This document shows positions 1-41,101 of a stretch of DNA of 41,101 nt, piece after piece. The DNA is from a virus. Its lineage: Duplodnaviria > Caudoviricetes. How positions within the stretch are numbered: position 1 is the stretch's first letter; every line of letters begins with the position of its first letter. The stretch covers positions 1 through 41,101 of the IMG/VR virus record IMGVR_UViG_3300010362_000009. One strand, written 5' to 3'. The position numbers were made by a program, and so were the translations under genes. The notes below the pieces were generated by a model. The model was not told the DNA's origin, did no database searches, and was given only the letters and a program-made list of their open reading frames with translations.

Positions 1-123
1 GGATGCCACGATGGAAATGCCGCTGCGGGCGCTGAAAGCGGAAGACGTGCTGTTCCGCGGCGCCGCGTACGCCATGCACGCGCAGCGTGTGGCGACCAGG
101 GAGGCGATCAAGGAAGGCTTTAC
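1..123. repeat. Terminal direct repeat, copy 1 (identical to 40979-41101); circular-assembly overlap
   Basis: Exact 123-nt identity between the two window ends; it lies inside one continuous reading frame. Confidence 0.95.
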
Positions 124-1468
124 CGGCGCGGCCAGGGATGGGCGAGTGGCAACCATCCTCAAGAACCTCGAGGAATACCCCGACCTGGCGAAAGAGGCCG
201 AAGACGCCGCGGCGCACATGGTCTTCCAGGAAAAACGCAACCTGCCGCTGCCGCGCACCATGCCTGGTCGCAACCTGGCGACGTCGGAGGCGGGCACGTT
301 CGCGCGCAGCCAGATACTGCCGTTCATGGAGACGCCGGCCAACATCACCGCGCAGGGCGCTGGTTTGACGCCGCTCGGCTTCATGGGCACGTATGAGGCC
401 GCACGCGGAACGCGAGAGATGCCGGTCGGGACCAGGGCTGAGCGGTACGCCCGCGGTCGGCAAGTCCTACTTGCAGAAGAGCGTGCCGCACGAGCGATCG
501 TCGGCACCGGCATTCTCGGCGCAGGCATCTACCTGGGGATGCAGGGGATGCTGACAGGCGCGTACTCGGAAGACCCTAACGTCAACTCGACGTATCCGCA
601 GGGCTGGCGACCGTGGTCGTTCCGCATTGAAGACCCGGTGTCCAAGAACACGTACTACGTTCCGCTCCAGAACATGGCGTTGATCGGCTTTCCGCTGGCG
701 ATGGCGGCGATCATCACTGACCCTGTCCACCGCGGCAAGAGCATCATGGACCCCGAAGAGTTCGGCATGGCCGCTTCGGGTATTGGCAAGTACATCCTCG
801 ACAACACGTTCCTGCAAGGCATGAGCGATTTCGTAGACATGCTGCAAGACCCCAACGCCCGCGGTGGCAAGTTTTGGGAATCACTGGCAGCGAGCTACGG
901 CCCGTATTCGGCGCTCGGTCGGGAGATGCAGCGTGCGACGGGTGTAGCAACGCGTAATCCTCGAGAGGGCATCCGCGGTCTCATCGACGCGATGGAGGCC
1001 AACTACCCCGGCCTGTCGGGGAACGTGCCGCCAAGCCTGACGCCGATGGGTGAGGAACGCACGCAGGGCGCGACCGGCCTGGGGCGCTATGTCGTGCCTG
1101 GTCGGTATGACATCGAGCGCGACGAGCCGACGTTGGCGGCGCTGCGCGAGGCGGGTGTGGGCATTCCAGCGCAGCCTCGAGCGGTCAACGTCGGGCGCGG
1201 TTGGTCGATCGACCTGACCGAAGACGAGCGAGCTCAGCTTCAGCAGGCTCGAGGCGCAGCTATCCGCGACCAGGTCGCGCAGACGATGGCGCTTCCGATC
1301 TGGCAGCAGGCGACGCGCACCGACCGTAATGCCATGCTGCGGCGCGCGGTCTCGAACGCTGGTCAGAACACGAATATCCTGTGGCTGCGAACGTTGTCCG
1401 ACGCTGATATTCAGGGCCGAGCGAAGCAGCGCGAAGTACCTGATCCGTACATCCTGGGAGCCGCCTGA
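1..1468 (+). CDS. C-terminal part of the giant virion/ejection protein that starts at 34209 and crosses the junction
   Basis: ORF-track 11..1468 is in frame with the open frame at the right end (GAT GCC ACG ATG GAA at 40980). Motifs ILPFMETPANI, GMLTG, GWRPWSFRI and NTFLQGMSDF resemble C-terminal regions of large polyvalent/internal virion proteins. Confidence 0.85.
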   Translation, partial: DATMEMPLRALKAEDVLFRGAAYAMHAQRVATREAIKEGFTGAARDGRVATILKNLEEYPDLAKEAEDAAAHMVFQEKRNLPLPRTMPGRNLATSEAGTFARSQILPFMETPANITAQGAGLTPLGFMGTYEAARGTREMPVGTRAERYARGRQVLLAEERAARAIVGTGILGAGIYLGMQGMLTGAYSEDPNVNSTYPQGWRPWSFRIEDPVSKNTYYVPLQNMALIGFPLAMAAIITDPVHRGKSIMDPEEFGMAASGIGKYILDNTFLQGMSDFVDMLQDPNARGGKFWESLAASYGPYSALGREMQRATGVATRNPREGIRGLIDAMEANYPGLSGNVPPSLTPMGEERTQGATGLGRYVVPGRYDIERDEPTLAALREAGVGIPAQPRAVNVGRGWSIDLTEDERAQLQQARGAAIRDQVAQTMALPIWQQATRTDRNAMLRRAVSNAGQNTNILWLRTLSDADIQGRAKQREVPDPYILGAA

Positions 1469-3492
1469 TGCCCTACAAGAACAAGCAAGAGGCGGTCACC
1501 GCGCTTCGACCTGGGTGGGTGATCACCGGCGAACAGCCGAACATGGTCAAGATTCCCAACCCCAAGGCGGGGTTGGCAGGCCAGCCGCCGGAGATAACCG
1601 AGCAGCAGGGCTCGATTCTCACCATCTACGACCCCAAAGACCCGCAGGCGACGCCGGACACGATCATCATCAAGGAGGTCGGCAACGCCCCCTGGAAGGG
1701 CGGGGTCGGTTACGACGTCGTCCAGGGACCGCAGAAGGCGGTTCCGACGCCACCCAAGACGCCGAGCGCGTCGGCGAACCTGGACAAGCTGGACGACAAC
1801 GGCGACCCGTTACCCGCGGGGTCGACGGCGAAGCCTGCCTTCGTGCGCGACCCGGCGACGGGCACGGTTTTCCAGACCAAGGACGACGCGGTTTCCGACC
1901 CGTCGACGTGGGTGCCGTTCAAGAACCCGAACGACACCACGCAAGTCCTGGGCTACTACGACCCCAAAGCGCAGAAGATCGTCGCCAGCGTGCCGCAGGC
2001 CGCGGCTGGTACGCGCCGAACGGGTACGTACACCGACCTGATCGACCCGAACGACCCGAACGGTAAGCGGGTCATCGGCAAGATCGATGAAGGCTCGAAG
2101 GAAATCTTTGCTGTCTCGCGCGACCCAACGACGCAGAAGCAGATCGTTTCCACGCCCGAGAAGATTTTCGTCTTTGACGACCAGGGCAAGGTCGTCAACA
2201 CGGTCAACGTCGACAAGAACTCGCCGCTTCAGGCGGTCGTCATCGACGGCACGCGCTACACCTTCGACCCGAACGCCAAAGACCCCGCCAAGGCGTTCAC
2301 CAAGGTCGGCGACGAAGGTCTGCCGAAGACGATCAAGCAGGGCGACGACACGCTCGTGCTGGTCGACAACCCGGACGGGACGCAGAGCTACCACTACCCG
2401 CCAGGGGCCACGCCGCGGCCCACGCTGAACACCAACACCACGGCCAAGTTCCTGGTCTACACCGACCCGGTAACGGGCAAGGAAGTCGCGCGCACCGACA
2501 ACCCGAACTACCAGGCGCCGCAGGTCACCCCGCCAACGACCAACGCCACGTCGAAGATGATCCCGGCGCCCGATCCGAGCTCGCCGACGGGCTGGAAGTG
2601 GGTCAAGAACGAGGCGCGCGTCACCGCGTCGCAGGCGCTGCAAGACCTGGCGAGCCAGCTATCGGGGCGAGTGGTCGACCAGGACATTTCGGTCGAAGAG
2701 GCGCAGGCGATCATCAAGAGCGCCAACGACGCGATGGCGACGGCCTCGAGCGCCGCGGCGACGACGGTCTCGGCGATCAATCAGGGCGCGACCGCGGGCG
2801 CCAACATCCTGAACCAGCGCGTCCAGGCGGCGCAGAACTTCGTCAACCAGGGGCTCGGCCTGCTGGGGCAAACAAAGCATGGTCTGCTGGTCGCGCCACC
2901 GAGCGACTTCGCGGCCAACCTGGTCTCGGGCGCCGCGGGTTTCGCGACCGAGCTCGGGGGCGGTCCAGAGGTCTTTCAGGCCGCGGCGAACCTGGTTCGC
3001 AGGGCAGACCCGACGGGAGCGCAGGGGCAGGATGCTGCGGCGGCGTACGCGACGCTGACGCAGATGTTCCAGAAGTACCGCCAGACGCACAACGGCCAGC
3101 CCTCGCCGCAGGAGGTCGACGCGCTCAAGGGCGGCAACGGCATGGGCACCGGCGGTCAGCAGACCGTGCCAGGTCCGGTCCAGACGCAAGCCGTCCCGAA
3201 CCCGTTCGCGCAGAGCGGCATCGCCGAAGGCTCGAACCGGACCTTTGCCGCGCCGCTGAATGCGGTGCCTGGTCAGAACTACGGCGCGGCGACGGCGTAC
3301 AGCGGCGGCATCGCCCCCTGGAACGCGGCGCCAGGTCCGTCGTTCACCACGCCGCAGCCCGCGGCGGTGCCCGCACCGCAGCAGGTGGTCGGCACGCCGC
3401 AGCCGACATTCCAGACGCCGCAAATGGCGATCACGCCGATTCCGACCGTCCAGCCGCAGAACAGGAACATCACGATCACGGTGCCCACATGA
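1468..3492 (+). CDS. Putative internal virion (ejection) protein, 674 aa
   Basis: TGATG coupling to the giant gene; recurrent hairpin-like YDP/DPxTG motifs, an Ala/Gln-rich helical middle and a Pro/Gln-rich tail; position next to the giant protein. Confidence 0.6.
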   Translation: MPYKNKQEAVTALRPGWVITGEQPNMVKIPNPKAGLAGQPPEITEQQGSILTIYDPKDPQATPDTIIIKEVGNAPWKGGVGYDVVQGPQKAVPTPPKTPSASANLDKLDDNGDPLPAGSTAKPAFVRDPATGTVFQTKDDAVSDPSTWVPFKNPNDTTQVLGYYDPKAQKIVASVPQAAAGTRRTGTYTDLIDPNDPNGKRVIGKIDEGSKEIFAVSRDPTTQKQIVSTPEKIFVFDDQGKVVNTVNVDKNSPLQAVVIDGTRYTFDPNAKDPAKAFTKVGDEGLPKTIKQGDDTLVLVDNPDGTQSYHYPPGATPRPTLNTNTTAKFLVYTDPVTGKEVARTDNPNYQAPQVTPPTTNATSKMIPAPDPSSPTGWKWVKNEARVTASQALQDLASQLSGRVVDQDISVEEAQAIIKSANDAMATASSAAATTVSAINQGATAGANILNQRVQAAQNFVNQGLGLLGQTKHGLLVAPPSDFAANLVSGAAGFATELGGGPEVFQAAANLVRRADPTGAQGQDAAAAYATLTQMFQKYRQTHNGQPSPQEVDALKGGNGMGTGGQQTVPGPVQTQAVPNPFAQSGIAEGSNRTFAAPLNAVPGQNYGAATAYSGGIAPWNAAPGPSFTTPQPAAVPAPQQVVGTPQPTFQTPQMAITPIPTVQPQNRNITITVPT

Positions 3493-4640
3493 CCAACATC
3501 GTCAACGGCCACGATCTTGACACTCAATCAGGCCGCGCCGACTTCCGCGCTTCGGGCGGATGGGTAGAGGGCAACTCGAGTGGCGGTGGCTACTCGTATC
3601 AAACGCCGAGCGGTCAGACCGGCCAGGGCGGCGGAACGCAGACGCCGACGCAGGGCGCGACGTTCAACACGCCGAGCTCGCAGCAAGTCGGGCCGACCGC
3701 GACCGTCTCGGGCGGCACGCCGACGCAGTACACCAGCGCCGACCCGTACATCAAAGCCATTCAGCAAGCGGTCCAGGCGCTGAACTCGAGCGACCTGAAG
3801 GCGTTCAACGAACAGGTCCGCGAGTGGGACAAGGTCTTCCAGTTCAACACCGATCAGTTCAACGAGGGTATCCGTCAGTTCAACAACACCTTCGGCCTGA
3901 ACCAGGCCAACGTGACCGGCGTGTACAACGGTGCGCCGACGCTGGAAGCCGCCACAAGGGCGGCAAACTTCCTGGGCACGTACCAGGGGCAGCAGACCCT
4001 CCAGGCGCAGAACCAGTACTTCAACCAGGCACTTGCCGCGGCGGGGTTGACGGGGCGGTGGGGTGACACGGTGACGCAGCAGGCGCAAGCGCAGGCCGCG
4101 CAACTCTACGGCTTCGTGCCGGTGGCGTATGACGCGAACGGCGTGCCGGTCGACGCGCAGGGGCGCAGCCTCACTACCCTGGCGGCGCAGCAGCAGGCGT
4201 ACGCGCAGCAGATGGGCGCGATCCAGGCCGCGTCGCAGTTACAGGCCAACCCGTTCAGGCAGGCTCAGGTCATCGGCCAAGCGAGCCGCTTGCTGGCCGG
4301 TCAGCCGACGGCGGCGTTTTCAGCACCAAATACTGTTGGTGGCGTGGGCACGGTCGGCGGCAATACGCAGGGCGGCGTGGGCTACTTGCAGCAGCTTGTG
4401 GACGATATCAAGAACCCGGGCGCGAATCAGACGACCGCGGACCAGTTCATCGCCAGCACGCCGACGCCGAACAAGCTGGACTCGACGTCGTTCCTACGTG
4501 CCGCGCCGTCGACGCAGAACATCGTGCTCCAGGCGATGCAGGAAAAGTATGGGATTGATCCAAATGACGCGTTGACGCAGATTCGCAACACGCTGCCGCA
4601 GTTCACCGCGCCGACCACGTTCGGTGGTGTCAGGAGGTAA
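3489..4640 (+). CDS. Putative internal virion/DNA-pilot-like protein, 383 aa (MTNIVNGHD...)
   Basis: ATGA overlap at 3489-3492; Gln/Asn/Gly/Thr-rich with QFN repeats; the ORF-track start at 2598 is a shadow extension. Confidence 0.6.
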   Translation: MTNIVNGHDLDTQSGRADFRASGGWVEGNSSGGGYSYQTPSGQTGQGGGTQTPTQGATFNTPSSQQVGPTATVSGGTPTQYTSADPYIKAIQQAVQALNSSDLKAFNEQVREWDKVFQFNTDQFNEGIRQFNNTFGLNQANVTGVYNGAPTLEAATRAANFLGTYQGQQTLQAQNQYFNQALAAAGLTGRWGDTVTQQAQAQAAQLYGFVPVAYDANGVPVDAQGRSLTTLAAQQQAYAQQMGAIQAASQLQANPFRQAQVIGQASRLLAGQPTAAFSAPNTVGGVGTVGGNTQGGVGYLQQLVDDIKNPGANQTTADQFIASTPTPNKLDSTSFLRAAPSTQNIVLQAMQEKYGIDPNDALTQIRNTLPQFTAPTTFGGVRR

Positions 4641-4642
4641 CC

Positions 4643-4777
4643 GTGCCGCTCACCAAAAAGGGCGAGAAGATCATGCGGAACATGAAGGCGGAGTACGGTG
4701 CCAAAAAGGCGAAGCAGGTGTTCTATGCTTCGCGCAACGCTGGCAAGATCAAGGGCGTCGACCGCAGCAAGAAATGA
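4643..4777 (+). CDS. Small basic phage protein, 44 aa (MPLTKKGEKIMRNMKAEYGAKKAKQVFYASRNAGKIKGVDRSKK)
   Basis: AGGAGG SD before GTG 4643; Lys-rich MPLTKKG...VFYAS pattern recalled from phage head modules; too short for the ORF track. Confidence 0.8.
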   Translation: MPLTKKGEKIMRNMKAEYGAKKAKQVFYASRNAGKIKGVDRSKK

Positions 4778-4791
4778 GTAGTCGCTAAAGC

Positions 4792-5652
4792 GTGGCTGAA
4801 TCAGACCGCGGCATCCATCCCGACCTGGTAGACGACCAGCCAGCGGCGCCTCCCCCTACCGAAGCGCCGCGGCGGGGTCGAGGACGGGCTGCGGCACCGC
4901 CTCCTGAGCCGCCTCCCGTCGACGGCGAAGCCCCATCGGGTGAGGGCGAGGGGCCTTCAACCTCACCCGATTCGGGTGACGACTGGCGCGCGACGTGGAA
5001 CGCAGCGGCGTCGCCCGAAGAGGCGTTCGCGCTGCTCGCCAAGAACCTGCCGACCGACGTCCTGGAGAAAGACGAACGGCTGAGCGGTCTGATCGGCTCT
5101 CGAGCCGACGTCCGCGCGCGAGACCTTCGGCGTCAGGAAGAGCGCGACGCCGCGGAGCGCGCCAAACGCGAGGCGGCGGCGAACAACGACCTGTACACGC
5201 TCGGCGAGCTCACGCAACGCGAGTACCAGCAGCAAGGGCTCGCTGCCGCACAGGCCGACCCGTACCAGCCGATGATGGAGGTCATTGGTCGCGTTCAGTC
5301 GAACTTGCCAGAGGCAGTTCAGCGCGATGTTGCCGGCAGACAGTTCGGCGAAGGCAAATCCTGGAACGAGGGTCTGCAAGAATACCTGTCCTATCTGATC
5401 GATTCCGTATCCGAGCACCGCTACAAAGAGCGGGAGTCCGCACTGCGAAAGTCGATCTTGAGCGAAGTCAACGGCTCCGAGCCGGTCCCTGAGCGCGAGG
5501 GTGGAACCCCTGCTCGCGTCCGGGTGGTGACCGACGAACAGGTCGATGCCATGTCGCTCCGCGAGTACGACGCCTTGTTCGATGAGAACGGGCATCCAAG
5601 ACCCGGAGTGCAACATCGGTCCACGAGAGGCATTCCGCTAACACCACGCTAA
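4792..5652 (+). CDS. Probable capsid scaffolding protein, 286 aa
   Basis: Immediately upstream of the capsid gene; acidic/Pro-rich N-terminus, coiled-coil centre, MSLREYDAL-type C-terminal helix. Confidence 0.65.
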   Translation: MAESDRGIHPDLVDDQPAAPPPTEAPRRGRGRAAAPPPEPPPVDGEAPSGEGEGPSTSPDSGDDWRATWNAAASPEEAFALLAKNLPTDVLEKDERLSGLIGSRADVRARDLRRQEERDAAERAKREAAANNDLYTLGELTQREYQQQGLAAAQADPYQPMMEVIGRVQSNLPEAVQRDVAGRQFGEGKSWNEGLQEYLSYLIDSVSEHRYKERESALRKSILSEVNGSEPVPEREGGTPARVRVVTDEQVDAMSLREYDALFDENGHPRPGVQHRSTRGIPLTPR

Positions 5653-5662
5653 AGGGGTTCAT

Positions 5663-6535
5663 ATGGCGGTCGGCTCAGGCATTGCCGCAACCGGCAACGA
5701 GTTCGTAGACAAGACCATCGCCGATGGCGTGTTCTCGCCAGATATCTGGTCGAAGCAGGTGCTGCGCGCGACCGAAAGCAACCTGGTCATCGCCGATTCG
5801 GTCAATCGCGGCTTCGAGTCAGACGCTTCCGTTGGCAAGACGGTCAAGGTGGCGAGTATTGGGAATCTCGCTGCGCGAGCCAAGGGCGAAAACAACGCCA
5901 TTACGTACGAAACTGTCGCCGAGACGGCGACAACAATTACGTTGAATATTTGGTCTTACGCGGCGGTTGGAATCGAAGATATTGTCAAGGTCCAGGCGAT
6001 CGTGGACGTCCAGAACGAGTACCAGCGCAAGCTCGGCTACGCCATCGCCAAGGACATTGACACCAAGCTGGCGACCGACTTCGCAGGCTTCAGCCAGACC
6101 GTCGGCACGCTCGGCACCGCCGTCTCGGATGCGAACGTGCTGGCCGCGATCAAGCTCCTGGACGACGCCGACGTGCCGCAGGACGATCGGTTCTTCATCA
6201 TGACCCCGGCGGAAAAGGTCGCCAAGCTGGCGCTCGACCGCTGGAGCAACGCGTTGTATATCGGCACCGGCAACACGCCAGTGAAGTCGGGCACGCTCGG
6301 CGATATGTACGGGTTGACGCTGAAGATGACCACCAACCTGGTCAAGCCGTCAGCGGGTCAGGCGAACAACGCCATCTTCCACCGCGACGCGCTGGCGCTG
6401 GTCGTGCAGCGCACGCCGAAGACGCACATCTTCTACGACATTGACATGTTTGCCTGGAAGCTGGCGGTCGAGGTCATCTACGGCCACCAGGAGATGCGCG
6501 ACAACTTCGGCATCCTGCTCGCCGGCGCGAGCTAA
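5663..6535 (+). CDS. Major capsid protein (HK97 fold, T7/P22-coat-like), 290 aa
   Basis: FSPDIWSKQVL, GKTVKV, LGYAIAKDID, LDDADVPQDDRFF, FHRDAL and IYG motifs. Confidence 0.9.
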   Translation: MAVGSGIAATGNEFVDKTIADGVFSPDIWSKQVLRATESNLVIADSVNRGFESDASVGKTVKVASIGNLAARAKGENNAITYETVAETATTITLNIWSYAAVGIEDIVKVQAIVDVQNEYQRKLGYAIAKDIDTKLATDFAGFSQTVGTLGTAVSDANVLAAIKLLDDADVPQDDRFFIMTPAEKVAKLALDRWSNALYIGTGNTPVKSGTLGDMYGLTLKMTTNLVKPSAGQANNAIFHRDALALVVQRTPKTHIFYDIDMFAWKLAVEVIYGHQEMRDNFGILLAGAS

Positions 6536-6546
6536 GGGGGCACGTA

Positions 6547-7158
6547 GTGCCAGAAACAGTTACTGGAAACGAGTTCGTAGACAAGCTGCTCGATCAGACG
6601 TCGGGGCAGGCGGTCCAGCCGGTCAAAGGGCAGAATTACAACTACCCGCTGCGCTGGTTCCTGAAGCCGGACGGCACGGTCGTGCAGCTTCAGGGTGATC
6701 CGCAGAACCGCGCCTATTACGCCGACAAGGGCTATCACGAGATGCGCGAAACGCCTGGTCGGGACGGTGGGCCGTCGGAGGTCGAGCAGTACACCCAGGT
6801 CGAGTACCCGAAGATTCTCAAGGTCCAGCGCGAGAAGGCGGCGCTGATCAACGCCATTCGGCGGGCTGGCGAGCGATATCGCGACCTGGCTCTGGAAGAC
6901 ACGTTTGACGACTACTCGGTCGAAGAGATTCGCGAGTACCTGGCGCAGATCAAGTCGGAGACGGGCAAGGACATTCGCGTGATTCGACCGAAGCGCGAGG
7001 TCGCGCGTGAGACGCGAGAAGACGCCCGCCTCCTGTCGGGCGTGGAAACCGCCGAGACCGAGTCGATGGAAGGGCTCCAGGCCAAGCTGAACGCGCAGCA
7101 CGGTTATGACCCGATCGAGCAGTCGCGCCGTCGCCAGCGGGGAGGGAGTGCCGCATGA
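6547..7158 (+). CDS. Hypothetical protein, 203 aa, sharing the N-terminal TGNEFVDK peptide with the capsid protein
   Basis: AAGGGGG SD-like element, GTG start, high-GC3 codon usage. Confidence 0.75.
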   Translation: MPETVTGNEFVDKLLDQTSGQAVQPVKGQNYNYPLRWFLKPDGTVVQLQGDPQNRAYYADKGYHEMRETPGRDGGPSEVEQYTQVEYPKILKVQREKAALINAIRRAGERYRDLALEDTFDDYSVEEIREYLAQIKSETGKDIRVIRPKREVARETREDARLLSGVETAETESMEGLQAKLNAQHGYDPIEQSRRRQRGGSAA

Positions 7159-7535
7159 CCGTATCCGAGCACCCAATCGTTGATCCGTCGCCGACCGCGG
7201 CGCCGATTCACCTGGACATGACGACGATCGAGGAAGTGCTGGCTGCCTTCCCCGCACCGGCGTCGGACGAGGAAACGCTGGCGCTCAAGCCGAATACCGC
7301 GGCGGAGGCGACCAGCGGTCCAGACGAGCAAATCAGTCCGACGGCGTACGTCGAGATGAGCAAGCCCGACGGGACCAAGTTTCTTGCTCCGCTCGCCAAC
7401 GTCGAACACTACGAGTCGAAGGGCTACACCGCCGGCGCCGAGCGGGACATTCCCGACCTGGTCGCGTATTGGGCGGAGAAAGCAGGCACAAGTGCATCTG
7501 GAACAACCCAACCCGCCGACACCCCCGCAGCCTGA
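7155..7535 (+). CDS. Hypothetical head-module protein, 126 aa
   Basis: GGAGGGAG SD; ATGA overlap with the upstream stop. Confidence 0.7.
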   Translation: MTVSEHPIVDPSPTAAPIHLDMTTIEEVLAAFPAPASDEETLALKPNTAAEATSGPDEQISPTAYVEMSKPDGTKFLAPLANVEHYESKGYTAGAERDIPDLVAYWAEKAGTSASGTTQPADTPAA

Positions 7536-7608
7536 TCCCGAGCCGGTTCCCCCGTCCGAGCCCGAACCGCAGCCAGAACCCGAGCCTGAAACACCGGAGT
7601 CGCCATGA
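7492..7608 (+). CDS. Possible 38-aa Pro/Glu-repeat peptide (MHLEQPNPPTPPQPDPEPVPPSEPEPQPEPEPETPESP), or a frameshifted tail of 7155
   Basis: Fills the gap and ends in an ATGA overlap with 7605; PE repeats use varied codons. Confidence 0.4.
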   Translation: MHLEQPNPPTPPQPDPEPVPPSEPEPQPEPEPETPESP

Positions 7609-8075
7609 CGCCAACCGATATCGAGAAACAGGTCGGTGCCGCGGCGGGGCTGTGGACGCACTCGCCGACCGATTGGGCGGGCAACGAGGGCGTTACCAAA
7701 CCGTCGTCGTTTCCGACCGACGCGAGCCTGGGCTACCAGGGCGCGGCGACTGGCTCGCGACCTGGTCAGGTAGTCATCAGTGCGATTCCGCCGACGGGCG
7801 GCGTGGGCATCAGCGCGGTGTCGATCACCAACATCACCGCGACGACGTGCAACATTCAGTTCACGCTGAGCTCACTGCCGACGGTCGCGGCCAGGATCAA
7901 CTACGGCACCACGCCCGCGGTGGGCTCAAACCTCGCGGCGGGCGCGGCAGCGGCGGGTACGCAATCAATCAACCTGACCAGCCTCGTGACTAAGACGCTG
8001 TACTACTTCCAGGTCCAGGCGACCAACGCGCAGGGCACCACGTTGACCACCCTGGCGACGTTCACCACGCCGTGA
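7605..8075 (+). CDS. Fibronectin type III/Ig-like structural (decoration) protein, 156 aa
   Basis: ISAVSITNITATT...INYGTT...LTSLVTKTLYYFQVQATN...FTT is a typical Fn3 pattern. Confidence 0.75.
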   Translation: MTPTDIEKQVGAAAGLWTHSPTDWAGNEGVTKPSSFPTDASLGYQGAATGSRPGQVVISAIPPTGGVGISAVSITNITATTCNIQFTLSSLPTVAARINYGTTPAVGSNLAAGAAAAGTQSINLTSLVTKTLYYFQVQATNAQGTTLTTLATFTTP

Positions 8076-8288
8076 GTGGGCTGGCTATGGCGCGAGTTTC
8101 AGCGGTTTCATAGGGGCATGACCAGCGCAGCAGCGGACGATCGGCTCGGCAAGGCGGCGTACGACGCGTACATGATTCAACTGGGCGACATGAGCAAGCC
8201 GTGGGACGGTCTGAGCGGAACCGAGCAGAACGCCTGGATTGCGGCGGCGCGCACGATCGAGGCGCAGGTACGCGAGCATGAACTCTGA
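8076..8288 (+). CDS. Hypothetical protein, 70 aa
   Basis: Abuts the upstream stop; GKAAYDAY...PWDGLS...AWIAAA pattern; start uncertain. Confidence 0.65.
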   Translation: MGWLWREFQRFHRGMTSAAADDRLGKAAYDAYMIQLGDMSKPWDGLSGTEQNAWIAAARTIEAQVREHEL

Positions 8289-8661
8289 GCATCGTCCCGA
8301 CTGCACGTTCGGACCAGGCTTCTATCGCATCGTCCTGGAGGACGGCGGTCGGCGCTTCTGTCGCAACGAGCGCGAGGTCAGGACGGTCGTCGCCATGCTC
8401 GGTAAGGCCGTACAGCACGTCCAGCGCGACGCCTGTCTGGACGAGCCCGACGACCGCGGCGTGGTCGACGGCGAACGCTTCCTGTCGCTGCCTAAAGACG
8501 AGGCGATGCGCCTGGTCGGGATCGAGGCGGAGGCTGACTACGTACGCGCCTACCACGCCATCGAGGGCGCGGTGCTGGCTCGAGACCGTGCCGTGGCGAA
8601 CGGGGTGCGCCAGCAGTCGGTTGTCATCAAGAAGCGCGGCGTGACGGTGTCGAATGTCTGA
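8278..8661 (+). CDS. Hypothetical protein, 127 aa (MNSEHRPDC...)
   Basis: ATG at 8278 overlaps the previous gene; high-GC3 frame. Confidence 0.65.
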   Translation: MNSEHRPDCTFGPGFYRIVLEDGGRRFCRNEREVRTVVAMLGKAVQHVQRDACLDEPDDRGVVDGERFLSLPKDEAMRLVGIEAEADYVRAYHAIEGAVLARDRAVANGVRQQSVVIKKRGVTVSNV

Positions 8662-9007
8662 GCAGGCCGTGCAGGCCATCCTGACCGGCTTTGCGTTGAA
8701 CACGTCTGCCGAGCTCGTGCTGGCGGCAATGGTCGCGCCCAGGCCAGCGCAGATTCGGACGGTCGCGTGCTTCTCGCAGGGCGCGACGGGTACGACGGCG
8801 ACGATCATCGACGTTCGCAATAACGGCGTGTCGGTCTACACCAATCCAGCCTCGAGGCCGAGCATCGCCGCGGGCGCGACCGGCAAGTTCACCAGCACGC
8901 TGCCGAATCACCAGGCGGTTCGACTCGGCGACATTGTCACCCTGGTGTGCGCCCAGGCCGGCGGTCACGTCGGCGTCATCGCGACCGCGGCCATAGAGGA
9001 ACCCTGA
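8654..9007 (+). CDS. Putative structural protein, 117 aa, beta-rich
   Basis: Overlapping start; located in the morphogenesis operon. Confidence 0.6.
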   Translation: MSEQAVQAILTGFALNTSAELVLAAMVAPRPAQIRTVACFSQGATGTTATIIDVRNNGVSVYTNPASRPSIAAGATGKFTSTLPNHQAVRLGDIVTLVCAQAGGHVGVIATAAIEEP

Positions 9008-9636
9008 TGCTGCAACTCAACTCGTCACCGATGACCTTCGCTTCGAGCGTTGCCATGCGGCTGATGCCGGCCAAGATAGCCAGGTCCAGGCTCGGCAGGG
9101 CGGTCTATCTGGCGCACGGCTACTTACCTGTGGAGCTCGCCGAAGAGTTGATGGACGCGCTCTCGAGCGCGGTCTGGCTCGAGTCGAGCCTGAGCCTGAA
9201 GCACGTCACGCCGAACGGCATCTACGACCTGGGTGAAGTGTCGCGCAAGGTCGTCACTGACGCGGGCGTGGCAGCGGTCGTGAACGCTTTCAGGAACACG
9301 TTCGAGCTCGAGACCTTCAATTTTCACGCGATCGGAACAGGCTCGACTGCCGAAGCAGCGGCGCAGACCGCGCTGGTAACGGAGCTCACCACGCAATACT
9401 CGACCGACAACACGCGACCGACGGGAACGCAAAGCGCGCCCGCGGCGAACCAGTACCAGTCGGTGGCAACGATCACCGTCGACGCGGGGGTGACGATTAC
9501 CGAACACGGTCTGTTCTCGCAGGCCGCGGTGCCTGGCGGTCAGATGTGGGACCGTTCGGTCTTTGCTGGTTTGGCACTGAGCTCGGGCGACTCGATCATC
9601 GCCACGTATATCGCGACGGTCACGTCGGGCGGCTAG
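9007..9636 (+). CDS. Tail/collar-fibre N-terminal-like structural protein, 209 aa
   Basis: TGATG coupling and GAGG SD; VTDAG...AIGTGST...TAL..E...ITEHGLF...GDS pattern of phage fibre-attachment domains. Confidence 0.65.
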   Translation: MLQLNSSPMTFASSVAMRLMPAKIARSRLGRAVYLAHGYLPVELAEELMDALSSAVWLESSLSLKHVTPNGIYDLGEVSRKVVTDAGVAAVVNAFRNTFELETFNFHAIGTGSTAEAAAQTALVTELTTQYSTDNTRPTGTQSAPAANQYQSVATITVDAGVTITEHGLFSQAAVPGGQMWDRSVFAGLALSSGDSIIATYIATVTSGG

Positions 9637-9640
9637 ATGA

Positions 9641-10540
9641 GTGCCGGTCACCGCTACCGATCGGACTTACAACACCTGGGCGAACGGGACCAACACGTAC
9701 GCTACGCTCGAGGCGGCGCCGACCTACGGTGTCCTGAGCGGGGCGACGCTGCTGATCACCAGGACGCTGCCCTCGAGCGGCTCGCTCGCGACCAGCAGGG
9801 CGCGGTATCTGACCGTTGGTGGCGCCTTGGCGCCGACAGGGGCGCTGCCCAGGCAGACGACCAGGACGTTGGTCGGTGTGCTGACGCCGGTGGGAGCGTT
9901 GCTCCGTGGGGTTGCTCGGAAGCTGCTTGGCGGCGTAGCCCCTACGGGCTCGCTGGCAACCCGCCGTACGCTGCCGCGGAGCTATGTCGGCACACTAGCG
10001 CCTACAGGGGCCGTAGCGCCCCGTCAGCAGCTTCTGCGCGCGTGGGCAGGCTCCATAACCCCCGCGGGCGCACTGGCCGCTGTGCGGCTTCTCAGGCGCT
10101 CCTATGCGGGCACGCTGGTGTCCAGCGGCGTCGTCCTGCTCGGCAAGATTTACACCCGTTCGCTCGGCGGCACACTGCATCCGACGGGCACGCTGGCGTT
10201 CGTCAGGGCGCTGCACCGCACGCTGAGCGGTGTGCTGGCGCCAAGTGGGGCGCTGAGCTACCGCAAGCTCGAGCGGGTCTTCGTCAGCTTCGGCGGCTCC
10301 GTACGAACGTGGGGCGAGGTCTCCTTCGAGGTCAGGAAGGGCATCTGGCCTCCTGTCTCGCCGACGTCTCCTGCGGGACCGCCGCGGCTCGTGGTTGGGG
10401 TGGGTGGAGGTCGACCGCCGGCCTTGCTGGTCTCGAAGACGAGCGTGCCGCCGGCGCCGTCGGGCAGCAAGACGGCTGCGCCGTACGCTGTGCCGCAGAA
10501 AAAACCTGACTGGCCTGCGTTTCATGCCGAGCCTAGCTGA
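9641..10540 (+). CDS. Repetitive fibre-like protein, 299 aa
   Basis: About nine 18-20-aa repeats R-[ST]-x-x-G-x-[LIV]-x-P-[TS]-G-x-L. Confidence 0.65.
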   Translation: MPVTATDRTYNTWANGTNTYATLEAAPTYGVLSGATLLITRTLPSSGSLATSRARYLTVGGALAPTGALPRQTTRTLVGVLTPVGALLRGVARKLLGGVAPTGSLATRRTLPRSYVGTLAPTGAVAPRQQLLRAWAGSITPAGALAAVRLLRRSYAGTLVSSGVVLLGKIYTRSLGGTLHPTGTLAFVRALHRTLSGVLAPSGALSYRKLERVFVSFGGSVRTWGEVSFEVRKGIWPPVSPTSPAGPPRLVVGVGGGRPPALLVSKTSVPPAPSGSKTAAPYAVPQKKPDWPAFHAEPS

Positions 10541-11555
10541 GTACCGACGCAACCTGGCGGTCGAGTCTGGTCCCTACGTCGGACCGGAGAGCTACTCCGT
10601 GCGCGCCACCGGCGGAACGACGATCAGCGTGCTGCACTGCGACGTGTACCCGATCCAGTCGGGCATCGCGCAAAACGACCTGTACGTCGATCGACCGCTG
10701 TATCGCCCGTACGCCGGTCAGCCGACCGACAAGCACCGCGTCGTGCAGTCCTACGACCCGCCAAACGGCGCGCTCACGCCCGATCTGCCTTGGACGGTCT
10801 CACCGCTGTCTCCGCCGGGCGGCACGTACTACTCGGCGCTCGAGGCGCACACGTACGCCGACATGGAACATTTCTCGTACGAGTGTCTGGACGGTACCGG
10901 CGTGGACTGTCCTGGCGGCGGCATCGGCGAGCTCTTCGAGATTCTCGGGCCGTGGGACGCGCCGACGATGCACAAGCTGATCAACGACGGGCTGAAGCAG
11001 TGCTGGCTGGTCGTGGACGTGGTGTGCACCGCGATCGAAGGTGTGAGCCGCCATGACTTGCGCGAAGTCTGCCCCTGGCTGCAAGACCCCAACCACGTCC
11101 GTCAGGCGGGCGTGCTGTCGTCAGGCATCGATCCCTGGACGGTCGACCCGTTCGCGGCGATCGTGTACGGCCAGGTCGAGCGCGACGGTGGGACGATGAT
11201 CTTCAACACGAACGGCAGGACGTTCGCCGAAGGCGATCAGATATGGCTGCGCTGTTACAAGCGCGCCTACGACCACTGCCGCGCCGCGGGCGGGACGTTC
11301 GGCGACCAGCAAGGGCTGGTGCTCGAGGACGACGAGGCGCCGATCACGCGGACGTGGGCGACGGCGTCGGCACTGCTGATCGGCTGGCGCCGCTTCGGGC
11401 ACATCCTGGAAGTGGCAGCAAACCAGCGGCTGATACGGGATCAAGCTGCTGCTGCCGTTTGGTTTAACGACGAGACGCACCAGCACTTCACCGCGGTTGC
11501 GCCGCAGTTGCTCTTCCGCAAGGCGCGGTTCTTCGGGCCGCGAGCGGTCGCGTGA
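10524..11555 (+). CDS. Putative head-tail adaptor-like tail protein, 343 aa (MPSLAEYRR...)
   Basis: ATG 10524; [ST]LAEYR N-terminus and INDGL helix typical of adaptors; directly before the nozzle-like gene. Confidence 0.5.
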   Translation: MPSLAEYRRNLAVESGPYVGPESYSVRATGGTTISVLHCDVYPIQSGIAQNDLYVDRPLYRPYAGQPTDKHRVVQSYDPPNGALTPDLPWTVSPLSPPGGTYYSALEAHTYADMEHFSYECLDGTGVDCPGGGIGELFEILGPWDAPTMHKLINDGLKQCWLVVDVVCTAIEGVSRHDLREVCPWLQDPNHVRQAGVLSSGIDPWTVDPFAAIVYGQVERDGGTMIFNTNGRTFAEGDQIWLRCYKRAYDHCRAAGGTFGDQQGLVLEDDEAPITRTWATASALLIGWRRFGHILEVAANQRLIRDQAAAAVWFNDETHQHFTAVAPQLLFRKARFFGPRAVA

Positions 11556-13513
11556 GCTACATTGGCGGGCGGCGCAGCCCGTACCCGTACCACCTGGTCA
11601 TCGAAGACAAAACTGCCACGCCACCGTGGAGGCAGGGTTTCCTGCTCGGCGCGGCGAAACCTGGTCAGTCGCAGCTTGTCTCGAGCAAGGTCCAGGACAT
11701 TAGCAACATCCAGCCGACTGACTACTCGTACTCGGGCTGGTCGCCGCTGACCGAGCGCAACGCCGAGTACGAAGAGTTGACCTTCGGCATGGGCGTCAGC
11801 TTGCAGCAGAACGACCAGGCCAAGCAGGACCGCAGCTACCTGTACGCCGAAGGCGTCGACGCCAGTGTCTGGCCGTGGTGCAAGGGTCCAGAGCTCACGC
11901 TGTTCACCCCGCCGTCGCACGATACTGCCGTAGGCGCTACGCGCTTCTTCGAGCTCCTGGGCTCGCTGTACTGCGCCAACGGGCGGTACGTGCTGCGTCG
12001 CGATAGCGATGCTGCTTGGACGCTGGTCAAGGACTTCGGCTCGGGCGTAGCCGTTCTCGACGTGGCGGTCTTCCAGTCGAACTTCGACAAGGTCCAGCGC
12101 GCGTTCTTCGCGCTCTCGAGCGGCGTGGCGCAGTACACGAGCAACGGCACCACGTACACGCCGATGGCGACCTTTACCGCAGTCGCGTTCGCCGTCATCG
12201 GTCGCGAGTTCTGGTGGGCCGACGACCTGAATCGGCTGCGGAAGTGCGACACGAACGCCGATCCGACCGTCGAAGGCAACTACACCAACGCGATCTTCCG
12301 CGCCGGCGACGCGTCGTCGGTCATCACGTCGTTGATGGTGACCGCGGCAGGCACGCTGCTGATTGGCAAGACCGACGGGTTGTACACGCTTGACGCGAGC
12401 GGCCAGGATCACTCGCTGTTTCCGTTCCTGAAGCTCGCCGACGACGCCAACAACGGCAAGTTTTGGGGCCAGTTCGAGAACTCGATCTACACCAGCTACG
12501 GCTACTCGCTGGCGCGCATCGACCCCGACCTGGCGTGGACCGACGTCGGTCCCGAAAAGCTGGTCGGCAACAGCGGTCCCGTCAACGGTCGCGTGACTGC
12601 GTTCTGCGGCGTCGGGACGGCGTTTGCCTACGCCGCCATCCTGAATCGCGACACTCAGACGGGTTATCTGTGCAAGTTCGGGGCGTGGGGCCTGGGGCTG
12701 AAGACGCCCGAGTCGGAAGCCATCCACATCGACGCCTGGCACGGCTCTGTGATTGCGCCGCTGCCTGGCAGGGGCATACAGACGTTGTTCGTGAGCGCGA
12801 TCGGTGCACCAGCCAATCACACGCGTACGTATCTGGGCTGTTCGGATGGCACGATCGGATGGGTCATCAACGCCTGCTCGCCGAACCCGGTCAATTGCTC
12901 GAGCTATCGCTTCCACATGGGCGACGCCTTCATTCAGTTGCCGACGTTTCACGGTGGGTTTCACGCCAGCATCAAGTCACTACGGAATGTCGCCGTGACG
13001 GGGCCGCTGATCAACACGTCGAACTACGTTCAGGTCGAGTACAAGGACGATCCGAAAGACACGAGTTGGACGATGCTGCCGAATCGGTTCGACGCTTCGA
13101 CGTACGAGCTCCAGCCGGTCACGCCGATGGGTTCGGGCGTGCTGTTCCTGTTCCGCGTCCACCTGGTCAACACCACCAACACGACGTCGCCGCAGGTGTC
13201 TGCTGTGGCTGTAGGCCATGCCCTTCGCCCGCCGCGACTCATGTCGTTCGAGGCTGACATTCTGTGTGCTGACGGCCTGGTGCGACGCGACGGCGTGCCG
13301 CTGCGGATCGGGCGACGTCAGATTCAGCAGTACATCGAGAAAGCGGTCGACAATCCCGCGGCGCTGACGGTCACCCTGCCGGACGAGACCGTGCAGGATT
13401 TGTCGTTCATCGACCTGAAGATAGCCCAGGCGTTCGATGAGGTCGGACGGGAGTGGCGCGGCTCACTCCATATCGTCGCGATGCAGCACTTTACGACGGA
13501 GATTGAGGTATGA
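11552..13513 (+). CDS. Putative tail nozzle/stabilisation protein (beta-propeller-rich), 653 aa
   Basis: GTGA overlap; repeated short beta-strand blocks (LYCANGRYV, LLIGKTDGLY, TYLGCSDG); size and position as in podoviral tails. Confidence 0.6.
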   Translation: MSYIGGRRSPYPYHLVIEDKTATPPWRQGFLLGAAKPGQSQLVSSKVQDISNIQPTDYSYSGWSPLTERNAEYEELTFGMGVSLQQNDQAKQDRSYLYAEGVDASVWPWCKGPELTLFTPPSHDTAVGATRFFELLGSLYCANGRYVLRRDSDAAWTLVKDFGSGVAVLDVAVFQSNFDKVQRAFFALSSGVAQYTSNGTTYTPMATFTAVAFAVIGREFWWADDLNRLRKCDTNADPTVEGNYTNAIFRAGDASSVITSLMVTAAGTLLIGKTDGLYTLDASGQDHSLFPFLKLADDANNGKFWGQFENSIYTSYGYSLARIDPDLAWTDVGPEKLVGNSGPVNGRVTAFCGVGTAFAYAAILNRDTQTGYLCKFGAWGLGLKTPESEAIHIDAWHGSVIAPLPGRGIQTLFVSAIGAPANHTRTYLGCSDGTIGWVINACSPNPVNCSSYRFHMGDAFIQLPTFHGGFHASIKSLRNVAVTGPLINTSNYVQVEYKDDPKDTSWTMLPNRFDASTYELQPVTPMGSGVLFLFRVHLVNTTNTTSPQVSAVAVGHALRPPRLMSFEADILCADGLVRRDGVPLRIGRRQIQQYIEKAVDNPAALTVTLPDETVQDLSFIDLKIAQAFDEVGREWRGSLHIVAMQHFTTEIEV

Positions 13514-14937
13514 GCCGACAGAACTCCACCAACTACACCGGCGCCATTCAGTTTCCCTACGCGACCGCGGGTACCGACCTGTTCCTGAAGGAAGACGTCC
13601 AGGTGCTGGCGCAGGCGGTCGATCAGCACGATCACTCGAGCGGCAAGGGGCTGCCAATCGCGAGCGGCGCGTTGACGTGGCCGCTTGTTGGGCCGAGCGG
13701 GGCGTTCATCGGCAACAGCGTTAGCAAGCAAATCTCGATCACTGAGTCGCTACTGATCAACGGCCCCCCCACCGGCACCATTCTGTACATGGGCAACTCC
13801 ACTAAGGAGTACATCCGCACTCCGCTCAACAACGGCGCCAACCTGAGTGTCGAATCGAGCGACGGCGCGCTCACCCTGTCGGGGCTGGCGAGTTCCAACA
13901 TGGCCGTCAACGGCTATTTCGACGGTGCTAGCTGGAACCGTTACTCCACCGGGTCGGGGGCATTGCTCGCGCAGCTTCAGCCCGACGGTTTCCACATCAT
14001 GACCGCGCCGACCGGGGCAGGCTCGATTGTCTGGACGAACCAGTTCAACATCGCCACGAACGGTGATGTGTACACCAACGGAAATCTGAACATAAGCGTC
14101 GCCGGCAAGCAGTTGCAGTTCATCGACGGCAACACCCACATCGTGGTCGATAGCTCGCGCATGATGGCGTTCGATACGTTCAACGCACCGTGGTACTTTC
14201 GCGACACTGCGAACGGCTCGGTGATCCGCATGGTCCTCCAGCCGACGAACGAAGGGCGGCTCGGCATCGGCGCGATGACTCAGCCGGCGGCGCAGCTTCA
14301 CGTCAAGGGCTCGGCGATTGCCGGCGCGAACACTTGGGCGAACCGCGTCAACACATCGACAACGTCGCTGAACTTGTCAGCGGGGTTTGCGTTCATTGAC
14401 GACACCTACGGCGGCGGCGGCAACGGTGGGGCGCTCTACTTCGGGTGCCAGGGGCTGTTTCTGAGCGGCATCTGCGCCAGCTTCACGAACGGTGCGAGCT
14501 ACGGCACCGGGCGCATGAGCTTCGGGATTCGCTCCAACGCCGCGGACACCACATTCTTCGAGATTCTGAGCCTCGATCCGAACAAGAACATCTACGGCGG
14601 CGTCGGGACGCAGATGTACGCGGTCGCGTTCAACCCCACGTCGGCGCGCCGCTTCAAGACCGACTTCGCCCCGCTCGGCGACCCGCTCGGCCTGGTGCTG
14701 GATGACCGCGTCCACGCGGTGAGTTACACCGACCTGTCACTCGGCACGCGCAAGGTCGGCTTCGTCGCCGAAGACTGGCTGGAGGTGCTGCCGGAGGTGG
14801 TGGACCGCGACCAGGTCGGCGAGGTGCTGGCGCTGGATTACGACCACCTGTCGGCGGTCACCTTCGAGGCGCTCAAACGCTTCGCGATCGACACTGATAC
14901 GCGCCTGAAGGCGCTGGAAATGAGGATGGCCGCATGA
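13510..14937 (+). CDS. Tail fibre/spike with C-terminal peptidase S74 intramolecular chaperone, 475 aa
   Basis: TSARRFK...GFVAED...PEVV...DYDHL...EALK plus a terminal coiled coil; RLGIG...PAAQLHV fibre motif. Confidence 0.85.
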   Translation: MSRQNSTNYTGAIQFPYATAGTDLFLKEDVQVLAQAVDQHDHSSGKGLPIASGALTWPLVGPSGAFIGNSVSKQISITESLLINGPPTGTILYMGNSTKEYIRTPLNNGANLSVESSDGALTLSGLASSNMAVNGYFDGASWNRYSTGSGALLAQLQPDGFHIMTAPTGAGSIVWTNQFNIATNGDVYTNGNLNISVAGKQLQFIDGNTHIVVDSSRMMAFDTFNAPWYFRDTANGSVIRMVLQPTNEGRLGIGAMTQPAAQLHVKGSAIAGANTWANRVNTSTTSLNLSAGFAFIDDTYGGGGNGGALYFGCQGLFLSGICASFTNGASYGTGRMSFGIRSNAADTTFFEILSLDPNKNIYGGVGTQMYAVAFNPTSARRFKTDFAPLGDPLGLVLDDRVHAVSYTDLSLGTRKVGFVAEDWLEVLPEVVDRDQVGEVLALDYDHLSAVTFEALKRFAIDTDTRLKALEMRMAA

Positions 14938-15224
14938 GCCTGGCAGACGAGTTCACCGCATCGACCGATCAGGAGTTGATTCAGCGCGTGCAGATGGCCG
15001 CGGTCTCTGCGGCGCAGGCTATCGCCAGCGAGGCTGAAAGCACGCCGAACCACAACAACCGCGTGGCGTTGGCGAACAAGGTGGCGAATGCGCCGGGTAG
15101 TTACGGCGCGCCATTCACCACCTTGCTGTGCGCCGAGGGCATCACTTCAGCGTCCACCGATGCCGACATCAACAACATGGTCTCCGCGACGTGGAACACG
15201 ATGGCCGGTCAGCCGGTCTCGTGA
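14934..15224 (+). CDS. Hypothetical tail-fibre-associated protein, 96 aa
   Basis: ATGA overlap; position after the fibre gene. Confidence 0.7.
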   Translation: MSLADEFTASTDQELIQRVQMAAVSAAQAIASEAESTPNHNNRVALANKVANAPGSYGAPFTTLLCAEGITSASTDADINNMVSATWNTMAGQPVS

Positions 15225-15586
15225 AGCGCATCCTGCTGCGCTCGTTGCCCGATCCGCGGCTGGACCGCGGCGATCCGATGTACGACGCCGCGCTGGTGGA
15301 CTACCGCACCCTGGTCGAGGCGGCGCTGCGGAACCCGCTCGATCGTCAGACGGGCGCGACGATTAGCGAGATGCGCCAGAGCATCCGCGTGCTCGATGCG
15401 CTGGACCGTTCAGAGAACGGAATCCTGGAGCTCGAGGATGCCGACTGGCAGCACTTGAAGCTCAAGGTCGAGCACATGCCGTGGGCGACGGTCGATCGAC
15501 GCATCCTCGAGTTCTGTGACGACATTCTCGAGGCGACCGACGCGCCGAAGGCGGAGCTCGCTGCGGCGAGTAACAGTCATGCCTGA
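15221..15586 (+). CDS. Hypothetical protein, 121 aa (MKRILLRSLPDPR...), possible fibre assembly chaperone
   Basis: GTGA overlap at 15221; LELEDADWQHLK helix. Confidence 0.65.
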   Translation: MKRILLRSLPDPRLDRGDPMYDAALVDYRTLVEAALRNPLDRQTGATISEMRQSIRVLDALDRSENGILELEDADWQHLKLKVEHMPWATVDRRILEFCDDILEATDAPKAELAAASNSHA

Positions 15587-15761
15587 CTGGAACGTCGGAC
15601 CTGGAGTGGCGCAGGCCATCGCCGACGACGGTGGCGAGATTCGCTCCGACGAACGCTATGTAATCCTGGACGAAGGCCACAAAGTGTCGATGACGATGGC
15701 GACGACGGGCGTCTATTACTACTACCAGGAGGATAACCGGGTCTTCCGGACCCCTTTCTGA
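15579..15761 (+). CDS. 60-aa N-terminal lysin module (zero-frame product; possible cell-wall-binding domain)
   Basis: ATG 15579 overlapping the upstream gene; ends ACC CCT TTC TGA; Tyr-rich. Confidence 0.7.
   Translation: MPDWNVGPGVAQAIADDGGEIRSDERYVILDEGHKVSMTMATTGVYYYYQEDNRVFRTPF
15752..15761 (+). promoter_or_regulatory. Candidate -1 ribosomal frameshift site C_CCT_TTC followed by TGA
   Basis: X_XXY_YYZ heptamer in the correct phase; the -1 frame is open from 15737 to 16249. Confidence 0.75.
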
Positions 15762-16249
15762 CGGCGCCTGAGCCTCCTGACGACCAGGTCGTATGGGATG
15801 CCTGGGCGGATATGCCCGGTCAACTCTATTCCTGGACCTGTTCAGCCTGCTCACTGGAATGGGTCAAGCGTTCCGTAGGACTGGCGTCGAGCGGCGATAT
15901 CTACGCCGACCGTGAGACGACCGTGTACGAGATTGGCTACCCCGACAACGTCAACGCGACGTATGGGTTGATGAACGCCGACGGCTCGGCGCTGATGGAC
16001 GTCCTGGACCGCTACGGTCAAGCCTCGCAGCAGGCGTGGCTTGGCTTCGATGATGCGTACAGGGTGGCGAGCATGACGACGGGCATGATCAGCGGCGCGG
16101 CCTGGTACCACTGGACTGCGTTGCGCGGCGTGCAGGGTGACACGATCTGGATAGCGAATTCGGCGCCTGGATATAAGTCGGTCTGGAACAATCTCGGGCG
16201 TGCCGATTGGGACCGTCTCGGGGGCTTCAGTTGCGTGTGGCTGGTGTAG
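15758..16249 (+). CDS. C39-like (papain-fold) cysteine peptidase, probable endolysin catalytic domain, -1 frame
   Basis: GQLYSWTCSACS (oxyanion Gln and catalytic Cys), YHWTALRG (His), IANSAPG; adjacent to membrane-protein genes. Confidence 0.75.
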   Translation: MTAPEPPDDQVVWDAWADMPGQLYSWTCSACSLEWVKRSVGLASSGDIYADRETTVYEIGYPDNVNATYGLMNADGSALMDVLDRYGQASQQAWLGFDDAYRVASMTTGMISGAAWYHWTALRGVQGDTIWIANSAPGYKSVWNNLGRADWDRLGGFSCVWLV

Positions 16250-16260
16250 GAGGTCGTCGC

Positions 16261-16413
16261 GTGACCGTGGGTCTGGCGCCATTTTCATTGGGGTTTATCA
16301 TCGCCATCGTCGTCCTTATCCTGGCGGTCATCGGCATCGTTGGGGTCTTACCCATGACGCCTGCGACGCTCTTTGGGCTGGTCGCAGCACTCGCCATCGC
16401 TCGACTCTGCTGA
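16261..16413 (+). CDS. Holin-like protein, 50 aa, two predicted TM helices
   Basis: AGGAGG SD and GTG; MTVGLAPFSLGFIIAIVVLILAVIGIVGVLPMTPATLFGLVAALAIARLC. Confidence 0.65.
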   Translation: MTVGLAPFSLGFIIAIVVLILAVIGIVGVLPMTPATLFGLVAALAIARLC

Positions 16414-16424
16414 TCAATCACGCC

Positions 16425-16505
16425 ATGTTCTGGCTCCTGGTCGTGCTGATCCTGGCCGCGATCGTGCTGGTGTGGTGGCTAAGCGGCGCTCGAACGCTGC
16501 TGTGA
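16425..16505 (+). CDS. 26-aa single-TM peptide (MFWLLVVLILAAIVLVWWLSGARTLL)
   Basis: Strongly hydrophobic small ORF in the lysis cluster; no clear SD. Confidence 0.45.
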   Translation: MFWLLVVLILAAIVLVWWLSGARTLL

Positions 16506-16512
16506 TGCGGAC

Positions 16513-16728
16513 ATGCTGCCGGTCGATCCAGACGAAGTACTCGATCCGAACCCGGCCAGAACGTCGAACTTCAGGCTAGAGCTCACCATCTCGGTCGGTT
16601 ACTCGAGGGAGCGTGCCGGACACATGGTGACTGGCAAGTGGGAGCCGACGATCACCAGCCTGTTCCTGCTGATCGGCGGCATCGCACTCGTGTTGCTCGT
16701 GGTCTACGAAGTCCTGTCGCGACTCTAG
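16513..16728 (+). CDS. Small membrane protein with a C-terminal TM helix (start may be ATG 16624)
   Basis: ITSLFLLIGGIALVLLVVY hydrophobic stretch. Confidence 0.5.
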   Translation: MLPVDPDEVLDPNPARTSNFRLELTISVGYSRERAGHMVTGKWEPTITSLFLLIGGIALVLLVVYEVLSRL

Positions 16729-16811
16729 CGAGGGCGCTGTAACCAGGCGCCGAGCAGGAGCAGGCACACGGCGAAGGCGACGAACCAGACCGCGTCAGGG
16801 GGCGAGGCCAT
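16725..16811 (-). CDS. 28-aa single-TM peptide (MASPPDAVWFVAFAVCLLLLGAWLQRPR)
   Basis: AAGGAG SD 7 nt upstream; last gene of the leftward operon. Confidence 0.6.
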   Translation of the reverse strand: MASPPDAVWFVAFAVCLLLLGAWLQRPR

Positions 16812-17013
16812 CGAGGTACTCCTTGAGCTCGGCCTGGGTGATGACCGCCAGGTCGTAGAAGCCGTCACGTCCCGCGGCGGCGACCATCGCCAGGAATGCC
16901 GCGGCGCCGGCGTAGAACAGGTTCTGCGCGTCGTCGTAGCCGGGCGTGGCCTCCGTCACGCCGCGCTGGAACGCCTCTACGTTCCAGGCTTCGGCCAGGG
17001 AATGCGGGCTCAC
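16795..17013 (-). CDS. Hypothetical protein, 72 aa (MSPHSLAEAW...FYAGA...)
   Basis: GGGAG SD; GTGA overlap; FYAGA motif common in small phage proteins. Confidence 0.7.
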   Translation of the reverse strand: MSPHSLAEAWNVEAFQRGVTEATPGYDDAQNLFYAGAAAFLAMVAAAGRDGFYDLAVITQAELKEYLDGLAP

Positions 17014-17150
17014 AGTAGCTTCTCCCATTCGCTGAGGTTCGGGTTGGTTGACCGTGCTCGGAGGCGGTACTTCCTCGAGCCGTCGTCGGTCAAACGGTCG
17101 CGAAGCTCGTCCAGGAGCAGGAAGAGATAGGGGCTCAAGATGAGCCCCAC
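17010..17150 (-). CDS. Hypothetical protein, 46 aa (MGLILSPYLFLLLDELRDRL...)
   Basis: GGGAG SD; fills the gap between coupled genes. Confidence 0.5.
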   Translation of the reverse strand: MGLILSPYLFLLLDELRDRLTDDGSRKYRLRARSTNPNLSEWEKLL

Positions 17151-17152
17151 GA

Positions 17153-17608
17153 TTACAAGCTCTCCCACTTGCCCGTCTCCATGTCCATGATGGCGAAGCC
17201 GCTCGGGTGTTCCTTCCAGAACGCTTCCTCGAAGCGCGCGGACTCCTTCGCTTCGGCGGTCGGCGCTTGCGCAAGGCGCATCTCGAGGTCGGCAATGTCG
17301 CTGCGGAGCAGGCTCCGAGTTTCGCCGGTGTAGTCGGTCTTGACGATGACGATGGGACCGCGCAGCACGGCGTGGCCCAGGTGCTCGGCCCACCGATTCA
17401 GCGCGGGACGCGGCTCGTCGCGGATCATTGCTTCGTCGTCACAGAAGGCGTACCAGTCCTGCTGCCGCCACGCGAGCGGCAGCGTGCAGGTGCCGAGATT
17501 ACCTTCGACCAGGCGATTGAGCTCGTGATAGTCGTCGCCATCGATCTTCTCGGTCCTGATGGGCTCCTTTCCAGGAGCCAGGACCAGGACCGTGACCATG
17601 CGGCTCAT
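17153..17608 (-). CDS. DUF3846-like protein, 151 aa
   Basis: VLVLAPG..P...ELNRLVEG...CDDE...LNR.A...LRGPIVIV pattern. Confidence 0.65.
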   Translation of the reverse strand: MSRMVTVLVLAPGKEPIRTEKIDGDDYHELNRLVEGNLGTCTLPLAWRQQDWYAFCDDEAMIRDEPRPALNRWAEHLGHAVLRGPIVIVKTDYTGETRSLLRSDIADLEMRLAQAPTAEAKESARFEEAFWKEHPSGFAIMDMETGKWESL

Positions 17609-18513
17609 GAGCGTTTCTTCGCGACGGCGATAACCTCGACGTCGTCCATGCCCGCGGTGAATGTGGCGATTTCAGCGCGTGCCGCGGCAGCGGCTTCGGC
17701 GAAGCCTTTGGCGGCGACGACCACGGTCTCGGTGCGAACGACCGTGTAGGTGACTGTCCATTCAGTCAACCCGGAAACCACCCCGTTGGTGGGGGCGGGC
17801 TCAACCGTGGGAGACGATACTGCGGGTGTGCTTTGAGGCATGGGTGCTGCTCCTGTCAGCTTGATGGTGAGTTCGGCTGGCGTTCTCCGCGCCGGCCAGG
17901 ACTGGTGCTTACGCAGCGGCACGTCGTGCTCGCGCAGGATGGCGTAGAGCGTGGTCGTGGCGATGTTGCAGACGTCGCAGATGCTGACCACGGTCATGCC
18001 GTCCTGGTAGGCGTCGATCACTTCTTTGACCTGAGCGAGGCTTAGGTGCGAATCCTGACCGCCGGCGTGGACGTGGCGCGTCAACGCTGGTGGCTCGGGT
18101 TCGGGCTCCGCCTTCAGCGGCTTGGGCAGTGGCAGGGGCGTCACGTCCTGCATGTTGACCTTCAAAAGCTCGTTTGAGACTGCCTCGAGCGCCTGCTCGT
18201 CGGTTTTGCCGGCGATCAGTTTGTCGAGCTCCATGTCGTAAATGGCGTTGCGGATGGCGCGGCTCGGCGGGGTCGGGCCTTTCTTTTCACCGACCAGGTG
18301 ATACTGAGTGCCGCCTTCCTGTTGCGCGTCGCCATCGCCGATGCCGTGCTGCCGTTTGAGTTGGCGGCGGCGTTTCACGTCTAGCCTTTCTGCCGCGATC
18401 TGCGGCTTGATGTAGGTGAAGTAGCAGTGCGCGCACTGGTCGTGACCGGCGTGCGCGGTGCCCATGCAGCCGTCACCCTGGTACTGGCAACGGCGATGCG
18501 ACGTGGAGGGCAT
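17605..18513 (-). CDS. Putative DNA-binding regulator: Cys-rich N-terminus plus helix-turn-helix, 302 aa
   Basis: CQYQGDGC...CAHC; EVIDAYQDGMTVVSICDVCNIATTTLYAILREH is a resolvase-like HTH. Confidence 0.7.
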   Translation of the reverse strand: MPSTSHRRCQYQGDGCMGTAHAGHDQCAHCYFTYIKPQIAAERLDVKRRRQLKRQHGIGDGDAQQEGGTQYHLVGEKKGPTPPSRAIRNAIYDMELDKLIAGKTDEQALEAVSNELLKVNMQDVTPLPLPKPLKAEPEPEPPALTRHVHAGGQDSHLSLAQVKEVIDAYQDGMTVVSICDVCNIATTTLYAILREHDVPLRKHQSWPARRTPAELTIKLTGAAPMPQSTPAVSSPTVEPAPTNGVVSGLTEWTVTYTVVRTETVVVAAKGFAEAAAAARAEIATFTAGMDDVEVIAVAKKRS

Positions 18514-18843
18514 TTAGCCCTCCTGTTTCGCGTAGGCGCGCTCCGCGTCTCGCGCTTTGCGCGCTCGTTCTTGAGCGGGTTCGCGGAACGCGACCTTGGT
18601 GTCGTCCGTCCAGGAGCGCACGCCCGGAAAGCGGGCAAGCTCGCCAAGCTGGTCAAGGAACATGCCGATCGGCAGGTAGCTTTTGAACTTGGCGCAGCCC
18701 TCGCTGCCCAGGTCGCGCACCGTAAAGACCGTGCCGCCGTCGTAGTCCGCGGCGACGCTGACGACGTCGGCGACGTTCAGGTAAATGGGCAGCGTTTCTT
18801 GACCGCTGTAAGTGATTTGAGGAACTTCGATAAACGAGGTCAT
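18514..18843 (-). CDS. Hypothetical protein, 109 aa (MTSFIEVP...IYLNVADVVSV)
   Basis: GGAGG SD and ATG 18843; the longer ORF-track call is a shadow extension. Confidence 0.75.
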   Translation of the reverse strand: MTSFIEVPQITYSGQETLPIYLNVADVVSVAADYDGGTVFTVRDLGSEGCAKFKSYLPIGMFLDQLGELARFPGVRSWTDDTKVAFREPAQERARKARDAERAYAKQEG

Positions 18844-18863
18844 CCAATCCTCCGAAGGGGAGA

Positions 18864-18879
18864 GGGGGCTTACGCCCCC
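18864..18879 (-). terminator. GC hairpin GGGGGC-GTAA-GCCCCC over the stop codon; weak terminator or processing signal
   Basis: 6-bp stem with a GNRA loop, followed by TCTCCCCTT (poor U-tract). Confidence 0.35.
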
Positions 18880-19244
18880 GCCTCCAGGTGCCGCTGAATA
18901 CCAGCGGTGAGCTCTCGGGCTTCCGAGCCACGGCCAAACTTGTGGCTCTCCACGCCGTAGTGGCGCGCGAGCGAGCGGATGAGGGTCAGGCCGTACAGAC
19001 CCGTCATCGACTCCTGGCGCTCGCCGGTCTCGGACGAGAAGATCGAGCCCTTGTACGAGTTGTCGCTCTTCTCTACCGTGGTGAACGCATCGATGATGTA
19101 GGCGGAGCAACCGTCGTTCTTGAGCGCGACGGGGTTCCAGATGGTGTGGCCGTCGCCGCCGATCAGGTCCAGTACCTTGGCCTGGTCGGCAGCGGTGGTG
19201 TTGGCCCACGAGAACGTGGGCCGCTTGGCGGTCTTAGTCGTCAC
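18870..19244 (-). CDS. Hypothetical early protein, 124 aa
   Basis: GAGGAG SD; overlapping GTG start. Confidence 0.75.
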   Translation of the reverse strand: MTTKTAKRPTFSWANTTAADQAKVLDLIGGDGHTIWNPVALKNDGCSAYIIDAFTTVEKSDNSYKGSIFSSETGERQESMTGLYGLTLIRSLARHYGVESHKFGRGSEARELTAGIQRHLEAGA

Positions 19245-20163
19245 CGAAAATCTCCTCGTAGGTGCGGCTGTAGCCGCGGGCCTTTGCCTCAGCGAGGCTG
19301 ACAGGGGCGGTCCTGGTTGCTTCGACCAGGTCGAGCAGTTCGTCGGCGCTCTCCTGCACGCCGGTCTCGGGATCGATCTGCGGAGCCGCCGCAGCGGGGG
19401 CGGAGGCCGCTTGCGCGAGCCTCACGCTCATCGGAATGGCCTTGCGGCCCCACGGCAGGCCGTGCTTGTCGGCGCAGGTGGGGCCGTAGCCGGCGGTCAG
19501 GGACTCGGGTGTGTCCAGGTCGCGACCGCAGATGAAGCACTGCGAGCCTTCCTGGGCGAAGGCGAGTCCCGCGACCAGCCACTCGTCCTGGGTCTTGGCC
19601 TGGTCGAGGACGTCGACCGCGGCTTGGACTCGCGAGCGAAGCGCGCCAGCGCACGAGCGCCAGAGGCGGAAGTCGCCACTCGAGGCGATGTGCGCGACGC
19701 CCATCCACTCGTCGCCGTTGATGCGGGTCGAGACGATGCGCGAGCCTGTCAGCTTCGAATCCTGGCCGGCGAGGGACACGCGGATGGCAAGGTGGTCGCC
19801 GTCGGCAAGGGTGACGCGGTAGCGACCGTCGGGGAGCTCCTTCAGGTAAATGTGCGATTGGGCCGCGGGTGTAAACGTCGACGCCGGCGCGGCAGGCTTC
19901 GGGCGGTCGGCGAGGCGCCGTCGGGCGTCGGCCATCAGGCAGTTCAGGATGCCCTTGGACTGGTTGTCGTTGAACCAGAAGCCGCCGAGCGTGGCCTGGT
20001 CGCGCATCTGGAGCATGTAGTCGAAGTCGCCTTCGTATGTGGCGGCGTAAAGCTGCGCTGCCTGGCGGAGCTCGGGCGTGAGGTCGGAAGCCTCGAACTT
20101 GCGGCCTAGAGCGTTCCCGATGCGGAACGCGGCGTTGAACACTGCGCGCTGGTCAGGTGTCAT
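19234..20163 (-). CDS. DUF6011-like zinc-ribbon protein, 309 aa
   Basis: CFICGRDLDTPESLTAGYGPTCA; starts directly after promoter copy 1. Confidence 0.75.
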   Translation of the reverse strand: MTPDQRAVFNAAFRIGNALGRKFEASDLTPELRQAAQLYAATYEGDFDYMLQMRDQATLGGFWFNDNQSKGILNCLMADARRRLADRPKPAAPASTFTPAAQSHIYLKELPDGRYRVTLADGDHLAIRVSLAGQDSKLTGSRIVSTRINGDEWMGVAHIASSGDFRLWRSCAGALRSRVQAAVDVLDQAKTQDEWLVAGLAFAQEGSQCFICGRDLDTPESLTAGYGPTCADKHGLPWGRKAIPMSVRLAQAASAPAAAAPQIDPETGVQESADELLDLVEATRTAPVSLAEAKARGYSRTYEEIFGDD

Positions 20164-20200
20164 GATGGACTACTGTATCCCACCACGTCGGGGCTGTCAA
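20164..20200 (-). promoter_or_regulatory. Leaderless sigma70-type promoter, copy 1
   Basis: TTGACA(20200-20195)-N17-TACAGT(20177-20172)-AGTCCATC-ATG. Confidence 0.85.
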
Positions 20201-20427
20201 GCCCCGACTTTTGAACTGATATCGTCCGAGTCGAGGGGGATGATCATGGTCGGGCGGCGGTAGCCGGGGCGCTCACGGCGCCCGCGGGCGAGACCGTTGC
20301 TGACCGCGGTCATGACGTGGCTGATGCAGACGGGCGCGTAGCCCTCGAGGTTGCCGTGCTCCATGTCGGTCACCAGCGCGACCGCCTTCCTGGAGCAAAG
20401 CTGCGCGACGCAGGTTTTCGGAATCAT
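20197..20427 (-). CDS. Small Cys/His protein, 76 aa (possible zinc finger)
   Basis: GAGGT SD; TAATG coupling; C-x4-C...C-x2-H. Confidence 0.65.
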   Translation of the reverse strand: MIPKTCVAQLCSRKAVALVTDMEHGNLEGYAPVCISHVMTAVSNGLARGRRERPGYRRPTMIIPLDSDDISSKVGA

Positions 20428-20771
20428 TAGATACCTCTGTAGGCGCGGCGAGGGTCGCCGCGGCGGGTCATGCGCCAGTCATAGGCGTCGGCCAGGAGCA
20501 CGTAGCGCCAGTTCCGCGGGCGGATCGTCGGTCGATAGCTCGGCGCGGTGTTCAGCACCATCTCGTCCAGGGTGCGGAACGCGGTTATCTCGCGGGTGAG
20601 CCAGTTGAGGATCGGGGTCGGATTGGTGCGGAAGAGCATCCACCAGCCCTGGCAGATCGAGCGACCCTTGTCGTCGCTGATCCAGCCACCCTGGTTCCCG
20701 CGGAACCCCTGGGTCTTACCCCACTCTTTCGCGGCCTTGACCATCAGGTCGCCGTCCAGTTCGTATCGCAT
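20427..20771 (-). CDS. Hypothetical early protein, 114 aa
   Basis: Starts directly after promoter copy 2. Confidence 0.75.
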   Translation of the reverse strand: MRYELDGDLMVKAAKEWGKTQGFRGNQGGWISDDKGRSICQGWWMLFRTNPTPILNWLTREITAFRTLDEMVLNTAPSYRPTIRPRNWRYVLLADAYDWRMTRRGDPRRAYRGI

Positions 20772-20808
20772 GATGGATCACTGTAAGCCACCACGAAAAT
20801 CCTGTCAA
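20772..20808 (-). promoter_or_regulatory. Leaderless sigma70-type promoter, copy 2
   Basis: TTGACA(20808-20803)-N17-TACAGT(20785-20780)-GATCCATC-ATG. Confidence 0.85.
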
Positions 20809-20824
20809 GAGGCAGTTTGGTGGG

Positions 20825-20859
20825 TTGCGCGTGGCGAATAGCTGGTGTAGAGTTCGGGG
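20825..20859 (+). promoter_or_regulatory. Divergent rightward leaderless promoter
   Basis: TTGCGC(20825-20830)-N17-TAGAGT(20848-20853)-6 nt-ATG 20860. Confidence 0.6.
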
Positions 20860-21114
20860 ATGCCAAGCAATACCGACCTGATCCGTCGGGCACACGCCGC
20901 GTGGCTCCGCTCCGGTCCTGGTGGGCCGGAGCCGGTGTGGTCGGCGTCGACGGTCGAGGTCCACAAGGGGCGTACGTACGTGGTGCTGCGCCGCGGCGGG
21001 GAGACCGTCGCCATCTATCGCTACAAGCCCGCGACCGCCTTCACGCGCGACACGCTCAAGCTGCTGAAGCGGATGCCCACGCACGAGGGCGGCTACGCCG
21101 TGGCGGTCGCGTGA
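20860..21114 (+). CDS. Hypothetical protein, 84 aa
   Basis: First gene of the rightward operon; coupled to the next gene. Confidence 0.7.
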   Translation: MPSNTDLIRRAHAAWLRSGPGGPEPVWSASTVEVHKGRTYVVLRRGGETVAIYRYKPATAFTRDTLKLLKRMPTHEGGYAVAVA

Positions 21115-21359
21115 ACCGACCCGATCCGCGGTCCGCGTGGTTCGCGTGGAAGACGAATAACCCCGCCAAGGCGGAGGACGTGAGGGAGGTCTGGAGTGCC
21201 GCGTACCTGATGGGCGCTCGCGACGCCATCAAGGCTTCGGCGAAGTTGTCAGAGCTCGCACCGATGCTCGCGCAACTGATCTACTGGCTTGAATCCGACC
21301 CCGAGTGGGTCAACGGCGACGCAGTCGCAGACGAAGACGAAGTGAAGGTGACGACCTAA
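21111..21359 (+). CDS. Hypothetical protein, 82 aa (MNRPDPRSAWFAW...)
   Basis: GTGA overlap at 21111; TAATG coupling downstream. Confidence 0.7.
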   Translation: MNRPDPRSAWFAWKTNNPAKAEDVREVWSAAYLMGARDAIKASAKLSELAPMLAQLIYWLESDPEWVNGDAVADEDEVKVTT

Positions 21360-22036
21360 TGCCAATCCGAATGCAGAAACCGAGTGAAGGCGGCAACTTC
21401 TCGGTCGCGATCGAAGACCGCTTCGATATCAGCGAAGACCACGTTGTCGAGCTCATGTCGATGGACGAGTACAACGGCATCTCGAGCATCGACGGCAAGC
21501 CGTACACGTCGATCATGTGGCACTGCCGCATCTACGACGACCAGGGCATCGCGTTCCTGAACGAGATTGACCACGCGCCGTACGACTTTGTCGAGTTCTC
21601 GAGCATGAGCCTCGCGAAGGGCGCCAAGGGTCCGGCGAAGGCGAGGATGTGGGCGTCGGCGTTCCTGGCCCACGAGCTCTCCGAAGAGGAATGCGAGCGC
21701 ATCGCCGAGAACTTCGACGGCGCGCTGGTCGGCAAGAAGGCGCTGGCCTCGTTCGGCCTCGAGGACGACAAGAAGAACGGCGGCAAGAAGATGCGCTTCG
21801 CGCTGCTCCGTCCGGTGCCGGCTCGGCTCCGACCGCTGATGCGGGAGACGAACGGCTCGAGCCCGGTCGCGCCAGCGGCAACGCCGCCTCCCGCTGCGGC
21901 AGCGCCTTCAGCGCCAGGTCGCGAGACCGCGGCGCAGCGCAGGGCGCGGCTCCAGGCGGAGCTCGCGTCGATGGATAACGAAGACGACCCCGATGAGGTC
22001 GACGTGAGTGGTGCCGATGACGAACCCTTCAACTGA
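21359..22036 (+). CDS. Probable ssDNA-binding protein, 225 aa
   Basis: Beta-rich N-terminal domain, flexible Pro/Ala linker and acidic tail ending DDEPFN; located in the replication operon. Confidence 0.6.
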   Translation: MPIRMQKPSEGGNFSVAIEDRFDISEDHVVELMSMDEYNGISSIDGKPYTSIMWHCRIYDDQGIAFLNEIDHAPYDFVEFSSMSLAKGAKGPAKARMWASAFLAHELSEEECERIAENFDGALVGKKALASFGLEDDKKNGGKKMRFALLRPVPARLRPLMRETNGSSPVAPAATPPPAAAAPSAPGRETAAQRRARLQAELASMDNEDDPDEVDVSGADDEPFN

Positions 22037-23000
22037 AATTGTCGAGGCGAGGGATCAATCCCTCGCCGTTCTTTCCCCGACCGAGCAGCGCGTCCTGGTG
22101 CTGGTCGAAGAGTTCAAGCTGTCGTTCCGACGCACGCTCGAGCTCTCGATCGACCTGGGCGAGGCGCTCGAGGCACACAAGGCAACGCTCGATCACGGCG
22201 AATGGATGCCGTGGCTCGAGCAACACTTCGAGCTCGGCGACCGCATGGCGCGGCGCTTCATGGAGCTCTACACAAATCGGAAAGTTCTTTCCGATTTGCC
22301 GCCAGGGACGTCGACCGATGCCGCCATCCTGTGGCTGCGGAAGCAGCGTCGAGGTCCGCGTCCGGTTCGCATCGTTGGCGTCGACGCAGAGGCCCCTGAC
22401 AGGCCGCTGCTGCGCGGTTGCGGTCCAGACTGGTCTACAGGGGCCATCGTAAAGAGCATCGTCCTGGTGAGCTTTCCAGGGGCACGTATGGCGTTGGACG
22501 TCACGTACGGCAACGGCAACTTCTGGAGCGAGGGCGCCCCGATCCCGGTAACGGGTCACGATATGGACGAGGCCAGGGCGCCCGACGGCGTGATGGACTT
22601 CACTGACCTGAAGTACGACGACGCGACCTGGGACGTGGTCACCTTCGACCCGCCCCATCTCGCCGACGGCGGCGAGGACTCGGTGATGACCGGCAGGTTC
22701 GGCACGGTCGCGACCCAGGCGGCGCTGGACGACCTGATTATCGACGGCGTGCGCGAGGCGTGGCGCGTGTGCTCGATGGGCGTCATCGTCAAGGTGACCA
22801 ATCACGTCCACGGCCAGACGTTCCAGTACGAGCAGGCGCTGATCGAAGAGGCACTGGACTGGAAGATTCCGTACTACGACCTGGTCTACCAGTTCCGCGA
22901 CCACGCCTTCATCGACCCGTCCTGGGGCGTGCAGCGGTCGGCCTACAACAACGTGTCGGTGTACGCGGTGCTCAAGAAGGGATCACAGATTCATGGTTAA
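22017..23000 (+). CDS. DUF3102-like domain fused to a SAM-dependent (N6A/N4C-type) methyltransferase-like domain
   Basis: LGEAL..HK..LDHGEWMPWLE...RMARRFM; ALDVTYGNGNFW (motif I); DVVTFDPPH (motif IV). Confidence 0.7.
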   Translation: MTNPSTEIVEARDQSLAVLSPTEQRVLVLVEEFKLSFRRTLELSIDLGEALEAHKATLDHGEWMPWLEQHFELGDRMARRFMELYTNRKVLSDLPPGTSTDAAILWLRKQRRGPRPVRIVGVDAEAPDRPLLRGCGPDWSTGAIVKSIVLVSFPGARMALDVTYGNGNFWSEGAPIPVTGHDMDEARAPDGVMDFTDLKYDDATWDVVTFDPPHLADGGEDSVMTGRFGTVATQAALDDLIIDGVREAWRVCSMGVIVKVTNHVHGQTFQYEQALIEEALDWKIPYYDLVYQFRDHAFIDPSWGVQRSAYNNVSVYAVLKKGSQIHG

Positions 23001-23214
23001 TCCAGACGTCGAAGCGTACTGGCGCAACGAAGCGCAGAAGCATCCAGCGCGCTGGATATGGACCGACGACGGTCTGATGATCACCGCGGACCTCCCGATC
23101 ATCGACCAGCAAGGGCTGCGGAACTTCGAGATTCGCAGCCTGGTCCTGGACGATGACGACGTGGTCAGGCTGCGCGACTGGCTGATCAAGGAGACCGCCG
23201 ATGACGCTGACTGA
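22993..23214 (+). CDS. Hypothetical protein, 73 aa
   Basis: Overlap-coupled ORF with an SD-like element. Confidence 0.65.
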   Translation: MVNPDVEAYWRNEAQKHPARWIWTDDGLMITADLPIIDQQGLRNFEIRSLVLDDDDVVRLRDWLIKETADDAD

Positions 23215-23392
23215 CAAGGAAATCATGACCACGTTGGGAAGGATGCAGCCGGAGACCAGGGCGCTGTTCGATCTGCTGCCGCCCAAGCTCCAGGAGGTTT
23301 ACTTCGCGTTTTGGGAAACCCGTCCCGACCAGCACGGCTCGCACCGCGACACGCTGCCGGCGTTCATCGCGGGGCTCCTGGCCGATCGGTGA
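23201..23392 (+). CDS. Hypothetical protein, 63 aa
   Basis: AAGGAG SD. Confidence 0.7.
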   Translation: MTLTDKEIMTTLGRMQPETRALFDLLPPKLQEVYFAFWETRPDQHGSHRDTLPAFIAGLLADR

Positions 23393-23613
23393 AGACCTGG
23401 GTGGTGCGCCTGCCCAATAACGACCGCGACTGCTGGATCGGCAACGCCGAGACCGCCGTCGAGGCGGTCCAGTTCGCCATTGCCCGCGGGCGCATCAGCC
23501 TGGTCGATCGGTACGTCGTCTTCGACCATGACCTGAACCAGTTCGAGGTCGACGTACGCTCGAGGAATGGCAGTACTTCTGGCAGCGGTGATGCTGGTGT
23601 CGCAGGCGATTGA
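23389..23613 (+). CDS. Hypothetical protein, 74 aa (MKTWVVRLP...)
   Basis: GTGA overlap at 23389; high-GC3 frame. Confidence 0.6.
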   Translation: MKTWVVRLPNNDRDCWIGNAETAVEAVQFAIARGRISLVDRYVVFDHDLNQFEVDVRSRNGSTSGSGDAGVAGD

Positions 23614-23959
23614 CGTGACGCCCGCGGCTGAGCCCGAGACCGTGATCGAGACCGTCGAGGTTGAAGAGCCGGTCGTGGTCAAGCTCACCCCACGCGAGTA
23701 TTTGTATGCAGCCTACCCCTCGCTCGCGCGGCGGTTGGACTGCATGATTCGACTCGAGTCGACCTGGTACGCCGCGGCGTCAGGCGCTGGAGGTCGGTAC
23801 ATCGGGCTGGCGCAGTTTGACCGCCCAACGTGGGCGGAGACGCCGCAGGGCGCCGCGGGCGCTTCGAGAACGGACCCGTACGCCAGTATCGACGCGATGG
23901 CGTGGGGAGTGAGGAACCTGGGCTATGGACGTTGGCCGGTTACATCGCGCCGCTGCTAG
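23567..23959 (+). CDS. Exported lysozyme-fold/Rpf-like transglycosylase, 130 aa
   Basis: Hydrophobic N-terminus; CMIRLES (catalytic Glu), YIGLAQF...TW, G..RWP...C. Confidence 0.7.
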   Translation: MAVLLAAVMLVSQAIDVTPAAEPETVIETVEVEEPVVVKLTPREYLYAAYPSLARRLDCMIRLESTWYAAASGAGGRYIGLAQFDRPTWAETPQGAAGASRTDPYASIDAMAWGVRNLGYGRWPVTSRRC

Positions 23960-24332
23960 GCGGAAGCCACCGTCGCGGATCGTCCTGCGCGGCGATGGCG
24001 AGGATGAACTCGAGCGGTTCGTCGTAAAGACGGCGCATCTCTACGGGTGGCATGGCTTCCACGTCAGCTTCAGTCACGGTTCCGTCACAGGTGTGCACAC
24101 GCTCGGCCTGGGCGACGATCACTACGACTCCGACGGCTGGCCCGATTGGGTCTTCGTCCGCGGCAGGCGGATCATCTATCGCGAGCTCAAGGGAAGGGGC
24201 AAGTATCCAACTCCGTCGCAACGTGCGTGGCACTCCTGGCTCGCAGCCGCGGGCTGTGACGTGAAGGTCTGGCGACCGAAAGATGAACCTGAAATCGTGG
24301 CTACTTTCAGCGGGGCTGGAGACGTAAGCTAG
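23925..24332 (+). CDS. VRR-NUC-like PD-(D/E)XK nuclease, 135 aa
   Basis: GWPDWVFVR...RELK...PTPSQRAW...VWRP. Confidence 0.8.
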   Translation: MDVGRLHRAAARRKPPSRIVLRGDGEDELERFVVKTAHLYGWHGFHVSFSHGSVTGVHTLGLGDDHYDSDGWPDWVFVRGRRIIYRELKGRGKYPTPSQRAWHSWLAAAGCDVKVWRPKDEPEIVATFSGAGDVS

Positions 24333-24344
24333 ACCGCGGAATCT

Positions 24345-24420
24345 TTACAAACAGAAACGCCGTCCGTGGCTTTGGGTGAGTTGGGACGGCGTTCTGTGAA
24401 AGGACTTTGGGTGTGCTCTC
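24345..24420 (-). ncRNA. Candidate antisense RNA (~75 nt) in the replicase leader
   Basis: Minus-strand TTGCCG-N16-TACTAT (24454-24427) upstream; hairpin 24356-24365/24384-24393 followed by TCTGTTTGT. Confidence 0.4.
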
Positions 24421-24455
24421 AAGTGCATAGTACGACTTCCCGCGGCGACGGCAAT

Positions 24456-27400
24456 GTGCAGTCCAGCACAAGTCGAGCCGCTCACCAGTTTGCTAACGAT
24501 GGCTTCTACGTCCTGCCGCTGTGGTGGATCGAGGACGGCGAGTGCGCCTGCCGAGCGCATGGATACAACGGGGCGTGCAAGCCCGGTAAGCATCCGATCG
24601 GCAACCTGGTCCCGAACGCGCACGCGGACGCGACCATTGATCCCGCGGTCATAACGACCTGGTTCACGCTGCACCCCAAGGCGAACGTCGGTATCGCGCT
24701 CGGCCCGTCGGGGCTGGTCGACGTCGCGCCGGACTCGATCGAGTGGTTCGCCGAGTTCGTCGGTCGCGGCCTGCCGCTGACGATGCACTTCGCCAGTGGT
24801 GGCGGCAGCGGCCACGAGCACTGGCTGTATCGACGCGGCGACATGCCTGCCGTACGGATAGCGAGGCGCGGTAAGTTCGACGTGCTGAGCGACGGCTACT
24901 GCGTTGCGCCGCCGTCGACCACCGAGCGCGAGTATCGCTGGATCGACCAGGTGGTGCCCGTCGACGTGCCGCAGTGGGTGTGCCAGTTCGTCCTGGACTA
25001 CATCATCGAACGCGACCAGGCATCCGACGAGGCGGTCGTGCCCGCTGGCACCGACGTGCCGCCGGTCGATTTGTTCGGCGATCAGTGGGCGATCTGGAAC
25101 GGCCAGGTGGCAGGCGACCGCAGCAATATGCTGGTCGACATTGCCAGGATGCTGAGCATGGCCGGCTGCACCGACGTCGAGGTCATCGCCAGCGTCCTGG
25201 CGGAGCGTGACGTGACGCTCGGACTGAACAAGTACGCGACCAGGCGCGATGCCTCGAGGCGCTACCGCGAAATCGCGCTGCGCTACGGCACGCCGCCGCT
25301 GACGGCGAAGCTGTCTGGCGCAGGTGGTTCCGCGGTACCGAACATAGGGGTTGGAACCGGGGAACCACCTGGCGCGCAAGAGGCTACCCCCTTCGGGGGT
25401 AGAGGTTCCGGCGGCTTGATCAGGTGGCGGAACCACTCAGAAACGCTGGCGATGCGCCCGCCCGCGGTGGACTGGCTGATCGAGGGCATCTTCGGGCGCA
25501 CGTTGATCACTGAAGTGGTCGCCAAGGTCAAGGTCGGTAAGACCACCTTCGTCCTGGGCGGGCTGCGCGCTGGTATCGCCGGTGACGAGCTCTACTGCGG
25601 TCGTATCGTGAGCGGTCCGTTCCGCGTGGCGTACGTCACCGAAGAGGGCGAGAGCACCTTTCTGGAGGCGATGCGGCGCTACGGGCTGAACGACCTGGTC
25701 GAGCAGGACGCCTTCTACACCGTCTTCGACTACGAGACGCTGCCAGGACCGTTCAGCAAACAGATAGACGAGCTCATCGAACATGCGACCGCGGATCAGG
25801 TTGACGTCGTCATCCTGGACACGCTGTCGATCATCGCCGGGCTGGACGAGGAAGACCACGCCGGTAAAGCTGCGACAGAAATGCACCACGTTCGACGCCT
25901 CGCCGCGGCTGGTTTCGCGGTCGGCATTCTTCGGCATAGCCGTAAGTCGGGAGGCGAGGTCGGCGACGCGGGTCGCGGCTCGAGCGCCATCAGCGGTTAC
26001 TGCGACATTCTGCTTCAGCTTGAGCCGTACAAGGGCGACGAGGACACCAGCAACTTGCGCGTGCTGAAGAGTCGCTCGCGGCTGAGCATGACCGAGCCGC
26101 TGGTTCTGGAGTTCGACAAGGAAACCGAGCGGTACACCGCGCTCGGCGTGGTGCAGACCAAAGAAGAGCGACTTGCCGAGAAGATTCAGGCGACGCTGGT
26201 CACGCACAAGGCGTTCGACTTCGACCGCGCCATGTCGACCAACCAGGTAACGATGGCGACGAAGGGCAACCGTGCCGGTATCCAGCGCGAGCTCAAGGAG
26301 ATGGGGCTGCGCGGTGACCTCCATCACGCGCAGCGCGGTCAAGCAGAGGTCTACTGGACCGACGAGCCGCTGACCGCGCACATCACTCACCAGGTGGTAC
26401 CAGCCGATTTGGAACCAGTGGAACCACCTGAACAGCAACCCCCTACGGGGGTTGAGCCCGAACCCGAAAAAGAACCAGGTGGTACCGACCTACCTACTCC
26501 CCTTAAGGGGAGGGGTCGGGGAACCACCCACAAGGAACCGAGCCCCGAAGCGGTCGCGAAACGGGCTGAAGAAAAGGCGGCGCGCGAGCTCGCTCGGCTC
26601 GAGGCGGCTGACGCCACGGCGCCGACGCTCGAGTACGTCGCGATCACCGAGACGTACAAGCTGCCGCAGTACCTCGCCACGCTGAGCACCGCGGCGTGCG
26701 CGTTGGACACGGAGACAACCGGCCTGTCGGCGCATCACCAGCGGATGCGGACGATCAACCTGTCCGACGGCGTGACCCACCTGGTCATCGACTCGTGGAA
26801 GATGACCGACCTGTCGCCGCTCCAGCGTTACCTCGACAAGGTCGGCAGCGTCAGGATGCACACGTACCTGTTCGACCTGGCGTTCCTGGCGACGCGCGGC
26901 ATTGCGGTCGACCCGAGCAAGATCGTGGACGTCAAGACCATGTCGATGGTGCTCGAGTCGAAGGAAGACTGGACCGACTATCGGCTCCAGGGCATCGCGA
27001 AGCGGCATCTCGCTGAGCACGTCGACAAGGCCGAGCAGAAGCGTGGGTGGGATGCGCCGGACCTTCGGCACGCGAAGCTGGCCTACGCCGCGGAAGACGC
27101 GCGCGTCACGTTCGCTGCCGCGGATGCGCTCGAGGCGAAGCTGCTCGCTGACGCAGACGTCGACTCGCTGAGCTACTGCCTGTCGCTCGAGCAGGACGTC
27201 CAGGCCGCGACCTGGTGGCTCGCATCCGCGGGCGTGCCGTGCGATCGAACCATGCTCAAGGACGCTATCGCGCAACAGGAGACGCTGATGGACGATCGTC
27301 TCCAGGAGCTCAATGCCATCGCCGCGGTCGGAACGGAAACGAACTGGCGTTCACCGGCGCAGGTGCTGCCGATCCTCCAGGAGCGCGGCCTCGACGTCTA

Positions 27401-28337
27401 CTCGACGGGAGTCGACGCGCTGATGGAGGCGCAGTCGGACGATCCGATTGTCGACGCGCTGCTGAAGTACCGCTCGGCGGGGACGTGTCTGGGACTGCTC
27501 CAGAAGACGCTGGCGTGCGTCGCCGACGACGGGCGCATCTATGCGTCGTTCAATCCGATCGGCGCACAGACGGGCCGTACAAGCTGCTCTGAGCCGAACC
27601 TCCAGCAGCTACCGCACGAGACGCTCGCGCGTAGCGCCATACGGCCAGGACCAGGTCGCGTGTTCGTCCGCGCCGACTACTCGCAACTGCAAATCGTCAT
27701 TGCGGCGTGGCTGTCGGACGATCCGACGATGAAGCGCATCCTGAACACGCCCGGCGGCGACGTGCATACCGCGACCGCGCAAGCGGTGGGCTGTACGCGC
27801 CAGGAGGCCAAGGCGATCAACTTCGGGTTCCTGTTCGGCGCCGGTGCTGAGACGTTCCGTCGAGAGCAGCGCAAGAACGGCATCATCCTGAGCGACGAGC
27901 AAGCTCTCGCCTACCGTCGCAAGTTCATGTCGACCTACCCGGGCATCCGTAAGTGGCACCGCGGCCTGGGGGAGTGGGGCACCGAAGCGGAGGTCATCGA
28001 CTTCACTGGCTCCGGTAGGAGGCGTCTGGCGATTTTCTCGAACAACGTCAAGGCCAACACGCCGGTGCAGATGGCTGAGGCGCATGGCTTCAAGCTGGCG
28101 CTGAAGCGCCTGTACGAGACGCGCGAGGCCGTGCCTTCGGCAAGGCTGGTGATGATGGTTCACGACGAGCTCATCGCCGAATGCGACGTCGGCGAGGCCG
28201 ACCTGGTCGGTCAGTGGCTGGTCTCGAACATGGTCGCGGCGATGCAGCCGCTGGTCGAGGGCGTCGTCGTCAGGGTCGACCCCGTAACCGTGCCGAGCTA
28301 CTCGGACGAGGACAAACGCAATGCCGATCTACGTTGA
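24456..28337 (+). CDS. Multifunctional replicase: AEP Prim-Pol primase + AAA_25/RepA-like helicase + 3'-5' exonuclease + family A DNA polymerase (~1293 aa from GTG 24456)
   Basis: GFYVLPL, GKHP, ANVGIA, GYCVAPPS; AKVKVGKTT, VVILDT, HSRK, GRGSSA; ALDTETTGL, YAAED; TGRTSCSEPNLQQLP, ADYSQ, AKAINFG, MVHDEL. Confidence 0.9.
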   Translation: MQSSTSRAAHQFANDGFYVLPLWWIEDGECACRAHGYNGACKPGKHPIGNLVPNAHADATIDPAVITTWFTLHPKANVGIALGPSGLVDVAPDSIEWFAEFVGRGLPLTMHFASGGGSGHEHWLYRRGDMPAVRIARRGKFDVLSDGYCVAPPSTTEREYRWIDQVVPVDVPQWVCQFVLDYIIERDQASDEAVVPAGTDVPPVDLFGDQWAIWNGQVAGDRSNMLVDIARMLSMAGCTDVEVIASVLAERDVTLGLNKYATRRDASRRYREIALRYGTPPLTAKLSGAGGSAVPNIGVGTGEPPGAQEATPFGGRGSGGLIRWRNHSETLAMRPPAVDWLIEGIFGRTLITEVVAKVKVGKTTFVLGGLRAGIAGDELYCGRIVSGPFRVAYVTEEGESTFLEAMRRYGLNDLVEQDAFYTVFDYETLPGPFSKQIDELIEHATADQVDVVILDTLSIIAGLDEEDHAGKAATEMHHVRRLAAAGFAVGILRHSRKSGGEVGDAGRGSSAISGYCDILLQLEPYKGDEDTSNLRVLKSRSRLSMTEPLVLEFDKETERYTALGVVQTKEERLAEKIQATLVTHKAFDFDRAMSTNQVTMATKGNRAGIQRELKEMGLRGDLHHAQRGQAEVYWTDEPLTAHITHQVVPADLEPVEPPEQQPPTGVEPEPEKEPGGTDLPTPLKGRGRGTTHKEPSPEAVAKRAEEKAARELARLEAADATAPTLEYVAITETYKLPQYLATLSTAACALDTETTGLSAHHQRMRTINLSDGVTHLVIDSWKMTDLSPLQRYLDKVGSVRMHTYLFDLAFLATRGIAVDPSKIVDVKTMSMVLESKEDWTDYRLQGIAKRHLAEHVDKAEQKRGWDAPDLRHAKLAYAAEDARVTFAAADALEAKLLADADVDSLSYCLSLEQDVQAATWWLASAGVPCDRTMLKDAIAQQETLMDDRLQELNAIAAVGTETNWRSPAQVLPILQERGLDVYSTGVDALMEAQSDDPIVDALLKYRSAGTCLGLLQKTLACVADDGRIYASFNPIGAQTGRTSCSEPNLQQLPHETLARSAIRPGPGRVFVRADYSQLQIVIAAWLSDDPTMKRILNTPGGDVHTATAQAVGCTRQEAKAINFGFLFGAGAETFRREQRKNGIILSDEQALAYRRKFMSTYPGIRKWHRGLGEWGTEAEVIDFTGSGRRRLAIFSNNVKANTPVQMAEAHGFKLALKRLYETREAVPSARLVMMVHDELIAECDVGEADLVGQWLVSNMVAAMQPLVEGVVVRVDPVTVPSYSDEDKRNADLR
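25321..25436. repeat. Origin-like repeat cluster A in the primase-helicase linker
   Basis: CAGGTGGTTCC(25321)/GGAACCACCTG(25361) inverted pair, further GGAACC/GGTTCC copies, hairpin CTACCCCC-TTC-GGGGGTAG (25384-25402). Confidence 0.7.
26391..26540. repeat. Origin-like repeat cluster B in the helicase-polymerase linker
   Basis: CAGGTGGTACC twice, GGAACCACCTG (26420), CAACCCCC-TAC-GGGGGTTG (26436-26454), palindrome CTCCCCTTAAGGGGAG (26497-26512). Confidence 0.75.
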
Positions 28338-28461
28338 ATCGCCGACCGAGAAGATGATGCGCGAGTTGAAGGAACGTGAGCTCGCCTTGCTGGAACGTCT
28401 CGCTGAGGCGCTCGAGCGCATCGCCAGCAATTTGGAGGAACGTTGGGATGCCGGTCGATAA
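28321..28461 (+). CDS. 46-aa coiled-coil peptide (MPIYVESPTEKMMRELKERELALLERLAEALERIASNLEERWDAGR)
   Basis: GAGG SD; overlaps both neighbours; LERIA heptad motif. Confidence 0.65.
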   Translation: MPIYVESPTEKMMRELKERELALLERLAEALERIASNLEERWDAGR

Positions 28462-29365
28462 CGTCCTACTTCCCGTCACACATCACTGGTCTGCGTCCAG
28501 GTTCATGCTGTTCGAGCAATGCCCCAGGGCCTTCCAGGACCGCTACATCAACGGCCTTGCGTCCGAGCCAAGCTTGGCTATGCTGTTCGGGCATAGCGTG
28601 CACACTGCTCTGGAGGCACTCCACCAGGGGCACCGGGGCGTGTGCCGTAACGGCTGCGCCGACGGCCACTTGGCGAGCGGAGCGAGCCTCGCTAACGCTC
28701 GGCTGGAAGAGGCACGGTCGCGTTACTTCAGGGAGTTCGACTCGATGCGGGCGCGGCTCGCCGAAGTCGACGTGACCGTCGACGGCACGCTGTACCTCGA
28801 GGGTTTACGCATGATCGACCAGGTGAATTACCTGGGCCTGAACCGTGATGGCGAGTCGCGGAGCGAGCGAAGGATCACGATTCCTACGAGTTGGGGCGGT
28901 CTGGACTGGCCGGTCGTTGGCGCGGTCGATCTGTGGTCGCCGCCGTGGTCGCAGCACGGTGCGGTGGTGTGGGACTTCAAGACGACGGTGGGATCGTGGA
29001 GCGAAACCAGAGCCGGCAAGGAGACGTGGCAACCGCTGCTGTACAGTTGGGCCTACGTGAGGGCGTACGACGTGATTCCCACATTCCGGTACCTGGTGCT
29101 GTCGCGAACGACGGGTGAGCTCAACACCTTCGACCGAGTCTGGAAGACGAGGCGCGACTTCGACCGCGACCTGGAGACGCTCGAGTTCGTCGCCGAAGAA
29201 ATCGCCGAGGCGGTAGCCGAAGGCCGCTACGACTGCACGCGCGGTCATGGGACGTGCCTCGAGTGCGGAGCACCCTTCGGCCACGGCCACGTCTGCGCCA
29301 CGCCAAAGCGAAGCAAGCTGAAGCTCAGCGGAGCCGGGCAAGCAGCTAGCTACGCATCGGGCTGA
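28448..29365 (+). CDS. PD-(D/E)XK RecB/AddB/Cas4-like exonuclease, 305 aa
   Basis: GGAGG SD and ATG 28448; WSASR...CPR, G..VH..LE, GAVDL, WDFKT, C-terminal Cys cluster. Confidence 0.85.
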   Translation: MPVDNVLLPVTHHWSASRFMLFEQCPRAFQDRYINGLASEPSLAMLFGHSVHTALEALHQGHRGVCRNGCADGHLASGASLANARLEEARSRYFREFDSMRARLAEVDVTVDGTLYLEGLRMIDQVNYLGLNRDGESRSERRITIPTSWGGLDWPVVGAVDLWSPPWSQHGAVVWDFKTTVGSWSETRAGKETWQPLLYSWAYVRAYDVIPTFRYLVLSRTTGELNTFDRVWKTRRDFDRDLETLEFVAEEIAEAVAEGRYDCTRGHGTCLECGAPFGHGHVCATPKRSKLKLSGAGQAASYASG

Positions 29366-29367
29366 GC

Positions 29368-29814
29368 ATGAGCGGTTCCGTAGGTTGGCTGGTCTGCCGG
29401 GCCAAGAAATCGGACGGCACACCGTGCAAGGCACCGGTCATCCGCGGGGCTCGTGTCTGTCGTTCACACGGTGGGAGTACGCGGCACGTCAAGGACGCTG
29501 CGGCGAAGCGCCTGGACGAGCTCGTGATGCCGAGCATCAGCAAGCTGCGAACGATCATGCTCAGAGGCGAGACGCACGCCGTTCAGCTAAAAGCAGCAGA
29601 GTCGATCCTCGATCGGGCTGGCATCGTGGCGCGTCAGGACGTGACGGTCGACAACAACATCACGGTTACCGTGGCCTACGCGGACGTCGTCCAGGAGGCG
29701 AAGCGCGTCGTCGCCGACAACACCATCGACGTGACCTACGCCTTACCAGGGCAAAAAGAAACCGCCCCGGAGGGCGGTCAAGCTAACGGTCGAGAGAACG
29801 GGTCAGAACATTGA
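29368..29814 (+). CDS. terS: Terminase small subunit (HGGxSTG-type N-terminus)
   Basis: CRAKKSDGTPCKAP...CRSHGGST; AAESILDRAG; upstream of terL. Confidence 0.75.
   Translation: MSGSVGWLVCRAKKSDGTPCKAPVIRGARVCRSHGGSTRHVKDAAAKRLDELVMPSISKLRTIMLRGETHAVQLKAAESILDRAGIVARQDVTVDNNITVTVAYADVVQEAKRVVADNTIDVTYALPGQKETAPEGGQANGRENGSEH
29753..29778 (-). terminator. Intrinsic terminator of the antisense cassette
   Basis: ACCGCCC-TCCG-GGGCGGT followed by TTCTTTTT on the minus strand. Confidence 0.8.
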
Positions 29815-30048
29815 CGACGGCGCCGCGGCTAGGGCTCGAGCAACCTGCTGACGAACGGCGATCTGGCGGCGAACCTCGCAGGTAGCCTCCCATAGGAAGC
29901 GGTGACGAGCCTGGAGCGTTCCGACGCCGGGGTAGCGCGCGGTCACCACGTAGAAGCCGTGCGAGTCCTGGCGGTATTGAGTCGGCCACTCGTCAGCGTT
30001 GGCGAGGGCGACGCCGTGAACGGTATCGAACATGGAAAGCTGTTCCAT
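29803..30048 (-). CDS. Hypothetical protein, 81 aa, with N-terminal QLSMF
   Basis: GAGG SD; TGATG coupling to the upstream peptide. Confidence 0.7.
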   Translation of the reverse strand: MEQLSMFDTVHGVALANADEWPTQYRQDSHGFYVVTARYPGVGTLQARHRFLWEATCEVRRQIAVRQQVARALAAAPSSMF

Positions 30049-30197
30049 CACTTGGCCTCAATCTTTCGGAGAGGAGCGTGGTCGGGGTGAGTGACAACCA
30101 GGCGGTCGGCGCAGTCGGTGCAGAGGCGGGTAAGGCCGCACAGCCAGTAGGTGCCAGTTAGTCGGATGCGGCAGGCGAAGCAGCGTCGTGAGGTCAT
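30048..30197 (-). CDS. 49-aa CxxC...CxxC zinc-finger peptide (MTSRRCFACRIRLTGTYWLCGLTRLCTDCADRLVVTHPDHAPLRKIEAK)
   Basis: Begins 8 nt after the -10 of promoter copy 3; too short for the ORF track. Confidence 0.7.
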   Translation of the reverse strand: MTSRRCFACRIRLTGTYWLCGLTRLCTDCADRLVVTHPDHAPLRKIEAK

Positions 30198-30234
30198 GAT
30201 GGACTACTGTAATCCACCACGCTGAGCCTGTCAA
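30198..30234 (-). promoter_or_regulatory. Leaderless sigma70-type promoter, copy 3
   Basis: TTGACA(30234-30229)-N17-TACAGT(30211-30206)-AGTCCATC-ATG. Confidence 0.85.
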
Positions 30235-31500
30235 GTGCCCAATTTCCAGGTCACACTACCGAGACCTCACGCTGCTCAGGCGCAGATTCGACGTGAGGCG
30301 AGGCGACACAACGTCGTCGCGCTAGGCCGCAGAAGCGGAAAGTCAACGATGGGTCACGAGCTCGTCGTCAGGACGGCGTTGGACGGGCAACCAGCCGGCT
30401 GGTTCGGGCCGACGTACAAGCTCCTGGAAGAAAGCTGGCGCGAGCTCAAGCGCATTCTCGGCCCCGTCGTCACACTCAAGAGCGAGCAGGAGCATCGGCT
30501 CGAGCTCTACGGCGGCGGCACGATCGAGTGCTGGTCAATGGATACCGGCGACCCTGCCCGCGGTCGTAAGTACAAGCGCATCGTGGTCGATGAGGCGGCG
30601 ATGGTGCCCAACCTGCTCGATATCTGGAACCAGGCGCTGAGGCCAACGCTCGCTGACTTCGCCGGCGAAAGCTGGTGGCTTTCCACGCCTCGTGGACTCA
30701 ACGACTTCTACGTGCTCTACCAGCGCGGTCAGGACGAGCTCGAGACTGACTGGCAGTCGTGGCAGATGCCGACGTCGGTCAACCCGCACATCAACCAGGA
30801 CGAGTTGGCGGCGGCACGCCGAGAGATGCCCGAGCGCGACTACGCGCAGGAGTTCGAGGCGCGCTTCCTGCAAGTCGAAGGTGCGGGCGTGTTCCGCGGC
30901 GTTGGCGCGGTCTCGAGACTGAAGCCGCAGGGTCCGACTCGCGGGCACGTTCACGTCTTCGGCGTGGATTGGGGGCGCAGCAACGACTACACGGTCGTCA
31001 CGGTGATCGATGCGACGCTGATGGAGCAGCGCGTCATTGACCGCTACAGCCAGGTCGAGTGGGAGTTCCAGACCGAGCGGCTGCACAAGCTGGCGGAGGT
31101 CTTCCACCCGCTGACGATCGTGGCGGAGGCCAACAGCATGGGCTCGCCGCTCGTGGAGCGGCTCCAGCGCGGCTACGCCAGGTTGATCGGTGCTCCGCGG
31201 CAACCGCTGCCGGTCTACGGCTGGACGGCAACCAACGCGAGCAAAGCCGCGGCGATCCAGGCGCTGTCGCTCGGTATCGAGCAGGGCCACGTCACGCTGC
31301 TGAACGACCAGGTCCAGGCCGGCGAGCTCCTGGCGTACGAGGCGAAGGTGTCCGTTACGGGAATGTTGAGATACAGTGCACCGCCAGGGATGCACGATGA
31401 CTGCGTCACTGCGCTTAGCCTCGCCTACCTTGGCTCGCAGCACGAGCGCGCAGCGCCGCAGTCCAGGTCGCATTACGGCTTCGCAAGCTCGAGGCGCTGA
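30235..31500 (+). CDS. terL: Terminase large subunit, 421 aa
   Basis: GRRSGKS Walker A, IVVDEAA Walker B, LSTPRG, GVDWG nuclease motif, MHDDCV. Confidence 0.95.
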   Translation: MPNFQVTLPRPHAAQAQIRREARRHNVVALGRRSGKSTMGHELVVRTALDGQPAGWFGPTYKLLEESWRELKRILGPVVTLKSEQEHRLELYGGGTIECWSMDTGDPARGRKYKRIVVDEAAMVPNLLDIWNQALRPTLADFAGESWWLSTPRGLNDFYVLYQRGQDELETDWQSWQMPTSVNPHINQDELAAARREMPERDYAQEFEARFLQVEGAGVFRGVGAVSRLKPQGPTRGHVHVFGVDWGRSNDYTVVTVIDATLMEQRVIDRYSQVEWEFQTERLHKLAEVFHPLTIVAEANSMGSPLVERLQRGYARLIGAPRQPLPVYGWTATNASKAAAIQALSLGIEQGHVTLLNDQVQAGELLAYEAKVSVTGMLRYSAPPGMHDDCVTALSLAYLGSQHERAAPQSRSHYGFASSRR

Positions 31501-33464
31501 TGGCTGACTCGCTGAAGGCGCCCGACTCGCAGTACCTGCTGTCGCTCGGTACCGAGCTCGGCGACCTGTACTTGCAGCAGGACCAGGACATTGACACGTT
31601 CCGCGACCAGCGCGAGATGCGGACGCCGGCGATGGCGGAGGCCGACAAGGACTACATCCTGGTCAACGTCGATCCGCGCGACCCCGACATTACCGAAGAG
31701 GCGTTCCAGCAGACCGCCATCCTGACGCTTGACAGGCCGCGGCTGTCGATCGTCGGCGGCGAAGGTGACACGGCGCAGACCGTGGCATCCAAGCTCGAGC
31801 ACTTCACCGAAGAATCGCTGTGGCAGTGCGGCACCAGGACGCCCGGTCAGGACACGATGAACCAGGTCGCTGACGCGTGCCTGAACGATGGCGGCGGCTG
31901 GTCGAAGATGCTGTGGGCCAGCGACCTGTGGGCGACGCGGTACTCGATTCCGAGCCCGAACGGGAAGGCGACCGCGGCGGATTACAAGAGCTACGACCAG
32001 GCCACAGAAGACGCCAAGAAGCAGGCTGGCCCGCCGTTTGTGTGGGCCTACGTCGACCCGCGGAACGTCTACCCGCAGTGGTCGATGGGCGAGCTCTGCG
32101 AAGTGCTCGAAACGGCGCAGATGCCGACGCGCTTTGCGTTTCGGCGCTACCGTCTCGGTCGAGACGGTGACGGCAACATCGTTCCTGAAGAGCTCGGCCA
32201 GGCAACCAACATCATCGAAGCCTCACGGCTGGCTAACTCGTCGGTCCAGCTTTACGAGCATTGGGATGAGGAATGGGCGACCTGGGCCGTGGTTGGTCGC
32301 AACTACAACCAGGAAGGTACCGGCTACATCGTGAAGCAGTACCGCCACCGCTATCCGTTCGGCGTCCCATACGACTATGCACCGGGACTGACGATGAGCC
32401 ACTGGCGCAATCGTAAGGTCGGCTGGTCGATCGGACGTACCAAGCTGTGGCTGGTCAAGTACCGCCAGTACCTCCGCGCGATGCACGCCCAATATGTCGC
32501 TCGAGACCTCCTGAGCCCGCTGGTGACGTACGGCGACACGCCCGCGGCGGGCGTGATCGGCGAGAACGGGCTACCGAAGGAACCCGACACGAGCGTTCAC
32601 CCGGGCGAGATTCTGAACCTGCCTCCGGGCAGGCAACTCGCCAGGATTCAGTACCCCGACGCGGCCACGCTCGAGAAGCACATGGCGTTGATCGACGGTG
32701 CGATCCGCGACCTGGAATCGCCACGCGTGACCACGCTGTCGGGCATGGAAGGCGCCGGCTTCGCGATCAGCCAGGTCTTGCAGTACACGCGCACCAGGAT
32801 CGGCCCGGTCAGGCACGGTCTCGAGGCGCTGCTCAAAGGGCAGACCGAGAAGATGTGGGCGCTCATCCGCGAGCACGCCGGCGAGAAGGTGTGGGTGTTC
32901 TACGGTGGCGACTCGGCGGCGTCGGCGTCGGAGCAGGCCAAGGCGGAGTTCATCGGCTTCGGTCCCAAAGACCTCGAGCGTCCGATGCACATTGCCTGGG
33001 AAGTCCAGGCGCAACTGCCGACGGACGAGATGATCATGGCGCGCTACGCGCACGAGCGGCTTGCCGCGGGAACGTGGGGTAAGGACGAGGCGGTCTCGTA
33101 CATGGGCGATAACCCGGACGAGATTCGGCGCAGCATCGCTCGCGACGAGATTCGCCAGAGCGATGCGTACAAGAAGTGGCTGTACAACGAGGTCTTCATG
33201 CTGGCTGGTCGGGGCGACATGCTCCAGAAGGCGCAGCAGGCGATGGCTCGAGCGCAGTTCGGCACGGTCCAGCCCGGTCTGCCGCCAGGCACTGCACAAC
33301 CTGGTCAGCCGCAGCCGGGTGTGTTCGAGGGCGGCGGGCCTGGGCTCGGCGGGGTGCCCGACCTGGGCGCGCTGGCGCAGGCTCCGAACGGGGCCGGCGT
33401 CGCTCCGCCGTCATATCCCAACGTCGTCCAGGGCGCGGCGCAGGCCGGTGGGATGGGCATGTGA
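31500..33464 (+). CDS. Portal protein, 654 aa
   Basis: TGATG-coupled to terL; size, VDPRNVYP motif and Gly/Pro-rich tail consistent with podoviral portals. Confidence 0.8.
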   Translation: MADSLKAPDSQYLLSLGTELGDLYLQQDQDIDTFRDQREMRTPAMAEADKDYILVNVDPRDPDITEEAFQQTAILTLDRPRLSIVGGEGDTAQTVASKLEHFTEESLWQCGTRTPGQDTMNQVADACLNDGGGWSKMLWASDLWATRYSIPSPNGKATAADYKSYDQATEDAKKQAGPPFVWAYVDPRNVYPQWSMGELCEVLETAQMPTRFAFRRYRLGRDGDGNIVPEELGQATNIIEASRLANSSVQLYEHWDEEWATWAVVGRNYNQEGTGYIVKQYRHRYPFGVPYDYAPGLTMSHWRNRKVGWSIGRTKLWLVKYRQYLRAMHAQYVARDLLSPLVTYGDTPAAGVIGENGLPKEPDTSVHPGEILNLPPGRQLARIQYPDAATLEKHMALIDGAIRDLESPRVTTLSGMEGAGFAISQVLQYTRTRIGPVRHGLEALLKGQTEKMWALIREHAGEKVWVFYGGDSAASASEQAKAEFIGFGPKDLERPMHIAWEVQAQLPTDEMIMARYAHERLAAGTWGKDEAVSYMGDNPDEIRRSIARDEIRQSDAYKKWLYNEVFMLAGRGDMLQKAQQAMARAQFGTVQPGLPPGTAQPGQPQPGVFEGGGPGLGGVPDLGALAQAPNGAGVAPPSYPNVVQGAAQAGGMGM

Positions 33465-33562
33465 CCGCGCAGCGGCATCGTTACACGCTCCTGGACTGGA
33501 TCAAGTGGAACGCGTGGTGGCACGGTTGTGTGCGATGGACGAGGTTCCCAAAACGAGCATGA
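33461..33562 (+). CDS. Possible 33-aa Trp-rich peptide (MTAQRHRYTLLDWIKWNAWWHGCVRWTRFPKRA)
   Basis: GTGA and ATGA overlaps at both ends. Confidence 0.5.
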   Translation: MTAQRHRYTLLDWIKWNAWWHGCVRWTRFPKRA

Positions 33563-33687
33563 TGTGGCTGTTGATCCTGGGCGCGTGGCTCAGTATCGCG
33601 CTGGCGATAGCGTGGGGCTGGTCGCGTTTCATGCGTGAGATTCGAGCCTGGGAAGACGAGCGCGAGGAACGTTTCGGAGTCCACTGA
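33559..33687 (+). CDS. 42-aa single-TM peptide (MMWLLILGAWLSIALAIAWGWSRF...)
   Basis: ATGA overlap; hydrophobic helix with a charged tail. Confidence 0.6.
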   Translation: MMWLLILGAWLSIALAIAWGWSRFMREIRAWEDEREERFGVH

Positions 33688-33688
33688 C

Positions 33689-34207
33689 GTGCCGACCAGG
33701 TACACCAAACGCGGCGAAATTCAGCAGATGCAGTACGAGATTGCCAACGAAATCAAGCGCGACGCGCAGCCCATCGCCGACGGCGTGTTCGGCAACAACG
33801 CCCGCCACCCCGACATGGCGACGGTGTCGAACCAGGAAATCGACCAGATTTTCCGCGATGCGTACGCGCGCAACGATCGAACCTGGTTGATGAGCGAGGC
33901 GCAGCGCGACCCGCAGCAGTTCCTCGACGTGACCGACCGCATCGGTGTCGCCGATCCGCCGATGGGTCGGAACAACAAACCCATGCAGCCAGTCGGCGAC
34001 CAGGAGCAGGTGGCCGGCGCGCTCCAGCAAGCAGCACTTCAGAACGCCGCACAGTCGATGCCGTCTCCCCCTCCTGGAGCCGCGGCACCCCAAGGCGCGG
34101 GTATGCCTCTCGTCGCTGCGGCGCCCGCGCCCGCGGCGTTACCTTCGCCAGCACCAGGGCCGATGACGCAGATGCCGCTTCCAGGCATAGCGCCAGGGAC
34201 GATGTAG
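33689..34207 (+). CDS. Hypothetical virion-module protein, 172 aa (MPTRYTKRG...)
   Basis: GGAG SD and GTG 33689; Pro/Ala/Gln-rich tail. Confidence 0.7.
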   Translation: MPTRYTKRGEIQQMQYEIANEIKRDAQPIADGVFGNNARHPDMATVSNQEIDQIFRDAYARNDRTWLMSEAQRDPQQFLDVTDRIGVADPPMGRNNKPMQPVGDQEQVAGALQQAALQNAAQSMPSPPPGAAAPQGAGMPLVAAAPAPAALPSPAPGPMTQMPLPGIAPGTM

Positions 34208-34208
34208 C

Positions 34209-37200
34209 GTGGTCGGGACGATCCTCAAGGACGACCTGCAAAGCTCGATCGAGGATCAACTCCAGAACTACGCTCGAGGGCTCCAGCAGACCGGCCAGGG
34301 AGTAGGCCAACAAGTTGGAGACACGCTCGAGGACTTGCAGCGCGCCGGTCGTGCCAAGCTTCAGGACGTCCAGAACCTGCTCAGCGACTACGCGACGCAG
34401 CAGTACAACGCGCAGCAGGAGGCGCAGCGGCTCGCCGAGCAGCAGCGTCAGCAACAGCAAGCCGCCGTTCAGCAGCAGCTATCCGACTACGCGACGCAGC
34501 TTCAGCAACCGCAACAGACGCAGCCAGGTGTAGCGCAGCCAGCGGATGTAGCAGGCGTGGCGCCGCAGCCTGCGGCGATGCCGCACTCTGAGGAACCCGC
34601 CACTGCCAGCGACCAGCGGCTCGGCTCGAAGTGGAAGACGCAATTCGACTTCGGCGCAACATACACCGGCGACTATCGGACGGGCACGCCGCACCGCGGT
34701 GTCGACCTGGTGCCGAGCAACGGCCAGGGCATCGGCACCGAAGTCGACGCTTTCGCGCCAGGCACGGTCACCAACGTGTTCCGCGACCCGGGCGGTGCCG
34801 GCGGTTTGATCGTCTACGTCAAGGACGCCGACGGACTGACGCACGCGTACATGCATCTCAACTCGGCCAATGTCCAGGTCGGGCAGCACGTTGATCGGGG
34901 TACGCAGATAGCGACGATGGGCGAGTCGGGCACGGAGGGCTCGCCCCACCTGCACTACGAGGTCCGCAAGAACGAGGCTTCGGGCGACCCGCTCGATCAG
35001 TTGATCGATCCCAGGCCGTACGAAGCTGGCACACGCCAGCCCACCGGCGGTCCGCAAGGAGCCGTCGCGAACGCCGCGACGCAGGTGACCACCACTGCTC
35101 AGAATGTAGTCGGGCAAGCCGTCCAGGGTGCGAGCGACCGCGTCCGCGGCCAGTGGGACGCGATTACCAAGGCGGCACAATCGACGGGCGTCCCGCAGGC
35201 GGTCATCTCGGCGATCATGGATACCGAGAACGGTGGTCCGCGCTCGGAGAGCTCGGCGGGCGCGCTCGGCTTCATGCAGGTGCTGCGCTCGTGGTTCAAA
35301 CCCGGCGAAGACCCGTTCGATCCACTCACCAACATCACCCGCGGCGCCGAGATTCTGCGCGACAACTTCTCGCGGTGGGGCTCCTGGGACAAAGCAGCGG
35401 CAGCGTACTTCGGCGCGATCGACAACCAGGGCAACATCACCGGCGCTCGAGACGCGACGGGCACCAGCGGTAACCAGTACGTCAACACGTTTCAGAACAA
35501 CCTCCAGAAGTACGGCGGCGCTGGTCCGCTCGGCGAGGATCAGGGCAATCCGCCGCCGATGTACGTCGGCGATCAGACCGCGCCGCAGGCGAAGCCGCCG
35601 ATCGTCTCGAACACGCCCGAAGCGCAGTCGCCGATGGCGCAGCTTCAGGGCCTGCAAGACCAGCTTGACGCGCTGCGAAACCAGCTTATTCAGGTCAACA
35701 AGCCGCCGCTCGCCGAAGGCGCACCAGCGCGGCAGGCGATCGGCCAGACGTTCAGCGACATTGGCTCCGGCGCGCAGAGCCTGTACCAGCAGGCGTACGG
35801 CACGCCCGAGCAAGCGCAAGCTCGCCAACAGCAGCAACTCGCCGAAATCCAACGGCTGAACGAAGAGTCAAACCGCCGCGCAACCGAGCAGGTGCAGAAC
35901 CTGCCTGGTTCGCTGCCGGGCATCGTTGCAGGCGGTATCTGGAACGTCTTCGCCAACCCGTCGATGGGCATTACCTGGGACCAGTACCAGGCGCAGCAGT
36001 CGGCCAAGAACAAGTGGATCGAAGACAACAACCCCGCTCGAGACGTGCTCCTGGTCGGCGGGCTGACGTCGGGTATCGCGCAGCAACTCACCGATCCGCT
36101 CCAGGTGCTGACCTTCGGGCCGACCTTCGGCGCTGGTCGCGCGATCGGCGCCGGGCTCGGCGAGACCATCGCGCAGCAGGCTGGTCGCGTGCTCACGCCA
36201 GAAGCGACCAGGTTCGTCTCGGGCGTCGCCGAGCGGCTGACCAGCGGCGCGCTGGCGAACGGCGTGCAGAACCTGCTGTTTGACGCCGAGCGTCCAGACT
36301 CTACGCTCGAGTCGAAGGTCCAGGCGTTTGCGTCGGGCGCCGCGCTCGGCGGTCTGATGGACGTCACCACGCCGCCGGTACGCGACGCGCTGGCGAAGGT
36401 GCTGCGCCCCACGCTCGAGCGTCTGCCCGAGCTCCTGCGCGCTCGGCAGCGCGGCGAGGTCGACCTGGGCTTGATCACTACCGGCGAGCCAACCGAACGG
36501 CCTACGCCGCCGCGGCCTCCCGATCGGATTGTCGAGCCGCTGATGCTGCCCAACGTCACCAGGGAGCCGTCGGCGCCGCCCGAACGGCCAGTTGCCGGCG
36601 TGCAGCGTTTACCGACGTATCTGCCCGCGGGTGCGCCAGAGGCGGGCTTCGAGGCGTTAGCGCGGCAGAGCCGCGAGGCAGCGCCCGACAACCGCGCTCA
36701 CATCGACCTGAACACGGTGCCGAAGGACATCCTGCCGTTTACCGCCGATCCGCTCGAAGCGCAGCAGGAGGGCATGGTCAAGCTCAATCCCGGCGGGATG
36801 CCGCATACCGATGATCTGCGGGCGCTGTGGGAGGCCAACCAGCACAAGCGGTCGTTCTATACCGACCAGGGCGACGAGGCGGCGAACATCGTCGGTCCCG
36901 ACAACACCGGCGAGTTCTTCACGCTGAACGCGATCAACAGCATCCTGACCAGGGTCAACAGCCAGGTCGCCGAGTCGATCCAGGCCGCGGGGCTGGTTCG
37001 CAAAGTTGCCAGGGAAGGTCGCGCTGCTGGTCTCTCGGCGAGCGAGATTCGCCAGAACATCCTGGATGCCATCGCCGACCCGAAGCAGAACCCGATCACC
37101 GGCAAGGCGGTCAACGCCAAACGCAACAGCCAGATCGAGGGCTATTCGACGGGTGGTGCGCCAGTTACCAGCGGCGCCAAGACGTCCAGCTTCGCGGGTA

Positions 37201-40200
37201 ACTACACGAGCGCCGAAGGGCGTTTCTTCGACCCGCGCATCACCAACGATCTGCACAACTGGCGGCTGATGAACGTCTCCGCGGACGAGATTCCGTCGCT
37301 CCGCAAAAACCAGCGAACAGGCGAGATGGAGTGGTTCATCGACCGCCCGCACGAGCAGAACGTCGCCAACAACGACCGTGCCTACCGCGGCACCGAGTCG
37401 GTCATCGGCGAGCTCGCGCGTGAGTACGGTGTCGACGGTTACGCGATGCAGTCGGGACTGTGGGACGGGATGCGCTCGATCCAGCGCGATCCTGAAGTCT
37501 TACGACTTTGGCAGCAAGGCCACTTCCGCGACGCGATCGAGCTCGGCAAGCAGCGCGACCTGTTCCGCGCGGTCAATCCCGACATGGAGTTCTCGGGCGA
37601 CGTCAAACAGGTCATGGACTCGATGCCGGTCCGCAGGGCGCTCGAGCAGTACGGCCAGTACCTGAAAGACCCGCTGCCGCCCGAGCTCGGTATCAGCGGC
37701 GTGGAGCGCACGTACCGCGGCAAGCGGCTTGGTCGATCCTCGAAAACGAGTCCCGCGGCGAAGCCGTCGAACCTGGCCTTCCGCGAAGAGCAGCGTCCGT
37801 ACGCGGAGGCGTCGGCGCCGCTCGTGCAGGGGCTTGACCAGGCCACCGCGGAGCGGCTTGGCTACGATCCGCAGCGTGGCATCTTCCCCTGGCTCGAGGC
37901 GTCTCACCGTGTCGTTCCGGTCGCGCCGGACGAGTACGCGGTTCACCTACCTGCTGGTAATGAGGACACGGCACGGTATGTGGCGGCTCAGGTGGGGCAG
38001 GCGAGCAACGCTGAGCGCGTCCGCATCCATGTGCCCGATTACCGTGCGGGCGACATAGTCGGCGTCGGCGCCCGCGGCACGCCCGACCAGGTCGGGCGAC
38101 TTCAAGCTGCGCTTGACAACATGGGCATCACGTCGATCGTCGGAACGGGTAAGCGGTCGCTTCAGGTGCCACTTGAACGAGTGGGAGACACGCGCACGTT
38201 GAATGCCGTCCAGGACGCGGCTATCTCGATCGGCTTCCCCGAAGACCAGGTCGGGACGTATACCGGGAGGACCAGTGACGTTCCAAGATCAGCCTACGCC
38301 GCCACCAGCGCCGAGCTCGCGCCGACCTTTGCGCCCACTTCCGCCGAACGATCCGATCTACTCCAGCGGGGCCTGGGTGCTGTTCCCGCGCAACGCGGAC
38401 CGCCCGCCGTCGTCCGCGGTCGGCAACGGGGCGAGTCCTACCTTCCGTTCACCCTCAATGTCGGAGGCGCCGTCGCCGGTGGCTATGCCGGAAACGTCGC
38501 CACCCCCGAGTCAGCCAGTCCAGAGGAACGGCTCCGCAACATCGGGCTCGGAGCTACCGCAGGGTTACTCGGAACCGCAGCCATAACCCGCGGCGGGCTC
38601 AGACCCGCGCTGGAGCGCGCAGGACGCGAATCTGAGGGGTTTCGCGCGCCGGAGGCCCGACAGGGGCCAGAGCTCAGAGCGACGACACAGGAGCCTCCTG
38701 GAGGCCCTACAGAGCGTCCTACGACCGTGGGTGGTCGCGAGCCGCGCTCGCTCGAGGAAGTCCACTCGAATCCCTACGCGCTGCGCGAGGCGCAGCCCAA
38801 CGAAACGCCGATGACGCCCGACGAGATGTTCGACTACGGCGGCGAGCTCGAGCAGCGGATGCAGGACGTCCAGAACCGCCGTGACGCGATCGATGAAGCG
38901 ATCCGCAACCCCGGTCAGAAGATCGAGCGCCCGCGGTGGGCAGGCGGTCTGACCAATCTCCAGGTCGCCGAGATTGCCCGCCGTGCAGGAGCGAGCCCCT
39001 ACGAAGAGGGTTGGTACGACCGCGTTGGTCTCGAGCAGGGCTCGGGCGAGGTCCGCGACGTGCTGCGCGAGAGCGGCATCACCGACATTCCCAAGCTGCG
39101 CCAGCGCGAGCTAAGCCCCGCCGAGCTCCGCGCCGAGCGGACCAGACTGGACCGCGAAATCCAGGACATAACCAGCGCCTACGATCAGATGACCAACGCG
39201 CCCGCCGAGCCGAACCTGGTGCGCGTCCAGGGCGCCGAAGAGGCGGCTCGAGCCGCTGCGCCTGAACCGCTGCCGTTCGATACAGGTGCGCCAGAGCCGG
39301 TCACGCCAGGAGAGGCGCAGGGCGGTATGGACGAGGGCGCTCGGTTGGCGCAGGAAATCGTGCTGTCGAAGGGCCGCGGCACGATTCGCTCTGGCGTCGG
39401 CACAGTCAGCGGCGAGTTCGGTCGCGTGCGCGCGACGGCGCTGGTCTCGAGCGAGGCGATTAAACGCGCCACAGAAACGCCGCCGTCGGCGCGTACCGCG
39501 GCGAACATGCCCAACCTGGACGCGCTGCTCGAGGGCGAGCCTGAGATAGCGGCGCAGATTCGACAGGCCGCGGAAGACAACCCCGACCTGTTTGAAGCCT
39601 ATCGGCAGGGCGTGATCAGCATGGACTCGCTCCGCAACGACCTGGCGAAGCGCGTCGGCATGACCGTCCAGGACTGGAACAAGACCAAGATCGGCCAGGG
39701 CTTCAACCCCGAAGAGTTGATGGCACTTCAGGCAGCGGCGGTCGAGCAAGCGGGTCGGATGATGGACACGGCGGAGGCGATCATCGCCAAAGGCGGCGTG
39801 GACAACCTGTCTCCCGAAGAGCTCGTGTTCTCGGCAGGCACGCTCGCCGACGCGAACAAGATTCTCGCCGTCGCCAGGGGTGGCAGAACGACCGCGGGGC
39901 GCACGCTGAATGCGCTGAAGCAACGCTTCGATCGGACGCTAGCGTCGGATATCACCGCGGCGAACGAGCGCAAGGCGGCGCAGCAGACCGCGCAGCAGGC
40001 TCGTAGAGCAGCGGCCAGGGCGACGACCGTCCTTGCCAAAGGCAGGGAACTTGAGCGCGAAGCGACGACCGCCAAGGCGGAGGCCAGCCGCAACGGAGCG
40101 CCGAAGAACATCCTCGAGCAGATCGACCAGGCGTACGCCGAGCTCGATCGGTACAACGCCATGACGCTGCACGAGAAGGGCGCCGAGTTCGATCGGCTCA

Positions 40201-41101
40201 AGGCGGAGCGCGCCGCGGCAGCGGCGAACCGGAAGGCGAAGGTCCGCTCGGCGCCCGAAGAGCTCCTGAGCGCGCTACGCGCCGAGCTCAAAGCCGAGCA
40301 GGACAATTTCGCCAAGCGCAAAGATACCTGGGAGACGATGGCGTTTTGGGACTCGAAGCAGTTCGAGAACGCGATGGCGAAGCGGACTGCGTTCCGCGGC
40401 CAGCTTTACATCGAGCAGCAGCGCAAGGTTGCCAACATCGCCGCGAAGCAGGCCGAAAAGGACGCGGCTCGAGCGTTCGACCAGGAGCTCCAGCGGCGCG
40501 GCAATCAGCAGGCCAAGGCAGAGAAGCTGCTCGAGGCGATCGGCGGTCGCGAAGTGACGACCGATATGCTTCGCAACTTCGTCGCGGCGATGGCTGATCC
40601 CGCTCCTGATGCTGCCGCCAAGTTCCTGAAGGGCATGGCGAAGCCGTCGAATTGGGCTCGGGCGTCGATCATTCGCCTGGCAGGACTCCTGTCTGGGCCG
40701 ATAACCCACGCCGCAAACATGGGTGGCAATACGGCTCGAGCGGTCGTGGAAGTGCCAGTTCATGCGACCGCGATCGGCATTGATGCCGCGCGTGCTGCGG
40801 TCACTGGCGGCGAGCGTCAGGCATATATGGCTGAGCTCCTGCCAATGGTCAAAGCCTGGTCGCCAGGGTTCTACGCGCAGCTACCCAATGCGCTGCGCGT
40901 GCTCAAGACCGGCATCGATCCGCGCGAAGCGGCAGACCTGTCCAAAGTGCGGGCGGGCTTCGGCGTCAACCCGGTCGTGGATGCCACGATGGAAATGCCG
41001 CTGCGGGCGCTGAAAGCGGAAGACGTGCTGTTCCGCGGCGCCGCGTACGCCATGCACGCGCAGCGTGTGGCGACCAGGGAGGCGATCAAGGAAGGCTTTA
41101 C
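34209..41101 (+). CDS. Giant multidomain virion/ejection protein (continues to 1468; ~2,745 aa) with M23 peptidase and lytic transglycosylase domains
   Basis: Frame read from GTG 34209; the ORF track lists no stop-terminated ORF in this frame. HRGVD...YMHL...PHLHYEV (M23, ~34690-34970); AIMDTENGG...GALGFMQV...NITRGAEIL...AAAYFG (SLT, ~35150-35420). Confidence 0.9.
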   Translation, partial: MVGTILKDDLQSSIEDQLQNYARGLQQTGQGVGQQVGDTLEDLQRAGRAKLQDVQNLLSDYATQQYNAQQEAQRLAEQQRQQQQAAVQQQLSDYATQLQQPQQTQPGVAQPADVAGVAPQPAAMPHSEEPATASDQRLGSKWKTQFDFGATYTGDYRTGTPHRGVDLVPSNGQGIGTEVDAFAPGTVTNVFRDPGGAGGLIVYVKDADGLTHAYMHLNSANVQVGQHVDRGTQIATMGESGTEGSPHLHYEVRKNEASGDPLDQLIDPRPYEAGTRQPTGGPQGAVANAATQVTTTAQNVVGQAVQGASDRVRGQWDAITKAAQSTGVPQAVISAIMDTENGGPRSESSAGALGFMQVLRSWFKPGEDPFDPLTNITRGAEILRDNFSRWGSWDKAAAAYFGAIDNQGNITGARDATGTSGNQYVNTFQNNLQKYGGAGPLGEDQGNPPPMYVGDQTAPQAKPPIVSNTPEAQSPMAQLQGLQDQLDALRNQLIQVNKPPLAEGAPARQAIGQTFSDIGSGAQSLYQQAYGTPEQAQARQQQQLAEIQRLNEESNRRATEQVQNLPGSLPGIVAGGIWNVFANPSMGITWDQYQAQQSAKNKWIEDNNPARDVLLVGGLTSGIAQQLTDPLQVLTFGPTFGAGRAIGAGLGETIAQQAGRVLTPEATRFVSGVAERLTSGALANGVQNLLFDAERPDSTLESKVQAFASGAALGGLMDVTTPPVRDALAKVLRPTLERLPELLRARQRGEVDLGLITTGEPTERPTPPRPPDRIVEPLMLPNVTREPSAPPERPVAGVQRLPTYLPAGAPEAGFEALARQSREAAPDNRAHIDLNTVPKDILPFTADPLEAQQEGMVKLNPGGMPHTDDLRALWEANQHKRSFYTDQGDEAANIVGPDNTGEFFTLNAINSILTRVNSQVAESIQAAGLVRKVAREGRAAGLSASEIRQNILDAIADPKQNPITGKAVNAKRNSQIEGYSTGGAPVTSGAKTSSFAGNYTSAEGRFFDPRITNDLHNWRLMNVSADEIPSLRKNQRTGEMEWFIDRPHEQNVANNDRAYRGTESVIGELAREYGVDGYAMQSGLWDGMRSIQRDPEVLRLWQQGHFRDAIELGKQRDLFRAVNPDMEFSGDVKQVMDSMPVRRALEQYGQYLKDPLPPELGISGVERTYRGKRLGRSSKTSPAAKPSNLAFREEQRPYAEASAPLVQGLDQATAERLGYDPQRGIFPWLEASHRVVPVAPDEYAVHLPAGNEDTARYVAAQVGQASNAERVRIHVPDYRAGDIVGVGARGTPDQVGRLQAALDNMGITSIVGTGKRSLQVPLERVGDTRTLNAVQDAAISIGFPEDQVGTYTGRTSDVPRSAYAATSAELAPTFAPTSAERSDLLQRGLGAVPAQRGPPAVVRGRQRGESYLPFTLNVGGAVAGGYAGNVATPESASPEERLRNIGLGATAGLLGTAAITRGGLRPALERAGRESEGFRAPEARQGPELRATTQEPPGGPTERPTTVGGREPRSLEEVHSNPYALREAQPNETPMTPDEMFDYGGELEQRMQDVQNRRDAIDEAIRNPGQKIERPRWAGGLTNLQVAEIARRAGASPYEEGWYDRVGLEQGSGEVRDVLRESGITDIPKLRQRELSPAELRAERTRLDREIQDITSAYDQMTNAPAEPNLVRVQGAEEAARAAAPEPLPFDTGAPEPVTPGEAQGGMDEGARLAQEIVLSKGRGTIRSGVGTVSGEFGRVRATALVSSEAIKRATETPPSARTAANMPNLDALLEGEPEIAAQIRQAAEDNPDLFEAYRQGVISMDSLRNDLAKRVGMTVQDWNKTKIGQGFNPEELMALQAAAVEQAGRMMDTAEAIIAKGGVDNLSPEELVFSAGTLADANKILAVARGGRTTAGRTLNALKQRFDRTLASDITAANERKAAQQTAQQARRAAARATTVLAKGRELEREATTAKAEASRNGAPKNILEQIDQAYAELDRYNAMTLHEKGAEFDRLKAERAAAAANRKAKVRSAPEELLSALRAELKAEQDNFAKRKDTWETMAFWDSKQFENAMAKRTAFRGQLYIEQQRKVANIAAKQAEKDAARAFDQELQRRGNQQAKAEKLLEAIGGREVTTDMLRNFVAAMADPAPDAAAKFLKGMAKPSNWARASIIRLAGLLSGPITHAANMGGNTARAVVEVPVHATAIGIDAARAAVTGGERQAYMAELLPMVKAWSPGFYAQLPNALRVLKTGIDPREAADLSKVRAGFGVNPVVDATMEMPLRALKAEDVLFRGAAYAMHAQRVATREAIKEGF
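38275..38586 (+). CDS. Candidate overprinted gene in the +1 frame of the giant gene, 103 aa
   Basis: GGGAGG (38265-38270) then GTG; the GC3 bias moves to this frame over 38341-38433. Confidence 0.45.
   Translation: MTFQDQPTPPPAPSSRRPLRPLPPNDPIYSSGAWVLFPRNADRPPSSAVGNGASPTFRSPSMSEAPSPVAMPETSPPPSQPVQRNGSATSGSELPQGYSEPQP
40979..41101. repeat. Terminal direct repeat, copy 2 (identical to 1-123)
   Basis: Exact match to the window start. Confidence 0.95.

Follow-up and report, generated by a model that had tools for sequence, protein, structure and literature searches.

The phage genome analysed here probably carries a lysis gene from which programmed ribosomal frameshifting would yield two proteins with a common start, a free binding module and a full endolysin, and we put the probability of this reading at roughly 0.8. 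The window, by which we mean the whole stretch of 41,101 bases, is a complete virus record with direct terminal repeats and 65% G+C and was detected in soil metagenome runs; its genes include those for a terminase, a major head protein, a primase-polymerase and a tail-fibre-like protein, the last of them ending at 14937. The split lysis locus follows the tail genes and precedes three small hydrophobic ORFs (Table 1). What can be read directly from the sequence is the split gene with its heptamer, the conservation of that heptamer, the occurrence of +1, -1 and in-frame variants among relatives and the lysis-type neighbourhood. Beyond the single gene, we give even odds to a wider picture, in which a widespread family of soil-phage lysis genes builds an oligomeric endolysin, with one catalytic domain and several modules, by frameshifting, the direction having flipped repeatedly at one Pro-Phe codon pair (as CCC_UUU_Y for +1 and as C_CCU_UUY for -1) and an unrelated module having reached both products via C_CCA_AAA or by duplication; these would be four genetic solutions to one stoichiometry problem.

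Table 1. Features of the split lysis locus in the window, and related loci that carry the second module
Feature	Position	Strand	Remarks
ORF1, 60-aa accessory module	15579..15761	+	ends ACC CCT TTC TGA
-1 slippery heptamer C_CCT_TTC (Pro-Phe codons)	15752..15758	+	X_XXY_YYZ phase correct
Zero-frame TGA stop	15759..15761	+	immediately 3' of heptamer
-1 frame: Pro/acidic linker, W-D-x-W motif, papain/C39-fold cysteine peptidase	15758..16249	+	W-D-x-W motif at 15794-15805
Peptidase residues	Gln 15821, Cys 15839, His 16109, Asn 16157	+	
Possible 3' hairpin	15765..15808	+	6 nt past heptamer, -22.3 kcal/mol
Internal ATG, used by gene callers	15812..15814	+	three codons before conserved Gln
Small hydrophobic ORF	16261..16413	+	own AGGAGG; holin-like by position and hydropathy (predicted)
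Two small hydrophobic ORFs (16425-16505, 16513-16728)	16425..16728	+	read by eye
Second-module loci with split junction	junction about 3968-3980 in L063		L049, L051, L052, L054, L063-L066, L249-L272
Second-module fusions with duplicate			L006, L040, L069, L072, L077, L079, L080, L082, L083, L085, L086, L247, L248, L269

The split gene and codon choice at its junction

The 60-residue ORF, the correctly phased C_CCT_TTC, the open -1 frame and predicted products of 60 and 223 residues (60+163) are all present in the window as the sequence-only reading had described them. The -1 frame is open from 15737, directly behind a TAA (15734-15736), to the TAG at 16249 and reads ...PFLTAPEPPDD... into the peptidase; the predicted junction peptide of the 223-residue fusion is TPFLTAPEPPDD. 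Heptamers of this type that lie zero or one codon before a stop triplet number three on the two strands of the window, and on the plus strand this is the only one.

That the split stems from an assembly error or a recent pseudogene is a practically negligible explanation. A Logan contig from run X1, possibly the source sample, covers 15300-16500 at depth 9.6 with neither a difference nor a gap, which bears out the absence of an indel on which the earlier reading depended. Contigs of related strains from runs X2, X3 and X4, representing two further samples, cover 15580-15990; they differ by 37-47 substitutions and, among the matches listed, otherwise only by a compensating indel pair at 15943/15946, and the -1 offset is kept. 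It is true that this check was made on assembled contigs and not on raw reads and that in-frame relatives exist (8 of 133 loci); against error or decay stand the 125 of 133 loci that are split at the same two codons, the offset retained in the contigs of two further samples and catalytic residues that are invariant in a 94-row alignment.

Family scans with peptidase and module gave 248 loci, or 249 records with the window slice, of which 89 were duplicates and 24 had no module match, leaving 136 distinct loci. The peptidase lies in the +1 frame in 95 of these and in the -1 frame in 30 (the window's record included); 8 more are in-frame fusions, and the last 3 showed no peptidase, two of them ending with their contig and the third carrying an amidase. 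Not one of the 133 loci with both parts has them in the same frame separated by a stop. The -1 offset described from the sequence alone holds for the window; that most relatives would require +1 at the same Pro-Phe codons had been missed. The same applies to the in-frame homologues, which had been named as speaking against a shift: they exist in 8 of 133 loci, the other 125 being split.

The module ends in Pro-Phe in 44 of 44 aligned proteins. The fold may constrain these two residues, so it is the synonymous codon choice that carries information. All 95 +1 loci use TTT, which makes up 18% of Phe codons in the background; the next base is always C or T, and CCC precedes the TTT in 88 of them. 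The 30 -1 loci have CCT (19) or GCT (11) before TTY, with backgrounds of 17% and 9%, respectively; the motif expected at the junction of homologues, CCCTTTY, is indeed kept in 19, and the variant GCT_TTY in the remaining 11 breaks the tandem heptamer and retains only T_TTY, which is found in 30 of 30. In each of the 125 split loci a stop lies 0-3 codons past the Phe codon, and no stop interrupts the new frame between the site and the peptidase (0 stops in 30/30 -1 loci). After thinning to less than 85% identity (82 of 121 rows kept) the offset-specific codon pattern is found in 62 of 62 +1 loci and 17 of 17 -1 loci, the -1 pattern occurring in one of the former and CCC in none of the latter. 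Each phase lets tRNA-Phe re-pair in the direction that its locus needs, which favours ribosomes over polymerase or chance as the agent. Slippage of RNA polymerase on the C/T run, which would add or drop a base in the transcript for normal reading by ribosomes, would explain why one short motif of a C run and a T run fits both directions, but we regard it as very unlikely: the runs measure only 3-5 bases and known polymerase slippage tracts are longer, the T run is locked to the codon phase (TTT in frame in 95/95, T_TTY in 30/30), and a stop within 0-3 codons matters to ribosomes, not to a polymerase.

Single loci show further peculiarities. L119 (4179-4670) has a very divergent peptidase, on a long branch, behind a normal +1 site. 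Twelve -1 loci form a group (L048, L050, L055, L057, L058, L068, L071, L141, L145, L150, L155 and L157) with GCT_TTY in all except L050, a stop that always comes next and, in most, a predicted hairpin 0-40 nt after the stop; in L050 a hairpin with a different stem sequence lies at the equivalent place.

The direction of the shift has likely switched several times, by a number that is uncertain. In a quick 121-row protein tree, 12 changes are needed to account for the -1 label, strong branches forcing at least 9 of them, and DNA trees demand 10 changes for the module (at least 6) and 13 for the peptidase (at least 11); all of these are quick, unrooted trees, and a mixed module and peptidase alignment (A3) was poor and left out. 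The peptidase DNA tree rejects a single origin of the -1 phase (AU p 1.4e-5), which the module tree, built on 171 columns, does not (p 0.25); the switch count may therefore be inflated by recombination. In both DNA trees the window's sister L002 neighbours the +1 locus L001 inside strongly supported, otherwise +1 groups, and the closest relatives of the window beyond its own pair are +1. Furthermore, the DNA 3' of the window's stop is nearly identical to that of +1 loci such as L187, with 53 versus 52 bases before the conserved Met.

The peptidase, its start and its lysis setting

The model of the -1 product (pLDDT 94.8) has a C39/papain fold, with 6mpz as a match (Z 15.6, rmsd 2.6, 135 residues aligned; Foldseek E 1.3e-5), and the viral lytic enzyme PeiR reaches Z 14.2 against it. 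Its best viral match is a Gordonia phage endolysin (E 3e-5). Q23, C29, H119 and N135 are invariant in 94 alignment rows, and we take their catalytic roles to be those given by the papain order. These fold matches and invariant residues support the label of a C39-like peptidase given earlier; no Pfam, PHROG or PDB-sequence family was found for either peptidase or module.

Whether the peptidase is made separately from its module turns on the internal ATG at 15812, which the earlier reading had described as lacking a good Shine-Dalgarno (SD) sequence. SD pairing is indeed weak there (-3.2 kcal/mol) but equally so at the start of the 60-residue ORF (-3.1), so that it does not discriminate in the window and the start had to be judged from the family. 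Of 125 split loci, 79 retain an ATG in frame at nine codons ahead of the Cys; pairing below -5 kcal/mol is seen at 3 of these 79 internal ATGs against 88 of 132 module starts. Across the 133 loci the residue corresponding to 15812 is a Met 80 times, a Gln 52 times and a Thr once, so a Met start is no family trait. In 33 of 125 split loci no ATG, GTG or TTG occurs between site and Cys, and in 14 none is present anywhere in the open frame ahead of the Cys. Use of ATG 15812 as the main start is therefore unlikely.

Two separate genes, with the peptidase starting at ATG 15812 or by reinitiation at a stop-overlapping CUG and the module as a protein in its own right, would agree with the annotation of most homologues as proteins of about 145 residues, with the Met of the 80 loci, with the CTGA that overlaps the window's stop and with the like SD scores of both starts in the window. 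We nevertheless judge this arrangement improbable in view of the 52 loci with Gln, the 14 startless ones and the rarity of a strong SD at internal ATGs. It would also remove the W-D-x-W segment, a conserved W-D-P-W that precedes the Met and is modelled as part of the peptidase domain (pLDDT 94, residues 11-20), the structural alignment of which begins at residue 10-11; the conservation as such is uninformative about the frame, as the same stretch also looks conserved in the other two frames. In most -1 loci, moreover, the stop-overlapping -1 codon is CTA, TTA or GTA, and two genes would leave unexplained why the codon choice tracks the offset. Gene callers cut these enzymes at the internal Met, and clones based on annotation would consequently lose the module and part of the fold.

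The 223-residue product of the preferred frameshift reading is very likely an endolysin, judging by the gene's relatives and neighbours. A membrane-type ORF lies at most 300 nt downstream in 96 of 105 testable loci (28 were too short), against 0 of 91 for a control stretch that is lenient, lying mostly inside long tail genes. In the window the holin-like ORF at 16261 has no Pfam or PHROG family at cut-off, and the two small ORFs behind it are probably membrane proteins of the lysis cassette, the second (16513-16728) again without a Pfam or PHROG hit. The label had been proposed from the letters alone and has thus gained from the fold matches, the shared accessory module and these lysis-type neighbours. 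A real frameshift might instead serve a virion-associated hydrolase or a protease of surface proteins, lysis being left to another enzyme. The gene comes after tail-fibre genes, the best fold matches are leader-peptide proteases, and a second wall-enzyme candidate is present in the window, a protein of 130 residues whose N-terminus is hydrophobic and which has an SLT/lysozyme-like domain (23567-23959, plus strand; Atlas score 0.95). We think this improbable, given the membrane-protein genes next to the great majority of loci, the replacement of the peptidase by Amidase_2 at the same position in relatives, the C39-like domains of mycobacteriophage endolysins (PMC3314691) and the location of the SLT-like gene among replication genes.

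In that replication region a single plus-strand ORF of 1323 residues (24366-28337) combines primase, helicase and family A DNA polymerase domains according to PHROG hits. The tail-fibre-like protein upstream of the lysis locus (13510-14937, plus strand) has a weak C-terminal match to the Peptidase_S74 chaperone (E 7.5e-4, below cut-off).

The host is likely a member of the Chloroflexota, going by the labels of homologues and contigs: close homologues are assigned by NCBI to Chloroflexota MAGs, and of three loci from genome collections two lie on Chloroflexota contigs and one on a phage-sized contig within a Gemmatimonadales MAG. In L247 and L248 (about 3400-4430) a two-gene cassette lies on long contigs of Chloroflexota MAGs, surrounded by cellular-looking ORFs, with no obvious holin-like gene adjoining; it is perhaps a captured or remnant phage cassette.

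The module, its free copies and the course of the proposed shift

The module is modelled as a helix and four strands (pLDDT 92). The top rows of its structural search are 6swz (Z 6.1, rmsd 2.5, 55 aligned) and 6sx4 (Z 5.3), both of them below the noise level of 8 for the tool and weak matches to a Corynebacterium LGFP-repeat protein; 6SX4 is labelled LGFP (PMC9671378). The LGFP repeat (PF08310) matches none of 44 module members, a profile search of the PDB with the module returned no LGFP chain, Foldseek gave nothing at E <= 0.001 and the ESM Atlas no usable hit. More is learned from the company that the module keeps. In L159 (4001-4719) and L274 it is joined via C_CCT_TTC at -1 to Amidase_2 (E 6.4e-17 for L159). 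A profile search yielded 41 hits, and among the 18 longer proteins scanned for domains four carry, in frame and above cut-off, Amidase_2 (twice), Amidase_3 or NlpC/P60; one of the others has a weak GH25 hit, two have apparently spurious hits and 11 have no family, and two more module proteins show SLT and GH25 hits below cut-off. A portable domain that occurs at either end of several wall hydrolases is wall-binding-like, and the module likely binds the cell wall. The designation as a binding module, at first made from one gene, has been strengthened in this way by the amidases and NlpC/P60 proteins that bear it.

The module is also predicted to self-associate. Four copies are modelled head to tail with a complex score of 0.60 against 0.03 for the best control, the 0.60 mark having been calibrated on two copies only (20 of the 30 solved pairs attained it, as did 1 of the 23 single chains), unlike the modelled complex, which consists of module with module in four copies. 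The four-copy runs agree in 100% of contacts with pLDDT of at least 88 and place the invariant R22, S23 and F60 at the interface, to which D52 is also predicted to belong.

Natural in-frame fusions of module and peptidase measure 218-225 residues and so match the predicted 223-residue product; of 19 longer proteins found by the protein search, 12 are fusions of this kind, and a natural fusion found no match among 50,697 annotated phage records. The 8 in-frame loci have no second module copy in the available DNA (2 with less than 300 nt upstream), which implies that the free module is not always needed. The same peptidase is also preceded by an unrelated, helical N-terminal module, and there the junction consists of a C_CCA_AAA -1 site, one codon and a stop in 19 of 21 distinct cases; this parallel, too, had been missed by the sequence-only reading. 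Where this second module is fused in frame, a separate gene for the free module lies just upstream in 14 of 14 loci (17 in-frame loci were examined, 3 of them without the second module; in one locus the contig ends inside the free copy). Since these fusions carry a separate free-module gene, the comparison supports selection for a free module.

How the shift would proceed in the window can be outlined as follows. Ribosomes that halt at the TGA at 15759 would release the 60-residue, likely wall-binding module, and a predicted minority would slip back by one base on C_CCU_UUC and go on to make the module-peptidase fusion. This could happen through tandem re-pairing of tRNA-Pro and tRNA-Phe (CCU to CCC and UUC to UUU) or through slippage of the P-site tRNA-Phe while the A site waits at the stop. 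That the window gene is frameshifted we regard as highly probable, and from the codon pattern we infer that the slippage takes place at the ribosome. Internal SD sequences of -1 frameshift sites lie about 10-14 nt upstream and are not always required. In the -1 class no strong SD was found near the site (mean -3 kcal/mol at 10-12 nt); the only SD-like signal of the family lies 20-24 nt upstream within conserved acidic codons, and the window has an AGGAGG 19 nt upstream of the heptamer. The possible hairpin behind the window's heptamer is not significant (z -1.69, 14 of 200 shuffles as good) and is weaker in the sister L002, and a conserved 3' hairpin is seen neither in the -1 class (mean z -0.42; z < -2 in 2/30) nor in the +1 class. 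With no conserved stimulator and no strong SD, the efficiency may be low.

Free modules would then join the fusion's own module in a head-to-tail assembly, and the shift rate would set the number of binding units per catalytic domain and at the same time keep enzyme output low. We give slightly better than even odds to such a hetero-oligomer and to this role of the shift rate. As a variant within the main reading, the frameshift might only lower enzyme output for reasons of lysis timing or toxicity, with the free module as a by-product. The 8 fusion loci without a second copy and the lack of a conserved stimulator would agree with this, as would the indifference to direction, which for phage Ig-like extensions has been ascribed to chance (PMC5009743). 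We consider it possible but rather doubtful: the 14 second-module fusions keep their free-module gene at a cost in DNA and do not lower enzyme output, and the module is predicted to self-associate.

Relation to known systems

Endolysins made of two polypeptides are well documented. Lys170, LysIME-EF1, CTP1L/CD27L/CS74L and LysP7951 combine the full enzyme with free binding domains in ratios of 1:3, 2:2 or 1:5 (PMC9430671). As in these internal-start endolysins, one gene of the window would provide both enzyme and free binding domain, the assembly being only predicted here. The arrangement differs: their binding domain is C-terminal and arises from an in-frame internal start with a shared stop (PMC9430671), whereas the module of the window is N-terminal, the products share the start and differ in frame, and the enzyme needs the frameshift. 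The word frameshift is absent from the main text of that source. At the level of the enzyme, the window resembles the C39-like endolysin domain of mycobacteriophage N5 (PMC3314691) and PeiR, in which a papain-type cysteine peptidase likewise forms part of a viral lytic enzyme, but identity at the level of the fold is only 11-17%.

Frameshifting in phages is established for structural genes, namely -1 in lambda G/GT and in the coat proteins of T3, A2, A118 and A500, and +1 in the PSA coat protein and, at CCC_UGA, in Listeria tail proteins (PMC5009743). As in the family described here, a short and an extended product result, and relatives differ in direction, being +1, -1 or in frame (PMC5009743). 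In the structural genes tail and capsid proteins gain Ig-like domains (PMC5009743); in the window's family, on the other hand, the part added is a lysis enzyme's catalytic domain, and the +1 and -1 directions share the same two codons in alternative phases. UUU_Y is known in bacteria as a +1-prone site, and +1 shifts at it are described for Yersinia YopN-TyeA and influenza PA-X (UCC_UUU_CGU) (PMC5009743), and prfB shifts by +1 at CUU_UGA (PMC10885494). The 95 +1 relatives, with UUU followed by CNN or UGA, resemble these sites; the window differs from them in its -1 phase, and a prfB-like SD close to the site was not seen. In E. coli copA, -1 frameshifting yields a free small N-terminal binding domain besides the full enzyme (PMC5009743). 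There the shift leads to the short product and the zero frame to the enzyme, which is the reverse of the window gene.

The sequence-only reading knew of no description of frameshifting as a mechanism of lysin assembly, and in the literature, subscription papers and supplements lying outside the scope, no endolysin assembled in this manner was found. The nearest precedents come from Streptomyces phages of cluster BI, in which genes close to endolysins and holins have putative frameshifts (PMC9671017), and from Ms6, for which frameshifting has been suggested at the gp1-lysA overlap (PMC3111421). If our reading is true, lysis enzymes join the short list of phage genes with programmed frameshifting, and a new route is added to two-polypeptide endolysins, with the binding domain at the N-terminus. 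The module itself is a candidate for a new wall-binding module, probably for Chloroflexota walls. Since one codon pair occurs in both phases (+1 and -1), beside fusions in frame and gene duplicates, the family furthermore constitutes a comparison set that could show which shift rate and module-to-enzyme ratio lysis needs. Phage frameshifting and two-polypeptide endolysins are both known; their combination would be new.

Follow-up and report, generated by a model that had tools for sequence, protein, structure and literature searches.

The window, by which we mean the whole 41,101-nucleotide stretch of viral DNA analysed here, covers a phage genome in full: its record lists direct terminal repeats and a completeness of 100%, and the ends overlap by 123 bases. 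Capsid and terminase genes are encoded by this 41-kb genome. Because of the terminal overlap, a 2297-residue M23 peptidase/SLT reading frame (34209-41101) likely continues into the reading frame at 2-1468, which would give one protein of about 2,700 residues; the joined protein has a weak match to an internal virion protein. Three tetranucleotides are rarer in the window than expected (GGCC, 205 seen and 340 expected; CCGG, 178 and 289; ACAG, 59 and 143), which possibly reflects restriction-site avoidance. A weak hint as to the host comes from a 97% identical fragment (P0121) on a 2.3-kb contig, which is named from a Chloroflexota metagenome bin.

The gene of interest is an open reading frame at 24366..28337 (+ strand, as for all the features of this gene described below), with 1323 residues counted from the first GTG. 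The protein has 1293 residues in the protein database, implying a start at about 24456. It is a fused replicase, consisting of a Prim-Pol (AEP primase-polymerase) domain (PF09250; residues 40-204, 24483..24977, E 8.9e-22), an AAA_25 P-loop domain that is predicted to be a helicase (PF13481; residues 362-529, 25449..25952, E 7.8e-15), a 3'-5' proofreading exonuclease (PF01612; residues 775-926, 26688..27143) and an Aquificae/apicoplast-like PolA polymerase domain (PF00476; residues 968-1293, 27267..28244, Pfam E 2.7e-49). No other PF00476 match occurs in the genome. In the exonuclease, D781, E783, D837, Y907 and D911 are conserved, and the catalytic residues are kept in 25/25 rows of the clade described below, position 837 being Asp in 23 and Glu in 2. 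The AlphaFold model of the polymerase is confident (pLDDT 96.8) and has the PolA fold, with TM scores of 0.7-0.8 to PolA structures.

The AAA_25 helicase segment has been exchanged among otherwise near-identical replicases (window 25449-26200 compared with L001, and L007 compared with L009), with a pN of 0.34 in the exchanged segment against 0.01-0.02 in the remaining domains. Elsewhere the helicase slot is filled by DUF3987 (P0021-P0023 and P0241) or by D5-type domains (P0032). Upstream of the replicase, positions 22008-23000 of the window encode a DUF3102 protein with DNA methyltransferase PHROG matches, and in 8/8 related loci compared the replicase is likewise preceded by related genes.

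Active-site residues of the phage PolA

The register was set by alignment with Aquifex PolA and PfPREX at the motifs, and residue numbers were counted along the Klenow chain, which yields E710, Y766, N845, Q849, G850, A852 and D854 as the equivalent positions. Motif A, DYSQLQIV (27675..27698), retains the catalytic Asp1104 (D705 in E. coli), while Gln1109 (codon CAA, 27690..27692) occupies the steric-gate position E710 and Val1111 (27696-27698) replaces R712. Motif B on the O helix, RQEAKAINFGFLFG (27798..27839), retains Arg1145, Lys1149 and Phe1153 (R754, K758 and F762), and has Phe1157 (codon TTC, 27834..27836) in place of Y766. Motif 6, NTPVQMAEAH (28056..28085), is predicted to form one helix. 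It keeps Asn1231 (N845) and Gln1235 (Q849), but Met1236 (28071-28073) replaces G850 and His1240 (28083-28085) replaces D854, and at the position of A852 there is Glu1238 (codon GAG, 28077..28079), likely a compensating carboxylate. Motif C, HDE (H881, D882 and E883; 28161..28169), is intact, and Arg1071 of the TGR motif (R668; 27576..27578) is retained. Rechecking of the coordinates confirms the motifs described in the initial annotation, and both the alignment and the Klenow count agree with its assignment of the Gln to E710 and the Phe to Y766.

Glu at 710 and Tyr at 766 have been held to be universal in family A. They are called universally conserved in PMC3715850 and PMC4882331, and PMC13492167 has Glu "typically" in the gate role. 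Both are absent here. Gln1109 and Phe1157 thus mark a variant pocket, and membership of family A stands by the fold and the catalytic residues.

The variant is shared by a clade of 28 rows, comprising the window and 27 homologues (65-84% identical where full-length, with one fragment at 97%). Q710, F766, E852 and H854 are found in 28/28 rows, as are the catalytic D705, K758, F762, H881, D882 and E883, and R668 is found in the 27/27 rows that cover it. The close homologues therefore do not have Glu and Tyr at these positions, and the substitutions are genuine. Further changes fixed in the clade, on which the initial annotation laid no stress, are R712V, G850M and D854H, which lie near the pocket and are left unexplained by the exchange at 710 and 852. 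A C-terminal Trp to Tyr change (Tyr1312, 28299-28301) is also fixed. One row, P0020 from locus L011, deviates in motif 6 at N845, Q849 and 850; it differs from L007 by non-synonymous differences only (pN 0.007, pS 0), and the deviations are probably sequence errors.

Codon usage varies at the two key positions among the 13 loci compared, Gln1109 being encoded by CAA in 5 and CAG in 8, and Glu1238 by GAG in 10 and GAA in 3. Of 11 pairs compared, 9 are informative and give the polymerase domain a dN/dS of 0.06-0.34; the remaining 2 have no synonymous differences. The gene is under purifying selection. Given the sharing of the residues throughout the clade, the synonymous variation in their codons and the dN/dS below 1, we conclude that this is a selected state, and not error or decay.

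Covariation of positions 710 and 852

To place these residues in a wider context, an alignment was made of 387 proteins, these being the best 120, 120 and 150 matches listed in three homologue searches; two truncated proteins (P0380 and P0208) were dropped, leaving 385 rows. Position 710 lacks an acid in 57 of these, being Gln in 54 and His in 3, and every one of the 57 carries an acid at 852 (55 Glu, 2 Asp). The other 328 have an acid at 710, and only 3 of them have an acid at 852. The corresponding counts for Phe766 are 54/57 and 35/328. Among 149 representatives at 50% identity, an acid at 852 is found in 22/22 against 1/127, and Phe766 in 19/22 against 17/127. In a weighted MI-APC analysis the pair 1109-1238 ranks 5 of 52,391 column pairs (z 8.5) and the pair 1109-1157 ranks 62; with the full set the ranks are 6 and 49, of 46,453. 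Pairing of R712V with D854H is unsupported (rank 2034). Met850 is found only in Gln/His710 enzymes and in one Asp710 enzyme of the 385-row set, and in 0/325 Glu710 enzymes. Three enzymes have Asp at 710 (P0048, P0069 and P0375). Two of them are bacterial Pol I, each with Ser852; the other is of phage type and combines Val852 with Met850.

The sampling of these 385 rows leans toward the kin of the query, and a single clade supplies 28 of the 57 that have no acid at 710. Trees were therefore needed. The trait columns were deleted before every tree was built, and the change counts that follow do not separate gains from reversions. With FastTree and 221 of the 385 rows there are 11 changes at 710, 6 of them forced by starred branches; position 852 follows 710 in 6/6 independent pairs (p 0.03), and 766 in 3.5. 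The 157 rows with complete exonuclease and polymerase domains give 10 changes, 7 forced by well-supported branches, with 852 following in 7/7 independent pairs (p 0.016) and 766 in 3.9. Exonuclease plus thumb alone gives 12 changes (4 forced; all 4 independent pairs agree, p 0.125), and palm plus fingers alone gives 10 (5 forced; all 5 agree, p 0.0625), numbers of pairs that are too small to reach significance. A quick IQ-TREE search on 43 rows gives 8 changes, 7 of them forced; these rows are 21 with Gln or His, the Glu rows nearest to them in the earlier tree, and P0304. AU tests reject a single clade, with p 2e-96 for exonuclease plus polymerase and 8e-4 for palm plus fingers. The 710/852 pair has changed at least seven times on the tree. 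A single origin that spread by swapping of a palm-fingers module was also considered and rejected, since the palm plus fingers tree itself needs 7-10 changes and rejects one clade. Several of the Q710 rows are on long end branches, and others are on ordinary ones (0.23-0.37).

Viral contigs and bacterial genomes were then scanned independently, using as query motif A with Gln only, position 852 being read afterwards. The viral contigs gave 16 matches, of which 7 are not PolA and 9 are PolA of a distant lineage, representing about 6 distinct sequences. E852 is present in the 8/8 of these that reach motif 6, and F766 in 9/9. The proteins of this lineage (L042, L045-L049, L051, L052 and L055) are about 620-630 residues long and have Q710, F766, E852 and G854; a blastn search with L047 gave no match among cultured phages. 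In cultured phages, tblastn gave no polymerase above about 35% identity, and the 4/4 checked records retrieved by the motif A query have E710 and Y766, the exchange not being found among them.

The bacterial genomes gave 93 matches, of which 20 were dropped (12 incomplete, 8 chance or unreadable), leaving 73 PolA with a readable motif 6. E852 is found in 71/73, and Tyr766 is kept in 70/71 of these. The set consists mostly of full-length Pol I from Candidatus Enterousia-type Alphaproteobacteria and is largely one lineage, with L084, L127 and L115 as Q710 enzymes outside it. In a sample of the Enterousia order, E852 occurs in 11/11 Q710 enzymes against 0/11 readable E710 enzymes, and in a sample of the class it occurs in 0/24 readable E710 enzymes. 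There are two counter-examples, the bacterial L103 and L108, where Q710 is accompanied by Ser or Ala at 852. In both, the Gln codon is a lone CAG, and their relatives all have Glu (0/10 and 0/9 share the Gln), so that these exceptions may be sequence errors or private mutations. The single-chromosome records L057 (about 1.0 Mb) and L113 (about 0.7 Mb), both Q710/E852, have one PolA match each.

These results bear on two proposals of the initial annotation. The suggestion that the new Glu may compensate for the Gln is well supported by the alignment counts (57/57 against 3/328), by the 7/7 independent pairs and by the rank of 5 among 52,391 column pairs. The proposal that Gln and Phe are a co-evolved pair fared less well: the two do occur together throughout the clade, but Phe766 also accompanies E710 in 35/328 enzymes, it follows Q710 in no more than about 4 of the 7 independent pairs, and it is missing from 70/71 of the bacterial Q710/E852 PolAs. 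Q710/F766 is thus weak as a co-evolving pair, and on the sequence evidence the coupling partner of Q710 is the Glu at 852, Phe1157 being coupled only loosely to Gln1109.

Probable function of the variant pocket

On the basis of these observations, it is probable that the fused replicative enzyme of the phage is intact, that Glu1238 likely compensates for Gln1109 in its family A polymerase domain, and that it works as an ordinary DNA polymerase. The nucleotide pocket would then have been redesigned repeatedly in evolution, in a form that works, and the exchange is likely not a sign of RNA-laced or exotic DNA.

Published measurements on Klenow suggest how this may work. Table 1 of PMC3715850 gives a closing constant K2 on the correct dNTP of 0.52 for E710Q against 6.1 for wild type, with a Kd2 of 230 against 0.83 uM; for rUTP there is no gain in closing (0.056 against 0.083). 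The same source describes E710Q as a mutator with a low incorporation rate. Since E710Q loses dNTP closing without any gain for rUTP, the cost of Gln would appear to be the lost charge, with the blocking shape remaining. Gln is isosteric with Glu, and would thus still block a 2'-OH, so that ribonucleotides are likely rejected. The model places Asn1231, Gln1235 and Glu1238 at i, i+4 and i+7 of one predicted helix; because of this spacing (i+3 from Gln1235 and i+7 from Asn1231) Glu1238 should face residue 710. The KlenTaq residues N750, Q754 and E615 have common water-mediated contacts with the incoming base, according to PMC7155079. Glu1238 would restore the charge in the pocket-floor network, which is needed for closing on the correct dNTP.

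The existence of 3 enzymes with both E710 and E852, and of almost none with Q710 alone, suggests that the acid at 852 may have come first and E710Q afterwards. Klenow Y766F behaves much like the wild type, though its closing is easier, with a K2 of 9.6 in the table already cited (PMC3715850). Y766F may be an optional change, made before or after the others when less depends on the hydrogen bond between E710 and Y766, and it may aid closing.

The initial annotation had suggested that sugar selectivity or fidelity may be altered, which we regard as the less likely reading. In one form the rebuilt pocket relaxes sugar selectivity, either allowing insertion of rNTPs or extending the mixed primers from the fused Prim-Pol more readily. 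The arguments for it are that E710 is the known gate against rNTPs (PMC3715850, PMC13492167), that the clade has the additional changes R712V, G850M and D854H, that a six-frame search of the genome gave no PF02867-type ribonucleotide reductase match, and that an AEP primase is fused to the polymerase. Against it, Gln equals Glu in bulk, the Klenow E710Q data just cited show no better closing on rUTP, the same exchange occurs in bacterial Pol I that is unfused and is the sole PolA match of its genome, and E710 is kept in most fused relatives. Relaxed selectivity is on balance unlikely, and no greater weight is to be given to the idea that it would be of advantage where the host grows slowly and its dNTP pools are low. 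The fuller version, in which the clade pocket (Q710, V712, F766, M850, E852 and H854) belongs to a PolA of nature that proofreads, is relaxed in its choice of sugar and takes over directly from the primase, is doubtful. If it were true, the enzyme would accept ribonucleotides or 2'-modified nucleotides, and we would have either a phage lineage with RNA-containing DNA or a ready-made polymerase for modified nucleic acids.

It is improbable that the exchange is only partly compensated, giving a working but slower or more error-prone enzyme that is tolerated through its intact proofreading domain. The mutator character and low rate reported in PMC3715850 for Klenow E710Q would fit, as would the long end branches of several Q710 rows and the fixed exonuclease residues. 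However, deep clades are fixed for the state, which has repeatedly originated, the branches of other Q710 rows are of ordinary length, and purifying selection is strong.

It is very improbable that the pocket is adapted to a modified base in the manner of DpoZ from the 2-aminoadenine phages. Phe is found at the Y766 position (B4) in both DpoZ clades, the phiVC8-like and the Wayne-like, as it is in the phage PolA (PMC8599892, PMC10201439), and many reading frames of the genome have no annotation. On the other hand, six-frame searches of this 100% complete genome gave no match to PurZ/PurA (PF00709), HD (PF01966), thymidylate synthase or FolE, and open reading frame scans likewise found no marker genes, on which grounds DpoZ or another base modification was rejected. 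The phage genome, without purZ or an HD-domain gene, differs in this from those with DpoZ, and its polymerase belongs to another subfamily: the phiVC8-like DpoZ has Leu at 762 where the phage PolA has Phe, and the nearest structures are Aquifex PolA and apPOL, not DpoZ. F766 also occurs in 35/328 E710 enzymes, the exchange is found in chromosomal Pol I too, and the under-representation of GGCC and CCGG hints weakly that the DNA meets restriction. The passages of PMC8599892 and PMC10201439 that were consulted contain no description of Gln at 710 in DpoZ.

Finally, sequencing error or an inactive, decaying polymerase domain is scarcely credible and is ruled out at the sequence level, since the uncultured assembly as source and the crippling of Klenow by E710Q alone have to be set against the 28/28 rows, the synonymous codon variation, a dN/dS well below 1 and the fact that this is the sole PolA match in the genome.

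For the preferred reading, in which Glu1238 compensates for Gln1109, the wider meaning is that the union of Q710 with an acid at 852, in natural enzymes under selection and in many separate lineages, points to second-site suppression. Such enzymes would split the two roles of E710, namely the block of the 2'-OH by shape and the provision of a carboxylate for closing on the correct dNTP. Among these lineages the phage contributes one that is Aquificae-like and fused to primase and helicase domains, with three additional pocket changes, and within that one group the exchange has changed repeatedly. No description of a natural Q710/E852 polymerase was found in the open-access literature, and a 2026 preprint on T7 (10.64898/2026.05.20.726624) discusses compensation for position 762 only. 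For annotation, neither Gln at the gate nor Phe766 is by itself evidence that an enzyme is dead, incorporates RNA or makes Z-DNA.

Comparison with known polymerases

The best matches of the phage PolA, by both sequence and fold, are the PolA of Aquifex pyrophilus (PDB 8jrb) and Plasmodium PREX/apPOL, although the identity in Foldseek is only 21-25%. 8jrb and apPOL keep E710, Y766 and QGT[GC]AD, all of which are absent from the phage PolA. The fusion partners also differ, being an AEP Prim-Pol and AAA_25 in the phage, a TOPRIM-helicase in PREX and DUF927 in the 3173 Pol. N-terminal primase/helicase fusions have already been described for the Aquificae-like group, in PMC10201439 and PMC7689252. 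Cluster #8 of Czernecki et al. 2023 (Hot Spring 1/Aquificae-like; PMC10201439), which includes the 3173 Pol of 'Pyrovirus' (PMC7689252), resembles the phage PolA in having an exonuclease and polymerase without a 5'-3' nuclease, and Phe762. The phage PolA is classed here as Aquificae-like only, rather than as a member of cluster #8 or its twin, cluster #10.

Compared with Klenow, the phage PolA has the same catalytic motifs. The two substitutions made in the laboratory, E710Q and Y766F (Hohlbein et al. 2013, PMC3715850), are both natural in the phage enzyme, which adds A852E, R712V, G850M and D854H under purifying selection.

The Candidatus Enterousia-type Pol I has Q710 and E852 as in the phage PolA, but it is a full-length, chromosomal enzyme of separate origin that keeps Y766, R712, G850 and D854. 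No characterisation of these Q710/E852 enzymes was found in open-access papers. The Enterousia-type Pol I (L057-L149) also has Ser in place of the motif B Gly that follows F762, and this Ser is shared by the E710 sister enzymes L214, L215 and L217.
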